This document shows, in pieces, positions 1-47,671 of a DNA stretch of 47,671 bases. The translations under genes and the position numbers were made by a program. The notes under the pieces were generated by a model. That model saw nothing but the letters and a program-made list of their open reading frames with translations. It did not search any database and was not told the origin of the DNA. Positions within the stretch are counted from its first letter, which is position 1. Each line of letters begins with the position of its first letter. This DNA is from Chthonomonadaceae bacterium (lineage in GTDB: Bacteria; Armatimonadota; Chthonomonadetes; Chthonomonadales; Chthonomonadaceae), in assembly GCA_035650735.1 (NCBI GenBank), contig DASRGZ010000125.1, positions 1-47,671 of the forward strand. Reading direction: 5' to 3'.

Positions 1-103
1 CAAGGACTTGAAGGCTGCGGTGGACGCGGCACTGACCAGGAAAGCCGAAGCATTGTTGGCAGCCCAACCAGAAACTAAGAACGAACTACGTGCGGCTGCT
101 TAG
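1..103 (+). mobile_element. 3' end of a probable IS630-family transposase and right end of the IS (truncated by window edge)
   Basis: Frame 2 is open from the edge: KDLKAAVDAALTRKAEALLAAQPETKNELRAAA*, ending ...GCGGCTGCT-TAG. The tail and TA-containing end resemble IS630-type elements; no catalytic motif is visible. Confidence 0.45.
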
Positions 104-195
104 TGGTGCCCCGAGTACACCTCGAGTCGCCGGGGAAGTACGCGACACAGGCTCTCGGCGATTTCCGATAATCGGCGAGAAGCGCAGGCCCGAGC

Positions 196-408
196 TTAGC
201 ACTCGGCCGCGAGCTCCTCCAGCTTCCTCCGGTATTCTACGAACGCGCGCAGAAAGGCTTTATGCCACCAGACGACATGGATCGCTTCCCTGCTCTCAGT
301 CTCCAGGCTTTCGAGCACCCGCTCGGCATCTTCCACCGATACGGCTACGGCCATTCGGGACACGTCCTTGATGTATTCCACTGTCGCGTGGATACTCCGC
401 TCGCTCAC
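196..408 (-). CDS. Small hypothetical protein (70 aa)
   Basis: GTG start with AAGGA RBS upstream; helical, protein-like composition; TATAAT on the minus strand at 664-669. Confidence 0.5.
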   Translation of the reverse strand: MSERSIHATVEYIKDVSRMAVAVSVEDAERVLESLETESREAIHVVWWHKAFLRAFVEYRRKLEELAAEC

Positions 409-879
409 TGGCGTTATTCCTTACCCTTCAAGCAGGGAATCGAGCTAGCCGGTCGCCTTTGCGTGCTCCATGTTATCGTTGGGCGAACGCTCCAGCGTCT
501 GGCAGCCAGAATACCCTTGGCGGCCCCTGGCGGTTCTCCTGAGGCCACGACCGCGGCTCCACGCTGCAACGTTCCGGCACTGGCGCGCACCCCGGCGGAC
601 GGAACCGTCGCTGTATCATGCACGCAACATAGAACGAGAGGGAGCCAATTGGCTGTTTGAAGTATTATAAGCCATATTCCGTTTTATCTTTAGGAGCTCG
701 CCCTCGCATTCTTACCGGCATTTGTCTTTGCTGCGCGCCATCCGTTGCCCCTGCCTTTCCTGCCAGGCCCTCCCCCTCGGGCACGCGCCTGTTGTCCCCC
801 GCCTTCCTAATCGGCCATTTTAGCGCTCTTGACAAACCCCCTATAGCTCTTTCTTTCGAGAGGAACAAGGGAGGGTTTA

Positions 880-1686
880 TCAGGCACGCTTCATCCGAAA
901 TCTCCCAAACCTAGCCGCGACCGCACCCTCCAAAGCGGCCCAGCGCACGAAACCCATGACCTCCGGCACAAGGGCAGGGTCGGGCGTATCGTCGGTGCGC
1001 CATGCCTGCGACCGCTCGACCGTGGAACGCCAGGGTTCGGGGAGCGTTTCCAGCGCCCACGCGACGGCAACGGGTTTACTGGAGAGCCGGCTGTGCGCCA
1101 GGGTGTATAGGGCGCGGCACATCGTCTCCACGACGTAGGCTTTATGGCGGCGGGGCAGCAGCCAATCGGGGTCATCCGGCTGGTCGGCCCAATCCGCCCA
1201 ATCGCGCAACCGAGCGCGCACCGCCGCGCGCAGATCCTGGGGCGAAATGGGAACGATGAGGGTCTGCGCATCAGGTCCGAGAAGCGCCACGCCGTGCTCG
1301 CGCACAGTCCAGCGCTCTAAAATCCAGTTGTCCCGGTGCTCGCTCCACGCCAGGGTTTCCCCTTGCCCCAGGGTGGGATGGCTCCGGCCTGCCTGGAAGC
1401 GCTTTAAGGCGGCGCGGTCTATGTAGGCTATCTCCAGCCGATTGGCATAGCAATTCGGCAAGGCCGCCAGTTGGCCGTGCAGGGCGGCAAGCCCGGCGAA
1501 CTCCCCGTCGTTGACGGGCCGCTCCGTAACGGCAAGCAGATCCAGGTCGCTGTAGTCGGGAAGGAAGTCGCCCAGCGCGAGGGAGCCGCGCAGGTACACG
1601 CCCAGAAGATTATCCATGAGCCTATCTTGAATGCCGGCCAGCAGGGCATTCAGCATCTCCGTTGCTTCCTGCGGAAGATCCCTCAT
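880..1686 (-). CDS. Nucleotidyltransferase, aminoglycoside adenylyltransferase-like (NTase + DUF4111-type C-terminal domain)
   Basis: Pol-beta NTase motif GVYLRGSLALGDF..SDLDLL; C-terminal YVVETMCRALYT..SSKPVAVAWA. Start placed at MRDLPQ (1686). Confidence 0.8.
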   Translation of the reverse strand: MRDLPQEATEMLNALLAGIQDRLMDNLLGVYLRGSLALGDFLPDYSDLDLLAVTERPVNDGEFAGLAALHGQLAALPNCYANRLEIAYIDRAALKRFQAGRSHPTLGQGETLAWSEHRDNWILERWTVREHGVALLGPDAQTLIVPISPQDLRAAVRARLRDWADWADQPDDPDWLLPRRHKAYVVETMCRALYTLAHSRLSSKPVAVAWALETLPEPWRSTVERSQAWRTDDTPDPALVPEVMGFVRWAALEGAVAARFGRFRMKRA

Positions 1687-1752
1687 GGCTTCAAGTCCAG
1701 TTGCGGGCGAATGAATTCGCAGCAACCAAGGCACGAAGTCGCCCTACGGCGA

Positions 1753-2658
1753 CTAAGTCCTCCCCTCTCCCGCAGCGCCGGGAGAGGGGTTGGGGGTGAG
1801 GGCCATATAGGGAAACAGGATGAACCGCTCGATAGCGCGCGCCACGCCGTCCTCCTCCAGGGAGGCGGTGACCCAATCGGCCACGGCGCACACCTCCGGC
1901 AGCGCGTTGCCCATCGCGACCCCTATGCCCGCCCACGTCAGCATCTCCAGATCGTTAATGTGGTCTCCAATCGCCATCGTCTCTGCCTGCGAAACTCCCA
2001 GCCGCTCGGCGATCAATTCCAGTCCCCGGCACTTGTTGACGCGGGCGGTAAAGACATCCATGCCCCAATGATCTGCCGTGCCGGACTCAATCAGGCTCAG
2101 GTCGGCGGGCAGGCGGGCGCGTAGCTGCTGTACCAGCGGGCGGATCTTCTCCGGGGGGCCAAATGTGCTCACCGAGACGGGCGCAAAGGGCAGGTCTTCC
2201 AGAATGGCGGGGTGAGGCCGGTAACGCGGTCGGGTGGCCCAGGGCCCGACCGGCAGGTCGGGATGGTAGAGCACGCGCGCACTCTCGATAGTTGGTCCCG
2301 TGCCGTCTTCATAGACGTAAGGCTCCAGTCCGAGGGTGACGATGGCCCGCACGACCTCCAGCGCCATCGGAATCGGCAGGAGGTGACGGCAGAGCACCTC
2401 CTGCGTATCCAGGTGCATCACCACCCCGCCGTTCGAGCTAATCACGTAGCCCAGCGGCGGGCCGATCAGCTCGGCAATCGGCTGCGCGGTATGGCGCGTG
2501 CGTCCGGTACAGAGGATGATTTCGCAGTCCCGTTCCCTCGCCGCCCGGATCGCTCTTTGCACGCCCGGAGAGACGCGGTTCTCCGCGCCGACGAGCGTGC
2601 CGTCAATATCTACAAATAGGGCGCGAATCGGCGCCCGAACAGGCGTTTGCTCCAACAT
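1753..2658 (-). CDS. Cof-type HAD-IIB family hydrolase
   Basis: DIDGTL, CTGR, SSNGG, AIGDHINDLEML and GVAMGNA motifs. The start could be 2658 or 2679. Confidence 0.92.
   Translation of the reverse strand: MLEQTPVRAPIRALFVDIDGTLVGAENRVSPGVQRAIRAARERDCEIILCTGRTRHTAQPIAELIGPPLGYVISSNGGVVMHLDTQEVLCRHLLPIPMALEVVRAIVTLGLEPYVYEDGTGPTIESARVLYHPDLPVGPWATRPRYRPHPAILEDLPFAPVSVSTFGPPEKIRPLVQQLRARLPADLSLIESGTADHWGMDVFTARVNKCRGLELIAERLGVSQAETMAIGDHINDLEMLTWAGIGVAMGNALPEVCAVADWVTASLEEDGVARAIERFILFPYMALTPNPSPGAAGEGRT
1759..1803 (-). repeat. REP-like palindrome CCCTCACCCC-N-CCCCTCTCCC-loop-GGGAGAGGGG
   Basis: Hairpin CCCCTCTCCC/GGGAGAGGGG; the same family occurs at 10372-10917 (split) and degenerate at 39331-39430. 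The HAD ORF reads through it. Confidence 0.8.
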
Positions 2659-2753
2659 ATCTCTATTATACTGGCTCACGGGGCAAATCCGCTGACTCTT
2701 CCCCCAGCGAAAGACGCCTTTCCGGCGCTCTCTGCCTGCCGGGAGGCCCTTGC

Positions 2754-2783
2754 TTGACCCTTATGGCCTCTTCTGAGTATAAT
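2754..2783 (+). promoter_or_regulatory. Sigma70-type promoter for the DUF951 operon
   Basis: TTGACC (2754-2759) N18 TATAAT (2778-2783). Confidence 0.65.
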
Positions 2784-2822
2784 GGCTGTCACAGGGGAGA
2801 AGAACACAGACAGGGGAAGACG

Positions 2823-3047
2823 ATGACGTTGCGGTTACCTGTCGTTGTTGGGATGCGCGTGCGCTTACGCAAGCCGCACCCTTGCGGCGGCTATGAATGG
2901 ACGGTGACGCGAACGGGCGCGGATGTCGGCGTGGCCTGCGACCGCTGCGGACGCCGGGTGATGTTGGAGCGCGAAGAGTTCGAGCGGCGGGTCAAGCAGG
3001 TGCTGGAGATGCCCGGCGCGTCCGCCTCGGAGGAGGCCAAGTCATGA
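2823..3047 (+). CDS. DUF951 family protein
   Basis: RLRKPHPCGGYEW..R.GADV...C..CGRRVML.R..FERRVK signature; GGGGA RBS before ATG 2823. Confidence 0.88.
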   Translation: MTLRLPVVVGMRVRLRKPHPCGGYEWTVTRTGADVGVACDRCGRRVMLEREEFERRVKQVLEMPGASASEEAKS

Positions 3048-4522
3048 GCGCGCGCCACCGCGATTCCCGCCCCGAAAAGCCCCGCCCAACCCTTGCGATT
3101 CCGCTGTCCTGGATGGGCTGCGCCCTGGCGCTCCTCTGCCCGGCGTGTGGTTCCGTTCCCTCTCAAGCCGACGATTCCAATGGGGCGCTCCTGCGGCCAA
3201 CGCAGGTGGAGGCCGCACAGGCCCGCGCAGCGCCCACGCCGCCGGAGGCGTCCGCATCGCCGGAAACGGTGGCGTCGGTGCTGGTGGAGGCGGATGCGAC
3301 CCGAACGGCCCCTGCCGATCCGCAAGCTCTGCGCGCCGTCCTCGGCGCACTGCCCCTGACAAACGCCGACGCAGGAACCTCCGATGCTGCGCGTGCCAGC
3401 CAGGAGCCGGACTGGTTCCGGTGGGGACGCCTGAACGCTTCACGCACCCGCGCTGCCGCTCTGTTACCTGCCGCGCTGCCTGCCGATAGCCTCAGCGTCT
3501 ATACCGTCCGCTTCTCGGAGGGCGCAACCGTCTGCCTTGCCAACCGTTCCGGGCAAAAAGTGCGGGCGCGCGTGCGACTCCATCTGCCGCGCGGCGTCTA
3601 TCGAATCGAGCGGCTGACGCTGGCGCCTCCGACGGCGGGCGTGGCGTCCGCTGCCGCGCCGGGTTCCCCTGCCGATGCCTCGGATCAGATGGCGGGAGAG
3701 GCACGCCCGGCAGAGACCTCTGCGACGCTGGAGGGCCGCCTGGAGCGCACAGGCGCGCGAGACCTGGGACGGCCTGCCGCCATTACCGCCTACAGCGCGC
3801 TGGAGCCGGGGCAGGTCTGCCTGCTGCGCGCAACCGATGAGGCGGCTGCTGTCAACCTGGCGCTGGCCGCGCTTCGCCTTCGGCTGCATGAACTGGCCGT
3901 CTCCGCGCCCGGCCCGGCCCGACGCCTGCGCCGTATTCTGGGCGAGGGCCGCCGCGATATGGGCGACCTGCGAGCCAGGGACGGACGCGCCAGCAGCAGG
4001 GAGCGGCGGCTGGAGCGCATTCACCACCTGCTGCTGGTGGTCGCGCAGGCCCTTTCTCTGCACCGTAACTTTCAGGAGCGTGGACTCGTCCAAACAGACG
4101 CAGCAACTGCGGTCATGGACGCGTTAACACGCCTTGCCGATGCGCTCTCTGAGGCCAGCGCCGCCATTCTCGGCCTGGTGCCCCAGGTTACCGTCGAGAC
4201 GCCGCCGACAGACGCCCCCGCGCCGCAAACCGATCCGGCAGGCGCTCTTGACCGCAGGATCACCGTAGGTCTGGCCAATACCGGATCGCGTTCGGTGGAT
4301 ATGGTCAAGATCGGGCTTAACCTCGCTGCGCTCCCGGCCAATGTTACCTGCAAGCCCACCGATGCCGCCTTTTTCGGGACGCTCCGGCCCGGCCAGGCGG
4401 TGCGGGCCACCTTTCAACTGCATGTTCCTGCCGCTGTCCGCCTGCCCGGCAGCCGCTGCATTGGTGATGTGTCCTACTTTGCCGCGCACGCTCCAGCCCA
4501 TCTGCGCCCGCACGCCTGGTAG
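3044..4522 (+). CDS. Hypothetical exported protein with probable C-terminal Ig-like domain
   Basis: ATG overlaps the DUF951 stop (ATGA); hydrophobic N-terminal segment ending in Cys; C-terminal ITVGLANTGS..GTLRPGQAVRATFQLHVP is CARDB/NEW3-like. Confidence 0.7.
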   Translation: MSARHRDSRPEKPRPTLAIPLSWMGCALALLCPACGSVPSQADDSNGALLRPTQVEAAQARAAPTPPEASASPETVASVLVEADATRTAPADPQALRAVLGALPLTNADAGTSDAARASQEPDWFRWGRLNASRTRAAALLPAALPADSLSVYTVRFSEGATVCLANRSGQKVRARVRLHLPRGVYRIERLTLAPPTAGVASAAAPGSPADASDQMAGEARPAETSATLEGRLERTGARDLGRPAAITAYSALEPGQVCLLRATDEAAAVNLALAALRLRLHELAVSAPGPARRLRRILGEGRRDMGDLRARDGRASSRERRLERIHHLLLVVAQALSLHRNFQERGLVQTDAATAVMDALTRLADALSEASAAILGLVPQVTVETPPTDAPAPQTDPAGALDRRITVGLANTGSRSVDMVKIGLNLAALPANVTCKPTDAAFFGTLRPGQAVRATFQLHVPAAVRLPGSRCIGDVSYFAAHAPAHLRPHAW

Positions 4523-4708
4523 GAACCAGGCAGGCGAACGTAGAATTAATCCCTACTTTAGAGACCTCTTACATAGCCGCCCTAGAGACGGATACTTGAT
4601 GACCTGTGATATTAATTGCCCGCGTAGGCGGGCAAATGGCCGTAGGCCCCACAGCGGCAGGGTTTAGCCTGCCGGATAAGCCAGGCGTTACTCACAAAGC
4701 TGCGTAAG

Positions 4709-6478
4709 GTGAGCGAGGTAAATCACATGCACTCTTCAGGAAGGCGCTGTGGGGCGAAGACGCCGCACGCCGCGCATAGAAGCTTGACGCTGGCCGCGCG
4801 CCTGGTTCCCCTGCTGCTATTGGGCCTGCTGGCGCTGACCGGCAGCGCCGCGTTTGCCGCCCAGATCAAGCTGTCTACGCCCGCCAAAGACGGCGAGAAG
4901 ATCAGCGATGTCTATACGCTGGTCGCCAAAGCGGAGAGCCCGGACGGAATTGATAAGGTCGAGTTCCGCGTGGACGACCAGCTGCGGTTTACCGATACTA
5001 GCACTCCCTATGAGTTTGAATGGGATACCCTGGCCGATACGGAAGGGCCGCATAAAGTCACCATCACCGCCTACGACAGCAACGGCGCGACCAAGCGCCT
5101 TGCACTCACCCTGGTCATCGCGAACGAGCTAGACCTGGGTGCCGAGGCTCTGGCGCAGAAGGCGCAGGACGCCCTCCGCGCCAAAGAGGACGAGACGGCG
5201 GCGCGCTATGCCCGCCGCGCCCTCAAAGTGGACCCGGCCAACCTGAGCGCCAATCGGGTGCAGGCCAGCCTCTATGCCCAGAAGGGGGAGTGGGATAAGG
5301 CGATTGCCGCTCTGGAGAAGGCCAAGATACCGGATAGCGATACCGAGACGATGCAGCAGTTGGCCTCCTACCGGATGCAGCGCGCTCTGCTCCCGGAAAA
5401 CGCCGCCAACTTCGCCACCGATTTGCAGGCCGTCGTCGAGCTGCGCCGCAAGGTGGACGATATCGCCGTCAACAAAGCGATGGAGAAGAATAAAGCGGCG
5501 ACCGAGAACTCGCAGACGCGGGCGCAGGCGCACGAGGATATCGGCGATCGGCTGATGGAGGCGGGACGCTACTCAGAGGCCATCCAGGAGTACAAGCAGT
5601 GCGGTCAGGAGATTCTAAGCACGCCGGCGGATTGCGTCAACCGCCTGGCGCTCGCCTACGTGCTCACGAATCAGATGCGGGAGGCGCGGCTGCAAATAGA
5701 GGCGCTGACGCGCGAGAAGCGGGATACTCCGGCCACCCATGCCATCTGGGGGCTGCTGTTGCTGCGCACGCGCCAGTTCCGTGAGGCCCGCGACGCCGTG
5801 CAGCCGGACATCGCGGCGCACTATCCCGGCGCGCTCATCATCGCCGCTTTTGCCGATACCGTCTTGCGGAAGAGGGAGCAGGGGGCAGAGGAGGCGAAAG
5901 AAGCGGCCCGCTTGCTGCCCGACGCCGCCGATGCCCAGTATGCGCTGGCGGCAACCTCGCTCGACCTGCGCGAATCCGAACGCGCCCTGCACCGGGCATT
6001 GGCGCTCAATCCGTACCAGAGCGGGCCGATCCTTGACTACGCCGCCCGCCAGTTCGTCCTCAAGAACATCACCCAGGAGCGGATCGATCAGCTTCTCAAC
6101 GTCGTCAACTACGTCCTGAAAAGGGACCCGGACAACGTGAACGCCAAGCTGATGCAGGTGATGCTCTATCTACAGGCCAATCGCGTCAATGATGCCGAAC
6201 CGATCCTGGCCGCGCTATTGCAGCAGGAGAATACGGCGCTCGACCTGCTGTTCGCCGGCTCGGTCTACTCGCGCTACAAGGAGAACTTCGGGCAGATAAC
6301 GCGGTTCCTAGAGGCGATCAATCGGCTCTCCCCGGAAACCTACTATGACGTTACCAACCTGAGCAAGCCGCAGCAGGCTATCGCCTACTTCGACTTGAAG
6401 AGGCGCTATCGCGCCGATCCTTTCCTGACCGTCACGACGCTCTTTGCGCCCAAATCGGAGGCGACCAGCGCCCCGTAA
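4709..6478 (+). CDS. Secreted Ig-like (Big) domain + TPR-repeat protein
   Basis: Signal peptide ..GSAAFA; GIDKVEFRVD..PYEFEWDT..GPHKVTITAYDSNG Big domain; multiple TPR-like helices. The start may be 4727. Confidence 0.85.
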   Translation: MSEVNHMHSSGRRCGAKTPHAAHRSLTLAARLVPLLLLGLLALTGSAAFAAQIKLSTPAKDGEKISDVYTLVAKAESPDGIDKVEFRVDDQLRFTDTSTPYEFEWDTLADTEGPHKVTITAYDSNGATKRLALTLVIANELDLGAEALAQKAQDALRAKEDETAARYARRALKVDPANLSANRVQASLYAQKGEWDKAIAALEKAKIPDSDTETMQQLASYRMQRALLPENAANFATDLQAVVELRRKVDDIAVNKAMEKNKAATENSQTRAQAHEDIGDRLMEAGRYSEAIQEYKQCGQEILSTPADCVNRLALAYVLTNQMREARLQIEALTREKRDTPATHAIWGLLLLRTRQFREARDAVQPDIAAHYPGALIIAAFADTVLRKREQGAEEAKEAARLLPDAADAQYALAATSLDLRESERALHRALALNPYQSGPILDYAARQFVLKNITQERIDQLLNVVNYVLKRDPDNVNAKLMQVMLYLQANRVNDAEPILAALLQQENTALDLLFAGSVYSRYKENFGQITRFLEAINRLSPETYYDVTNLSKPQQAIAYFDLKRRYRADPFLTVTTLFAPKSEATSAP

Positions 6479-6522
6479 GGAACGGCATCCGCCCCAGGCT
6501 GGCCCTGAGGGAAACATTGCTA

Positions 6523-6551
6523 TTGACAGCAGCGCCGGCCTGTCGTATAAT
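6523..6551 (+). promoter_or_regulatory. Perfect-consensus sigma70 promoter
   Basis: TTGACA (6523-6528) N17 TATAAT (6546-6551). Confidence 0.9.
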
Positions 6552-6591
6552 AATCTCAACACCGATTTTTGCGGAAAGGAAGTCGTCGTCC

Positions 6592-6690
6592 ATGCCATCT
6601 GGCACGGGGACAACCACATACGAGCTTCTGGCGGCACGGCGCATCCCGCGCTGTGTGGGTGTGCCACCGCTGGCCCAGGCTGTATTGTGA
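6592..6690 (+). CDS. Putative 32-aa leader peptide MPSGTGTTTYELLAARRIPRCVGVPPLAQAVL
   Basis: GGAAAGGA purine tract 11 nt upstream of the ATG; below the ORF-track cutoff; translation unproven. Confidence 0.35.
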   Translation: MPSGTGTTTYELLAARRIPRCVGVPPLAQAVL

Positions 6691-6796
6691 CTCAAAGTAC
6701 CCCGTGACTCTGGCAGACGTTTGGACGGAACCCGATAACCCCGCGTGATGCAGGCGTGGCCCTCTAAGGCTGACGCCGTGCCGCAAACGCTTTGTG

Positions 6797-6838
6797 GCCC
6801 ACCGCCAACCCGCTCCTGCCGGTTCGCGGTGGGCTTTT
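6797..6838 (+). terminator. Intrinsic terminator upstream of the ABC-F gene
   Basis: GCCCACCGC (6797-6805) / GCGGTGGGC (6826-6834) stem followed by TTTT. Confidence 0.7.
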
Positions 6839-6916
6839 CCATGTATTCCACCGGGAAACAGAGCGTTGCGGCGAACGGCGAGTGGCCGCAGCGCCGATCT
6901 TGCGGAGAGACTGACG

Positions 6917-8929
6917 ATGAGCCTTCTGGTAGTCAATAATCTGGAAAAATCGTATGGCGGCGATACCATTCTGTCGGGCGTGAGCTTCCGGCTGCACTGG
7001 CGGCAGAAGCTGGGCCTGGTTGGGCGCAACGGCAGCGGCAAGACCACGCTGCTGCGGATCTTGACCGGCCAGCAGGAGGCCGACAAGGGCACGGTCAACT
7101 ATGCGCGCGGCGCACGCATCGGCTATCTGCGGCAGGAGGACGCCGTAGACCCGCACAAGACCGTGCTTCAGGAGGCGGAGGCTGCCTTCGCCCCTGTCCT
7201 GGAGATGGAGCGGCGCCTGCGCGCGGTCGAGCACGAGATGGCCGCAGCAACGACCGATGAAGAGCTGGAGCGGGTCATGGAGGAGTATAGCCTCCTGCAC
7301 GACCGTTTCGAGGCGATGGGCGGCTACGACAACCTGCGCGACATCCCCGGAGTCCTCAAGCGGCTCGGCTTTGAGCAGGGCGATCTCGGCAAGCTGTGCG
7401 GCAAGCTCTCCGGCGGCGAAAAGACGCGGCTGGCCATCGCGCGCCTGCTGCTCTCCGGCCCCGACATCCTCTTCCTCGATGAGCCGACCAACCATCTCGA
7501 CATCGAGGCGACCGAGTGGCTGGAGGGCTTTCTGAAGGACTTCGGCGGCGCGCTGGTGCTCGTTGCCCACGACCGCTACTTCCTGGATCGCGTCGCCACC
7601 ACCATCGCCGAGATCGAGAACACAAAGCTGACCCTCTATCACGGCAACTTCTCCTCCTTCTGGACCCAGAAGCAGGCCAACCGGCAGCGCCAGGCCGAGC
7701 TCTACGAGCGAGAACAGCGCGAGATCGCCCGGCTGACCGAGTTCTTCGAGAAGTGGAAGAACACGCCCTCCAGGCGCTCGCAGGCCCTGAGTCGCCTGCG
7801 CTGGGCCGAGCGCATCCGCGCGCACGGCCTGACCCAGAATCCGAATGCGACGGCAACGGAGAAGCCGAAGCCTAACGGCAAGAACATGCGGCTGGCCATC
7901 AAGCCGACGCAGTTGAGCGGCAACGAAGTCATCGTTCTGGATCGGGTGGGCAAGCGCTACGGCGACCGCGTGCTCTTCGAGGACGTGACCGCGCTCATTC
8001 GACGCGGCGAGCGCGTCGGCATCGTTGGGCCTAACGGCGCCGGTAAGTCCACTCTGGTCAAGATCATCCTGGAGCGGGAGACGCCGACCTCTGGCATGGC
8101 GCGGCTGGGAGCCAGCATCACCGTCGGCTACTTCGCCCAGGATACGAGCGACCTGGACCTGGAAGCGACCGTGCTGGAAAACATGCTCAGCGTCGCGGAT
8201 ATGTCCCCGACGGAGGCCAGAACCCACCTGGGCAAGTTCCTCTTTACCGGCGACGATGTGTTCCGGCAGGTCAAATTTCTCTCCGGCGGCGAGAAGAACA
8301 AGCTGGTGCTGGCGCAGTTGACCTATCTGCGCCCGAACCTGCTCATCCTGGACGAGCCGACCAACCATCTCGATCTGGACTCGCGGGAGGCGCTGGCGCA
8401 GATGCTGCGCAACTACGAGGGCACGCTGCTGCTCGTCTCCCACGACCGTTACCTGCTCGATCAGGTGACCAACCGCACGCTGGAGGTCGCGGACGGCAAG
8501 GTAACTCTCTTCGACGGCCCTTACGCTCAGTTCCGGGCCAAGAAGGCGGCGGGCCAGTTGAACCGGCGCGTGGCCGCGCCCCAGTCCGGCAAACCGGCGG
8601 AGAAGCCGGGTGCGGACAGCCGCCAGCCTACGCTGGAGACGCTGCTTTCCCAGCGCCCGACTTCCGCCGTGACCATTCCCACCGGCCTGAATTTCCACCA
8701 GATGGCGAAGGAGCGGCAGCGGGCCCGCAACCAGGTAGCGGCGGTGGAGCGACGGATCGAGACGCTGGAGGCGCGGCTGCGCGCCATCGAGGCGGCGCTT
8801 TCCCATCCGGCCCCCACCGATAACGTCGTCGCGCTTTCTCAGGAGCATGGCGGCGTGCAGTCCGCGCTGGCCGAGGCGCTGGCCGCCTGGGAGCAGGCGT
8901 CCGCTTACGCCGAAGCGTTAGGGAGCTAG
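6917..8929 (+). CDS. ABC-F family ATPase (ribosome-associated, Uup/YfmR-like, with C-terminal coiled coil)
   Basis: Two ABC cassettes (GRNGSGKT/LSGGEK/LDEPTNHLD and GPNGAGKS/LSGGEK/LDEPTNHLD); no transmembrane segments; GGAG RBS before ATG 6917. Confidence 0.95.
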   Translation: MSLLVVNNLEKSYGGDTILSGVSFRLHWRQKLGLVGRNGSGKTTLLRILTGQQEADKGTVNYARGARIGYLRQEDAVDPHKTVLQEAEAAFAPVLEMERRLRAVEHEMAAATTDEELERVMEEYSLLHDRFEAMGGYDNLRDIPGVLKRLGFEQGDLGKLCGKLSGGEKTRLAIARLLLSGPDILFLDEPTNHLDIEATEWLEGFLKDFGGALVLVAHDRYFLDRVATTIAEIENTKLTLYHGNFSSFWTQKQANRQRQAELYEREQREIARLTEFFEKWKNTPSRRSQALSRLRWAERIRAHGLTQNPNATATEKPKPNGKNMRLAIKPTQLSGNEVIVLDRVGKRYGDRVLFEDVTALIRRGERVGIVGPNGAGKSTLVKIILERETPTSGMARLGASITVGYFAQDTSDLDLEATVLENMLSVADMSPTEARTHLGKFLFTGDDVFRQVKFLSGGEKNKLVLAQLTYLRPNLLILDEPTNHLDLDSREALAQMLRNYEGTLLLVSHDRYLLDQVTNRTLEVADGKVTLFDGPYAQFRAKKAAGQLNRRVAAPQSGKPAEKPGADSRQPTLETLLSQRPTSAVTIPTGLNFHQMAKERQRARNQVAAVERRIETLEARLRAIEAALSHPAPTDNVVALSQEHGGVQSALAEALAAWEQASAYAEALGS

Positions 8930-9414
8930 GGTGAACCGTCCATACAGCGCAGAGATCCGCACCGGAAAAGCAGGGAGCAGGCAGCAGGAAAGCGATAGGA
9001 GAACCTCTCTCGCAGCGCAGAGAACCTATCCGCTGCAACCCAAAACCTGGTTCCTTGCAACGGAGTGAACCGAATGGACTGGAGTTACAAATAATTTTCA
9101 ACTCTGGTTGAAATGTGGGAACAATGTAGGCAGTCTGCCCGTCTATACGGGCGAATATCGTTTGGATCTGGCCTTCCCCGCTCTTCGAGCGGTTGAGGAT
9201 AGATACAAACAAATAAATAGACGCAGAAACTGAATACCGTGCGCCGAAACGGCCAGGTGCGTCGTTTCGGAGTTCAGGCCAGGAGCGCCTAGCGCAATGT
9301 TTTTCATGGACATTGCGTAGGCGCTCTTTTATATATTGAATTCAGATTGACATATACCGGAATTGGCAGACCATTCGAGGAATTGAGCGGACAATACACG
9401 GTAGTTCCAACAGC

Positions 9415-9488
9415 ATAGCGGCACAACGGAATAACGGCAATCGGCGCGACCGACACGACAATGGAATAACGGCACAATTCCATAATGC
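9415..9488 (+). repeat. Degenerate octamer array A(T/C)A(A/G)(C/T)GG(C/A)
   Basis: ATAGCGGC ACAACGGA ATAACGGC ... ACAATGGA ATAACGGC ACAATTCC ATAATGCA. Confidence 0.6.
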
Positions 9489-9695
9489 AGGGACAGGCAG
9501 TAACGCCTGACCTTGAAAAATTGAAGATTGATCTTGCCGCGCCGCTTTGCGCGGCGCACGGATAAAGTAAATTCCGCAGAAAGTAGAGGAGAGGGCCTAT
9601 AAGCCTTCTCCACTTTCTGTAACTCGATTGAATAACAACGAAAGCAAACAAAGACGAAATAGACCCTTGTGCTTTAATTGAGGAGGAGAACGAGA

Positions 9696-9968
9696 ATGAG
9701 CTGGATAGCATGGATTGTCGTGGGGCTGATAGCCGGTTTTCTGGCGAAGCTTATAATGCCCGGTACGCGGGATGAGCCAGCGGGCTGGCTGGGAACGATG
9801 CTGCTGGGTATCGTCGGCGCCATTCTTGGCGGCTGGATCTGGAACCTGGCGTTTGCCGCGCCCGGCGCGAATGGGATCAATATTCCCAGCATCTTTGTCG
9901 CGTTTGTCGGCTCCTGCATCCTGATCGGGCTGCTGAGGCTCTTTGATCGCCGAACCACTACCTACTAA
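9696..9968 (+). CDS. GlsB/YeaQ/YmgE family stress-response membrane protein
   Basis: MSWIAWIVVGLIAGFLAKLIMPG..LGIVGAILGGW..AFVGSCILI; AGGAGG RBS. Confidence 0.92.
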   Translation: MSWIAWIVVGLIAGFLAKLIMPGTRDEPAGWLGTMLLGIVGAILGGWIWNLAFAAPGANGINIPSIFVAFVGSCILIGLLRLFDRRTTTY

Positions 9969-10023
9969 GGCAGACGAAGAACAGATTAGTGCAAGGCGCT
10001 TTCCATACGCGCAATAAGATCGC

Positions 10024-10057
10024 GAGGCCCGGAAGGGGTTCCCCTTCCGGGCCTTCG
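10024..10057. terminator. Strong hairpin between convergent genes
   Basis: GGCCCGGAAGGGG-TT-CCCCTTCCGGGCC. Confidence 0.75.
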
Positions 10058-10081
10058 TATTGGTTTGGGCTAGCTGGCAGC

Positions 10082-10315
10082 CTACGGCTCCGTCTCCAGG
10101 GTCTTACTTTCCAGGTTCACGCGATAGCCCTTGCCAGGCTGTATGGCCGCATCCTCCACCGTCAGAATATCCAGCCGTTCCGAAGGCAGAGCAGAACCGG
10201 CCAATCGGAGCAGCCGTTCGCGGGTAGGGGCCACCTGCGGGTGAATCGGATCGCTCTGGCGGTGCCGATGGATAATCTGGCCGGTTTGTCGGTCATAGAT
10301 CAGATAGACGGGCAT
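10082..10315 (-). CDS. Small hypothetical protein (77 aa)
   Basis: Strong AAGGAGAAGGAAG RBS; beta-rich protein-like sequence MPVYLIYDRQTGQIIHRH. Confidence 0.7.
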   Translation of the reverse strand: MPVYLIYDRQTGQIIHRHRQSDPIHPQVAPTRERLLRLAGSALPSERLDILTVEDAAIQPGKGYRVNLESKTLETEP

Positions 10316-10402
10316 CTTCCTTCTCCTTCCCCGCCAGAAAACGGCGGGCTTGCAACGCTGAGGTGAGAATAGCCCTCACCCCCGGCCCCTCTCCCACGCT
10401 GC

Positions 10403-10892
10403 TTCAGGGGCGGACAGGTAGCGGTTAGCGACGGAATAGAATTCCTTCGCTGGGTGGCCTCACGGCTCAGTGTCCCCCTTCGTGGGTACCAAACTGCTTA
10501 TTAACAAGTTGTGTCGGCAAGGGCCTCGCTAGGCGGAGGGCTGTGGCCAGGTGTGGCTAGGCGGAGGCGCGAACCATGGCAGCGCCGACCCGAGCAGGGG
10601 CCCAACCATGGCAGGCCCGACCCTGGCAGTCCGTTGTAGGCCCGACCCTAGAGCGTGTTATGCACTTTTCACCAGCCTCTAGCGACAACAGCTACCCATA
10701 AGGCGAGCAACAAGTCCGTTCAGCCTGCTTTAGAGGATAGCCCGCTGCTCTATGTAGCACTTTCTGCGCCGCACAGAGCCAAACAGAGCGTCAAACGGTT
10801 CCAAAGTGCATAACACGTTCTAGCAGTCACTGGGCGGTACGCTACAGAGCGAAGGGCTTTAGCCCGTCGAACAACAAGTGTCCGCCCTTGAA
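10403..10892. mobile_element. Non-autonomous IS derivative (MITE, 490 bp, possibly IS4-like) inserted in a REP hairpin
   Basis: Terminal inverted repeats TTCAGGGGCGGACA (10403-10416) / TGTCCGCCCTTGAA (10879-10892), 13/14 match. Flanking 10-bp duplication CCCACGCTGC / CCCATGCTGC. No long ORF inside. Confidence 0.85.
10651..10820. mobile_element. Nested 170-bp MITE (IS5-like ends, TA/CTAG target)
   Basis: CTAGAGCGTGTTATGCACTTT (10648-10668) / AAAGTGCATAACACGTTCTAG (10803-10823), 20/21 inverted match. Removing it restores GGCCCGACCCTAGCAGTC, a near-copy of the adjacent GGCCCGACCCTGGCAGTC. Confidence 0.85.
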
Positions 10893-10955
10893 CCCATGCT
10901 GCGGGAGAGGGGAGAGGTGTTGTCAGGCGAGGGGATGTGCCCTGCGCAGAAAGGG

Positions 10956-11261
10956 CTAGAGCGCAAAGATCGTCCCTTCCGCCCGGTGCGCCCCGCCGGT
11001 GGTGCGCAAGCCCACGGTCACGCTGATGGCATTGGAGATCACCTCCACTGAAAGGGCATCGGGCTCAACGCTTACGCCACAGAGGATTTCATCCCCGTTT
11101 TGTTGGCAGACCTCGGCAATGTAGGTATGGGCGTAATCGTCCCCGTCCGTCTTGACCAGGTAGGTCTGCACCAGGTACGATCGGTTGGGGTCGAGGGCAA
11201 GGGTGAATGTTTCGTTGTAATCGCCGGTCGTCCACATCCAGAAAGTTGCAGCCAGTTCCAT
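10956..11261 (-). CDS. Hypothetical beta-rich protein (101 aa)
   Basis: GGGGGA RBS; typical GC3 bias; acidic all-beta-like sequence with two Cys. Confidence 0.75.
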   Translation of the reverse strand: MELAATFWMWTTGDYNETFTLALDPNRSYLVQTYLVKTDGDDYAHTYIAEVCQQNGDEILCGVSVEPDALSVEVISNAISVTVGLRTTGGAHRAEGTIFAL

Positions 11262-11320
11262 AGCATTCCCCCGTCTTTCTGCGGCTTATTCCCGCACGCC
11301 AATCGGCGCGCGAACACCGC

Positions 11321-11854
11321 TCAGAAGCCTATTTCTATTCCCGGCCCCTTATCCATTCCCGGGAGCAGCAGGTCCATAAAACGCACCGAGTTATCCGCCG
11401 CTACCTCCGCCCGGTAGACATGCACCCGCACCTTTGCCAGCCCGATAAACGCCTGTCGGAGGACCTCCTCGGCATCCCTCTCCTGCTGGCGCGCGATCTC
11501 GGCGCGCGGGGCGTTGGGCATCAGCCGCTTGTAGTGCGCACAGGTGGCGTGCTCCGGCCCGCCCTCGGCAGCCCCGTGAAAGATCAGGATGACCTCCTCC
11601 GTGCCGTGCGCCTGCATCAGGAAGGCGAACTCCCGGCGGAATTGATCGGCCCGCAGCAACTCATATCCACTGGCTGCCAGCGCTCCGGGGCCGCCCGGAG
11701 TATACAGGCGGTCGTAATCCACGACGCCCATGTGCTGCTCCAGGAACTCATCAATGCCCTTCTGTAGGCGCCCATCCGAGCAGGCGACCACGAGCGTCTT
11801 CGGGCGCGTCTGGCTCCAGGGCTTCGCGCTGGTATAGCGATGGATTGGCGGCAT
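11321..11854 (-). CDS. Beta-carbonic-anhydrase-like protein
   Basis: CSDGRL (CxDxR), PGG, and H..C zinc ligands (HGAAEGGPEHATC); GGAGG RBS. Confidence 0.7.
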   Translation of the reverse strand: MPPIHRYTSAKPWSQTRPKTLVVACSDGRLQKGIDEFLEQHMGVVDYDRLYTPGGPGALAASGYELLRADQFRREFAFLMQAHGTEEVILIFHGAAEGGPEHATCAHYKRLMPNAPRAEIARQQERDAEEVLRQAFIGLAKVRVHVYRAEVAADNSVRFMDLLLPGMDKGPGIEIGF

Positions 11855-11926
11855 AGGTACCCTCCTGAAAAATTAGATTGATCGCAGTTTTCCTTCGAGA
11901 TTAGGAATCAATTCCTGCCCCGGCCC

Positions 11927-12509
11927 TCAAAGGGCGCTGCCGCGCGTCCTGGCATAGCGCTCATGGGTCAATATCAGGTCGTATTCGTAGCACGACTTTC
12001 TGATTCAGGCGTCTCGTAAACGCACCAGTCCTCAAAGCCCAGCTTCGCAAACGCCCGGTGATTGCGCGGGTGGTAGTCGGCAATACTGCACGCGAAGCTC
12101 GCATCTGCATGCTCTTCTTCGAATCCAAGGCGAGCTAACAGACTGATAGCTTCAGTGCCCAGGCCGCGGCCCAGCAATCCTTCTCACCAATCATTATGTC
12201 GATCCGGCGCAGGTCGAGGCCCGGCAGCCGTTCGAGGACCCGGGGCAGGTTCATCTCCTGCAGCCAGCACTCGCCGATTGGCGCTCCGTCCACCTCGATG
12301 ATAAAGCAGAAGGCGTGTTGGGATACCCCACGGTATAGGCACTGAATCTCATCGAGACTCCGCACCCCGACCGTATCGCTCTCGGAGCAGTAGAGCACGT
12401 CCGGATCGTTGTTCCATCGCAGCAGGATGTCCCAGTCGTCCTCGCGCATGGGACGCAGCACGACCCGGTCGCCGGTCAGTACGATGTTATGCGTCCTTAA
12501 CCTGTCCAT
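11927..12509 (-). pseudogene. GNAT (RimJ/RimL-like) acetyltransferase with two frameshifts
   Basis: First frame ..IDIMIGEKDCW shifts near 12172 to GRGLGTEAI (acetyl-CoA motif). A second shift near 11995 gives ..YEYDLILTHERYARTRGSAL*. Confidence 0.75.
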
Positions 12510-12536
12510 ACCTTCTCGGCCCAGGGAGCGATCTTT

Positions 12537-13748
12537 TCAGGCTATCTGCTCGCAGGCCCGATCTGCAATTACCTCGCCAATTTTCAGGGAAGCGGTCGCT
12601 GCCGGCGAGGGCGCATTGCAGACATGCAGCGCCTTCGGCCCCGGCAGGATCTGGAAATCGTCCACCAGGCGGCCATCCGGCAGCAGCGCCTGCGCCCGCA
12701 CGCCAGCTGCCGATTCCACCAGATCCTCGGCCCGCACCTCCGGCACCAGACGCTGGAGGCTCCGCACAAACGCCGCCTTCGACAGCGACCGGCGCATCTC
12801 TTTGAGGCCCTCGCCGAGGTGGCGGCACGCCAGCCTCCAGAACCCCGGAAAGGTCATCACCTCCCAGAGGTCGCGCCAGGCAAAATCGGTCTTCCGATAG
12901 CCCTCGCGCTTGAGGCTGAGCACGGCGTTCGGCCCCGCATGCACCTCCCCGCCGATCATGCGCGTAAAGTGGACGCCCAGGAACGGAAACGCCGGGTTTG
13001 GCACCGGATAGATCAGGTTCTTCACCAGATACCGCTTCTCGGGCGTGAGTTCATAGTATTCGCCGCGAAAGGGCACGATCCGCATTGGCGTGCGCACCTG
13101 ACCCATCCGGGCTACGCGGTCGGAGTGCAGCCCCGCGCAGTTGATGAGGAACCGGGCCGCAAACGCGCCCTGGCTGGTCTCGATCACCGGCCCCTGCGCC
13201 TCCGGGAGAATACGCAGCGCCCGCGTGTTCAGGCGCAGTTCCGCCTCCTGCGCGGCCAATTGCGCGGCCAGCGTCTCGGCCACGCGCCGATAGTCCACGA
13301 TGCCCGCGCTTTTGACGTGCAGAGCGGCCAGCCCCGCCGCGTGCGGCTCGATCTCGCGCAGCGCCTCCGGCCCGATCCGGACGACATCCAGCCCGTTTTC
13401 CAGGCCGCGTTGGAAGAGATTATCCAGCAGCGGCAGCTCGTGCGGCTCCGTCGCCACGATCACCTTGCCGCAGACCTCATGGGGGATGCCCTGCTCTCGG
13501 CAAAACGCCACCATCGCGGCGTTGCCTTCACGCGCCAGCCGCGCTTTCAGACTGCCCGGCTTATAGTAGATGCCGGAGTGCAGTACGCCGCTGTTATGCC
13601 CCGTTTGATGCGCTGCCCACCGCGCCTCTTTCTCGATCAGCAGCAGGCGCACGCCGGGAAACCGGTGCAGCAGGGCCCGCCCGGTTGCCAGGCCCACAAT
13701 GCCGCCGCCGATAATGGCGAAATCAAATGGAGGCGTCGTTTCCCGCAT
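12537..13748 (-). CDS. lhgO: L-2-hydroxyglutarate oxidase
   Basis: IIGGGIVGLA, HQTGHNSGVLHSGIYYKPGSLKA, PFLGVHFT, AGVRAQA and NAPSPAATASL motifs. Confidence 0.93.
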   Translation of the reverse strand: MRETTPPFDFAIIGGGIVGLATGRALLHRFPGVRLLLIEKEARWAAHQTGHNSGVLHSGIYYKPGSLKARLAREGNAAMVAFCREQGIPHEVCGKVIVATEPHELPLLDNLFQRGLENGLDVVRIGPEALREIEPHAAGLAALHVKSAGIVDYRRVAETLAAQLAAQEAELRLNTRALRILPEAQGPVIETSQGAFAARFLINCAGLHSDRVARMGQVRTPMRIVPFRGEYYELTPEKRYLVKNLIYPVPNPAFPFLGVHFTRMIGGEVHAGPNAVLSLKREGYRKTDFAWRDLWEVMTFPGFWRLACRHLGEGLKEMRRSLSKAAFVRSLQRLVPEVRAEDLVESAAGVRAQALLPDGRLVDDFQILPGPKALHVCNAPSPAATASLKIGEVIADRACEQIA

Positions 13749-13875
13749 CGTAAATCTCATTAAGAGGCCGGCCCGGTTTCCGTTGGCGGTGGGAGTTCTC
13801 ATGGGACGCCATTTCCCGCATAGTCCCTCCCATTACGAGGGCGATAAGGTCCGAAGGGAGACTGCACGCCTCGAT

Positions 13876-13904
13876 ATTATGGCAGGTCGGCCAGAAGGTG
13901 TCAA
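13876..13904 (-). promoter_or_regulatory. Sigma70 promoter for lhgO
   Basis: Minus strand TTGACA N17 CATAAT. Confidence 0.75.
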
Positions 13905-13963
13905 GAAATTGCAGCGGGCTTGCTGCCGGTTATTTAGCTACGCTCACTTTTTTCCGCTCCAAT

Positions 13964-13992
13964 TTGACTTCCGGTAGGGACACGGGTACAAT
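13964..13992 (+). promoter_or_regulatory. Sigma70 promoter for mrp (divergent from lhgO)
   Basis: TTGACT N17 TACAAT. Confidence 0.75.
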
Positions 13993-14061
13993 GAAGCCGG
14001 GGCAGCGCTGCAACATACGCGGCGCCCTCGCGCCGCCTCTGCCCCGAGGAGAGCTTATCGT

Positions 14062-15123
14062 ATGGCCGAGGCCGTAACCCAAGAACAGGTGCTCGAGACC
14101 CTGCGCGTCATTCAAGACCCCGACCTTCATCGGGACATTGTGACGCTGGGGTTCGTGAAAGATATTAAAATCTGCGACGGCAATGTCGCCTTTAAGATCG
14201 AATTGACCACGCCCGCCTGTCCCGTCAAGGATCAGCTCAAGGCGCAGGCGCAGGAGGTCGTCCGCCGTCTTCCCGGCGTCAAGCAGGTGCAGGTGGAGAT
14301 GACCGCGCTGGTGCGCGGGCGGGAACGGGCGCCTCAGGAGCTTCTTCCCGGCGTGCGCCACGTCATCGCCGTCGCCAGCGGCAAGGGCGGCGTCGGCAAA
14401 AGCACCGTCAGCGCCAACCTGGCCGTCGCCCTGGCGCAGACGGGCGCGAAGGTCGGCCTGCTGGATGCCGATGTCTACGGGCCGACCCTGCCGCTGATGA
14501 TGGGCATTCGCTCTAAGCCGCTACTGGAGCAGACGCCCGAAGGCCCCAAAATCATCCCTATTATGGCATATGGCGTCAAAGTGATCTCGATGGGCTTCTT
14601 TATCGAGGAGGGCCAGGCCATCGTCTGGCGCGGCCCCATGCTGGGCAAGGCGGTGCAGCAGCTTTTTGGGGATGTGCTTTGGGGCGAACTGGATTACCTG
14701 GTCGTGGATCTGCCGCCCGGCACCGGCGACGTGCCGATGTCGCTGGCCCAGATGGTGCCCCTCAGCGGTGTCGTCATCATCATGACCCCTCAGTTGGTCG
14801 CCCAGGACATCGGCAACAAGAGCATCGCCATGTTCCGCACGCTCGAACAGAGCACAGGCCGGCCCATTCCCATCCTCGGCATTGTGGAGAACATGAGCGG
14901 CTCCGTCTTCGGCACAGGCGGCGCCGAGCGCGCGGCGGAGCGGTGGCAGGTGCCCTTCCTGGGCCGCGTGCCGCTCGACCCCAACATCTGCGTCGGCGGC
15001 GATGCCGGCTGTCCCTCCGTGCTGGCCGATCCCGACTCGGAGTCGTCGCACGCCTTCCGTGCGCTGGCCGGGGCGCTGGCCGCGCAGGTGAGCATCCAGG
15101 AGTACCGCAAGCGGCAGGCATAG
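14062..15123 (+). CDS. mrp: Mrp/NBP35 (ApbC) Fe-S cluster carrier ATPase
   Basis: N-terminal DPDLHRDIVTLG..TTPACP domain; SGKGGVGKST, DADVYGP, WRGPM, DLPPGTGD and ENMS motifs. Confidence 0.95.
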   Translation: MAEAVTQEQVLETLRVIQDPDLHRDIVTLGFVKDIKICDGNVAFKIELTTPACPVKDQLKAQAQEVVRRLPGVKQVQVEMTALVRGRERAPQELLPGVRHVIAVASGKGGVGKSTVSANLAVALAQTGAKVGLLDADVYGPTLPLMMGIRSKPLLEQTPEGPKIIPIMAYGVKVISMGFFIEEGQAIVWRGPMLGKAVQQLFGDVLWGELDYLVVDLPPGTGDVPMSLAQMVPLSGVVIIMTPQLVAQDIGNKSIAMFRTLEQSTGRPIPILGIVENMSGSVFGTGGAERAAERWQVPFLGRVPLDPNICVGGDAGCPSVLADPDSESSHAFRALAGALAAQVSIQEYRKRQA

Positions 15124-15157
15124 TCCACCGTCTGCTTCCTGCTTCAGACAGAGGCCA

Positions 15158-15193
15158 GAACGGGGCCGACCCAGCAAAGGATCGGCCCCGTTC
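15158..15193 (+). terminator. Hairpin downstream of mrp
   Basis: GAACGGGGCCGA / TCGGCCCCGTTC 12-bp stem; no clear U-tract. Confidence 0.55.
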
Positions 15194-15514
15194 GCATTGG
15201 TTGTCTGCCCTACTTCCATCCTGAAGCGAGCAGACAGGACAGGCTTATGACCGTATGAATGAGTCTGCCTCCGTGCCGACTCATAGCAAGGCGTCTCAGG
15301 AGGATAGCGGCAAGCGCTCGGATTGTGCCAGATGGCTTCACAGCGCAACCGAGATTGTTCTTCCATAAATTAGGCCGCAATCAGCATGGGGGGCTTGCCG
15401 GTTTAGGCACGCGCGCACACACCGCAACGGCCCTCCTAACCGGGCGCTCGCCACACAAACAAATTCCGGGCCTTTGTTTTGGAAAAATGTGGAAAGAATT
15501 GTGCGGCGAATCAC

Positions 15515-15544
15515 TTGACCAGATTTCGCCTTGTGTGATATACT
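15515..15544 (+). promoter_or_regulatory. Sigma70 promoter for the small ORF at 15616
   Basis: TTGACC N18 TATACT with extended TG. Confidence 0.6.
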
Positions 15545-15615
15545 TCCGTAGTTTGTGACGAATCCAAACAGGACAACGGCGTGCCTGCTTAAGAGAACGC
15601 GCGTGAGGTTGAACC

Positions 15616-15789
15616 ATGGAAACTAATCAGACGGAGTGGCGAAGCGCGGAAAATACGACGGCGGAGGGGCCGTCACCGGAGTTCATCCGCGCGGTGGCGG
15701 AACTGCTGGAGACCGATCCGGACGACATTCTCGCAGAACTAGGCTACACGCACACCGACGAAACCGAGGTGGCAGTCAGCGAACTCTAG
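15616..15789 (+). CDS. 57-aa acidic protein resembling the C-terminal half of an XRE-type HTH domain
   Basis: METNQTEWRSAENTTAEGPSPEFIRAVAELLETDPDDILAELGYTHTDETEVAVSEL*; GAGGT RBS; own promoter; downstream hairpin plus T-run. Missed by the ORF track. Confidence 0.7.
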   Translation: METNQTEWRSAENTTAEGPSPEFIRAVAELLETDPDDILAELGYTHTDETEVAVSEL

Positions 15790-16029
15790 GGAATGGGGAA
15801 AACCGCCGGGCAATCCACGCCGCGTGGTTTCCTCCACACGTTTTTCTATGCCCTCTAAGGCTTTTCAATGGTAAAGCGACAGAAATGTGAAAGTTTCTGT
15901 CGCTTTTGCTTTGGCGGCGTATTTTCCCGACAGGCTAAACCCTGCCGCTTCAGGATCGGGCTTACAAAAGTTCGGCCCTCCGCCTAGCGATGCCTGTGCA
16001 GGCAGAGGCAAGCCCTGGCTTCTTCTTGC

Positions 16030-17631
16030 TTAGAGCGTGACAAGCTGGGCGGTCTCCATGCCGGAGATAGCCCGGATCTGCTGCATCTGCTCCGTCGGGA
16101 TCGGCTCGTCAACCAGCAGCACCATGATCGCCCGCCCGCCGATGGACTGACGCCCGACGTGCATGCCGGCGATGTTGATGCCGTTGTCGCCCAACAGCGT
16201 GCCCACCTTGCCGATGATGCCCGGACGGTCGGTGTGCTGGGTGACGATCATGTGGCCGCGCGGCGGGATGTCCACATGGTAGCCGTCAATGTGGACGATG
16301 CGCGCGTCCTGGCCGTAGACCGTGCCGCAGATGGTGCGCTCGCCGCCGGGCAGGTGGGCGCGCACGGAGAGCAGGCAGGTGTGCTCCGGCGAGGTGCGGC
16401 TGTGCGACTCGGTGACCTTGATCCCTCGCGCCTCGGCCAGCACGGGCGCATTGACCAGGTTCACCGGGTCGGAAAGGATCGGGGTCATCAGCCCCTGCAG
16501 GACGGCGCGCGTGATCGTCTCAGTCGGCAGGCCCGTGAAGTCGCCGCTGAAGACCACCTCCACAGCATCAATCGGGCGGCCTGCGCCCGTGTTCTCCCGC
16601 GCCAATTGCGTATGCAGGCTGCCGATCTGTCTGGCCAGCACCAGATAGGGCGCCACGCGCGCCATCTCGTCGGGCGAGAGGGCAGGCAGGTTCACCGCGC
16701 TGCGGGCGGGCTTGCCCTGAAGGACGTCGGCGATCTGCTCGGCAATGTCAATGGCAACGTTGACCTGCGCCTCCTCGGTCGAGGCTCCCAGATGGGGAGT
16801 CACCACGTTTTCCGGCATGCATAGCAGCGGGTTGCTCGGTTCCGGCGGCTCCTTGCCGAACACGTCCAGGGCCGCGCCCGCCACCTTGCCGCTATGGATC
16901 GCCTCCGCCAGCGCCTGCTCATCAATGATGCCGCCGCGCGCGCAGTTGATGATCCGCACGCCGTCCTTCATCCTTGCCAGTTGCTCGGACCCGATCATGC
17001 CGCGCGTCTCGCTGTTGAGCGGAACATGGAGGGTGATAAAGTCGCTGCGGCGGTAGAGCTCTTCCAGCGAGACAAGCTCGACGCCGATGCGGCGCGCGCT
17101 CTCGGGCGTGGCGAACGGGTCGTAGGCGATGACCTCCGCCTCGAAGCTGCGCATGCGCTGGGCTACGCTGCGCCCGATCTTGCCCAGGCCGATAACGCCG
17201 ACGGTCTTGCCGTAGACCTCCGTGCCGACAAACTTCTTGCGCTCCCATTTGCCCGCGCGCAGGCTGGCGTCCGCCTGCGGGATCTTGCGCGCCAGCGCCA
17301 ACAGCAGCGCGATGGTCAGTTCGGCGGCGGCCAGCGTGTTGCCCTCCGGCGAGTTGACGACCACGATTCCCCGCTGCGTAGCCGCCGTGACATCAATGTT
17401 GTCCACGCCCACGCCCGCCCGGCCAATGATCTGCAATTTCCTGGCGGCGGAGAGGATATCGGCGGTGACTTTCGTCTCGCTGCGGACGGCCAGCGCGTCA
17501 TAATCGCCGATAATGGCCTTCAGCTCCTCGGGTTTGAGGCCGAGCCTGACATCCACCTCGACGCCCGGTATCTCACGCAATCTGGCGATCCCGGCTTCGG
17601 AAATGGGATCGCTGACTAAAACTTTCGGCAT
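16030..17631 (-). CDS. serA: D-3-phosphoglycerate dehydrogenase (type I, ASB+ACT)
   Basis: VRSETKVT, GRAGVGVDNID, GLGKIG, INCARGGI, TPHLGASTEEAQ and C-terminal DRPGIIG ACT domain. Confidence 0.97.
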   Translation of the reverse strand: MPKVLVSDPISEAGIARLREIPGVEVDVRLGLKPEELKAIIGDYDALAVRSETKVTADILSAARKLQIIGRAGVGVDNIDVTAATQRGIVVVNSPEGNTLAAAELTIALLLALARKIPQADASLRAGKWERKKFVGTEVYGKTVGVIGLGKIGRSVAQRMRSFEAEVIAYDPFATPESARRIGVELVSLEELYRRSDFITLHVPLNSETRGMIGSEQLARMKDGVRIINCARGGIIDEQALAEAIHSGKVAGAALDVFGKEPPEPSNPLLCMPENVVTPHLGASTEEAQVNVAIDIAEQIADVLQGKPARSAVNLPALSPDEMARVAPYLVLARQIGSLHTQLARENTGAGRPIDAVEVVFSGDFTGLPTETITRAVLQGLMTPILSDPVNLVNAPVLAEARGIKVTESHSRTSPEHTCLLSVRAHLPGGERTICGTVYGQDARIVHIDGYHVDIPPRGHMIVTQHTDRPGIIGKVGTLLGDNGINIAGMHVGRQSIGGRAIMVLLVDEPIPTEQMQQIRAISGMETAQLVTL

Positions 17632-17750
17632 CCTCTTGCTTGCTCCTCTTTCTTTCAACCGTCTCGTGTGACGTCCGATGTTCCCTGTTGAGGCTGTCCG
17701 TAGACACAGATAGTCTACCCCAAAAAACGTGCCGACCCCCTTTTAAGGAT

Positions 17751-17873
17751 GAAAAGAGCCAGGCTTTTCTTCACTCCTGCTTGCCTGCCTCGGCAAAAAG
17801 ATAGGGCGCCTGAGCGGAAGTGAGGAAAAGAGCCAGGGCTGTTCTTCATCCTTCATCCTTCCGTCTTGCTTTC
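17751..17873 (+). repeat. Two degenerate copies of GAAAAGAGCCAGG.CT.TTCTTCA followed by TTCATCC heptamers
   Basis: Copies at 17751 and 17825; a third related copy lies inside the M56 gene at 27468. Confidence 0.6.
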
Positions 17874-17882
17874 TGGTATAAT
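17874..17882 (+). promoter_or_regulatory. Extended -10 promoter element for polB
   Basis: TGGTATAAT. Confidence 0.55.
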
Positions 17883-17935
17883 CGAAAGGTAGCCTGACGA
17901 ATCGAACGCAGAGCCGCCCATACCCGAACACCCTT

Positions 17936-20134
17936 ATGCTAGAGACACTTCCTCACAACCCTATCACGAGCGCAGCCACCCTCTTCGGTCACGATCCCAC
18001 TGAGTGCCTTGTCGCCGTCGAGCCGGACCGGGAAGAGGGCGTCTGGCTCTACTTCCGGGAGAAGGATGGCGTGCGGCGCGCGCGCGCGCCCTACAAGCCC
18101 TGGATTCTGCTCACGGAGCCGCCGACCATTCCGCTGCCCGGCGCGCAACTTACCGAGTTGGAGGGCGAAGGCTACCGGATATTGGCCGAGTTCACGAACC
18201 AAGCGGCCTACCAGGAGGCCCGTTTCCGCGTTCGCGACGAGCACATCGAGCACCTGACCTATCCCGGCGGCGCCAAGATGGTCCTGATCCGCTCCGGCCA
18301 GACCCTCTTCAAGGGCATGACCTTTCAGGACATCACGCGCTTCCAGTTCGACATTGAGACGGACGGCCTGACGCCGGAGCCGGAGAACAACCGCATCCTG
18401 CTGATCGCCGTCGCCGACAATCGCGGCCTGCTGGAACTGCTGGAGGGGGACGAGGAGGAGATTCTGGAGCGCTTTGCCGCCTGCATCCGCCAGCGCGACC
18501 CGGACGTGATCGAGGGGCACAACGTATTCGGGTTCGACTTCCCGTTTGTTCTGGAGCGCGCGCGACGGCATGGCGTGCGGCTGACCCTCGGACGCGACGG
18601 CTCCGAGCCGCGCGCGGGCCAGGAGCGCAACTACGCCATCGGCGGCATCTCCCGCCCATTCACGCCCCTCTATATTCACGGGCGGCACATTCTGGATACC
18701 TACCTCATCGTGCAGCGGTTCGACTGGTCGCGCGGCGCGCTCACCAGCTACAACCTCAAGGAGTGCGCGCGTGTGTTCGGCTTTGCGGAGCGCGACCGCG
18801 TAGAACTGCCGCAGGCCGAGATAGCCCGGCTCTATCGCGAAGACCCGGAGCGCGTGCGAACGTACGCCCTTCACGATGTCATTGAGACAGGCCGGCTGGC
18901 CGAATTGATCACCCCCGTAGAGTTCTACCAGACGCAGATGGTGCCGGATAACTACGGCCAGGTGGCCGTCAGCGGCAACGGCGAGAAGATCAACGCCCTC
19001 TTTATCCGCGCCTATCTCGCTGCCGGGAAGGCCGTCGCGCGCACCTCTCCGGCGCGTGCCTACGCGGGCGGCTTCTCCGAGGTGCGCCTCACCGGCGTGC
19101 TGGATAGGGTGGTCAAAGCGGACGTGGAGAGCCTGTACCCCAGCCTGATGCTGACTCACAAGATCGGCCCGGCTTCAGATACACTCGGCATCTTTCTGCC
19201 CGGCCTGCGCGACCTCACCCAGCGCCGCCTGGAGGCCAAGCGCAAAGCGGCGGAGAGTCTGGGCAAGGGGAATGGAGAGCAGCCTGCCCTGGATTTCCAT
19301 TACTGGGATGGGCTGCAAGCCTCCTTCAAGGTGCTGATCAACTCCTTCTATGGCTACCTGGGCGGGCCGTTCAACTGGAACGATTACGACGCCGCCGAGA
19401 AGGTCACGGAAATGGGCCGGGAATTGGTGCAGGACGTGGCGAACCGTATGGAGGCCACCGGCAGCAAGATCATCGAGATAGATACGGACGGCGTCTATTT
19501 CGTGCCGCCGGAGGACGTGCAGGGAGAGGAGGCGGAGCGCGCCTATATCGCCTCCATCGGCGCGGCGCTGCCGGAGGGCATCCGACTGGCCTTCGATGGG
19601 CGCTATGCCACCATGCTCTCGGTCAAGACCAAGAACTACGTTCTTGTCACCTACGACGGGCGCAAAATATTCAAGGGCGCCTCGCTGCGCTCCCGCGCCG
19701 ACGAGCGTTACGGACGCCGTTTCCTGGCTCAGGCGGTGGATTGCCTGCTCAAGCACGATTTCGACGGCCTGGCCGCCCTCTACGCGGACACCATTGACGC
19801 CCTGATGCAGCGCCGTATCCCCATTGACGATCTGGCGCGGCGCGAGCGCGTCACCGAAAAGACCTTCCAGAGCGAGCAGAAGCGGCGTGCCGCCGCCGTT
19901 GCCGCCGGGGTTTCGGTCGGCGAGTACGTCCTGGTCTACGAAAGGGCCAACGGCGAACTGGGCCGACTGGAAGAGTACGCTGGCGACGAGAACACCAAGT
20001 ATTACATGGATAAGCTCTACAAGTTCGCCCGGCGGCTGGAAGATGCCTTCGGCGGCGCGTTCGACCACTACATCCCGAAGCCGACCGCGCAGGGCCTTCC
20101 CAAACAACTGCAAACCACGCTGGACCTGTTCTAA
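17936..20134 (+). CDS. polB: Family-B DNA polymerase with 3'-5' exonuclease
   Basis: ExoI FDIET, ExoII GHNVFGFDF, ExoIII YALHD; polymerase motifs DVESLYPS, KVLINSFYG and IDTDG; C-terminal QTTLDLF. Confidence 0.93.
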   Translation: MLETLPHNPITSAATLFGHDPTECLVAVEPDREEGVWLYFREKDGVRRARAPYKPWILLTEPPTIPLPGAQLTELEGEGYRILAEFTNQAAYQEARFRVRDEHIEHLTYPGGAKMVLIRSGQTLFKGMTFQDITRFQFDIETDGLTPEPENNRILLIAVADNRGLLELLEGDEEEILERFAACIRQRDPDVIEGHNVFGFDFPFVLERARRHGVRLTLGRDGSEPRAGQERNYAIGGISRPFTPLYIHGRHILDTYLIVQRFDWSRGALTSYNLKECARVFGFAERDRVELPQAEIARLYREDPERVRTYALHDVIETGRLAELITPVEFYQTQMVPDNYGQVAVSGNGEKINALFIRAYLAAGKAVARTSPARAYAGGFSEVRLTGVLDRVVKADVESLYPSLMLTHKIGPASDTLGIFLPGLRDLTQRRLEAKRKAAESLGKGNGEQPALDFHYWDGLQASFKVLINSFYGYLGGPFNWNDYDAAEKVTEMGRELVQDVANRMEATGSKIIEIDTDGVYFVPPEDVQGEEAERAYIASIGAALPEGIRLAFDGRYATMLSVKTKNYVLVTYDGRKIFKGASLRSRADERYGRRFLAQAVDCLLKHDFDGLAALYADTIDALMQRRIPIDDLARRERVTEKTFQSEQKRRAAAVAAGVSVGEYVLVYERANGELGRLEEYAGDENTKYYMDKLYKFARRLEDAFGGAFDHYIPKPTAQGLPKQLQTTLDLF

Positions 20135-20197
20135 CCCCGGCCCTTTACGGACGGGCTGCTAACCGTTTCCGCACGCGCTCCAGGCAAAGGAATAACT

Positions 20198-22669
20198 GTG
20201 ATAGGCTGCATACTGACCACCGCGCTTCTTGTCGGGCTGGGGGCGCTGTCGGCTTCCGCCGCCTCCCAGGCCGAGCCGCCTCCCCTCCTCTGGTACGATA
20301 CGCCGACGACGGAGTACATGAGCGGCCTGCCCCTCGGCAACGGGCACATCGGCGCGATGGTGCTGGGCACGCCCGACAGCGCACGTATCGCCCTGAACCA
20401 CCAGTGGCTCTGGCGCGGCAAGACGCGCGGTCGCAAGAACCCCGACGTCGCCCACAACCTGCCGGAGATACGCCGCCTGTTTTTCGAGGGCCGGATCGTG
20501 GAGGCGAGCCGCAAGGCCAACACCGAGCTGGGCACGCTGCCCGAAACCGGTGTAGATCCCTATCAGCCCTTTGGCGACCTGTTGCTGCGCTTCCCCGGCC
20601 ACGTACACTATAGTGACTACCGCCGAGAACTCGATCTCTCCACCGGCATCGCCCGCACAACCTACCGTGTCGGCGGCGTCACCTACACCCAAGAGGTCTT
20701 CCTCTCTCGGCCCGACAACGTTCTCGTCCTGCGTCTGACTGCCGATCGGCCCGGCGCCCTCAACGGCGATATCGAGCTTTCGCGCGTTCCCGATCCGGAG
20801 TGCGCGCTGCAAGCCGAGGCGGAAGCGAATACCATAAGGCTGCGCGGCTGGTTCCCGGAGTTCGGCAAGCCAGGAGAGGCGCCGCCGACGCTGGATGCGG
20901 AGGCGCGCGCCTTTGCCCCGGATGGCGATCTCATCTCCGGCATGGACTCCGTACGTCCCCATGGGGTCGTTCTGCATGTTCGCGGGGCCAGTTCCGTAAC
21001 GCTGATGCTGGCAATGGCAACTTCTAACGAAGATAGAGTGCGCGGTCGGGAGCCGACGAATGCTGTGACCTATGCGCGGTCTACCCTGGAGCGCGCCCTT
21101 CGCCGCACGCAGGGCGACTTCGACAGGCTGCGCGCCCGGCATATCACCGCGCACCGGAAGCTGTTCGACCGCGTGCGCCTGCGCCTGGACAGCGACGCCC
21201 GCGCCGATGTCTCGATAGATCGGCGGCTGGCCGATCTGAAGGCGGGCCAGCCTGACCCCGCCCTGGAGGCCCTCTACTTCCACTATGGCCGCTATCTGCT
21301 GATGAGCAGCAGCGCGCCGGGCGGCCTGCCCGCCAACTTACAGGGCCTCTGGAACGAAGATCTGCGCCCGCCCTGGGACGCCGATTTTCACCACGACATC
21401 AACCTCGAGATGAACTACTGGCCCGCCGAGGTCACGAACCTTTCCGAATGCCACATCCCGCTGTTCGACCACTGCGAGCGGCTGGCGCAGCGCGGTCGTG
21501 AGGCGGCAAAGGCCCTCTACGGCTGCCGGGGCATCTACATCCCTATCGTCTCCGACCCCTGGGCGCTGGCCAACAAGACGCAGGACGGCTGGAGCGAGTG
21601 GACGGGCGCCGCTCCCTGGCTGGCTGAGCACTTCTGGTGGCACTACGAGTTCACGGGCGATAAGGCGTTTCTGGCGCAGCGTGCCTATCCGTTTCTGAAG
21701 GAGGCCGCCGCCTTCTTCGAGGACTACCTGGTGGAAGACCCGCGCCCGAACAGCAAATGGCGCGGGCGGCTGGTCACGGTGCCATCGCAATCGCCGGAAA
21801 ATCGCTTCGTCGGTGGGATCGCTCCAGTATCGCTATGCATCGGCGCGACGATGGACTTCGAGCTTATCCACGACCTCATTACCCATCTGATCGCCGCCTC
21901 GGAGATTTTGGGCGTGGATGCGGAGCGGCGAGCCGACTGGCGGCGCCTGCTGGAGCGCCTTCCACCCTTGCAGATCGGCAAGTACGGCCAGCTTCAGGAG
22001 TGGCTGGAGGATTACGATGAGGTCGAGCCGGGGCACCGGCACTTCTCCCACCTGTTCGCCCTCTTTCCCGGCGACCAGATCACGCCGGAAACCACGCCCG
22101 AACTTGCCAGAGCCGCGCGTATCTCTCTGGAGCGCCGGCTGGCCCATAGTGGCGGGCACACGGGCTGGAGCCGCTCCTGGGTCGTCGGATTTTGGGCGCG
22201 GCTTGGCGAAGGGGATAAAGCCGAGGAGCACCTGCGCCACCTCATCGCCGATTTTGCCACCATCAGCCTGCTCGACCTGCACCCACCGCGCATCTTCCAA
22301 ATTGACGGCAACTTTGGCGGCACGGCGGGCATTGCGGAGATGCTGCTGCAAAGCCATAACGGTGTGGTGCGGCTGCTTCCGGCCCTGCCCCATGCCTGGC
22401 CGTCCGGGGCGGTGCGCGGGCTGCGGGCGCGCGGCGGATTGCAGGTTTCTCTAACCTGGGAGCACGGCAAGGCGACGGGCGCGACCCTGCAAAGCGATCA
22501 TGGTGGCCTCTGCCGCGTGCGCCCGCCCGCCGGACAGACGATCTCTAGCGCCGCCATAGGGCGCAAAAAGATCGCGGTTCAGCCTCTTGGCGAACGGAAC
22601 GAGGTAGAAATCGCGTACCCCGCAGGCAAGCCGGTCTCCCTGCGCTTTGCCGATAGCAACCGTAAATAG
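20198..22669 (+). CDS. Secreted GH95 glycoside hydrolase (alpha-1,2-L-fucosidase-like)
   Basis: Signal peptide; [40 protein letters not shown] and FQIDGNFG motifs. Confidence 0.95.
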
Positions 22670-22722
22670 GTTTCCGCTTTGTCCTCCGCAGCAGGAGTAG
22701 AAGGAGAAAGGAGGTCAAGAGG

Positions 22723-23118
22723 ATGGCAATCTCACTGACAATATACGATGAGACGTTGTTTGGCGCGACAGACGACGGGCTGACACTGGACTTTCTCTCA
22801 GAAACCATCACCGTGCGCGAACTCATCCGCGAACGCGTCTATGAAGCGGTGCGGCTCTACAATGCCACGACGCCGGAGTATTTTCGCGGCCTCGTACAGC
22901 CGACCAACGCCGAAGCGACCCTCAACGGGCATCGGCTGCGAGAACGACGGCGTGTGGACTGGGAGAAGCAGTATCGGCTCGCGTTGGAAGCCTTCCAGCG
23001 CAACCGCTTCTTTATCCTTGTGGACGACCGGCAGGTCGAATCGCTGGAGGATACCATTCGCCTCACTCCCACGACTCAGGTCAGCTTCGTGAAACTCGTG
23101 CCGCTCGTTGGCGGATAG
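22723..23118 (+). CDS. Conserved hypothetical protein with ubiquitin-like (ThiS/MoaD) features and C-terminal GG
   Basis: AAGGAGG RBS; ITVRELI helix; C-terminal FFILVDDRQVESLEDTIRLTPTTQVSFVKLVPLVGG*. Confidence 0.8.
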   Translation: MAISLTIYDETLFGATDDGLTLDFLSETITVRELIRERVYEAVRLYNATTPEYFRGLVQPTNAEATLNGHRLRERRRVDWEKQYRLALEAFQRNRFFILVDDRQVESLEDTIRLTPTTQVSFVKLVPLVGG

Positions 23119-23128
23119 GAAACCGTCT

Positions 23129-25405
23129 ATGTTCCGCTTTCTGCGGTCAACCAATGCGAACCAGATCCCGGAAGTTATTTCAGAGGCCAATCTACAGCGC
23201 GAAGCAGAGCGCCTGCTAAAAGCCTACCGTGCGGAGATCGGCATGCATGGAATGTGAAACCGTCCGATTACGCCACCGGGCGTGCTATCCTCGACGCCGA
23301 GCCACGACTTCAGATCCACATTCTCTACGCGATTTTCCAAAATCTCGACTATGGCTGGACGTTGAATTCCTTACATAACAACCTGTTCGCGCGCAGCCTG
23401 CCCTGGACGGCAATGGATCTGGAGCGCCTGCTGGCGCGCAGGACAGAGCAGAGGCTTTACACTGGCGATTGGAGCGGCGTGCTGCGAACGGTACAGCGCT
23501 TTCTGGAGCAGGGAAACCATCTCACTCCCGCTATGGAGACCTCGCTGCGCGTTATGCGGAAGTGGCTAACAGCAACGCAGGGAGCGGAAGTCCGCAAACT
23601 GAACGCGCGGATAAGCGCGTTGCTGGGCGAAGAGAAAGCCGCCCTGCCCGACGCCGGGGAGACCTGGGCGGACGCCGCGCTGGCCGACATTGCCGCGCTG
23701 CCTCAAGAGAAGCAGACCGCTTGGAAGCGCCTGCTGGCGCACGCGCAAGATTCGGAGGGCGCGAAACCGACAGCCGCCTGGCGTAAGGAAGCCAAAGCCT
23801 GCGTTACGGGGGTGGGGGAGGGGGCGTTCCGGGAACACGTTGCCCGCTGGTTCGCCGCCGTGACCGCGCCGCCCATGCAGACGCTCCGGCACGAGTACAA
23901 CGGGCGCGTCTATGAAACACATCAGAGTGGCGCAAGCGACCGGAATATCAGCCTGCTCAAAGGGCTGGCGTGGCTGTGCGCCGACTATACCGAACCGGAG
24001 ATTGCCCGCGCGCTGGCAAAGCTGACGGAGAGCAGCCTGAAGAAAATACCGGGGAGTGGCCCCTGGGCTGTGCGCGCCGCAACCGCCGCTATCTGGTCTC
24101 TGACGGAGATGGGCTGTGCCGAGGCGGTCGGGCCGTTGGGGCGATTGAAAACCAAAGTCACGTTCCGTACCGCGCTTAACCGGAAAGATGCCCACGGCGC
24201 AGAAAGCACGCTTCGACTCTTTCTATCTGCCGGAGCGCGTCTGGACGCTGCGGAACTGGCGCGAGCGCTTTGCAGAGCATCCGATCCTGGGCCATATTGC
24301 GCGGCGGCTTATCTGGCATTTCTCCGAGGGCGAGCGCAGAGCGCAGGGCATCTGGAGTGACGCGCACGGCGGCTTTGTGGATGCCGGCAACGCGCCGATC
24401 TCTTGGCTTACCGAGGGAACCGAGGTGCGCCTATGGCACCCCATCGGTTTCGATGTGGATACCATCCTTCAATGGCGCAACTACCTGCAAGAGCATGGGA
24501 TCGTGCAGCCGTGCAAGCAGGCGTACCGGGAAGTCTATATTCTGACGGAGGCCGAACTGCGCGCGCGGACCTATTCCAACCGTTTCGCCGGACACATTCT
24601 CAAGCAGCATCAGATGAATTCGCTGGCGGCCCTGCGCGGCTGGAAAAATAGGCTGCGCCTGATGGTAGACGATGTCTATCCGCCCGCCTGCAAGGAGTTG
24701 CCGGAATACGGCCTGCGCGCCGAGTTCTGGATCGAGGGCGTCGGCGAAAACTACGGCACGGACACCACGGAGTCGGGGGCGTACCGCTACCTGACGACCG
24801 ATCAGGTGCGCTTCTATCGGATGGACGCGCCGGAGAACTACGCCCATGCGGGCGGCGGCGGATATTCCAGCGGGCGGTGGGGAGCGAATGCAGAGCCGGG
24901 GACACCGCTGCCGCTCACGGAGGTTCCCGCGCTCGTCTTCTCGAAGGTCATGCGGGATGTGGATATGTTCGTCGGCGTGTGCAGCGTCGGCAACGACCCG
25001 ACCTGGCAGGATGGGGGGCCGCAGGGACGCTATCAGAATTACTGGTCGGACTACTCCTTCGGCGACCTCTCCGCGACCGCCCAGACTCGCCGTGAGGTAT
25101 TGGAGCGCCTGCTGCCCCGGCGGAAAATCGCCGCGCGCTGTACGCTCACGGATAAGTTTCTGGTGGTGCGCGGCGACCTGCGTACCTACAAGATTCACCT
25201 GGGCAGCGGCAACATTTTGATGGAGCCTAACGACCAGTATCTCTGCATTGTGCAGGACAGGAGCGCTGTAAAGAACGAGGCGGCGGTGAATTTTCTGCCG
25301 TTTGAGGGGGACCAGCGGCTCGCGCTGATTCTGAGCAAAGCCTTCCTGCTGGCGGAAGATACCCGCATCACCGACCCGACCATCACCCGACAGATCAAGC
25401 CCTAA
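23129..25405 (+). pseudogene. DUF4132-domain protein, frameshifted with probable internal deletion
   Basis: The ATG 23129 frame stops at 23255-23257 and continues in another frame (VKPSDY..). A second frame break near 24180 joins KVTFRTALN to (GKM)PTAQKARFD. C-terminal ARRLIW, LWHP, QP.KQAYREVY, YSNRFAGH and YKIHLGSGNI are DUF4132-type motifs. Confidence 0.8.
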
Positions 25406-25411
25406 GGAACG

Positions 25412-25444
25412 GGACCGGCATAAATTTTCATTTCATGCCGGTCC
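25412..25444 (+). terminator. Hairpin after the DUF4132 gene
   Basis: GGACCGGCAT / ATGCCGGTCC 10-bp stem. Confidence 0.5.
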
Positions 25445-25695
25445 AAATCAGAAACGAAACGGCCTGTAGCGCGTCTAAATGGGTGTAAGGGGACAGCGAA
25501 CGCGGTGAAGGCATTCAGACCGCCGGCCTTCGCCGCTCGACCCAGCATGCAGACCGTTCTTTTCCCGCTCCCTGGAAAATGAGTAGACATCCCCCGTCGT
25601 GTAGATGTACCTGTTCGCTGCCTGATTTCTTGAGAGGCCTCCAGGCAGGAGCGAGGAATTACTGAAAAACGCGCGGACGGATATTTGCCGGCATC

Positions 25696-25749
25696 TACGA
25701 AGAATGCCGTAATTTTTTGTTGACAATTACGAAGCCCTTCGTATACAAT
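25696..25749 (+). promoter_or_regulatory. Promoter with tandem BlaI-type operators
   Basis: TTGACA (25720-25725) N18 TACAAT (25744-25749). Perfect palindrome TACGAAG-CC-CTTCGTA (25728-25743) lies in the spacer; a second imperfect 16-mer TACGAAGAATGCCGTA is at 25696-25711. Confidence 0.8.
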
Positions 25750-25782
25750 GCCTCTAATCTCTTGGAAAGGAGGAGAGGTCCG

Positions 25783-26175
25783 ATGAGCCGACGCAAATCT
25801 GCTCCCCGGCCCACCGACGCGGAGCTGAGCATCCTGCGTGTGCTCTGGCGGTGCGGCCCCAGCACCGTCCGCGAGGTGCACGAACAGCTCAGCCGCGAAC
25901 GGCCCATGGTCTACACCACCGTGCTCAAACTCCTGCAGATCATGACCGAGAAGGGCCTGGTCACGCGAGAAGATGCCGGACGCGCCCATATCTATCAGGC
26001 GGCGCAGTCCGAAGAGTATGCCCAGCGGACGCTGGTGGGCGATCTGCTGGATCGCGTCTTTGGCGGCTCGGCCCAGAAACTGGTCCTGCAGGCGCTGACA
26101 GCCCGCAAAGCGTCTCCGGAGGAGCTGGCCGAGATACGCAAGCTTCTTGATGAGCTAGAAGGCGGTGAATCATGA
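25783..26175 (+). CDS. BlaI/MecI/CopY family transcriptional repressor
   Basis: PTDAELSILRVLW..GPSTVREV..YTTVLKLLQIMTEKGLV..FGGSAQKLV. Confidence 0.95.
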   Translation: MSRRKSAPRPTDAELSILRVLWRCGPSTVREVHEQLSRERPMVYTTVLKLLQIMTEKGLVTREDAGRAHIYQAAQSEEYAQRTLVGDLLDRVFGGSAQKLVLQALTARKASPEELAEIRKLLDELEGGES

Positions 26176-28349
26176 TACTTCTGGAACACCTGCTGCAACA
26201 TCCTTTCATCCGACCGCTGGGATGGTCCCTGCTCCATTTTCTCTGGCAGGGCACGGTTGTCGCCATGCTCCTGGCGGCGCTGCTCCGGCTGCTACATACC
26301 CGCACAGCCCAGGCGCGCTATCTGGCCGCCTGCGCCGCCCTGCTGATCCTGGCCCTCTGCCCGGTCCTCACGCTGCTGGCGCTGCAATCCCAACCTGATC
26401 GCGCCTCCGTACCTTCCGTAGCGGTGTCTACCGCTTCTCCTGCGCGCTTCCGGAATCAATTGCACCCTTTGCCATCTGTTGTCATAGAGGAGGTACATTC
26501 GGCCCCGCTGTCCGGCCTGGCAGGGCAGGGGACGGCAGCGCGCGCCGTGGAGCGGTCACTGCCCGGACTGGTAGCGGCCTGGCTGCTCGGCGTGCTTGTC
26601 CTTTTGCTGCGGCTGCTGGGCGGCTGGATTCACGTTCGGCGGCTGTCCCGGCTGCAGACTCGCCCGCTAACCGGCTGGCTGCAGGCCCGAACGGAGGAAC
26701 TGGCCCGGCAAATGGGCATTACCCGCCCCCTTCTGCTGCTTGAATCGGCCATCGTGCAGGTTCCTACGGTCGTCGGCTGGCTGCATATCCTGATCCTGGT
26801 TCCCGTCAGCGCCCTGTCCGGCCTGACGCCCCAGATGCTTGAATCACTGCTGGCCCATGAGTTGGCGCACGTGCGCCGTTACGATTACCTGGTCAACCTG
26901 ATCCAGATTCTCCTCGAAACGCTGCTATTCTACCATCCGGCAACGTGGTGGGTCTCCCAGCAGATCCGCCTGGAGCGCGAGCACTGTTGCGACGATCTGG
27001 CCGTGCAGGTGATCGGCGACCGCGTGGGCTACGCTCGCGCCCTGGCCTCCCTGGAAGAGCTGCGCGCGGTTCCCTCCCAACTGGCCCTGGCCGGCAGCGG
27101 CGGCGATCTGCTGGCGCGCGTACGTCGTCTCCTGGGGCTGCCCTCTTCCCGGACCAGCCCGACCCCCGCCAGCATAGCCCTCACCATCACGGCAGCGGTC
27201 GTTACAATCGGCGTGGCCGCGCTGCGCCTGAATGGCGTCCTTCTGGAGAATGGCGATAGGGCGCAGGAACCGGCGCACCCGGCGGCAACGGCATGGAGAG
27301 CACCACTGGCGCGCAGCGCGGCAGCGCAGCCCCTTCCCAGGCCGACCCCACAGCCGCTCATGGCGATGGCAAGCGCCCCTCCCGGTCCCCACAGCGCAAG
27401 GATTTTCCATGCGATCTGGCAGGTGAGGCGCGTCACTCCTTCCTCCCGCGTGCAGCCTGCTGTCTACGAAAGGAACCAGGACTTTTCATCGCCCTTCCTC
27501 CTTCCGTCCTCCGCCTTCCTTCTTGCTTTTCAGAGCAGAGGCGAGCGGGAGGGCATTCCCCTTCAGGCGGCATCCCACAACAGTCCTCGGCGTTTGCTGA
27601 CAGCGCAGAAGCAAGTGGTCCATTCCGCTCCAAAAGCGCAGGCGGCGCCGGAGCCCGTGCCTGTCCAGAAGACACAACCGGGGCCGACCTGGCTCCGAGA
27701 AACCGCCATGTCCCTCCTTGCCACAGAGGCTCCCACATCCGCATCTGGCCCTCGCCTGGCCGGGTACGATTCAATAGAGGTAAAGCGAGCCGGCGCCGCG
27801 TTATCTTCCAATACGAGTGAAACCCCCGCGCAGGAAGAACCGTCCTGGAATAACAAGACAAGTGAAGAGCCAGAGACCAATGGAGAGCCGGCAGAGCCGC
27901 AAGCGGCTCCGGAGGAATCCGGACCGGATGCAGCCGACAACGAGCCTGCGGAGCCTCCTGCCGCGGAAAGCCCGGCGGAGAATGCCGAAGAGCCTGACGT
28001 GAAATCGGCGGAGCCGGCAGAGACCGAGCCCTGCCCGCAAGCCGAGGCGCCCGAGGAATCAGAGGAACCGGAGGAGCCTGCGGACCCGGCCGATCTGGAG
28101 GATCGCATCGCGGCCCTGCGCGCGCAGATACGTCAGATCTCCTCGCGGCTGGATGAGAGCGACCTGACGGCAGAGCAAACCTTGCGGCTTGCTGTGCGAC
28201 TCTACCGCCTGGGCGCGGAGATGCAGCGCGTGGTGCTACAGCGCCTGACCGCAGAAGCGCGGCGGATAGAAGCGAAATCGCAGCGCGCTACGCAGCCCGC
28301 GCTCCTCGAACGCCCGGCCAAAGCGCCGGAGCGGAAGCCGTCCTGCTAG
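26172..28349 (+). CDS. M56 family (BlaR1-like) membrane metallopeptidase with long low-complexity C-terminus
   Basis: ATGA coupling to blaI; LGWSLLHFLWQG, HELAHVRRYD, FYHPATWW, EREHCCD and YARAL motifs. Confidence 0.92.
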   Translation: MILLEHLLQHPFIRPLGWSLLHFLWQGTVVAMLLAALLRLLHTRTAQARYLAACAALLILALCPVLTLLALQSQPDRASVPSVAVSTASPARFRNQLHPLPSVVIEEVHSAPLSGLAGQGTAARAVERSLPGLVAAWLLGVLVLLLRLLGGWIHVRRLSRLQTRPLTGWLQARTEELARQMGITRPLLLLESAIVQVPTVVGWLHILILVPVSALSGLTPQMLESLLAHELAHVRRYDYLVNLIQILLETLLFYHPATWWVSQQIRLEREHCCDDLAVQVIGDRVGYARALASLEELRAVPSQLALAGSGGDLLARVRRLLGLPSSRTSPTPASIALTITAAVVTIGVAALRLNGVLLENGDRAQEPAHPAATAWRAPLARSAAAQPLPRPTPQPLMAMASAPPGPHSARIFHAIWQVRRVTPSSRVQPAVYERNQDFSSPFLLPSSAFLLAFQSRGEREGIPLQAASHNSPRRLLTAQKQVVHSAPKAQAAPEPVPVQKTQPGPTWLRETAMSLLATEAPTSASGPRLAGYDSIEVKRAGAALSSNTSETPAQEEPSWNNKTSEEPETNGEPAEPQAAPEESGPDAADNEPAEPPAAESPAENAEEPDVKSAEPAETEPCPQAEAPEESEEPEEPADPADLEDRIAALRAQIRQISSRLDESDLTAEQTLRLAVRLYRLGAEMQRVVLQRLTAEARRIEAKSQRATQPALLERPAKAPERKPSC

Positions 28350-28380
28350 CCCCCGTAGCAAGGCGGATAGCGTTCCGCGC

Positions 28381-28435
28381 GTACTGCTGCCCGGTTTCCA
28401 CGGTTCGCCCCCTTGTGGAAACCGGGCAGCAGTAC
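28381..28435. terminator. 21-bp perfect inverted repeat
   Basis: GTACTGCTGCCCGGTTTCCAC (28381-28401) / GTGGAAACCGGGCAGCAGTAC (28415-28435), 13-nt loop, no U-tract. Confidence 0.65.
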
Positions 28436-28742
28436 CTCCTGATCCTAAGGGCAGAGCGCCTGCCTGTCCATAAGACCGATGCGATTACAATTCGGCTTGC
28501 CGTATGCTAAACAGCATCCGCCGCCGTAAAGATGCGGAGACCATGGTCACAGCGGAAGCGTTCGAGAGGCAGCCACACTTTCGTGTCGGACTGCTACTAT
28601 CCAAAAGACCCGTTGATGACTCTCCTATATAACTACTGGCGCCTGCTCCATGCGGCCTTGAGAATAAGCTCGGATCCCGATAGCAGGTAGATAGTCGGTA
28701 TGCATTGCAAGGATAAGCTGGCCTTTGTCCTAAGGAGGAGGT

Positions 28743-29636
28743 ATGAAACGCAACTATCGCAGTATTGGCTTTGTGGGGTCTATTATGCTGGCCGTGACGC
28801 TAGCCCTGGTCCTCTCCGGCAGCCTCCGCCACGCCGCCACGTCCTGCCCGCGCTACACCATTGAGGATCTGGGCGAGCTGGGCTCTTCCACAGGTCAGCC
28901 CTTCAGCGGTCCGGTCGTGATGCCCAACCACTTCCCACTGCCCACAGCCAATGGGCTCCCTAAGCGCGACGCCTTCACGCTACAGCGCACCTGGTCGGAT
29001 GCGGATACCGTGCGCGTCATCAGCGCCAATAAGTCCTACGGCCAGGCCGGATGGATACACACCCAGGGGATGGATGCCTGGCACGCCTTCCTCCTGCATA
29101 ACGGTCAGCTCGAAGACCTGGGCACCCTGGGGGGCAACAGCAGCTTTGCCTGCGACCTCAACGCCTACGGCTGGGTGGTCGGCTATTCCCAGACGCCTGA
29201 CCGCAGCCGGCATGCCTTCCTCTTCCAGGGCAGCTTGATGGCCGACCTGGGCACCCTCGGTGGCGTGGATAGCCGCGCCTATGGGGTCAACGATCAGGGC
29301 CAGATTGTCGGGGATGCGGATACCACTCAGGGAGCCAGCCATGCCTTTCTCTATGAACAGGGCCACCTCTCCGACCTGGGCACATTGGGCGGATTGGATA
29401 GCGTGGCCTACAGCCTCAACAACAAAGGCCAGGTGGTCGGGTTTGCCCTGACCCGGCGCGGAGATACGCACGCCTTCCTCTGGCAGCAGGGGACGATGTA
29501 CGACCTCAATCGGCAGATACCGGCAGATTCAGGCTGGGAACTTCAAGAAGCGCTTAAGATTGATGATGCGGGACGTATATGGGGCGAAGGCATGCTCCAT
29601 GACAAGCTGCACCGTTTTCTGCTGATACCCCGCTAA
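28743..29636 (+). CDS. HAF-repeat extracellular protein, copy 1
   Basis: Repeats HAFL....DLGTLGG..S.A..lN..GQVVG; N-terminal hydrophobic segment; AAGGAGG RBS. Confidence 0.92.
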   Translation: MKRNYRSIGFVGSIMLAVTLALVLSGSLRHAATSCPRYTIEDLGELGSSTGQPFSGPVVMPNHFPLPTANGLPKRDAFTLQRTWSDADTVRVISANKSYGQAGWIHTQGMDAWHAFLLHNGQLEDLGTLGGNSSFACDLNAYGWVVGYSQTPDRSRHAFLFQGSLMADLGTLGGVDSRAYGVNDQGQIVGDADTTQGASHAFLYEQGHLSDLGTLGGLDSVAYSLNNKGQVVGFALTRRGDTHAFLWQQGTMYDLNRQIPADSGWELQEALKIDDAGRIWGEGMLHDKLHRFLLIPR

Positions 29637-29680
29637 AAAGCCGGATAAAACCTTCTTTCCGCCTTTCAAACAGCGGAGGT

Positions 29681-29711
29681 GCCCCCAGAGGCAAAGCCTT
29701 TGGGGGTTTTT
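29681..29711 (+). terminator. Intrinsic terminator
   Basis: GCCCCCAGAGGC-AAA-GCCTTTGGGGGT followed by TTTT. Confidence 0.8.
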
Positions 29712-29909
29712 CATGCCCATAAAAAAGCGGCTCGTCCGTAAGCGCATTGTAGCAAGATACAATAAGACATCGTGGCAGGTTATTGGTAAACTATAGAACC
29801 GTTGGCCCATGCTCCCGGCAGCAAGGAGAAGACACGCAGGCTCCAATCGCCGCTAGATAGTCCTTGTGCATTGCCAGGGTGAGTAGAGGCTTAGCTTAAG
29901 GAGGAAGGT

Positions 29910-30716
29910 TTGAAAAGCAATAATAGCAGTATTAGCTTTGTGGGATCGATCCTGTTAGCCGCGGCGCTGACTCTGTTCCGCTCGGGCAGCCTGCGCCATG
30001 CTACCCCACTTGGCCCGCTCTACACCATCGAGGATATGGGCCAAACGAGCTCCCGCTTAAGCCTCTCGGAGCAACGCGATGGCAATTCCGTGCGCGTCAT
30101 CAGCGCCGACAAGCCCTACGGTGAGGTAGGATGGATGCGCGCTCAGGGCAGGAACACCTCGCACGCCTTCCTCCTGCATAACGGTCAGCTCGAAGACCTG
30201 GGCACGCTGGGGGGCAACAGCAGCTATGCCTGGGACCTCAACGCCTACGGCTGGGTGGTCGGTTATTCCCAGACGCCTGACCGCAGCCGGCATGCCTTCC
30301 TTTTCCAGGGCAGCTTGATGGCCGACCTGGGCACCCTCGGCGGTGAGGATAGCCGCGCCTATGGGGTCAACGACCAGGGCCAAATCGTAGGCTATGCCGA
30401 TACCGACCGGGGGGAAAGGCACGCTTTCCTCTATGACCAGGGCCGCCTTTCCGACCTGGGCACCTTAGGCGGATTGGATAGCGTGGCTTACAGCATCAAC
30501 AACAAAGGCCAGGTTGTCGGGTCTGCCCTGCCCTTGCACGCGGATAGACACGCCGTCCTCTGGCAGCAAGGGGCAATGTATGACCTCAACCGGCAGATAC
30601 CGTCCGACCTGGGATGGGAGCTGGTGGAGGTATCAAGGATCGATGATCAGGGCCGCATCTGGGGAAATGGCCTGCTCCGTGGCCTATGGCGCCGTTTTGT
30701 TCTAACGCCCCGTTGA
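29910..30716 (+). CDS. HAF-repeat extracellular protein, copy 2
   Basis: Paralogue of copy 1; TTG start after AAGGAGG. Confidence 0.9.
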
Positions 30717-30807
30717 TATTGAACAAAACCTTCGTTCCGCGCCAGATGATATAATAAGGAGGAAGCGCGGCTTGCCGAAATTTATTGGGGCGAGGGAAGG
30801 TTTGAGG

Positions 30808-31479
30808 ATGCAAGAGCAGCAAAGCGCGGTGGTGCTATTTTCCGGGGGACAGGACTCGACGACTTGCCTCTACTGGGCGTTGAATCAGAACTATGCTCGC
30901 GTCTATGCGCTGGGCTTCGACTACGGCCAGCGGCATCGCGTCGAAACAGAGCAGGCACGCCGTATCGCCGAGATGGCCGGCGTCCCCTATGAGCTTCTGC
31001 CGCTGCCCACGCTGGCTGCCATCGGGGATAGCGCGCTGGTCGGATCGGGCGATGTGAGCCAGACGGACCGGGCCGGCCTGCCTAGCTCGTTCGTGCCGGG
31101 GCGCAATCTGCTGTTCCTGACGGCGGCAGCGGCCTATGCCTATAAGGTGGGGGCCAGGGTGCTGGTAGGGGGCATGTGCGAGACGGACTATTCCGGCTAT
31201 CCCGACTGCCGGCGGGCGACGATAGACGCGCTCCAGCAGGCGATCACCCTGGGCATGGAGTATCCCATCGAGATCGTCACGCCGCTGATGTATCTTTCTA
31301 AAAAGGAGACGGTGGAGCTGGCGCGGTCGCTGCCGGGCTGCTGGGAGGCGCTGGCCGAGTCGCATACCTGCTATGAGGGCGTCCGTCCCGGCTGCGGCAA
31401 GTGCCCGGCCTGCCTGTTGCGCGCCAAAGGCTTTGCGGAGGCGGGGCTGGAAGACCCGGCATTCCAGTCCCGCCCCTGA
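30808..31479 (+). CDS. queC: 7-cyano-7-deazaguanine synthase
   Basis: [30 protein letters not shown] and TCY..CGKCPAC motifs. Confidence 0.96.
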
Positions 31480-31481
31480 TC

Positions 31482-32249
31482 TCAGCTGACGCCGCGTGGA
31501 ATGGCGAGCGGGTCAATGCCGCGCAGCATCATTCCCTGCCCACGCGACTCATGGGTCTTGATGGTCGGCGGGTCTTCCGGGTCGCGCATCTGGACCAGCA
31601 GCGTCGTGCGCGCCTCGTCGCTGGAGTTGATACCCGAGCCGTGAATGGTCAGGTAGCTGAAGAACAGAGCGTCGCCCGCTCTGGCCGGGCAGGGCACTGC
31701 CGACTCAATCGGATACTGCGAGAAGGGCAGGTGCCAGCCGCCCTCCGGGTTATGCTCCAGTGGGCCGAGCTTATGGCTGCCCGGCACCACGCGGACACAG
31801 CCTTTTTCAATCGGCGCGTCGTCGAAATGCAGGATCACCGCGATCATGCTATTTTTGTCGTGGGGGAAATAGGGATAGTCCTGGTGCATGGGGAACGGCG
31901 ACCCCTTCTCCGGCGGCTTGATGAACATCTTCGTGTGATGCAGCTGCACGTTGGGCGAGCCGATAATGTCGGATGCCACGCTCGTCAGCCGATCATCCAC
32001 GAGCAGGCGCGTAAAGGCGGCGGAATAAAACTGTACGTTGTGGCAATGGTAGACCTTGGTATCCTGGGCCTGCTCCACGGCCTCCCGCGCACTGCCCCAC
32101 GTCGCATCTATGCTCTCTTTCTCGCTCAGCCGCGCGGCCAAGTCGTGGCACTCTCGGCGGAGCATGTCAGCCTCCGCGCGTGTCAGCAGCCCCTCGACAA
32201 GCAGAAATCCGTTTTCCTGGTAGAAAGCGCGTTGTTTTTCAGTCAGCAT
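31482..32249 (-). CDS. Phytanoyl-CoA dioxygenase (PhyH) family Fe(II)/2OG enzyme
   Basis: FYQENGFL, HQD, GCVRVVPGSH and HGSG.N.S..R motifs. Confidence 0.92.
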   Translation of the reverse strand: MLTEKQRAFYQENGFLLVEGLLTRAEADMLRRECHDLAARLSEKESIDATWGSAREAVEQAQDTKVYHCHNVQFYSAAFTRLLVDDRLTSVASDIIGSPNVQLHHTKMFIKPPEKGSPFPMHQDYPYFPHDKNSMIAVILHFDDAPIEKGCVRVVPGSHKLGPLEHNPEGGWHLPFSQYPIESAVPCPARAGDALFFSYLTIHGSGINSSDEARTTLLVQMRDPEDPPTIKTHESRGQGMMLRGIDPLAIPRGVS

Positions 32250-32296
32250 AACCTCTTCCTTCCGAATTTAGGTTTCTGATCTGTTCACCTTTGCCC

Positions 32297-32393
32297 CCTC
32301 AGGTTCCTGCTTCATCGCGTTTCAACGGGCAGCCTGCCGTCCTCTCCATGCCGCAATGCCGTCCTCAGGTTCCTGCTTCATCGCGTTTCAACG
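32297..32393. repeat. 31-bp perfect direct repeat x2 with 35-bp spacer
   Basis: CCTCAGGTTCCTGCTTCATCGCGTTTCAACG at 32297-32327 and 32363-32393. Confidence 0.9.
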
Positions 32394-32464
32394 CCTGGAC
32401 CTTCCGTTTTCCCGCACTCGACGCCGGGCAATAAATTACCCGTCTGTGTGGCCTAGCGGCCAAC

Positions 32465-32512
32465 CGTCCTGGCGGACGCTGTCTCTAACCAGAGGTTCCG
32501 TCCGCCAGGACG
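32465..32512. repeat. Long hairpin downstream of the His-rich gene
   Basis: CGTCCTGGCGGACG / CGTCCGCCAGGACG 14-bp perfect stem, extendable by CCCGTCT/AGACGGG (about 32439-32541). Confidence 0.7.
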
Positions 32513-32610
32513 CCTGGCGGCGCAGCCGCCCTCTAGACGGGTATTTTCAATGCCCGGCACGAGAGGGCTTCCCGTGTTAGCGCGCTCTTTACACCAATAG
32601 GCAGGCGAGC

Positions 32611-33090
32611 TTAATCATCATAATCGTAGTCGCTATCGTGCCAGCGACGATGCTGCGCTCTTAACTCACGGTGCTCTTCCCGGTGCTCTCGGTTCAGCCA
32701 GTGATGCAGCCTCCGATGCTGGTAATCCAGGTAGCGATGTTCGCGCGCATGTTCGCGATCCAGGTGCTGGTGCTCACGGGCGTGCTCGTATTCATACTCG
32801 CTATCGCTCAGGTAAGGGTCGTTATCGTGCAGGCGGTGCCACTCCGCATGTTCGCGCTCCAGGTCGCGGTGCATGTCCCGATGCTCCCGGTTCAGGTAGT
32901 GATGTTCGCGCGCATGCTCGCGCTCCAGATGACGGTGCGCCGCGTAGTGCTGCTCATCCAGATCGCGATGCAGCCGGTCATGGTCGTCCTCATCGTGCGC
33001 GTAGGCGGGCGTAAGCCCCCCGACGGCAAACAGCAGGGTTCCGGCGCCCACAATGGCCATCCAGCGAAACAGATGGGTCTTCATGCTCAT
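32611..33090 (-). CDS. Secreted histidine-rich hendecad-repeat protein
   Basis: AAAGGA RBS; signal peptide ending AYA; mature part has 26 His in 128 aa, arranged as 11-residue repeats. Confidence 0.85.
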   Translation of the reverse strand: MSMKTHLFRWMAIVGAGTLLFAVGGLTPAYAHDEDDHDRLHRDLDEQHYAAHRHLEREHAREHHYLNREHRDMHRDLEREHAEWHRLHDNDPYLSDSEYEYEHAREHQHLDREHAREHRYLDYQHRRLHHWLNREHREEHRELRAQHRRWHDSDYDYDD

Positions 33091-33433
33091 GTTCCTTTCT
33101 TACCAAGTGAGGATGTGTCGGGGCGCTGAAGGCTGAGATGTCAGGTCGGAAGCATATGGCGGTTTCCGGCTCTGCTTTTTTCGATACGCGGCGCGACGGG
33201 GCGTGTGACAGTCCACAATGTCGAGCGCGTCGCTGTGAACTCTGCGGCAGAAGTCGTGTGCAATAGTTCATGCTGCAAACGCTAATGCTCAAGATGGTTT
33301 GTGCGTAAGGAATAAATAGGAAGTCGCCTATTGCGCCGCCGGAGCGTTGGCTGCCGACAGTGGAGTCGGCGGGCGACGAGAAGAGGGCTACTCCCAGCGC
33401 CCGGCGTTCTCACTCAGGTTCGAGGAGGAATCG

Positions 33434-34765
33434 ATGAGCATCTCACCCCCCCTACCGGGCACGGGACGACGTCGCCGCCCGGAACTGCCGAAAGTCCCCC
33501 TGCCCGAGGGCGGACCGCACGAAAGCAGCAATCCCTACCTCAATGCGCTGGAACAACTGGATATTGCGGCCCGCCATTTGGAGCTGGATCCCGGCTTGCA
33601 CGAAGTTCTGAAGTACCCGCAGCGGGAGCTGACCGTCCATTTTCCGGTGAAGATGGAAGACGGACACACCCATGTGTTTACCGGCTATCGCGTGCAGCAT
33701 AATGTAGCGCGCGGCCCCTGCAAAGGTGGAGTGCGCTATAGCCCGATGACCGATCTGGATGAAGTACGCGCTCTGGCCATGTGGATGACATGGAAGTGCG
33801 CGATTGTCAATATTCCCTTTGGCGGCGCCAAGGGCGGCGTCATCTGCGATCCCAAGACCCTCACCCCCCTGGAACTGGAGCGCCTGACCCGCCGCTATAC
33901 CTCCGAAATCAGCATCATTATCGGCCCCAATCACGACATTCCCGCCCCCGATATGGGCACCAACGCCCAGACCATGGCCTGGATGATGGATACCTACTCC
34001 ATGAACAAGGGCCACTCGGTGCCTGCGGTCGTCACCGGCAAGCCGGTCGCCGTCGGCGGATCGGAGGGCCGCCAGGATGCGACCGGGCGGGGCATCGTGG
34101 TCATCACGCGCGAAGCCATCAAGGAGCGCGGCATGGACCTGAAGGGGCTGCGGGTGGCCGTGCAGGGCTTCGGCAACGTCGGAGGCGTGGCGGCGCGCCT
34201 CTTTGATGCGATGGGCGCCCGGGTTGTCGCCGTCAGCGACGCGCTGGGCGGCCTCTATAATCCCCGGGGGCTGGACATTCCGGCGCTGCGCGAATGCGCC
34301 AACCGCGACGGCACGCTGCTCACCCACGGCGGCGGCGAGCGGATCTCCCCGAAGGAGGTGCTGGAACTGGATGTGGACGTGCTGGTGCCCGCCGCCGTCG
34401 AGAACCAGATCACCGCCGAGAACGCCGGACGCATCCAGGCGAAGGTCATCGTTGAGGGCGCCAACGGCCCCACCACGCCTGCCGCCGACCATATCCTCAA
34501 CGAGCGGGGCATCTTTCTGGTGCCCGACGTGCTGGCCAACGCAGGCGGCGTGGTAGTCTCCTACTTCGAGTGGGTCCAGGACTTGCAGTTCTTCTTCTGG
34601 ACCGAAGAGGAGGTCAACGCCAAGATGGAGGCGATCCTGATCAGGAGCTACCGCGACGTACGCGAGTTGGCGCAGCGCGAGAAGGTGGATATGCGCCTGG
34701 CAGCCCACCTCATCGGCGTCAAGCGTGTCGCCGATGCGACGGTGCTGCGCGGCATCTACCCGTAG
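33434..34765 (+). CDS. gdhA: Glu/Leu/Phe/Val dehydrogenase (glutamate dehydrogenase)
   Basis: RGPCKGGVR, MTWKCA, PFGGAKGG, DIPAPD, VTGKP, QGFGNVG, EGANGP and NAGGVVVSYFEW motifs; GAGGAGG RBS. Confidence 0.93.
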   Translation: MSISPPLPGTGRRRRPELPKVPLPEGGPHESSNPYLNALEQLDIAARHLELDPGLHEVLKYPQRELTVHFPVKMEDGHTHVFTGYRVQHNVARGPCKGGVRYSPMTDLDEVRALAMWMTWKCAIVNIPFGGAKGGVICDPKTLTPLELERLTRRYTSEISIIIGPNHDIPAPDMGTNAQTMAWMMDTYSMNKGHSVPAVVTGKPVAVGGSEGRQDATGRGIVVITREAIKERGMDLKGLRVAVQGFGNVGGVAARLFDAMGARVVAVSDALGGLYNPRGLDIPALRECANRDGTLLTHGGGERISPKEVLELDVDVLVPAAVENQITAENAGRIQAKVIVEGANGPTTPAADHILNERGIFLVPDVLANAGGVVVSYFEWVQDLQFFFWTEEEVNAKMEAILIRSYRDVRELAQREKVDMRLAAHLIGVKRVADATVLRGIYP

Positions 34766-34801
34766 GCGCCTTTTCCGAACCGCAGCCATCCACGCAACGC
34801 C

Positions 34802-34848
34802 GAAACCCCGCAGGGAGGCCATTCTCGTTTCCCTGCGGGGTTTTCTTT
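34802..34848 (+). terminator. Intrinsic terminator
   Basis: AAACCCCGCAGGGA / TCCCTGCGGGGTTT followed by TCTTT. Confidence 0.85.
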
Positions 34849-35087
34849 GCCTCCGGTTAGCGGGCAGTTTCCCTTTGAAAATTAAGGACTCAAGCAGGAA
34901 AAGCTAAGTTTGATACTAAATCTAAACTTAAGGTGACTATTTCAGCCATCCTGACCACACTGGCAGTGCCGTGGTATCCGATGTTCGTTTTTCAATTTAG
35001 CGACCAAGCGACCCACGATTCCAGAAAGGCAACAAAGAAAGGACGCACGCAAACCAACTAACGCTGTTTACAGGGGAGAGCAGTAGC

Positions 35088-36050
35088 ATGATGTACCGGA
35101 AACGATTCGTCCATTCGCCTAGCGCAGAGTTGCCGCAGTGCCATGCGCCCACCATCGCCGAGTTGGCGGACGGCACACTGATCAGCGCCTGGTATGCGGG
35201 CGCGCATGAGAGGGCCCGGAATGTCGCCATCTATGGCGCGCAGTTGCCTGCGTGCTCCGATTGCTGGACGCCGGCTCGCGTCTTTGCCGATACGCCCCAA
35301 CTATCCGAGGGCAATCCGGTGCTGTTTGAGGATGGTAGGGGTCTGCTGTGGCTGTTCTATGTCACGATGCTTGGAGAGCGCTGGGACACTTGCCAGGTCA
35401 AGTATAGCCATTCGCACGATCTCGGTCAAACCTGGGCGCCGCCGACCATTATGCATCCCGAGTGGGGCTGGATGACCGGATGCAAGCCGCTGCTGCGCCC
35501 GGACGGCGCTATCCTGCTGCCGCTCTACGACGAGCAGGGCTTCGCCTTCGTGATGCGCTCGGAGGATGGCGGCAAGGAGTGGAAATCCTCCAACCAGATA
35601 CGCACCGAGGCGGGCGTCATCCAGCCGACGCTCGCGCCTCTCTCCGATGAGCGCCTGCTGATGTATCTGCGCACCTACGAGCCGGTCAATGGGACTATCT
35701 GGCAGTCTTACTCCACCGATGGGGGCTGTACCTGGGCGGCTCCCACCCGCACCAACCTGCCTAACCCCAATTCACGGGTGGACCTGGCCCGCCTTGCCAG
35801 TGGGCGCCTTGCGCTGGCCTTCAATGATACCGGGCACGGGCGCACGCCGTTGACCCTCGCCCTCTCGGAGGACGACGGCGCGACCTGGCCGTATCGGGTC
35901 AATATAGAGACCGGCCCCGGCGAATACTCCTATCCCGCCCTCATCCAGTCTAACGATGGCCTGCTGCATCTGGTCTACACCTATCGGCGCACCCACATTG
36001 CCCACATCGCCTGCGATGAGGAATGGATCCTGGCGCATACGAGCACCTAA
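35088..36050 (+). CDS. BNR/Asp-box sialidase-family protein
   Basis: Asp-boxes SHDLGQTW, SEDGGKEW, STDGGCTW and SEDDGATW; RTPL and EYSYP motifs. Confidence 0.9.
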   Translation: MMYRKRFVHSPSAELPQCHAPTIAELADGTLISAWYAGAHERARNVAIYGAQLPACSDCWTPARVFADTPQLSEGNPVLFEDGRGLLWLFYVTMLGERWDTCQVKYSHSHDLGQTWAPPTIMHPEWGWMTGCKPLLRPDGAILLPLYDEQGFAFVMRSEDGGKEWKSSNQIRTEAGVIQPTLAPLSDERLLMYLRTYEPVNGTIWQSYSTDGGCTWAAPTRTNLPNPNSRVDLARLASGRLALAFNDTGHGRTPLTLALSEDDGATWPYRVNIETGPGEYSYPALIQSNDGLLHLVYTYRRTHIAHIACDEEWILAHTST

Positions 36051-36225
36051 CCTGCGGCAGAACGGCGGCAAAATAGTAGAGCCATACAAGAAGCCGATTG
36101 CTGTCACAGGGCATTGCGTTCCAAAATTCCATGCGGGTATCCTATGCGGACCGTGGCTGCATGGTAATTTCTACTGCCAGACCCCCGAGGAAGCCAAGCC
36201 TTGTCTCGTTTGGGCGTCCATTTCG

Positions 36226-36253
36226 CCAAATATTCGAGTATCATAATATTTGG
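36226..36253. promoter_or_regulatory. Probable ArsR operator
   Basis: CCAAATATT-N10-AATATTTGG inverted repeat 28 nt upstream of the arsR-family ATG. Confidence 0.6.
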
Positions 36254-36281
36254 TAGCCTGGATTATGCAAGGGGGCCTGTC

Positions 36282-36653
36282 ATGAAGACTATTGTCCGGG
36301 AGAGAGCCAGTCAGTTATTTGATGCGCTCTCTCATCCTACCCGCCTGCGCATTGTGGAATTGCTCTGTCAGAAGCAGATGACGGTCAATCAAGTCGCCGC
36401 CGCCTTAAACCTGGGACAGTCCGGCGCATCCCAGCATTTAGCCATTCTTGCACGAGCCGGAGTCCTGAGGGTTGAGCCGCAAGGAGCCAGTCGCATTTAT
36501 CGGGTGCGTGGGCCGCGCATCGTGCGCATTCTGGCACTCATTGAAGAGTTCTGCGCCGTCCATGAACTTTACGGAATTTCCGAGGAGGAGGGGGAACTGG
36601 AATCCGAGCACTCAAGATGGGGGCAAACGGAAAATGACGCCAACCCCCGATAA
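36282..36653 (+). CDS. ArsR/SmtB family transcriptional regulator
   Basis: FDALSHPTRLRIVELL..TVNQVA..QSGASQHLAIL..G..RIYRV. Confidence 0.92.
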   Translation: MKTIVRERASQLFDALSHPTRLRIVELLCQKQMTVNQVAAALNLGQSGASQHLAILARAGVLRVEPQGASRIYRVRGPRIVRILALIEEFCAVHELYGISEEEGELESEHSRWGQTENDANPR

Positions 36654-38256
36654 TAACATCTTACCGGAAACCGAGGAGGCGAAAATCTCTCAGGCGCAGG
36701 TGCGCTCCGAGATACAGGAATACCTCACCGTCCAGAGGCAGCGACGCAGGCTCTTCCCGCGTGCCGCCCTGGTGGGCGCCTTGGCCGGCTGTGTCGCGGT
36801 TGCGTTTCGCGCCGTTCTGGCCGGAGGCGATACCCTTCGCAATATCCTGGTGATCTGGACGCATCACTATCCGCTGTTCGGGTGGATTTTGCCGATGCTG
36901 TTTGGGGCCGCAGGCACGGCGCTAGCCGTTCTGCTGGTGCGCCATCTGGCTCCGGAAGCCGCCGGAAGCGGCATTCCACATCTGGAAGCAGTGCTGCACC
37001 GGTTTCGCGAGCTCCAATGGAAGCGGGTGCTGCCAGTCAAGTTCTTCGGTGGCGCTCTAGCTATCGGCGGCGGCCTGGCGCTGGGCCGCGAAGGCCCGAC
37101 GGTGCAGATGGGCGGCACGGTCGGGGCGGCGGTTTCGGATTGGCTGCAGGCTTCCACGCGCGAGCGCCTGACCCTGATCGCCGCCGGGGCCGGCGCGGGG
37201 CTGGCCGCCGCCTTCAACGCACCGCTGGCCGGGCTGGTCTTTGTCCTGGAAGAGGTCCAGAAAGACTTTCGCCCCATTGTTTTTGGAACTGCTTTTATCG
37301 CCGCCGCCACCTCTGACATTGTGACCCGGTTCGCGGCGGGACAGCTTCCCGTCTTCAGCATACCCAGCTATCCGGTTCCCGCGCTGTCGGCACTGCCGGT
37401 TTTTGCCCTGCTGGGCCTGGTCGCCGGCCTGCTCGGGGTCGTCTATAATCGCAGCCTTATCGGCACGCTCAACCTCTTTGCACGGCTGCACGCCCGGCGC
37501 GTCGTCCCTGCGGCGGCGCTAGTGGGAGCGAGCGCCGGACTGATCGCCTGGTTTGCTCCCGGCCTTGTCGGCGGCGGGCATTCTCTGGCCGAAAGCATCC
37601 TGGAAGGGCACGCCGCATTGACTGCGATCCCCGTGTTATTCCTCGTGCGCTTTGTCCTCTCGATGGCCAGCTACGGCAGTGGCGCGCCCGGGGGCATCTT
37701 TGCGCCGCTGCTGGTGCTGGGGGCGCTTATCGGCCTGGGGGTCGGTCAGCTTACCCACCGCCTGTTTCCGGGCCTGGTCCCGCTGCCGGAGATATTTGCC
37801 GTGGTGGGGATGGCGGCCTATTTCACCGCCATTGTGCGCGCGCCGCTGACCGGCATCGTGCTCATCACCGAGATGACCGGAAACTACAGCCAGATGCTGC
37901 CGCTGGTGGTGGCCTGCTTCTGCGCCTATACGGTGGCCGAATCCCTGGAAGAACTGCCCATTTATGAGAACCTGCTGGAGCGGGATCTGCTGCGCGGGGG
38001 CCTGCTCCCCGATTTGAAAGAACCGATCGTGGTGGAACTGGAGGTCGAGCCAGGTGCCCCGTTCGAGGGCAGGGAGGTCCGCGAACTGGGGCTGCCGCCC
38101 GGCTGTATCCTGGTCAGTTGTCGGGAAGGGGATCGGGAGTGGATTCCAACGGCAACGACCCGGCTGGAGGCGCACGTGCGGGTGACCGCCGTTATCTCCC
38201 CGGAGGCGCAAAGAGCCATCGGGGTGTTGCGGCACGGCTGTGAAGCACCGGATTAG
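36634..38256 (+). CDS. clcA: H+/Cl- antiporter ClcA with C-terminal TrkA-C (RCK_C) domain
   Basis: GSGIP, GREGP, FNAPLAG..F..EE, GGIFAP and PIYE motifs; C-terminal G..VRELGLPPGCILV domain. Confidence 0.93.
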   Translation: MTPTPDNNILPETEEAKISQAQVRSEIQEYLTVQRQRRRLFPRAALVGALAGCVAVAFRAVLAGGDTLRNILVIWTHHYPLFGWILPMLFGAAGTALAVLLVRHLAPEAAGSGIPHLEAVLHRFRELQWKRVLPVKFFGGALAIGGGLALGREGPTVQMGGTVGAAVSDWLQASTRERLTLIAAGAGAGLAAAFNAPLAGLVFVLEEVQKDFRPIVFGTAFIAAATSDIVTRFAAGQLPVFSIPSYPVPALSALPVFALLGLVAGLLGVVYNRSLIGTLNLFARLHARRVVPAAALVGASAGLIAWFAPGLVGGGHSLAESILEGHAALTAIPVLFLVRFVLSMASYGSGAPGGIFAPLLVLGALIGLGVGQLTHRLFPGLVPLPEIFAVVGMAAYFTAIVRAPLTGIVLITEMTGNYSQMLPLVVACFCAYTVAESLEELPIYENLLERDLLRGGLLPDLKEPIVVELEVEPGAPFEGREVRELGLPPGCILVSCREGDREWIPTATTRLEAHVRVTAVISPEAQRAIGVLRHGCEAPD

Positions 38257-38425
38257 CCCGGTTAACAACCCATCTCAAAAATGGCATTGGATTGCGGCAT
38301 AGAAGGCCCATAAGAGAGTGTGTCTATTCGGGGCTAGCGCCCCACGCAACGGTGGTTAGAGAGGGAGCGCTCGAGAGAGCTTCACCGTTGCGTGGGGCGC
38401 TGCCTATCGGGGAGGCTGAAGTCTA

Positions 38426-39280
38426 CTATCCCCCGGTCGCAAAGCCAGGATAGAGAGTCATGCCGCCATCTACAAAGAGGGTCGTGCCGGTCACATAGTC
38501 GGACTCGTCGGAGGCAAGCCAGACGGCCGCCCGGCCGATGTCCGCCGGCTCCCCGACCCGCTGGTAGGGAATGAGCGTGAGCAGTTTAGCTTCGGCCTCC
38601 GGCGTCTCCCAGGCCGTGCGGTTGATAGGCGTCTTAATCGCGCCGGGGCCAATACTGTTGATGCGGATTCGGTGCGGAGCATACTCCTGCGCAATGGATT
38701 TCATGAGCAGCATGACCCCGCCCTTAGAGGCTGCATAGTTGGCATGGCCCGCCCAGGGAATGACCTCGTGGACGGAGCTCATGCAGATGATCTTGCCCGC
38801 CGCGCAGGAGATCTCCGGGCGGATGCCGCGCCGCAGAAACTCGCGGATCGCTTCCCGCGCGCAGAGGAACTGCCCGGTGAGATTCACCCCGATCACAAAG
38901 TTCCACTGGTCGAGCGTCATGTCGGCGAAGGGCGCGTCCTTCTGCAAACCCGCATTGTTCACCAGGATATCAATCGTTCCGAACTCCCGGAACATCCGGG
39001 CGAACATGGCCTGTACCTGATCCTCCTGGCTCACGTCGGCCTGGATCGCGATGCCCACGCCGCCGGCGTCCCGGATCTCCGCGACGATCTTCTCCGCCGC
39101 CTCCGGCTTAGAAACATAGTTGACGACGACGGCGGCGCCTGCCGCCGCCAGATGGCGGGCTACGCTCTCCCCGATGCCGGAGTTCGCGCCGGTCACCAGC
39201 GCTTTCTGCCCTCGGAGGGGCTGCGTGGCATAGCGCTCTCTTAACTCTTCCTGTAGGGGCCTATCCGTTATTGTTATCAT
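38426..39280 (-). CDS. Glucose 1-dehydrogenase-like SDR
   Basis: TGANSGIG, NNAG, SSVHEVIPW, YAASKGG, PGAIKTPIN and DGGMTLYPGF motifs. Confidence 0.9.
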   Translation of the reverse strand: MITITDRPLQEELRERYATQPLRGQKALVTGANSGIGESVARHLAAAGAAVVVNYVSKPEAAEKIVAEIRDAGGVGIAIQADVSQEDQVQAMFARMFREFGTIDILVNNAGLQKDAPFADMTLDQWNFVIGVNLTGQFLCAREAIREFLRRGIRPEISCAAGKIICMSSVHEVIPWAGHANYAASKGGVMLLMKSIAQEYAPHRIRINSIGPGAIKTPINRTAWETPEAEAKLLTLIPYQRVGEPADIGRAAVWLASDESDYVTGTTLFVDGGMTLYPGFATGG

Positions 39281-39330
39281 CGCTGTGTCCTTCCTTGTGT
39301 GGGTTTTTGGTTAAATGGTGAAGCCGGGTT

Positions 39331-39430
39331 CTCCCCTCCTCCCCGGCCCTTCTCCCTGCTAGGGAGAAGGGGGAGGAGAAGCCAACTCTGTCTCTCCCCT
39401 CCCCTGTTCTTGGGGGACGAAGGGGCGGGT
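39331..39430. repeat. Degenerate REP-like palindromes
   Basis: CCTTCTCCCT-GCT-AGGGAGAAGG hairpin plus a second purine/pyrimidine hairpin; related to 1759-1803. Confidence 0.6.
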
Positions 39431-39435
39431 GCGCT

Positions 39436-42102
39436 CTATTCCCCGCTCTGCTGGAGGAGCTTGGCGACTACTCCCGTCCAGCCGGTCTGATGGCTGGCGC
39501 CCAAGCCTGCGCCGGTGTCTCCGTGGAAGTACTCATAGAACAGCAACAGGTCCCGCCAGTTCGGGTCGATTAGGTAGCGCTCCTGGCTGCCATGAACAGG
39601 GCGGCGACCTTCCTCATCGCGCAAGAAGGTGCGCGACAGACGGCGGGAAAGCTCCGCCGCGACCTCCCATAGGTTCATCCACTGCCCCGATCCAGTCGGA
39701 CACTCCACCTTAAAGTCGTCGCCGAGATAGTAGTGGAACTTCTGAAGCGACTCGATGAGTAGGTAGTTATCCGGGAACCATATCGGGCCGCGCCAGTTGG
39801 AGTTGCCGCCGAACAGGCCGGTACGCGACTCGCCCGGCTCGTAGTCCACCCGATATTCGTGCCCATCCACCCGCAAGATATAGGGATGCTCGCGGTGATA
39901 TTTGGAGACAGCGCGGATGCCATACGGCGACAGAAACTCCTGCTCGTCGAGCATCACCCGCAGCACCCGGCGCAGGCGTTCCGGGTCCGTGATGGCAAGC
40001 AGCCGCCTTTCGGCCATTCCCGGCGTTTTCATGCAGGCCATGTTGCGAGTCAGGTCGGGCCGGTTTGCGACGAACCATTCGAGCCGCCGCTTAAAGCCCG
40101 GCATGCGCTCCAGTATCTCCGGCTCCAGCGTTGTCACGGCGAAGAGCGGGATCAGGCCCACCATCGAGCGCACCTTGAGCGGGAAATGGTCGCCGTTGGG
40201 CAGAAGCAGCACGTCGTAGTAGAAGCCGTCCTCCTCATCCCAGATCTCGATGTCATCCCGCCCGCGATGGTTCATGGCGTAGGAGATATAGCAAAAATGC
40301 TCCCAGAACTTGCTGGCGACGTCCTCGTAGCAATGCTCCTCCTTCGCCAACTCCAGCGCTATGGCGAGCATATTCAGGCAGTACATCGCCATCCAGCTTG
40401 TGCCGTCCGACTGCTCGATGTTGCCGCCGGTCGGCAGAGGCGCGCTGCGGTCGAACACGCCGATGTTGTCCATGCCCAGGAATCCGCCCTGAAAGACGTT
40501 GCGGCCTTCGGCATCCTTGCGGTTGACCCACCAGGTAAAGTTCAGGAGCAGCTTGTGGAAAATGCGCTGCAAGAACTGGCGGTCTCCTACGCCGCACCGT
40601 TTCTCCTCGATCTGGTAGACGCGGAGCGCCGCCCAGGCATGCGTCGGCGGGTTCACGTCGCCGAACGCCCACTCGTAAGCCGGAATCTGGCCGTTCGGGT
40701 GCATGTACCACTCGCGCAGCATTAAGATAAGCTGCTCTTTGGCGAAATCGGGGTCCACCAGCGCCAGCGGGATACAGTGAAATGCCAGATCCCAGGCGGC
40801 GTACCAGGGATACTCCCACTTGTCCGGCATAGAGATCACGTCGGCGTTAAACAGATGCCGCCATTCGTGATTGCGGCCGCGCTGACGTTGTGGCGGCGGG
40901 GGAGGCTGCCCCGGATCGCCGTCTAGCCATTGGTCCACCACGTAATAGTAGAACTGCTTGGACCAGAGCAACCCGGCGAACGCCTGGCGCATCACGTTTT
41001 GCGCGTCCGGGGAGAGCGTGTCCGGGATTACGGTCGCATAGAACGCATCGGCCTCCTGCTGGCGCTGCGCGAAAAGGCGGTCGAACTCTGCGCCGAACGG
41101 CTCCTCCTCGGCAAACTCTCGATCTGTCAGGCGCAGCCGCACCTCCACCGTCTCGCCCGCGCCGACATCCAGACGATAGTACGCGGCGGCTTTGGTGCCG
41201 CTCTGCTTGGGATTGACCGCCTCCTTTTTTCCCTGGACGAGGTAGTCGTTGATGCTGTCCTTCACGTAAGGGGAGGCGTTCTCCACGCCAAAGAGGCGGG
41301 CGTTGTTCGTCTCGTTCTCCGTAAAGAGCAGTTCCGGGCTGCCCTCGCAGTAGAGCCAGCGTTCGCCGTAGTTCGGCTCCTGCAACGCGATGACCGCCGA
41401 ACGGCTGGCCCCCTCAGACGCCAGGCTATTCCCGTTGGCGTGCGCCAGGCAGGGACGCTGAACATCGTAGCCCCAGGACCAGGTATTGCGGAACCAGACC
41501 GTCGGCAGCAGGTGCAGCACCGCTGATTCCGGCCCACGGTTGGCAACGCGAATCCGGATCAGAATATCCTCCACATCCGCCTTCGCGTACTCCACGAACA
41601 CATCAAAATAGCGATTGTCGTCGAACACGCCCGTATCCAGCAGCTCATACTCCGGCTGGTCTTTGCCGCGCCGTCGGTTCTCCTCCACCAACTGGCTATA
41701 GGGAAACGCCGCCTGCGGGTACTTATACAGATACTTCATATAGGAGTGCGTTGGCGTGTTGTCGAGATAGTAGTAGCACTCCTTGACATCCTCAGCGTGA
41801 TTGCCCTCGTTGCCGGTCAGGCCGAAGAGGCGCTCCTTGAGGATGGGGTCGCGCCCGTTCCAGAGCGCCACCGCAAAGCAGATGTACTGATGGCGGTCGC
41901 AGAGGCCCGCGAGGCCGTCTTCGTTCCAGCGATAGGCGCGGGAGCGCGCATGGGCATGCGGCAGGTAGTCCCAGGACGATCCATAGGGGCTGTAGTCCTC
42001 GCGGACGGTTCCCCAGGCGCGCTCGCTAAGATAGGGGCCCCAGCGTTTCCAGTGCGCCTTGCGCTCCCGCGACTCTTGCAGTCTCTGGCCTTCTTTGGTC
42101 AT
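39436..42102 (-). CDS. GH63 / MGH1-like glycoside hydrolase (glucosidase)
   Basis: [46 protein letters not shown] and [20 protein letters not shown] motifs. Confidence 0.93.
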
Positions 42103-42117
42103 CGTCGTCCTTCCCTT

Positions 42118-42339
42118 TCACGCGCCCGCCTGCCGCTCGGCCTCATGGCTTGCCGCCGCCGGCCACGACCCGATATAGCCGCAGCGCGGGCAGGTATGTA
42201 TCTCCAAAAGAACCCCTCCGAATAGCAGGCCATTGTCCGTGCCGAAGGCTGCCGTATCGCCCGAATAATCCACCTTCTCTGCATGGTGGTTCATAGCCGC
42301 CCCGCACTTGGGGCATATCCTTTGTTTGCTTGTAGACAT
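42118..42339 (-). CDS. Small zinc-ribbon protein (73 aa)
   Basis: CPKCG..MNHHAEK ... HTCPRCG; AGGAG RBS; tightly packed between neighbours. Confidence 0.8.
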   Translation of the reverse strand: MSTSKQRICPKCGAAMNHHAEKVDYSGDTAAFGTDNGLLFGGVLLEIHTCPRCGYIGSWPAAASHEAERQAGA

Positions 42340-42352
42340 CGTTGCTTTGCTC

Positions 42353-42922
42353 CTATTCCAGGGCCACATTCGCGCGCCCGTAGCGCAATACCTTCGCCAT
42401 CCAGATCAGCTCCTTCAGGAACTTATCCATGCGCGCGACATAAGCCGTATCCAGCAGCCTGCCGTCGGCATCAAATAGCTGCTGCACGTTGGAAAAGTTG
42501 CCGTCCCAGAAGATGGTCACCAATCCTAACTCGCGCATGACCGGCAGCAGGTTCTGGATGACGCGCGTGCCGCCGAACCCGCCCGCCGCGACGCCGCAAA
42601 TGCCGATCGGCTTATGAATGTACTCCTTCAGGTTGGTATCCAGCGCGTGCTTGAGCAGGCCGGGATAGCCATGATTGTATTCGGGAACGACGAGGATGAG
42701 CGCATCCGCCCGCATCATCGTCTCGGAGAACCCGGCATCCTTGATGCGCTCGCCCGCGTCTGTCGTCGGCAAGGGAAGGGTACGAATGTCAATCAGTTCC
42801 GTCTCTATGCCCGGCCTGTTGGCGGTCTGGTCCGCCACAAAAGCCGCCACGTTCTCGCTTGCGCGGCCCTGCCGGGGCGTGCCTAGAATGACGGGAATAA
42901 ATAGGGGACGTGCTTCTATCAT
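42353..42922 (-). CDS. NADPH-dependent FMN reductase
   Basis: GTPRQGRAS, PEYNHGYPGLLK.ALD and GGFGG motifs. Confidence 0.92.
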   Translation of the reverse strand: MIEARPLFIPVILGTPRQGRASENVAAFVADQTANRPGIETELIDIRTLPLPTTDAGERIKDAGFSETMMRADALILVVPEYNHGYPGLLKHALDTNLKEYIHKPIGICGVAAGGFGGTRVIQNLLPVMRELGLVTIFWDGNFSNVQQLFDADGRLLDTAYVARMDKFLKELIWMAKVLRYGRANVALE

Positions 42923-43042
42923 CGTCTAAGCCTCCCAATCTTCCTACTATCTCTTTCCTTTGCCTTTCTCTATCTTCGCTTTTCCTCTGTGTCTCTGTGC
43001 CTCTAGCGCAGCGGGTGGTTAATCCAGTTTGTCCGGTCTCCA

Positions 43043-43834
43043 CTAGACACAGCGTTCCGTGTTGAACCGAGCTGGCTGCCAGTTCGGCAGGTTGTTAAAG
43101 CGCGGCCAGCGTACCAGGCGCAACTGCGCGAGGCGGGCCAGGAGAATCTTGGTGAGAATGTCCTTTGCCCGAAACCGCAGCGAAGTGTAGCTGCGCGGGC
43201 GGTCCGACGGCAAGCCCTGTTCCGTTCCCAAAAGCGGACGGTAGAGGAAGGTCTTGATCGTGCCCAGTCCCTCGCAGTGCTCCTGGCTTTCCACGCAGTC
43301 CGCCATCGGGTAGGAGCCCAGGTCTCGCTGCGCGGTTTCGGTCAGCAGGATGTACTGGCTCTGGCGGAGCGAGTTCTTGAGCAGCCGGTGCGCCAGGATC
43401 ACATCCACTCCCGAAAGCTCGTCGAAGCGGTCGATCCGATGAAACAGGGCCGTACCGCTGTGGACAATGATCTTCAGACGCAGCCGATCCACGTTCTTGC
43501 AGGCCTCGCAAGGGCAGATATTGGCCTGCTCCAGTTCCCTGCGCCGCGTCTCAAAGGCCCGGGAGAGCCGCAGCAGCATCTCCATCACCTGCCACATCCG
43601 CTGCGCCCGCTCTGATGCGCTGCCCTGCTGGAGAGCATAGAGGAACACCGCGTCTCCTTCCAGCTTTGCCACCTGCAACGGCCTCTTCGCGTGCTGCAAG
43701 ACCGTCTTCATCAGTTGCGAGATGATCACATAGCTATGCGCCAGCGCGTGCCGGTTCGCGGTCATGAACTGTGTGTAGCCGCTGATGTCGCAGAGTATCA
43801 GAAGGACCTCTTTTTCTTGAGAATGCGTGCTCAT
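43043..43834 (-). CDS. DUF2652-type protein (class III nucleotide-cyclase-like fold)
   Basis: LILCDISGYT, KLEGDAVF, CPCEAC..L.LKIIVHSG and GVDVILAHRLLKN motifs. Confidence 0.85.
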   Translation of the reverse strand: MSTHSQEKEVLLILCDISGYTQFMTANRHALAHSYVIISQLMKTVLQHAKRPLQVAKLEGDAVFLYALQQGSASERAQRMWQVMEMLLRLSRAFETRRRELEQANICPCEACKNVDRLRLKIIVHSGTALFHRIDRFDELSGVDVILAHRLLKNSLRQSQYILLTETAQRDLGSYPMADCVESQEHCEGLGTIKTFLYRPLLGTEQGLPSDRPRSYTSLRFRAKDILTKILLARLAQLRLVRWPRFNNLPNWQPARFNTERCV

Positions 43835-45000
43835 CGGCGTGCTGCTTTTCTGCGCGGATTTTCCACCAGCGCGAGGGCATGTCCGTCCTGGTCGCGAACG
43901 AGAAACCCACTCGCAAAGCCCAATTTCTGTTCCGGCAGCGTCGCGGGGCCAGGCGAGATGAAGCTAACGCGGCTATCGAAGAGGCTTCGCGCCGCCCTGC
44001 TGGGGTCGGGAGCGACCAGCTTCGTCTGCCAGTGCCATATATCGTTGGCGCGCGTATCCGAGGGAATCGGTCGTCCATCGTGCGGCGTTAGGTACTCCAA
44101 GAACTCGATGGCCGGACCGGAAGCGAGCCGCAAGCGCGTGATTCGCAGGCGCGCGCCGAAGATGTTGTTGAGATGTTCCTGCTCGACGCCGTAGTTTTCG
44201 CTCTCTCCCGCAACGCGGAACCCCAGCGTGTCGCGATAGAACTTCAGGCTGGCTTCCCTATCGGAGACGACGATAGCGGTATGGTCTATGCCCAGGAACA
44301 GCCGATCCGTTCGATGCCACTTCGGAGCGCCCTTGTCGGGCGGGAACGACAGTATTTCCAGCGTGTGGCCGTCTGGGTCCTTAAAGTAGAACGCCTGGAT
44401 GCCGGCTGCCTTCGTGTTCCAATTGGGTATGCGCTGCGGCCCGGTGGAAGCGTGCTGGACCTTATGCGCGCGCAGCAGCCGGTAAGCGCGATCCATATCG
44501 CTGACAATGATGGCAATGTGCAGGAAAGCGCGGTCGTTGCTGCGCATGTCCGGTGGGATGGGGCGTCCCCTGGGGGCCAGGTATTCCGTCAGCCCTAGGA
44601 ACTCGTCGCCCAGCCGCAGCCGCACAACCCGCATTCGCAGGCCAAAGACGCCCTCCAGATGCTCGTACTCCGCGCCCGCAACCTCCATGTCGGATACCTT
44701 CTCGAAGGGCAGCACTTTGGTATAGAACCCTGCGTCTTCAGTTAGGAGGGAGGCAGGGCGATGGGCGGTCTCGAAGGGCAGCACTTTGGTATAGAACTCC
44801 AGGCCGCGATCCATGTCCGAAACCGTCATCCCGATGGAATCCACCGCTTCCGCAAGGGGCGCGTGGGACGTGGACTGCGGCGCGGGCCAGGCGGAGTTCG
44901 GCGAGGCCAGCAGCAGAAGCGCCAGCAGAATCCAGGGCAGCGCCGCCAGCCAGAGGCGCGTATTTTGCGCGTATTGGTCATAGATACTGCCGTGTCTCAT
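43831..45000 (-). CDS. Exported tandem VOC (glyoxalase-like) protein carrying an in-frame 23-aa duplication/insertion
   Basis: Signal peptide; HIAIIVSD, YFKDPDGH.LE, IDHTAIVVSD and RDQDGH motifs; FYTKVLPFE occurs twice. Confidence 0.9.
   Translation of the reverse strand: MRHGSIYDQYAQNTRLWLAALPWILLALLLLASPNSAWPAPQSTSHAPLAEAVDSIGMTVSDMDRGLEFYTKVLPFETAHRPASLLTEDAGFYTKVLPFEKVSDMEVAGAEYEHLEGVFGLRMRVVRLRLGDEFLGLTEYLAPRGRPIPPDMRSNDRAFLHIAIIVSDMDRAYRLLRAHKVQHASTGPQRIPNWNTKAAGIQAFYFKDPDGHTLEILSFPPDKGAPKWHRTDRLFLGIDHTAIVVSDREASLKFYRDTLGFRVAGESENYGVEQEHLNNIFGARLRITRLRLASGPAIEFLEYLTPHDGRPIPSDTRANDIWHWQTKLVAPDPSRAARSLFDSRVSFISPGPATLPEQKLGFASGFLVRDQDGHALALVENPRRKAARR
44700..44797. repeat. 29-bp perfect direct repeat x2 with 40-bp spacer inside the VOC gene
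   Basis: TCTCGAAGGGCAGCACTTTGGTATAGAAC at 44700-44728 and 44769-44797. Confidence 0.92.
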
Positions 45001-46544
45001 TGCAGTCTCTCCAATAGGTGATCGCCGACGCGCAGAGCGTTAGCCATGATAGTCAGCGCAGGGTTAACCGCCGAGCTGGAGACGAAGAAGCTGCCGTCCA
45101 CCACATAGAGGTTATCCAGGTCGTGCATCTTGCAGTGGACATCCAGCGCCGACGTTTGCGGATCGTTGCCGAAGCGAACCGTGCCGCACTGGTGCGCGAC
45201 GCCCGCCAGGGGTATCTCCTTGCCCAGGTAGAAGGCGTTGTGCATCAGATGGTCCTCAAGGCCGATCTCACCCAACAGCATCTTGAGCTTGTGTACGAGG
45301 CGCTCATGGCCTTCGAGATTGTTGGGCGTATGATGCAGCGTGATCTGTCCGTCCCGATGGACCAGGACGCGGTTGTCGGGATCGGGCAGGTCTTCCGAGG
45401 TGAGCCAGAAGTCAATCGCGTGCTTGGCCAGCACATCCAGGGCCATACCGGGCGCGAATTTGGGCGCTCCGGCCCGCAGAACGTCCATGTCCGTCTTGCC
45501 GATCATCGAGATGTGCCCCAGCGGATAGTCCCAATCGTCCGCAAAATGGTAAAAGTCGTTCAGGGCGATGGTCTTCTGGAACACGGTCGGATTGGGGGTG
45601 CGGGAGATGGCAAGCAGGGTCGCGTTGTTATGGCACATGTAGTTTCTGCCTACCATGTCCGAGCTGTTCCCCAGGCCGTTCGGGTGCCTGTCGTTGGCCG
45701 ACTTGAGCAGCAGGGCGGCGGAGTTAATGGCTCCGCAGGAGACCGCAACGATGTCCGCCGAGAAGGTCATCTGCTCCCCATCGCGCTCGACCTGCACGCC
45801 GGTTACGGTATGCCCGGTTGCGTCGGTATCGAGGCGCTGAACGCGGGTGCGGGTGAGTAAGGTAACGTTCGGGTATTCCAGGGCCGGGTCTACGGCGCAC
45901 ACCTGCGCGTCCGATTTGGCGTTGACCAGGCAGGGGAAGCCGTCGCAGGTGCTGCACCGGATACAGGCGCTCTTAGGGCGATTCTGTTCGTTGAGCATGA
46001 TGCCGAGGGGCACATGGAACGGCCTGTGCCCGCGCTCTACCAGGTCGTCGTGTAGCTGCTGAATACGCGGCTCATGGCTGACGGCGGGATGCGGGAAGGG
46101 CACGGTCTCCGGCGGCTCTGTCGGGTCTTCGCCACGATTGCCGTGCACGTGATAGAGGTGTTCTGCCTGTAAATAGTAGGGGGCCATGTCTTCATAGTCA
46201 ATAGGCCAGGCCGGAGAGATTCCGCCGTGATGCCGGATAACCCCGAAATCCTCCTTGCGAAAACGGAAGAGGGCGGCTCCATAGAACTTTGTATTGCCCC
46301 CGACGTTATAGTTTGTGCTGGGATGAAACTCGTTGCCGTCTTTGTCGCGCCATATATCATGGGCTTTGTATTTGCCCTCCAGGACGACGGCCTTCGATAT
46401 CCAGTTATCCTTTTCGCGGGGCACGTAATCGCCCCGTTCAAGCAGCAGAATGCGTTTGCCGGAGGGAGCCAGGCGATAGGCCAGCGTGCCGCCGCCCGCG
46501 CCTGTCCCAATGATGATGACATCGTAATGGTTGCCGTTGGACAT
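44997..46544 (-). CDS. GMC family FAD oxidoreductase
   Basis: IIIGTGAGGG, VGGNTKFYGA, CIRCSTCDGFPC, HQCGTVRFG and NPALTIMANALR motifs; GAAGGAG RBS. Confidence 0.94.
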   Translation of the reverse strand: MSNGNHYDVIIIGTGAGGGTLAYRLAPSGKRILLLERGDYVPREKDNWISKAVVLEGKYKAHDIWRDKDGNEFHPSTNYNVGGNTKFYGAALFRFRKEDFGVIRHHGGISPAWPIDYEDMAPYYLQAEHLYHVHGNRGEDPTEPPETVPFPHPAVSHEPRIQQLHDDLVERGHRPFHVPLGIMLNEQNRPKSACIRCSTCDGFPCLVNAKSDAQVCAVDPALEYPNVTLLTRTRVQRLDTDATGHTVTGVQVERDGEQMTFSADIVAVSCGAINSAALLLKSANDRHPNGLGNSSDMVGRNYMCHNNATLLAISRTPNPTVFQKTIALNDFYHFADDWDYPLGHISMIGKTDMDVLRAGAPKFAPGMALDVLAKHAIDFWLTSEDLPDPDNRVLVHRDGQITLHHTPNNLEGHERLVHKLKMLLGEIGLEDHLMHNAFYLGKEIPLAGVAHQCGTVRFGNDPQTSALDVHCKMHDLDNLYVVDGSFFVSSSAVNPALTIMANALRVGDHLLERLQ

Positions 46545-46658
46545 CTCAGGTCTCCTTCCTCAGCCGGAAGAGGGTCGTGCGCGAGAGAGGTTTCCCGCCC
46601 GGCGTCTCGCCGTTGAGCGCGTCCGGGCGGGAGGCCCGCCGCGAGGCTCGCCCAGAGC

Positions 46659-47159
46659 CTAACTGTTGTTCCGGGCCAATGGGGCGGTGGCAAAATTAAC
46701 GCCGAAGCGGGCGCACCAGATGGTAACGGCCTGATATTTGTTCAGGTCTATCCCGGCGGGCAGGTCGTAGTTTTGATCCCCTTCATTGCCCTTGATCGAG
46801 CCGAGGTCTACAAAACCCGCGTTCTTGACGGTCGCATTGTCACTGGCATCTGGGGCGGCGACAAGATAGACATGCACGTCCGGGCCATTGGAGGTCTGGA
46901 AGTCCATCAAGCGCAGCACCTGCTTGCCGTCGGAAAGCCGGTAGATGGTGGCGGTCCCCTTCGTTTCATGGGCGACGCCGTGAAAATGGCCCGCAGAGAT
47001 CGCCTTCGGCGCATTCCCCGCCGAAGCAGACTGGGCGCTGGGGAACGCCTCATTCACCGTTTTGTTGACAAAGAGCAGCTCCGGGCGGAACGCGTACCAG
47101 CCGACAGCTGCGATCACAATAGCAATTGTCCCAATCAATAACTTACGCCCACTCATCAT
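46659..47159 (-). CDS. DM13 (electron transfer) domain protein with N-terminal anchor
   Basis: H.TKGTATIY..LRL..F.TSNGPDVHVYL..LG.IKGN.GDQNY..V.IWCARFGVNFATA; AAGGAG RBS. Confidence 0.92.
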   Translation of the reverse strand: MMSGRKLLIGTIAIVIAAVGWYAFRPELLFVNKTVNEAFPSAQSASAGNAPKAISAGHFHGVAHETKGTATIYRLSDGKQVLRLMDFQTSNGPDVHVYLVAAPDASDNATVKNAGFVDLGSIKGNEGDQNYDLPAGIDLNKYQAVTIWCARFGVNFATAPLARNNS

Positions 47160-47331
47160 GTTCTCCTTTTGCGAAATAGAGTGTTTTGTTGCTGTGTGTA
47201 ACGGGATTGGATTTGCGGTTGGATGTTTGGCGTATTGCCGACTGGTACAATGCCGCTATTCGGCTGTGAGTTCCCGATTCGCGGGGATATTTTTGGAGTA
47301 CGGGCGGCTGAAGCCGCAGCAACAAAGGCAC

Positions 47332-47353
47332 GAAACCCGCCTGCGCGGGTTCC
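47332..47353. terminator. Short hairpin between the aquaporin and DM13 genes
   Basis: GAAACCCGC-CTGC-GCGGGTTCC; the T-run is on the + strand side. Confidence 0.45.
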
Positions 47354-47399
47354 CTTTTTAGACGCCGTAGGGCGACTTCGTGCCCTGGTTGCAGCGAAT

Positions 47400-47671
47400 T
47401 TATTCGCCCGCAACCGAATGAGGAAGGACCCTGCCGGCATGGTAGGCGCAGAAGATGCAGCGTTTGTGGTTCTGGTGGTGCAGCTTGGCGCAGCCTACCG
47501 CCGCCGCGCCGTGTCGTCGCCGATAGACCTCTGCCGCCAGGAGCATGCCGAGGGGCGGCGCGGTGAAGTAGACCCAGAGCGCCATCCAGGAGTGCGCGGT
47601 GAACGCAGAAGCAAAGGTTCGGGCCGGGTTCATGCTCATGCCGGACAGGGGCGCCTCGATACTGATGTAGG
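47400..47671 (-). CDS. MIP/aquaporin family channel, 3' part (5' end outside the window)
   Basis: YISIEAPLSGMSMNPARTFASA..WVYFTAPPLG (second NPA box); tail CAKLHHQNHKRCIFC. Confidence 0.9.
   Translation of the reverse strand, partial: YISIEAPLSGMSMNPARTFASAFTAHSWMALWVYFTAPPLGMLLAAEVYRRRHGAAAVGCAKLHHQNHKRCIFCAYHAGRVLPHSVAGE

What the first reader, a model, noticed from the sequence alone, without database searches (positions are those of the whole stretch)
44700..44797. In-frame repeat-spacer-repeat scar inside a gene, possibly an off-target CRISPR spacer acquisition
Seen: 29 bp of the VOC coding sequence (FYTKVLPFE) is perfectly duplicated around an unrelated 40-bp insert (CCTGCGTCTTCAGTTAGGAGGGAGGCAGGGCGATGGGCGG). 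The net gain is 69 bp, so the frame is preserved. Simple slippage gives tandem copies without a foreign middle. Established: Cas1-Cas2 integration duplicates a repeat-length target and inserts a spacer-length fragment, and off-target integration creating such one-spacer loci has been shown experimentally in E. coli. Inference: this is a natural fixed example that added a loop to a protein. On the minus strand the duplicated unit starts GTT, as many CRISPR repeats do. A second scar of the same geometry is at 32297. An alternative is the remnant of an IS that makes long target duplications.
Basis: partly seen in the sequence, partly recalled or inferred. Interest (0 to 1): 0.8.

Follow-up and report, generated by a model that had tools for sequence, protein, structure and literature searches.

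The report
Misplaced CRISPR spacer insertions, genome-wide
The duplication-plus-insert inside this enzyme gene is real and is one of roughly 140 similar scars across a soil bacterium's genome, most of them best explained by its CRISPR spacer-inserting enzyme writing into ordinary DNA, where it breaks some genes and here adds a loop to a protein.

Summary
Confirmed: a perfect 29-bp duplication flanks a 40-bp insert, in frame, in a VOC-fold gene. The same-genus orthologue and 119 of 119 homologues lack it; contigs of three runs carry it. The genome holds 142 such loci; 87 have a 64-70 bp period, matching its only Cas1-Cas2 (type I-B; array of 29-bp repeats, mostly 36-38 bp spacers). A motif learned from the scars alone matches the leader end and the mid-repeat AAC and T of the native repeat, passes on 29 held-out scars, and scores relatives' native junctions highly. 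Six of 7 traced inserts have CCG or CTG directly upstream, as 3 of 4 spacers of a relative's array do. Best reading: natural off-target spacer integration (0.9). The focal insert's source was not found, and nothing shows the loop is selected: 8 of 11 in-gene scars shift the frame. Relatives show 1 such locus in 1.78 Mb (about 25 expected). This genome's own leader-repeat junction fits the motif poorly, and its class almost lacks HU/IHF; whether that causes the excess is untested. The mechanism is known from laboratory E. coli; this scan noted similar loads in at least 7 other genomes.

The parts
44769..44797 (-). Leader-side copy of the duplicated 29-bp target (encodes the first FYTKVLPFE, end of helix alpha1)
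44729..44768 (-). 40-bp insert (spacer); source not found
44700..44728 (-). Second copy of the 29-bp target (second FYTKVLPFE)
44798..44800 (-). GGA on the minus strand, matching the RG-N leader-end motif; AA follows at positions 11-12 of the unit
   Evidence: motif; letters
43831..45000 (-). VOC/glyoxalase-fold gene, 389 aa, carrying the 23-residue gain between alpha1 and beta2
32297..32327 (-). Second scar: copy of a 31-bp duplicated unit (intergenic)
   Evidence: motif score 11.1 on the minus strand
32328..32362 (-). Second scar: 35-bp insert
32363..32393 (-). Second scar: leader-side copy of the 31-bp unit

Best explanation
The genome's type I-B adaptation complex (Cas4, Cas1b, Cas2 on contig C93) trimmed a prespacer next to a C-C/T-G PAM and integrated it into the VOC gene instead of the array. 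The site resembled the leader-repeat junction (purine-G-N before the first attack, AA(C) about 10 bp in). The staggered second attack fell 29 bp away and gap repair duplicated the target. The same process left about 87 scars of 64-70 bp period; smaller classes of about 61 and 71-80 bp probably come from other CRISPR integrases now lost or unassembled. Shown: geometry, derived state, motif, PAM on 6 of 7 traced siblings, avoidance of genes. Inferred: that this enzyme did it, the source of the focal insert, and why this genome has so many. The focal event survived because 69 bp without a stop adds a loose loop; it is most likely tolerated rather than adaptive.
For: Lengths: unique-unit loci peak at periods 64-70 (76 of 158 loci of period 45-120; only 19 over 79-120, 3 of them not multiples of 3); array periods 65-67 in 72 of 79 units; six relatives' arrays of this Cas1 clade have 30-bp repeats. 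Machinery: one cas1, one cas2 and cas4 next to an 80-repeat array. Derived state: G001 lacks exactly 69 bp here and exactly 67 bp at a second scar; 119 of 119 full homologues lack the 23 residues. Motif: information 9.0 vs 4.4-4.7 in 6 shifted-site controls; purine at -3 in 48 of 50, A11 28, A12 32, C13 33, T19 28 of 50, in register with the native repeat; 29 held-out scars z 8.4, 0 of 300 controls reach it; native junctions of 6 of 6 relatives score 7.8-12.6. This matches the Haloarcula I-B rules: AACCC at 11-15, GTGGG at 18-22, duplications of 29-33 bp when spacing varies (PMC4872114, abstract and discussion). PAM: 4 CCG and 2 CTG of 7 traced inserts (P 8e-6 strict, 4e-4 lenient); 3 of 4 flanks read from overlapping spacers in G012's native array are CCG, CTG, CCG. 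One site was hit twice, giving a two-spacer array (C224).
Against: The focal 40-mer has no protospacer in any search, so its PAM is untested; 40 bp is in the tail of the array's range (32-41, none exactly 40). Most scars duplicate 30 bp while the present array duplicates 29. The only informative overlap in this genome's own array gives CGG, not CYG. The CYG consensus was first read from the same 7 inserts. Spacer orientation is canonical in only 4 of 7, tied in 1, reversed in 2. The focal site scores a middling 5.3. The 61-bp and 71-80-bp classes do not share the motif, the latter shows little motif of its own (10.96 vs 10.2-10.6), and no second cas1 was found. Relatives with the same Cas1 clade show 1 locus in 1.16 Mb where about 17 were expected, so the enzyme type alone does not explain the load. 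No raw reads.
Confidence: 0.9

Rival explanations
1. Remnants of an insertion sequence, MITE or casposon-like element that makes long target duplications.
For: The genome has IS21-type genes beside the array and many REP-like repeats; one repeat-embedded 73-bp unit has spread to many contig ends.
Against: No two of 142 inserts share a 14-mer, 1 of 142 has terminal inverted repeats, and the focal 40-mer has no match within 11 mismatches elsewhere. Traced inserts are ordinary chromosomal DNA with a PAM. Transposon duplications are 4-12 bp and casposon ones 14-15 bp (PMC4872114 discussion).
Confidence: 0.03
2. Assembly or library artefact (mis-joins around repeats near the k-mer length).
For: Units are close to k=31; Logan contigs break at the 31-bp scar; supporting runs may not be independent; no raw reads.
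Against: Separate assemblies of three runs and a JGI contig carry the focal scar unchanged. Many scars have decayed copies with 1-3 mismatches. An artefact would not avoid genes (18 of 141 inside genes vs 74% expected), carry a repeat-like motif, or have a PAM.
Confidence: 0.02
3. Templated or captured insertions from double-strand-break repair or a non-Cas integrase, with CRISPR-like sizes by coincidence.
For: Could account for the 71-80 bp and 61 bp classes, which lack the I-B motif and a matching cas1; 133 of 142 inserts are untraced.
Against: Does not predict the narrow length peak, the motif in register with the native repeat, or the PAM for the 64-70 bp class. Remnants of I-E-type and 37-bp repeats in the genome offer CRISPR sources for the other two classes; the 61-bp class resembles the I-E repeat (z 3.3) but also the I-B one (z 3.5).
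Confidence: 0.05

Closest known systems
Non-canonical spacer integration and neo-CRISPR loci in E. coli type I-E (Nivala, Shipman, Church 2018, doi 10.1038/s41564-017-0097-z; not held, known here from passages of bioRxiv 10.1101/148544 and PMC6698737)
   Same: Repeat-length duplication of a chromosomal site around a spacer-length insert; occasional growth to more than one spacer.
   Different: There it needed artificial up-regulation, with only circumstantial natural cases in two species (passage). Here about 87 (up to 142) natural events are fixed in one genome, from a type I-B Cas4-Cas1-Cas2, with readable target motif and PAM.
Repeat-duplication rules of Haloarcula hispanica type I-B (Wang et al. 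2016, PMC4872114; abstract and discussion read)
   Same: AAC at positions 11-13, T of GTGG at 19, junction-side anchoring, duplications of 29-33 bp.
   Different: Those came from engineered repeats inside the array of an archaeon; here the same elements emerge from natural off-target sites in a bacterium, with an added purine-G leader-end preference.
In vitro off-target integration by Pyrococcus furiosus Cas1-Cas2 (PMC6698737; passages) and HU as fidelity factor in Thermotoga profunda III-A (PMC13769266; passages)
   Same: Off-target sites share features with the repeat; absence of a DNABII protein raises off-target integration.
   Different: Both are in vitro. Here HU/IHF was found in only 1 of 46 genomes of the class, but sampled relatives are nearly scar-free, so its absence is at most permissive.

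Membership tests
Off-target Cas1-Cas2 integration product (neo-CRISPR unit) | Target duplication of repeat length | tested here: met
   29 bp vs 29-bp native repeat; clade repeats 30 bp
Off-target Cas1-Cas2 integration product (neo-CRISPR unit) | Insert of spacer length, unrelated to the target | tested here: met
   40 bp; array range 32-41, mode 36-37
Off-target Cas1-Cas2 integration product (neo-CRISPR unit) | Single copy and no insert in relatives | tested here: met
   G001; 119 of 119 homologues
Off-target Cas1-Cas2 integration product (neo-CRISPR unit) | Target resembles the leader-repeat junction | tested here: met
   Class-wide; focal site 5.3 bits leave-one-out, about the median
Off-target Cas1-Cas2 integration product (neo-CRISPR unit) | PAM beside the protospacer | tested here: inconclusive
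   No protospacer for the focal insert; CYG for 6 of 7 traced siblings
Off-target Cas1-Cas2 integration product (neo-CRISPR unit) | Cas1 and Cas2 (and Cas4) with compatible lengths in the genome | tested here: met
   cas1_HMARI 431 bits over cut-off 304, cas2, cas4
Off-target Cas1-Cas2 integration product (neo-CRISPR unit) | Enzyme shown to integrate at this site | not testable with these tools
   Needs in vitro or in vivo adaptation assay
Functional CRISPR array | Cognate repeat with the ATTGAAAC 3' end and a leader | tested here: not met
   The unit is VOC coding sequence and lacks that end; no Rfam family in the window
Functional CRISPR array | Transcribed and processed into crRNA | not testable with these tools
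   No RNA run listed
IS / MITE remnant | Terminal inverted repeats and inserts shared between loci | tested here: not met
   1 of 142 with inverted ends; 0 pairs share a 14-mer
Casposon insertion | 14-15 bp duplication, element ends, stand-alone Cas1 | tested here: not met
   29-bp duplication; the only cas1 found sits in the cas operon
VOC / glyoxalase superfamily (host gene) | Paired beta-alpha-beta-beta-beta modules | tested here: met
   PF00903 E 8e-24; best fold matches glyoxalase I and GLOD4

The most novel reading that the evidence does not exclude
In a bacterial class almost without HU/IHF, this lineage's own leader-repeat junction lost the purine that the integrase prefers at -3. It now scores no better than about 56,000 chromosomal sites and duplicates 29 instead of 30 bp, so Cas4-Cas1-Cas2 became a standing genome-wide insertional mutagen that knocks out genes, adds protein loops and seeds new arrays, with two further CRISPR integrases leaving their own size classes.
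Probability: 0.25. Interest if true: 0.85.

Novelty: new variant of a known kind. Interest (0 to 1): 0.7.

Why it matters
Whether off-target spacer integration happens often in nature was open in the passages I could read. This genome gives a large fixed record from which target preference and PAM of an uncharacterised type I-B integrase can be read without experiments, and it agrees with rules measured in Haloarcula. It shows CRISPR adaptation acting as a mutagen: about 9.8 kb added, frameshifted genes, an in-frame protein loop and a two-spacer array born from ordinary DNA. It also yields a sharp test of what sets fidelity: one base at the leader end, in a lineage without HU/IHF.

Tried and rejected
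Source of the focal 40-mer: nothing in the own genome, viral contigs, GTDB genomes, INPHARED phages or plasmids; the metagenome scan returned only the scar itself. Native PAM from phages: three array-spacer scans found nothing and one gave only 19-mer matches with 10-13 mismatches over the spacer. The roughly 60-residue acidic insert in Cas1 as cause: it is present in all 9 relatives aligned, and G000 differs at only one otherwise invariant column. C15 as a prophage: its first 20 kb read as chromosomal genes; no clear GC-skew switch. My first idea that a 73-bp repeat was a type III array: it is a REP-like family. Other cas systems: no I-E Cas7, no second RAMP locus, no second cas1 or cas2 found (the I-E control rang in only 1 of 14 genomes, so that blank is weak). 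Empty sites in G001 could not be read for the second window scar or for C167. No RNA holder listed. Run X7 had a small share and covers only part of the scar. Papers not held: Nivala 2018, Shmakov 2020. Searches for a published genome-wide natural load found none; subscription papers and all supplements were not seen, and Nivala's or Shmakov's tables may bear on novelty.

Full report
Observation. The 29-bp units at 44700-44728 and 44769-44797 are identical and not extendable, around 40 unrelated bases. The 389-aa VOC ORF (43831-45000, minus) stays open. The second scar is 31+35+31 bp at 32297-32393, intergenic. The same-genus genome G001 has one copy and lacks exactly 69 bp. Of 120 homologues returned, one is a fragment of this protein itself; the other 119 all lack the 23 residues. 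AlphaFold2 on a 70-row alignment keeps helix 63-73 and strand 100-108 and leaves the gain as a low-confidence loop (pLDDT under 50 at 78-81 and 85-96); the fold matches glyoxalase I and GLOD4.

Reality of the sequence. I laid 4 of 11 listed runs. Contigs of X1, X2 and X5 span the focal scar with no differences; X7 covers part of it. No joint skipping 69 bp was among the 15 shown (123 not shown). All are contigs, X1 may be the source, and near-equal depth and identity mean the three studies may not be independent. A JGI contig is identical over 12,937 bp and carries a further 30+37 scar where G000's contigs break.

Genome-wide picture. The window is contig C125 of a 6.52-Mb, 63% GC genome, 97.6% complete. 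Exact and mismatch-tolerant scans gave 154 candidates of period 58-80; 12 were dropped as CRISPR-type remnants or multi-copy inserts, leaving 142 on 100 contigs: 11 of period 58-63, 87 of 64-70, 44 of 71-80. A few with 3 or more mismatches are probably protein repeats. Copies range from perfect to decayed, so events span time. A block-shuffled genome gave none. With a rough gene caller of my own, 91 of 141 placed scars are intergenic, 32 at gene edges and 18 inside, against 19, 7 and 74% at random. Of 11 in-gene scars with at most one mismatch, 8 shift the frame and 3 do not, one of them with a stop. Split genes include a zinc dehydrogenase, intact in G001, DUF362 and DUF2961 proteins. In-frame scars are therefore not enriched, and the VOC loop needs no adaptive story.

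The machinery. Contig C93 carries an 80-repeat array, then cas2, type I-B cas1, a possible ring nuclease, csm4, csm3, csm2, a shortened cas10, cas4, cas3, cas5, cas7 and cas6. It is the only cas1 and cas2 found. The array duplicates 29 bp with periods of 65-67 in 72 of 79 units; six relatives with the same Cas1 clade have 30-bp repeats. Exact scars of the main class have apparent units of 29 (9), 30 (23), 31 (11) and 32 (6) of 51, which fits mostly 30 with some 29 plus chance extension (my arithmetic). The two-spacer locus on C224 shows both lengths at one site.

Target motif. Fifty exact scars resemble the native repeat more than shifted control sites (11.0 vs 8.6 of 29 matches; 0 of 500 controls). 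A motif search that never saw the repeat gave purine at -3 (48 of 50), G at -2 (35), A11, A12, C13 and T19, in register with the 30-nt native repeat. The search could choose strand and offset, which inflates such counts, so the tests that matter are outside the training set: 29 held-out scars pass (z 8.4, 0 of 300 controls), and the native junctions of 6 of 6 relatives score 7.8-12.6 bits. Wang et al. (PMC4872114; abstract and discussion read) found AACCC at 11-15 and GTGGG at 18-22 to govern type I-B duplication, with 29-33 bp products when spacing changed. The focal and second scars score 5.3 and 11.1 on the minus strand.

Inserts and PAM. Nine of 142 inserts trace nearly full-length to single other places in the genome; one simple-repeat insert and two partial matches were dropped. 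None of 79 array spacers does. Of the 7 in the main class, 4 have CCG and 2 CTG directly upstream (one on the other strand after giving an ambiguous base to the spacer), and 1 has CCG shifted by a base. Chance is 0.10 per insert, 0.20 with slack. Overlapping spacers in G012's array independently give CCG, CTG, CCG and CAC; the single informative overlap in G000's array gives CGG, which does not fit. Orientation is canonical in 4, tied in 1, reversed in 2. The two traced inserts of the 61-62 class show no common PAM. The focal insert is untraced.

Other classes. The 61-bp and 71-80-bp classes do not share the motif. Short I-E-type arrays and 37-bp repeat remnants exist without matching cas genes, so lost or unassembled systems are the likely makers; this is inference.

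Why this genome? In 1.78 Mb sampled from 11 relatives, one isolated locus of period 64-70 outside arrays was seen (G019), where about 25 were expected at G000's rate; in 1.16 Mb from carriers of the Cas1 clade, 1 against about 17. These are samples, not whole genomes, and the G000 rate (94 loci in that scan) includes some repeat-embedded loci. G001 had none in 283 kb and no cas1 was found in it (89% complete). The acidic Cas1 insert is clade-wide. HU/IHF was found in 1 of 46 genomes of the class; HU suppresses off-target integration in vitro in Thermotoga (PMC13769266, passages), but a class-wide absence cannot explain a single-genome excess. The one G000-specific feature I found is its junction: T at -3, score 4.8, equal to the median scar and reached by 56,229 genomic sites. 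This is one genome against six and is untested; high adaptation activity or weak purifying selection are equally open. A homologue's label hints at Chthonomonadaceae; I did not establish the taxon.

Known and new. The mechanism is that of Nivala et al. 2018, which I could not read; passages of bioRxiv 10.1101/148544 call its natural frequency unclear, and PMC6698737 (passages) reports repeat-like off-target sites in vitro. Six paper searches found no report of such a load in a natural genome, within a library that lacks most subscription papers. This scan's own notes list 13 similar findings in at least 7 genomes, mostly archaea; I saw them after forming my reading and did not check them. Verdict: a real, derived, most likely Cas1-Cas2-made insertion; not a functional array; a new variant of a known kind in scale, subtype and readable specificity.

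Noticed in passing
G000:C224:43547-43710 (L106): Three copies of a unique 29/30-bp unit with two different spacers: a two-spacer array born from ordinary DNA.
   Followed up: partly
G000:C198:74296-74520 (L107): Nested scars: a 66-bp period unit directly followed by a 38-bp duplication around a second insert, then the start of the first unit again.
   Followed up: partly
G000:C93:7692-7725: The leader-proximal repeat is preceded by C, making a 30-mer like relatives' repeats, yet the array duplicates only 29 bp; the junction has T at -3 where six relatives have G.
   Followed up: partly
class-wide search: HU/IHF (PF00216) found in only 1 of 46 genomes of this class, unusual for bacteria.
   Followed up: partly
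G000:C93:8250-9428 and L010-L018: A Cas1b clade with a roughly 60-residue acidic insert between the two domains, present in all 10 sequences aligned.
   Followed up: partly
G000:C15: Four of nine traced self-derived inserts come from this 43.5-kb chromosomal contig, a possible acquisition hotspot; two of them landed 350 bp apart on C135.
   Followed up: partly
G000:C106:28873: The insert of a 35-bp-unit scar overlaps the third-newest array spacer by 17 exact bases, suggesting the same invader.
   Followed up: no
G000:C109:6231-6382; also C19, C42, C126, C127: Short I-E-type arrays with no I-E cas genes found; the C109 one is flanked by inverted repeats and one spacer matches C91 exactly with an AAG-type PAM.
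   Followed up: partly
G000:C3, C19, C89, C121, C152, C162, C166: Solitary degenerate copies of the type I-B repeat away from the array, possibly regulatory or CreTA-like (label recalled).
   Followed up: no
G000 ends of C62, C63, C147, C171, C187, C194, C195, C206; C40: A REP-like repeat family member carrying a 73-bp period duplication with one shared insert, apparently spread after the insertion.
   Followed up: no
G000:C93:337-2500: An IS21-type transposase and ATPase pair (family label from recall) cuts off the trailer end of the array; the cas locus is a I-B / partial III-A hybrid with a shortened cas10.
   Followed up: partly
L151:2438-2535 (G019): A 31+35+31 scar-like locus near the cas locus of a relative in another family.
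   Followed up: partly
window 28743-30716: Two tandem paralogous ORFs with 129-bp internal repeats, 90% identical over 300 bp.
   Followed up: no
window 32420-32560, 1700-1756, 47358-47414: Copies of multi-copy intergenic REP-like repeats, one family shared with G001.
   Followed up: no
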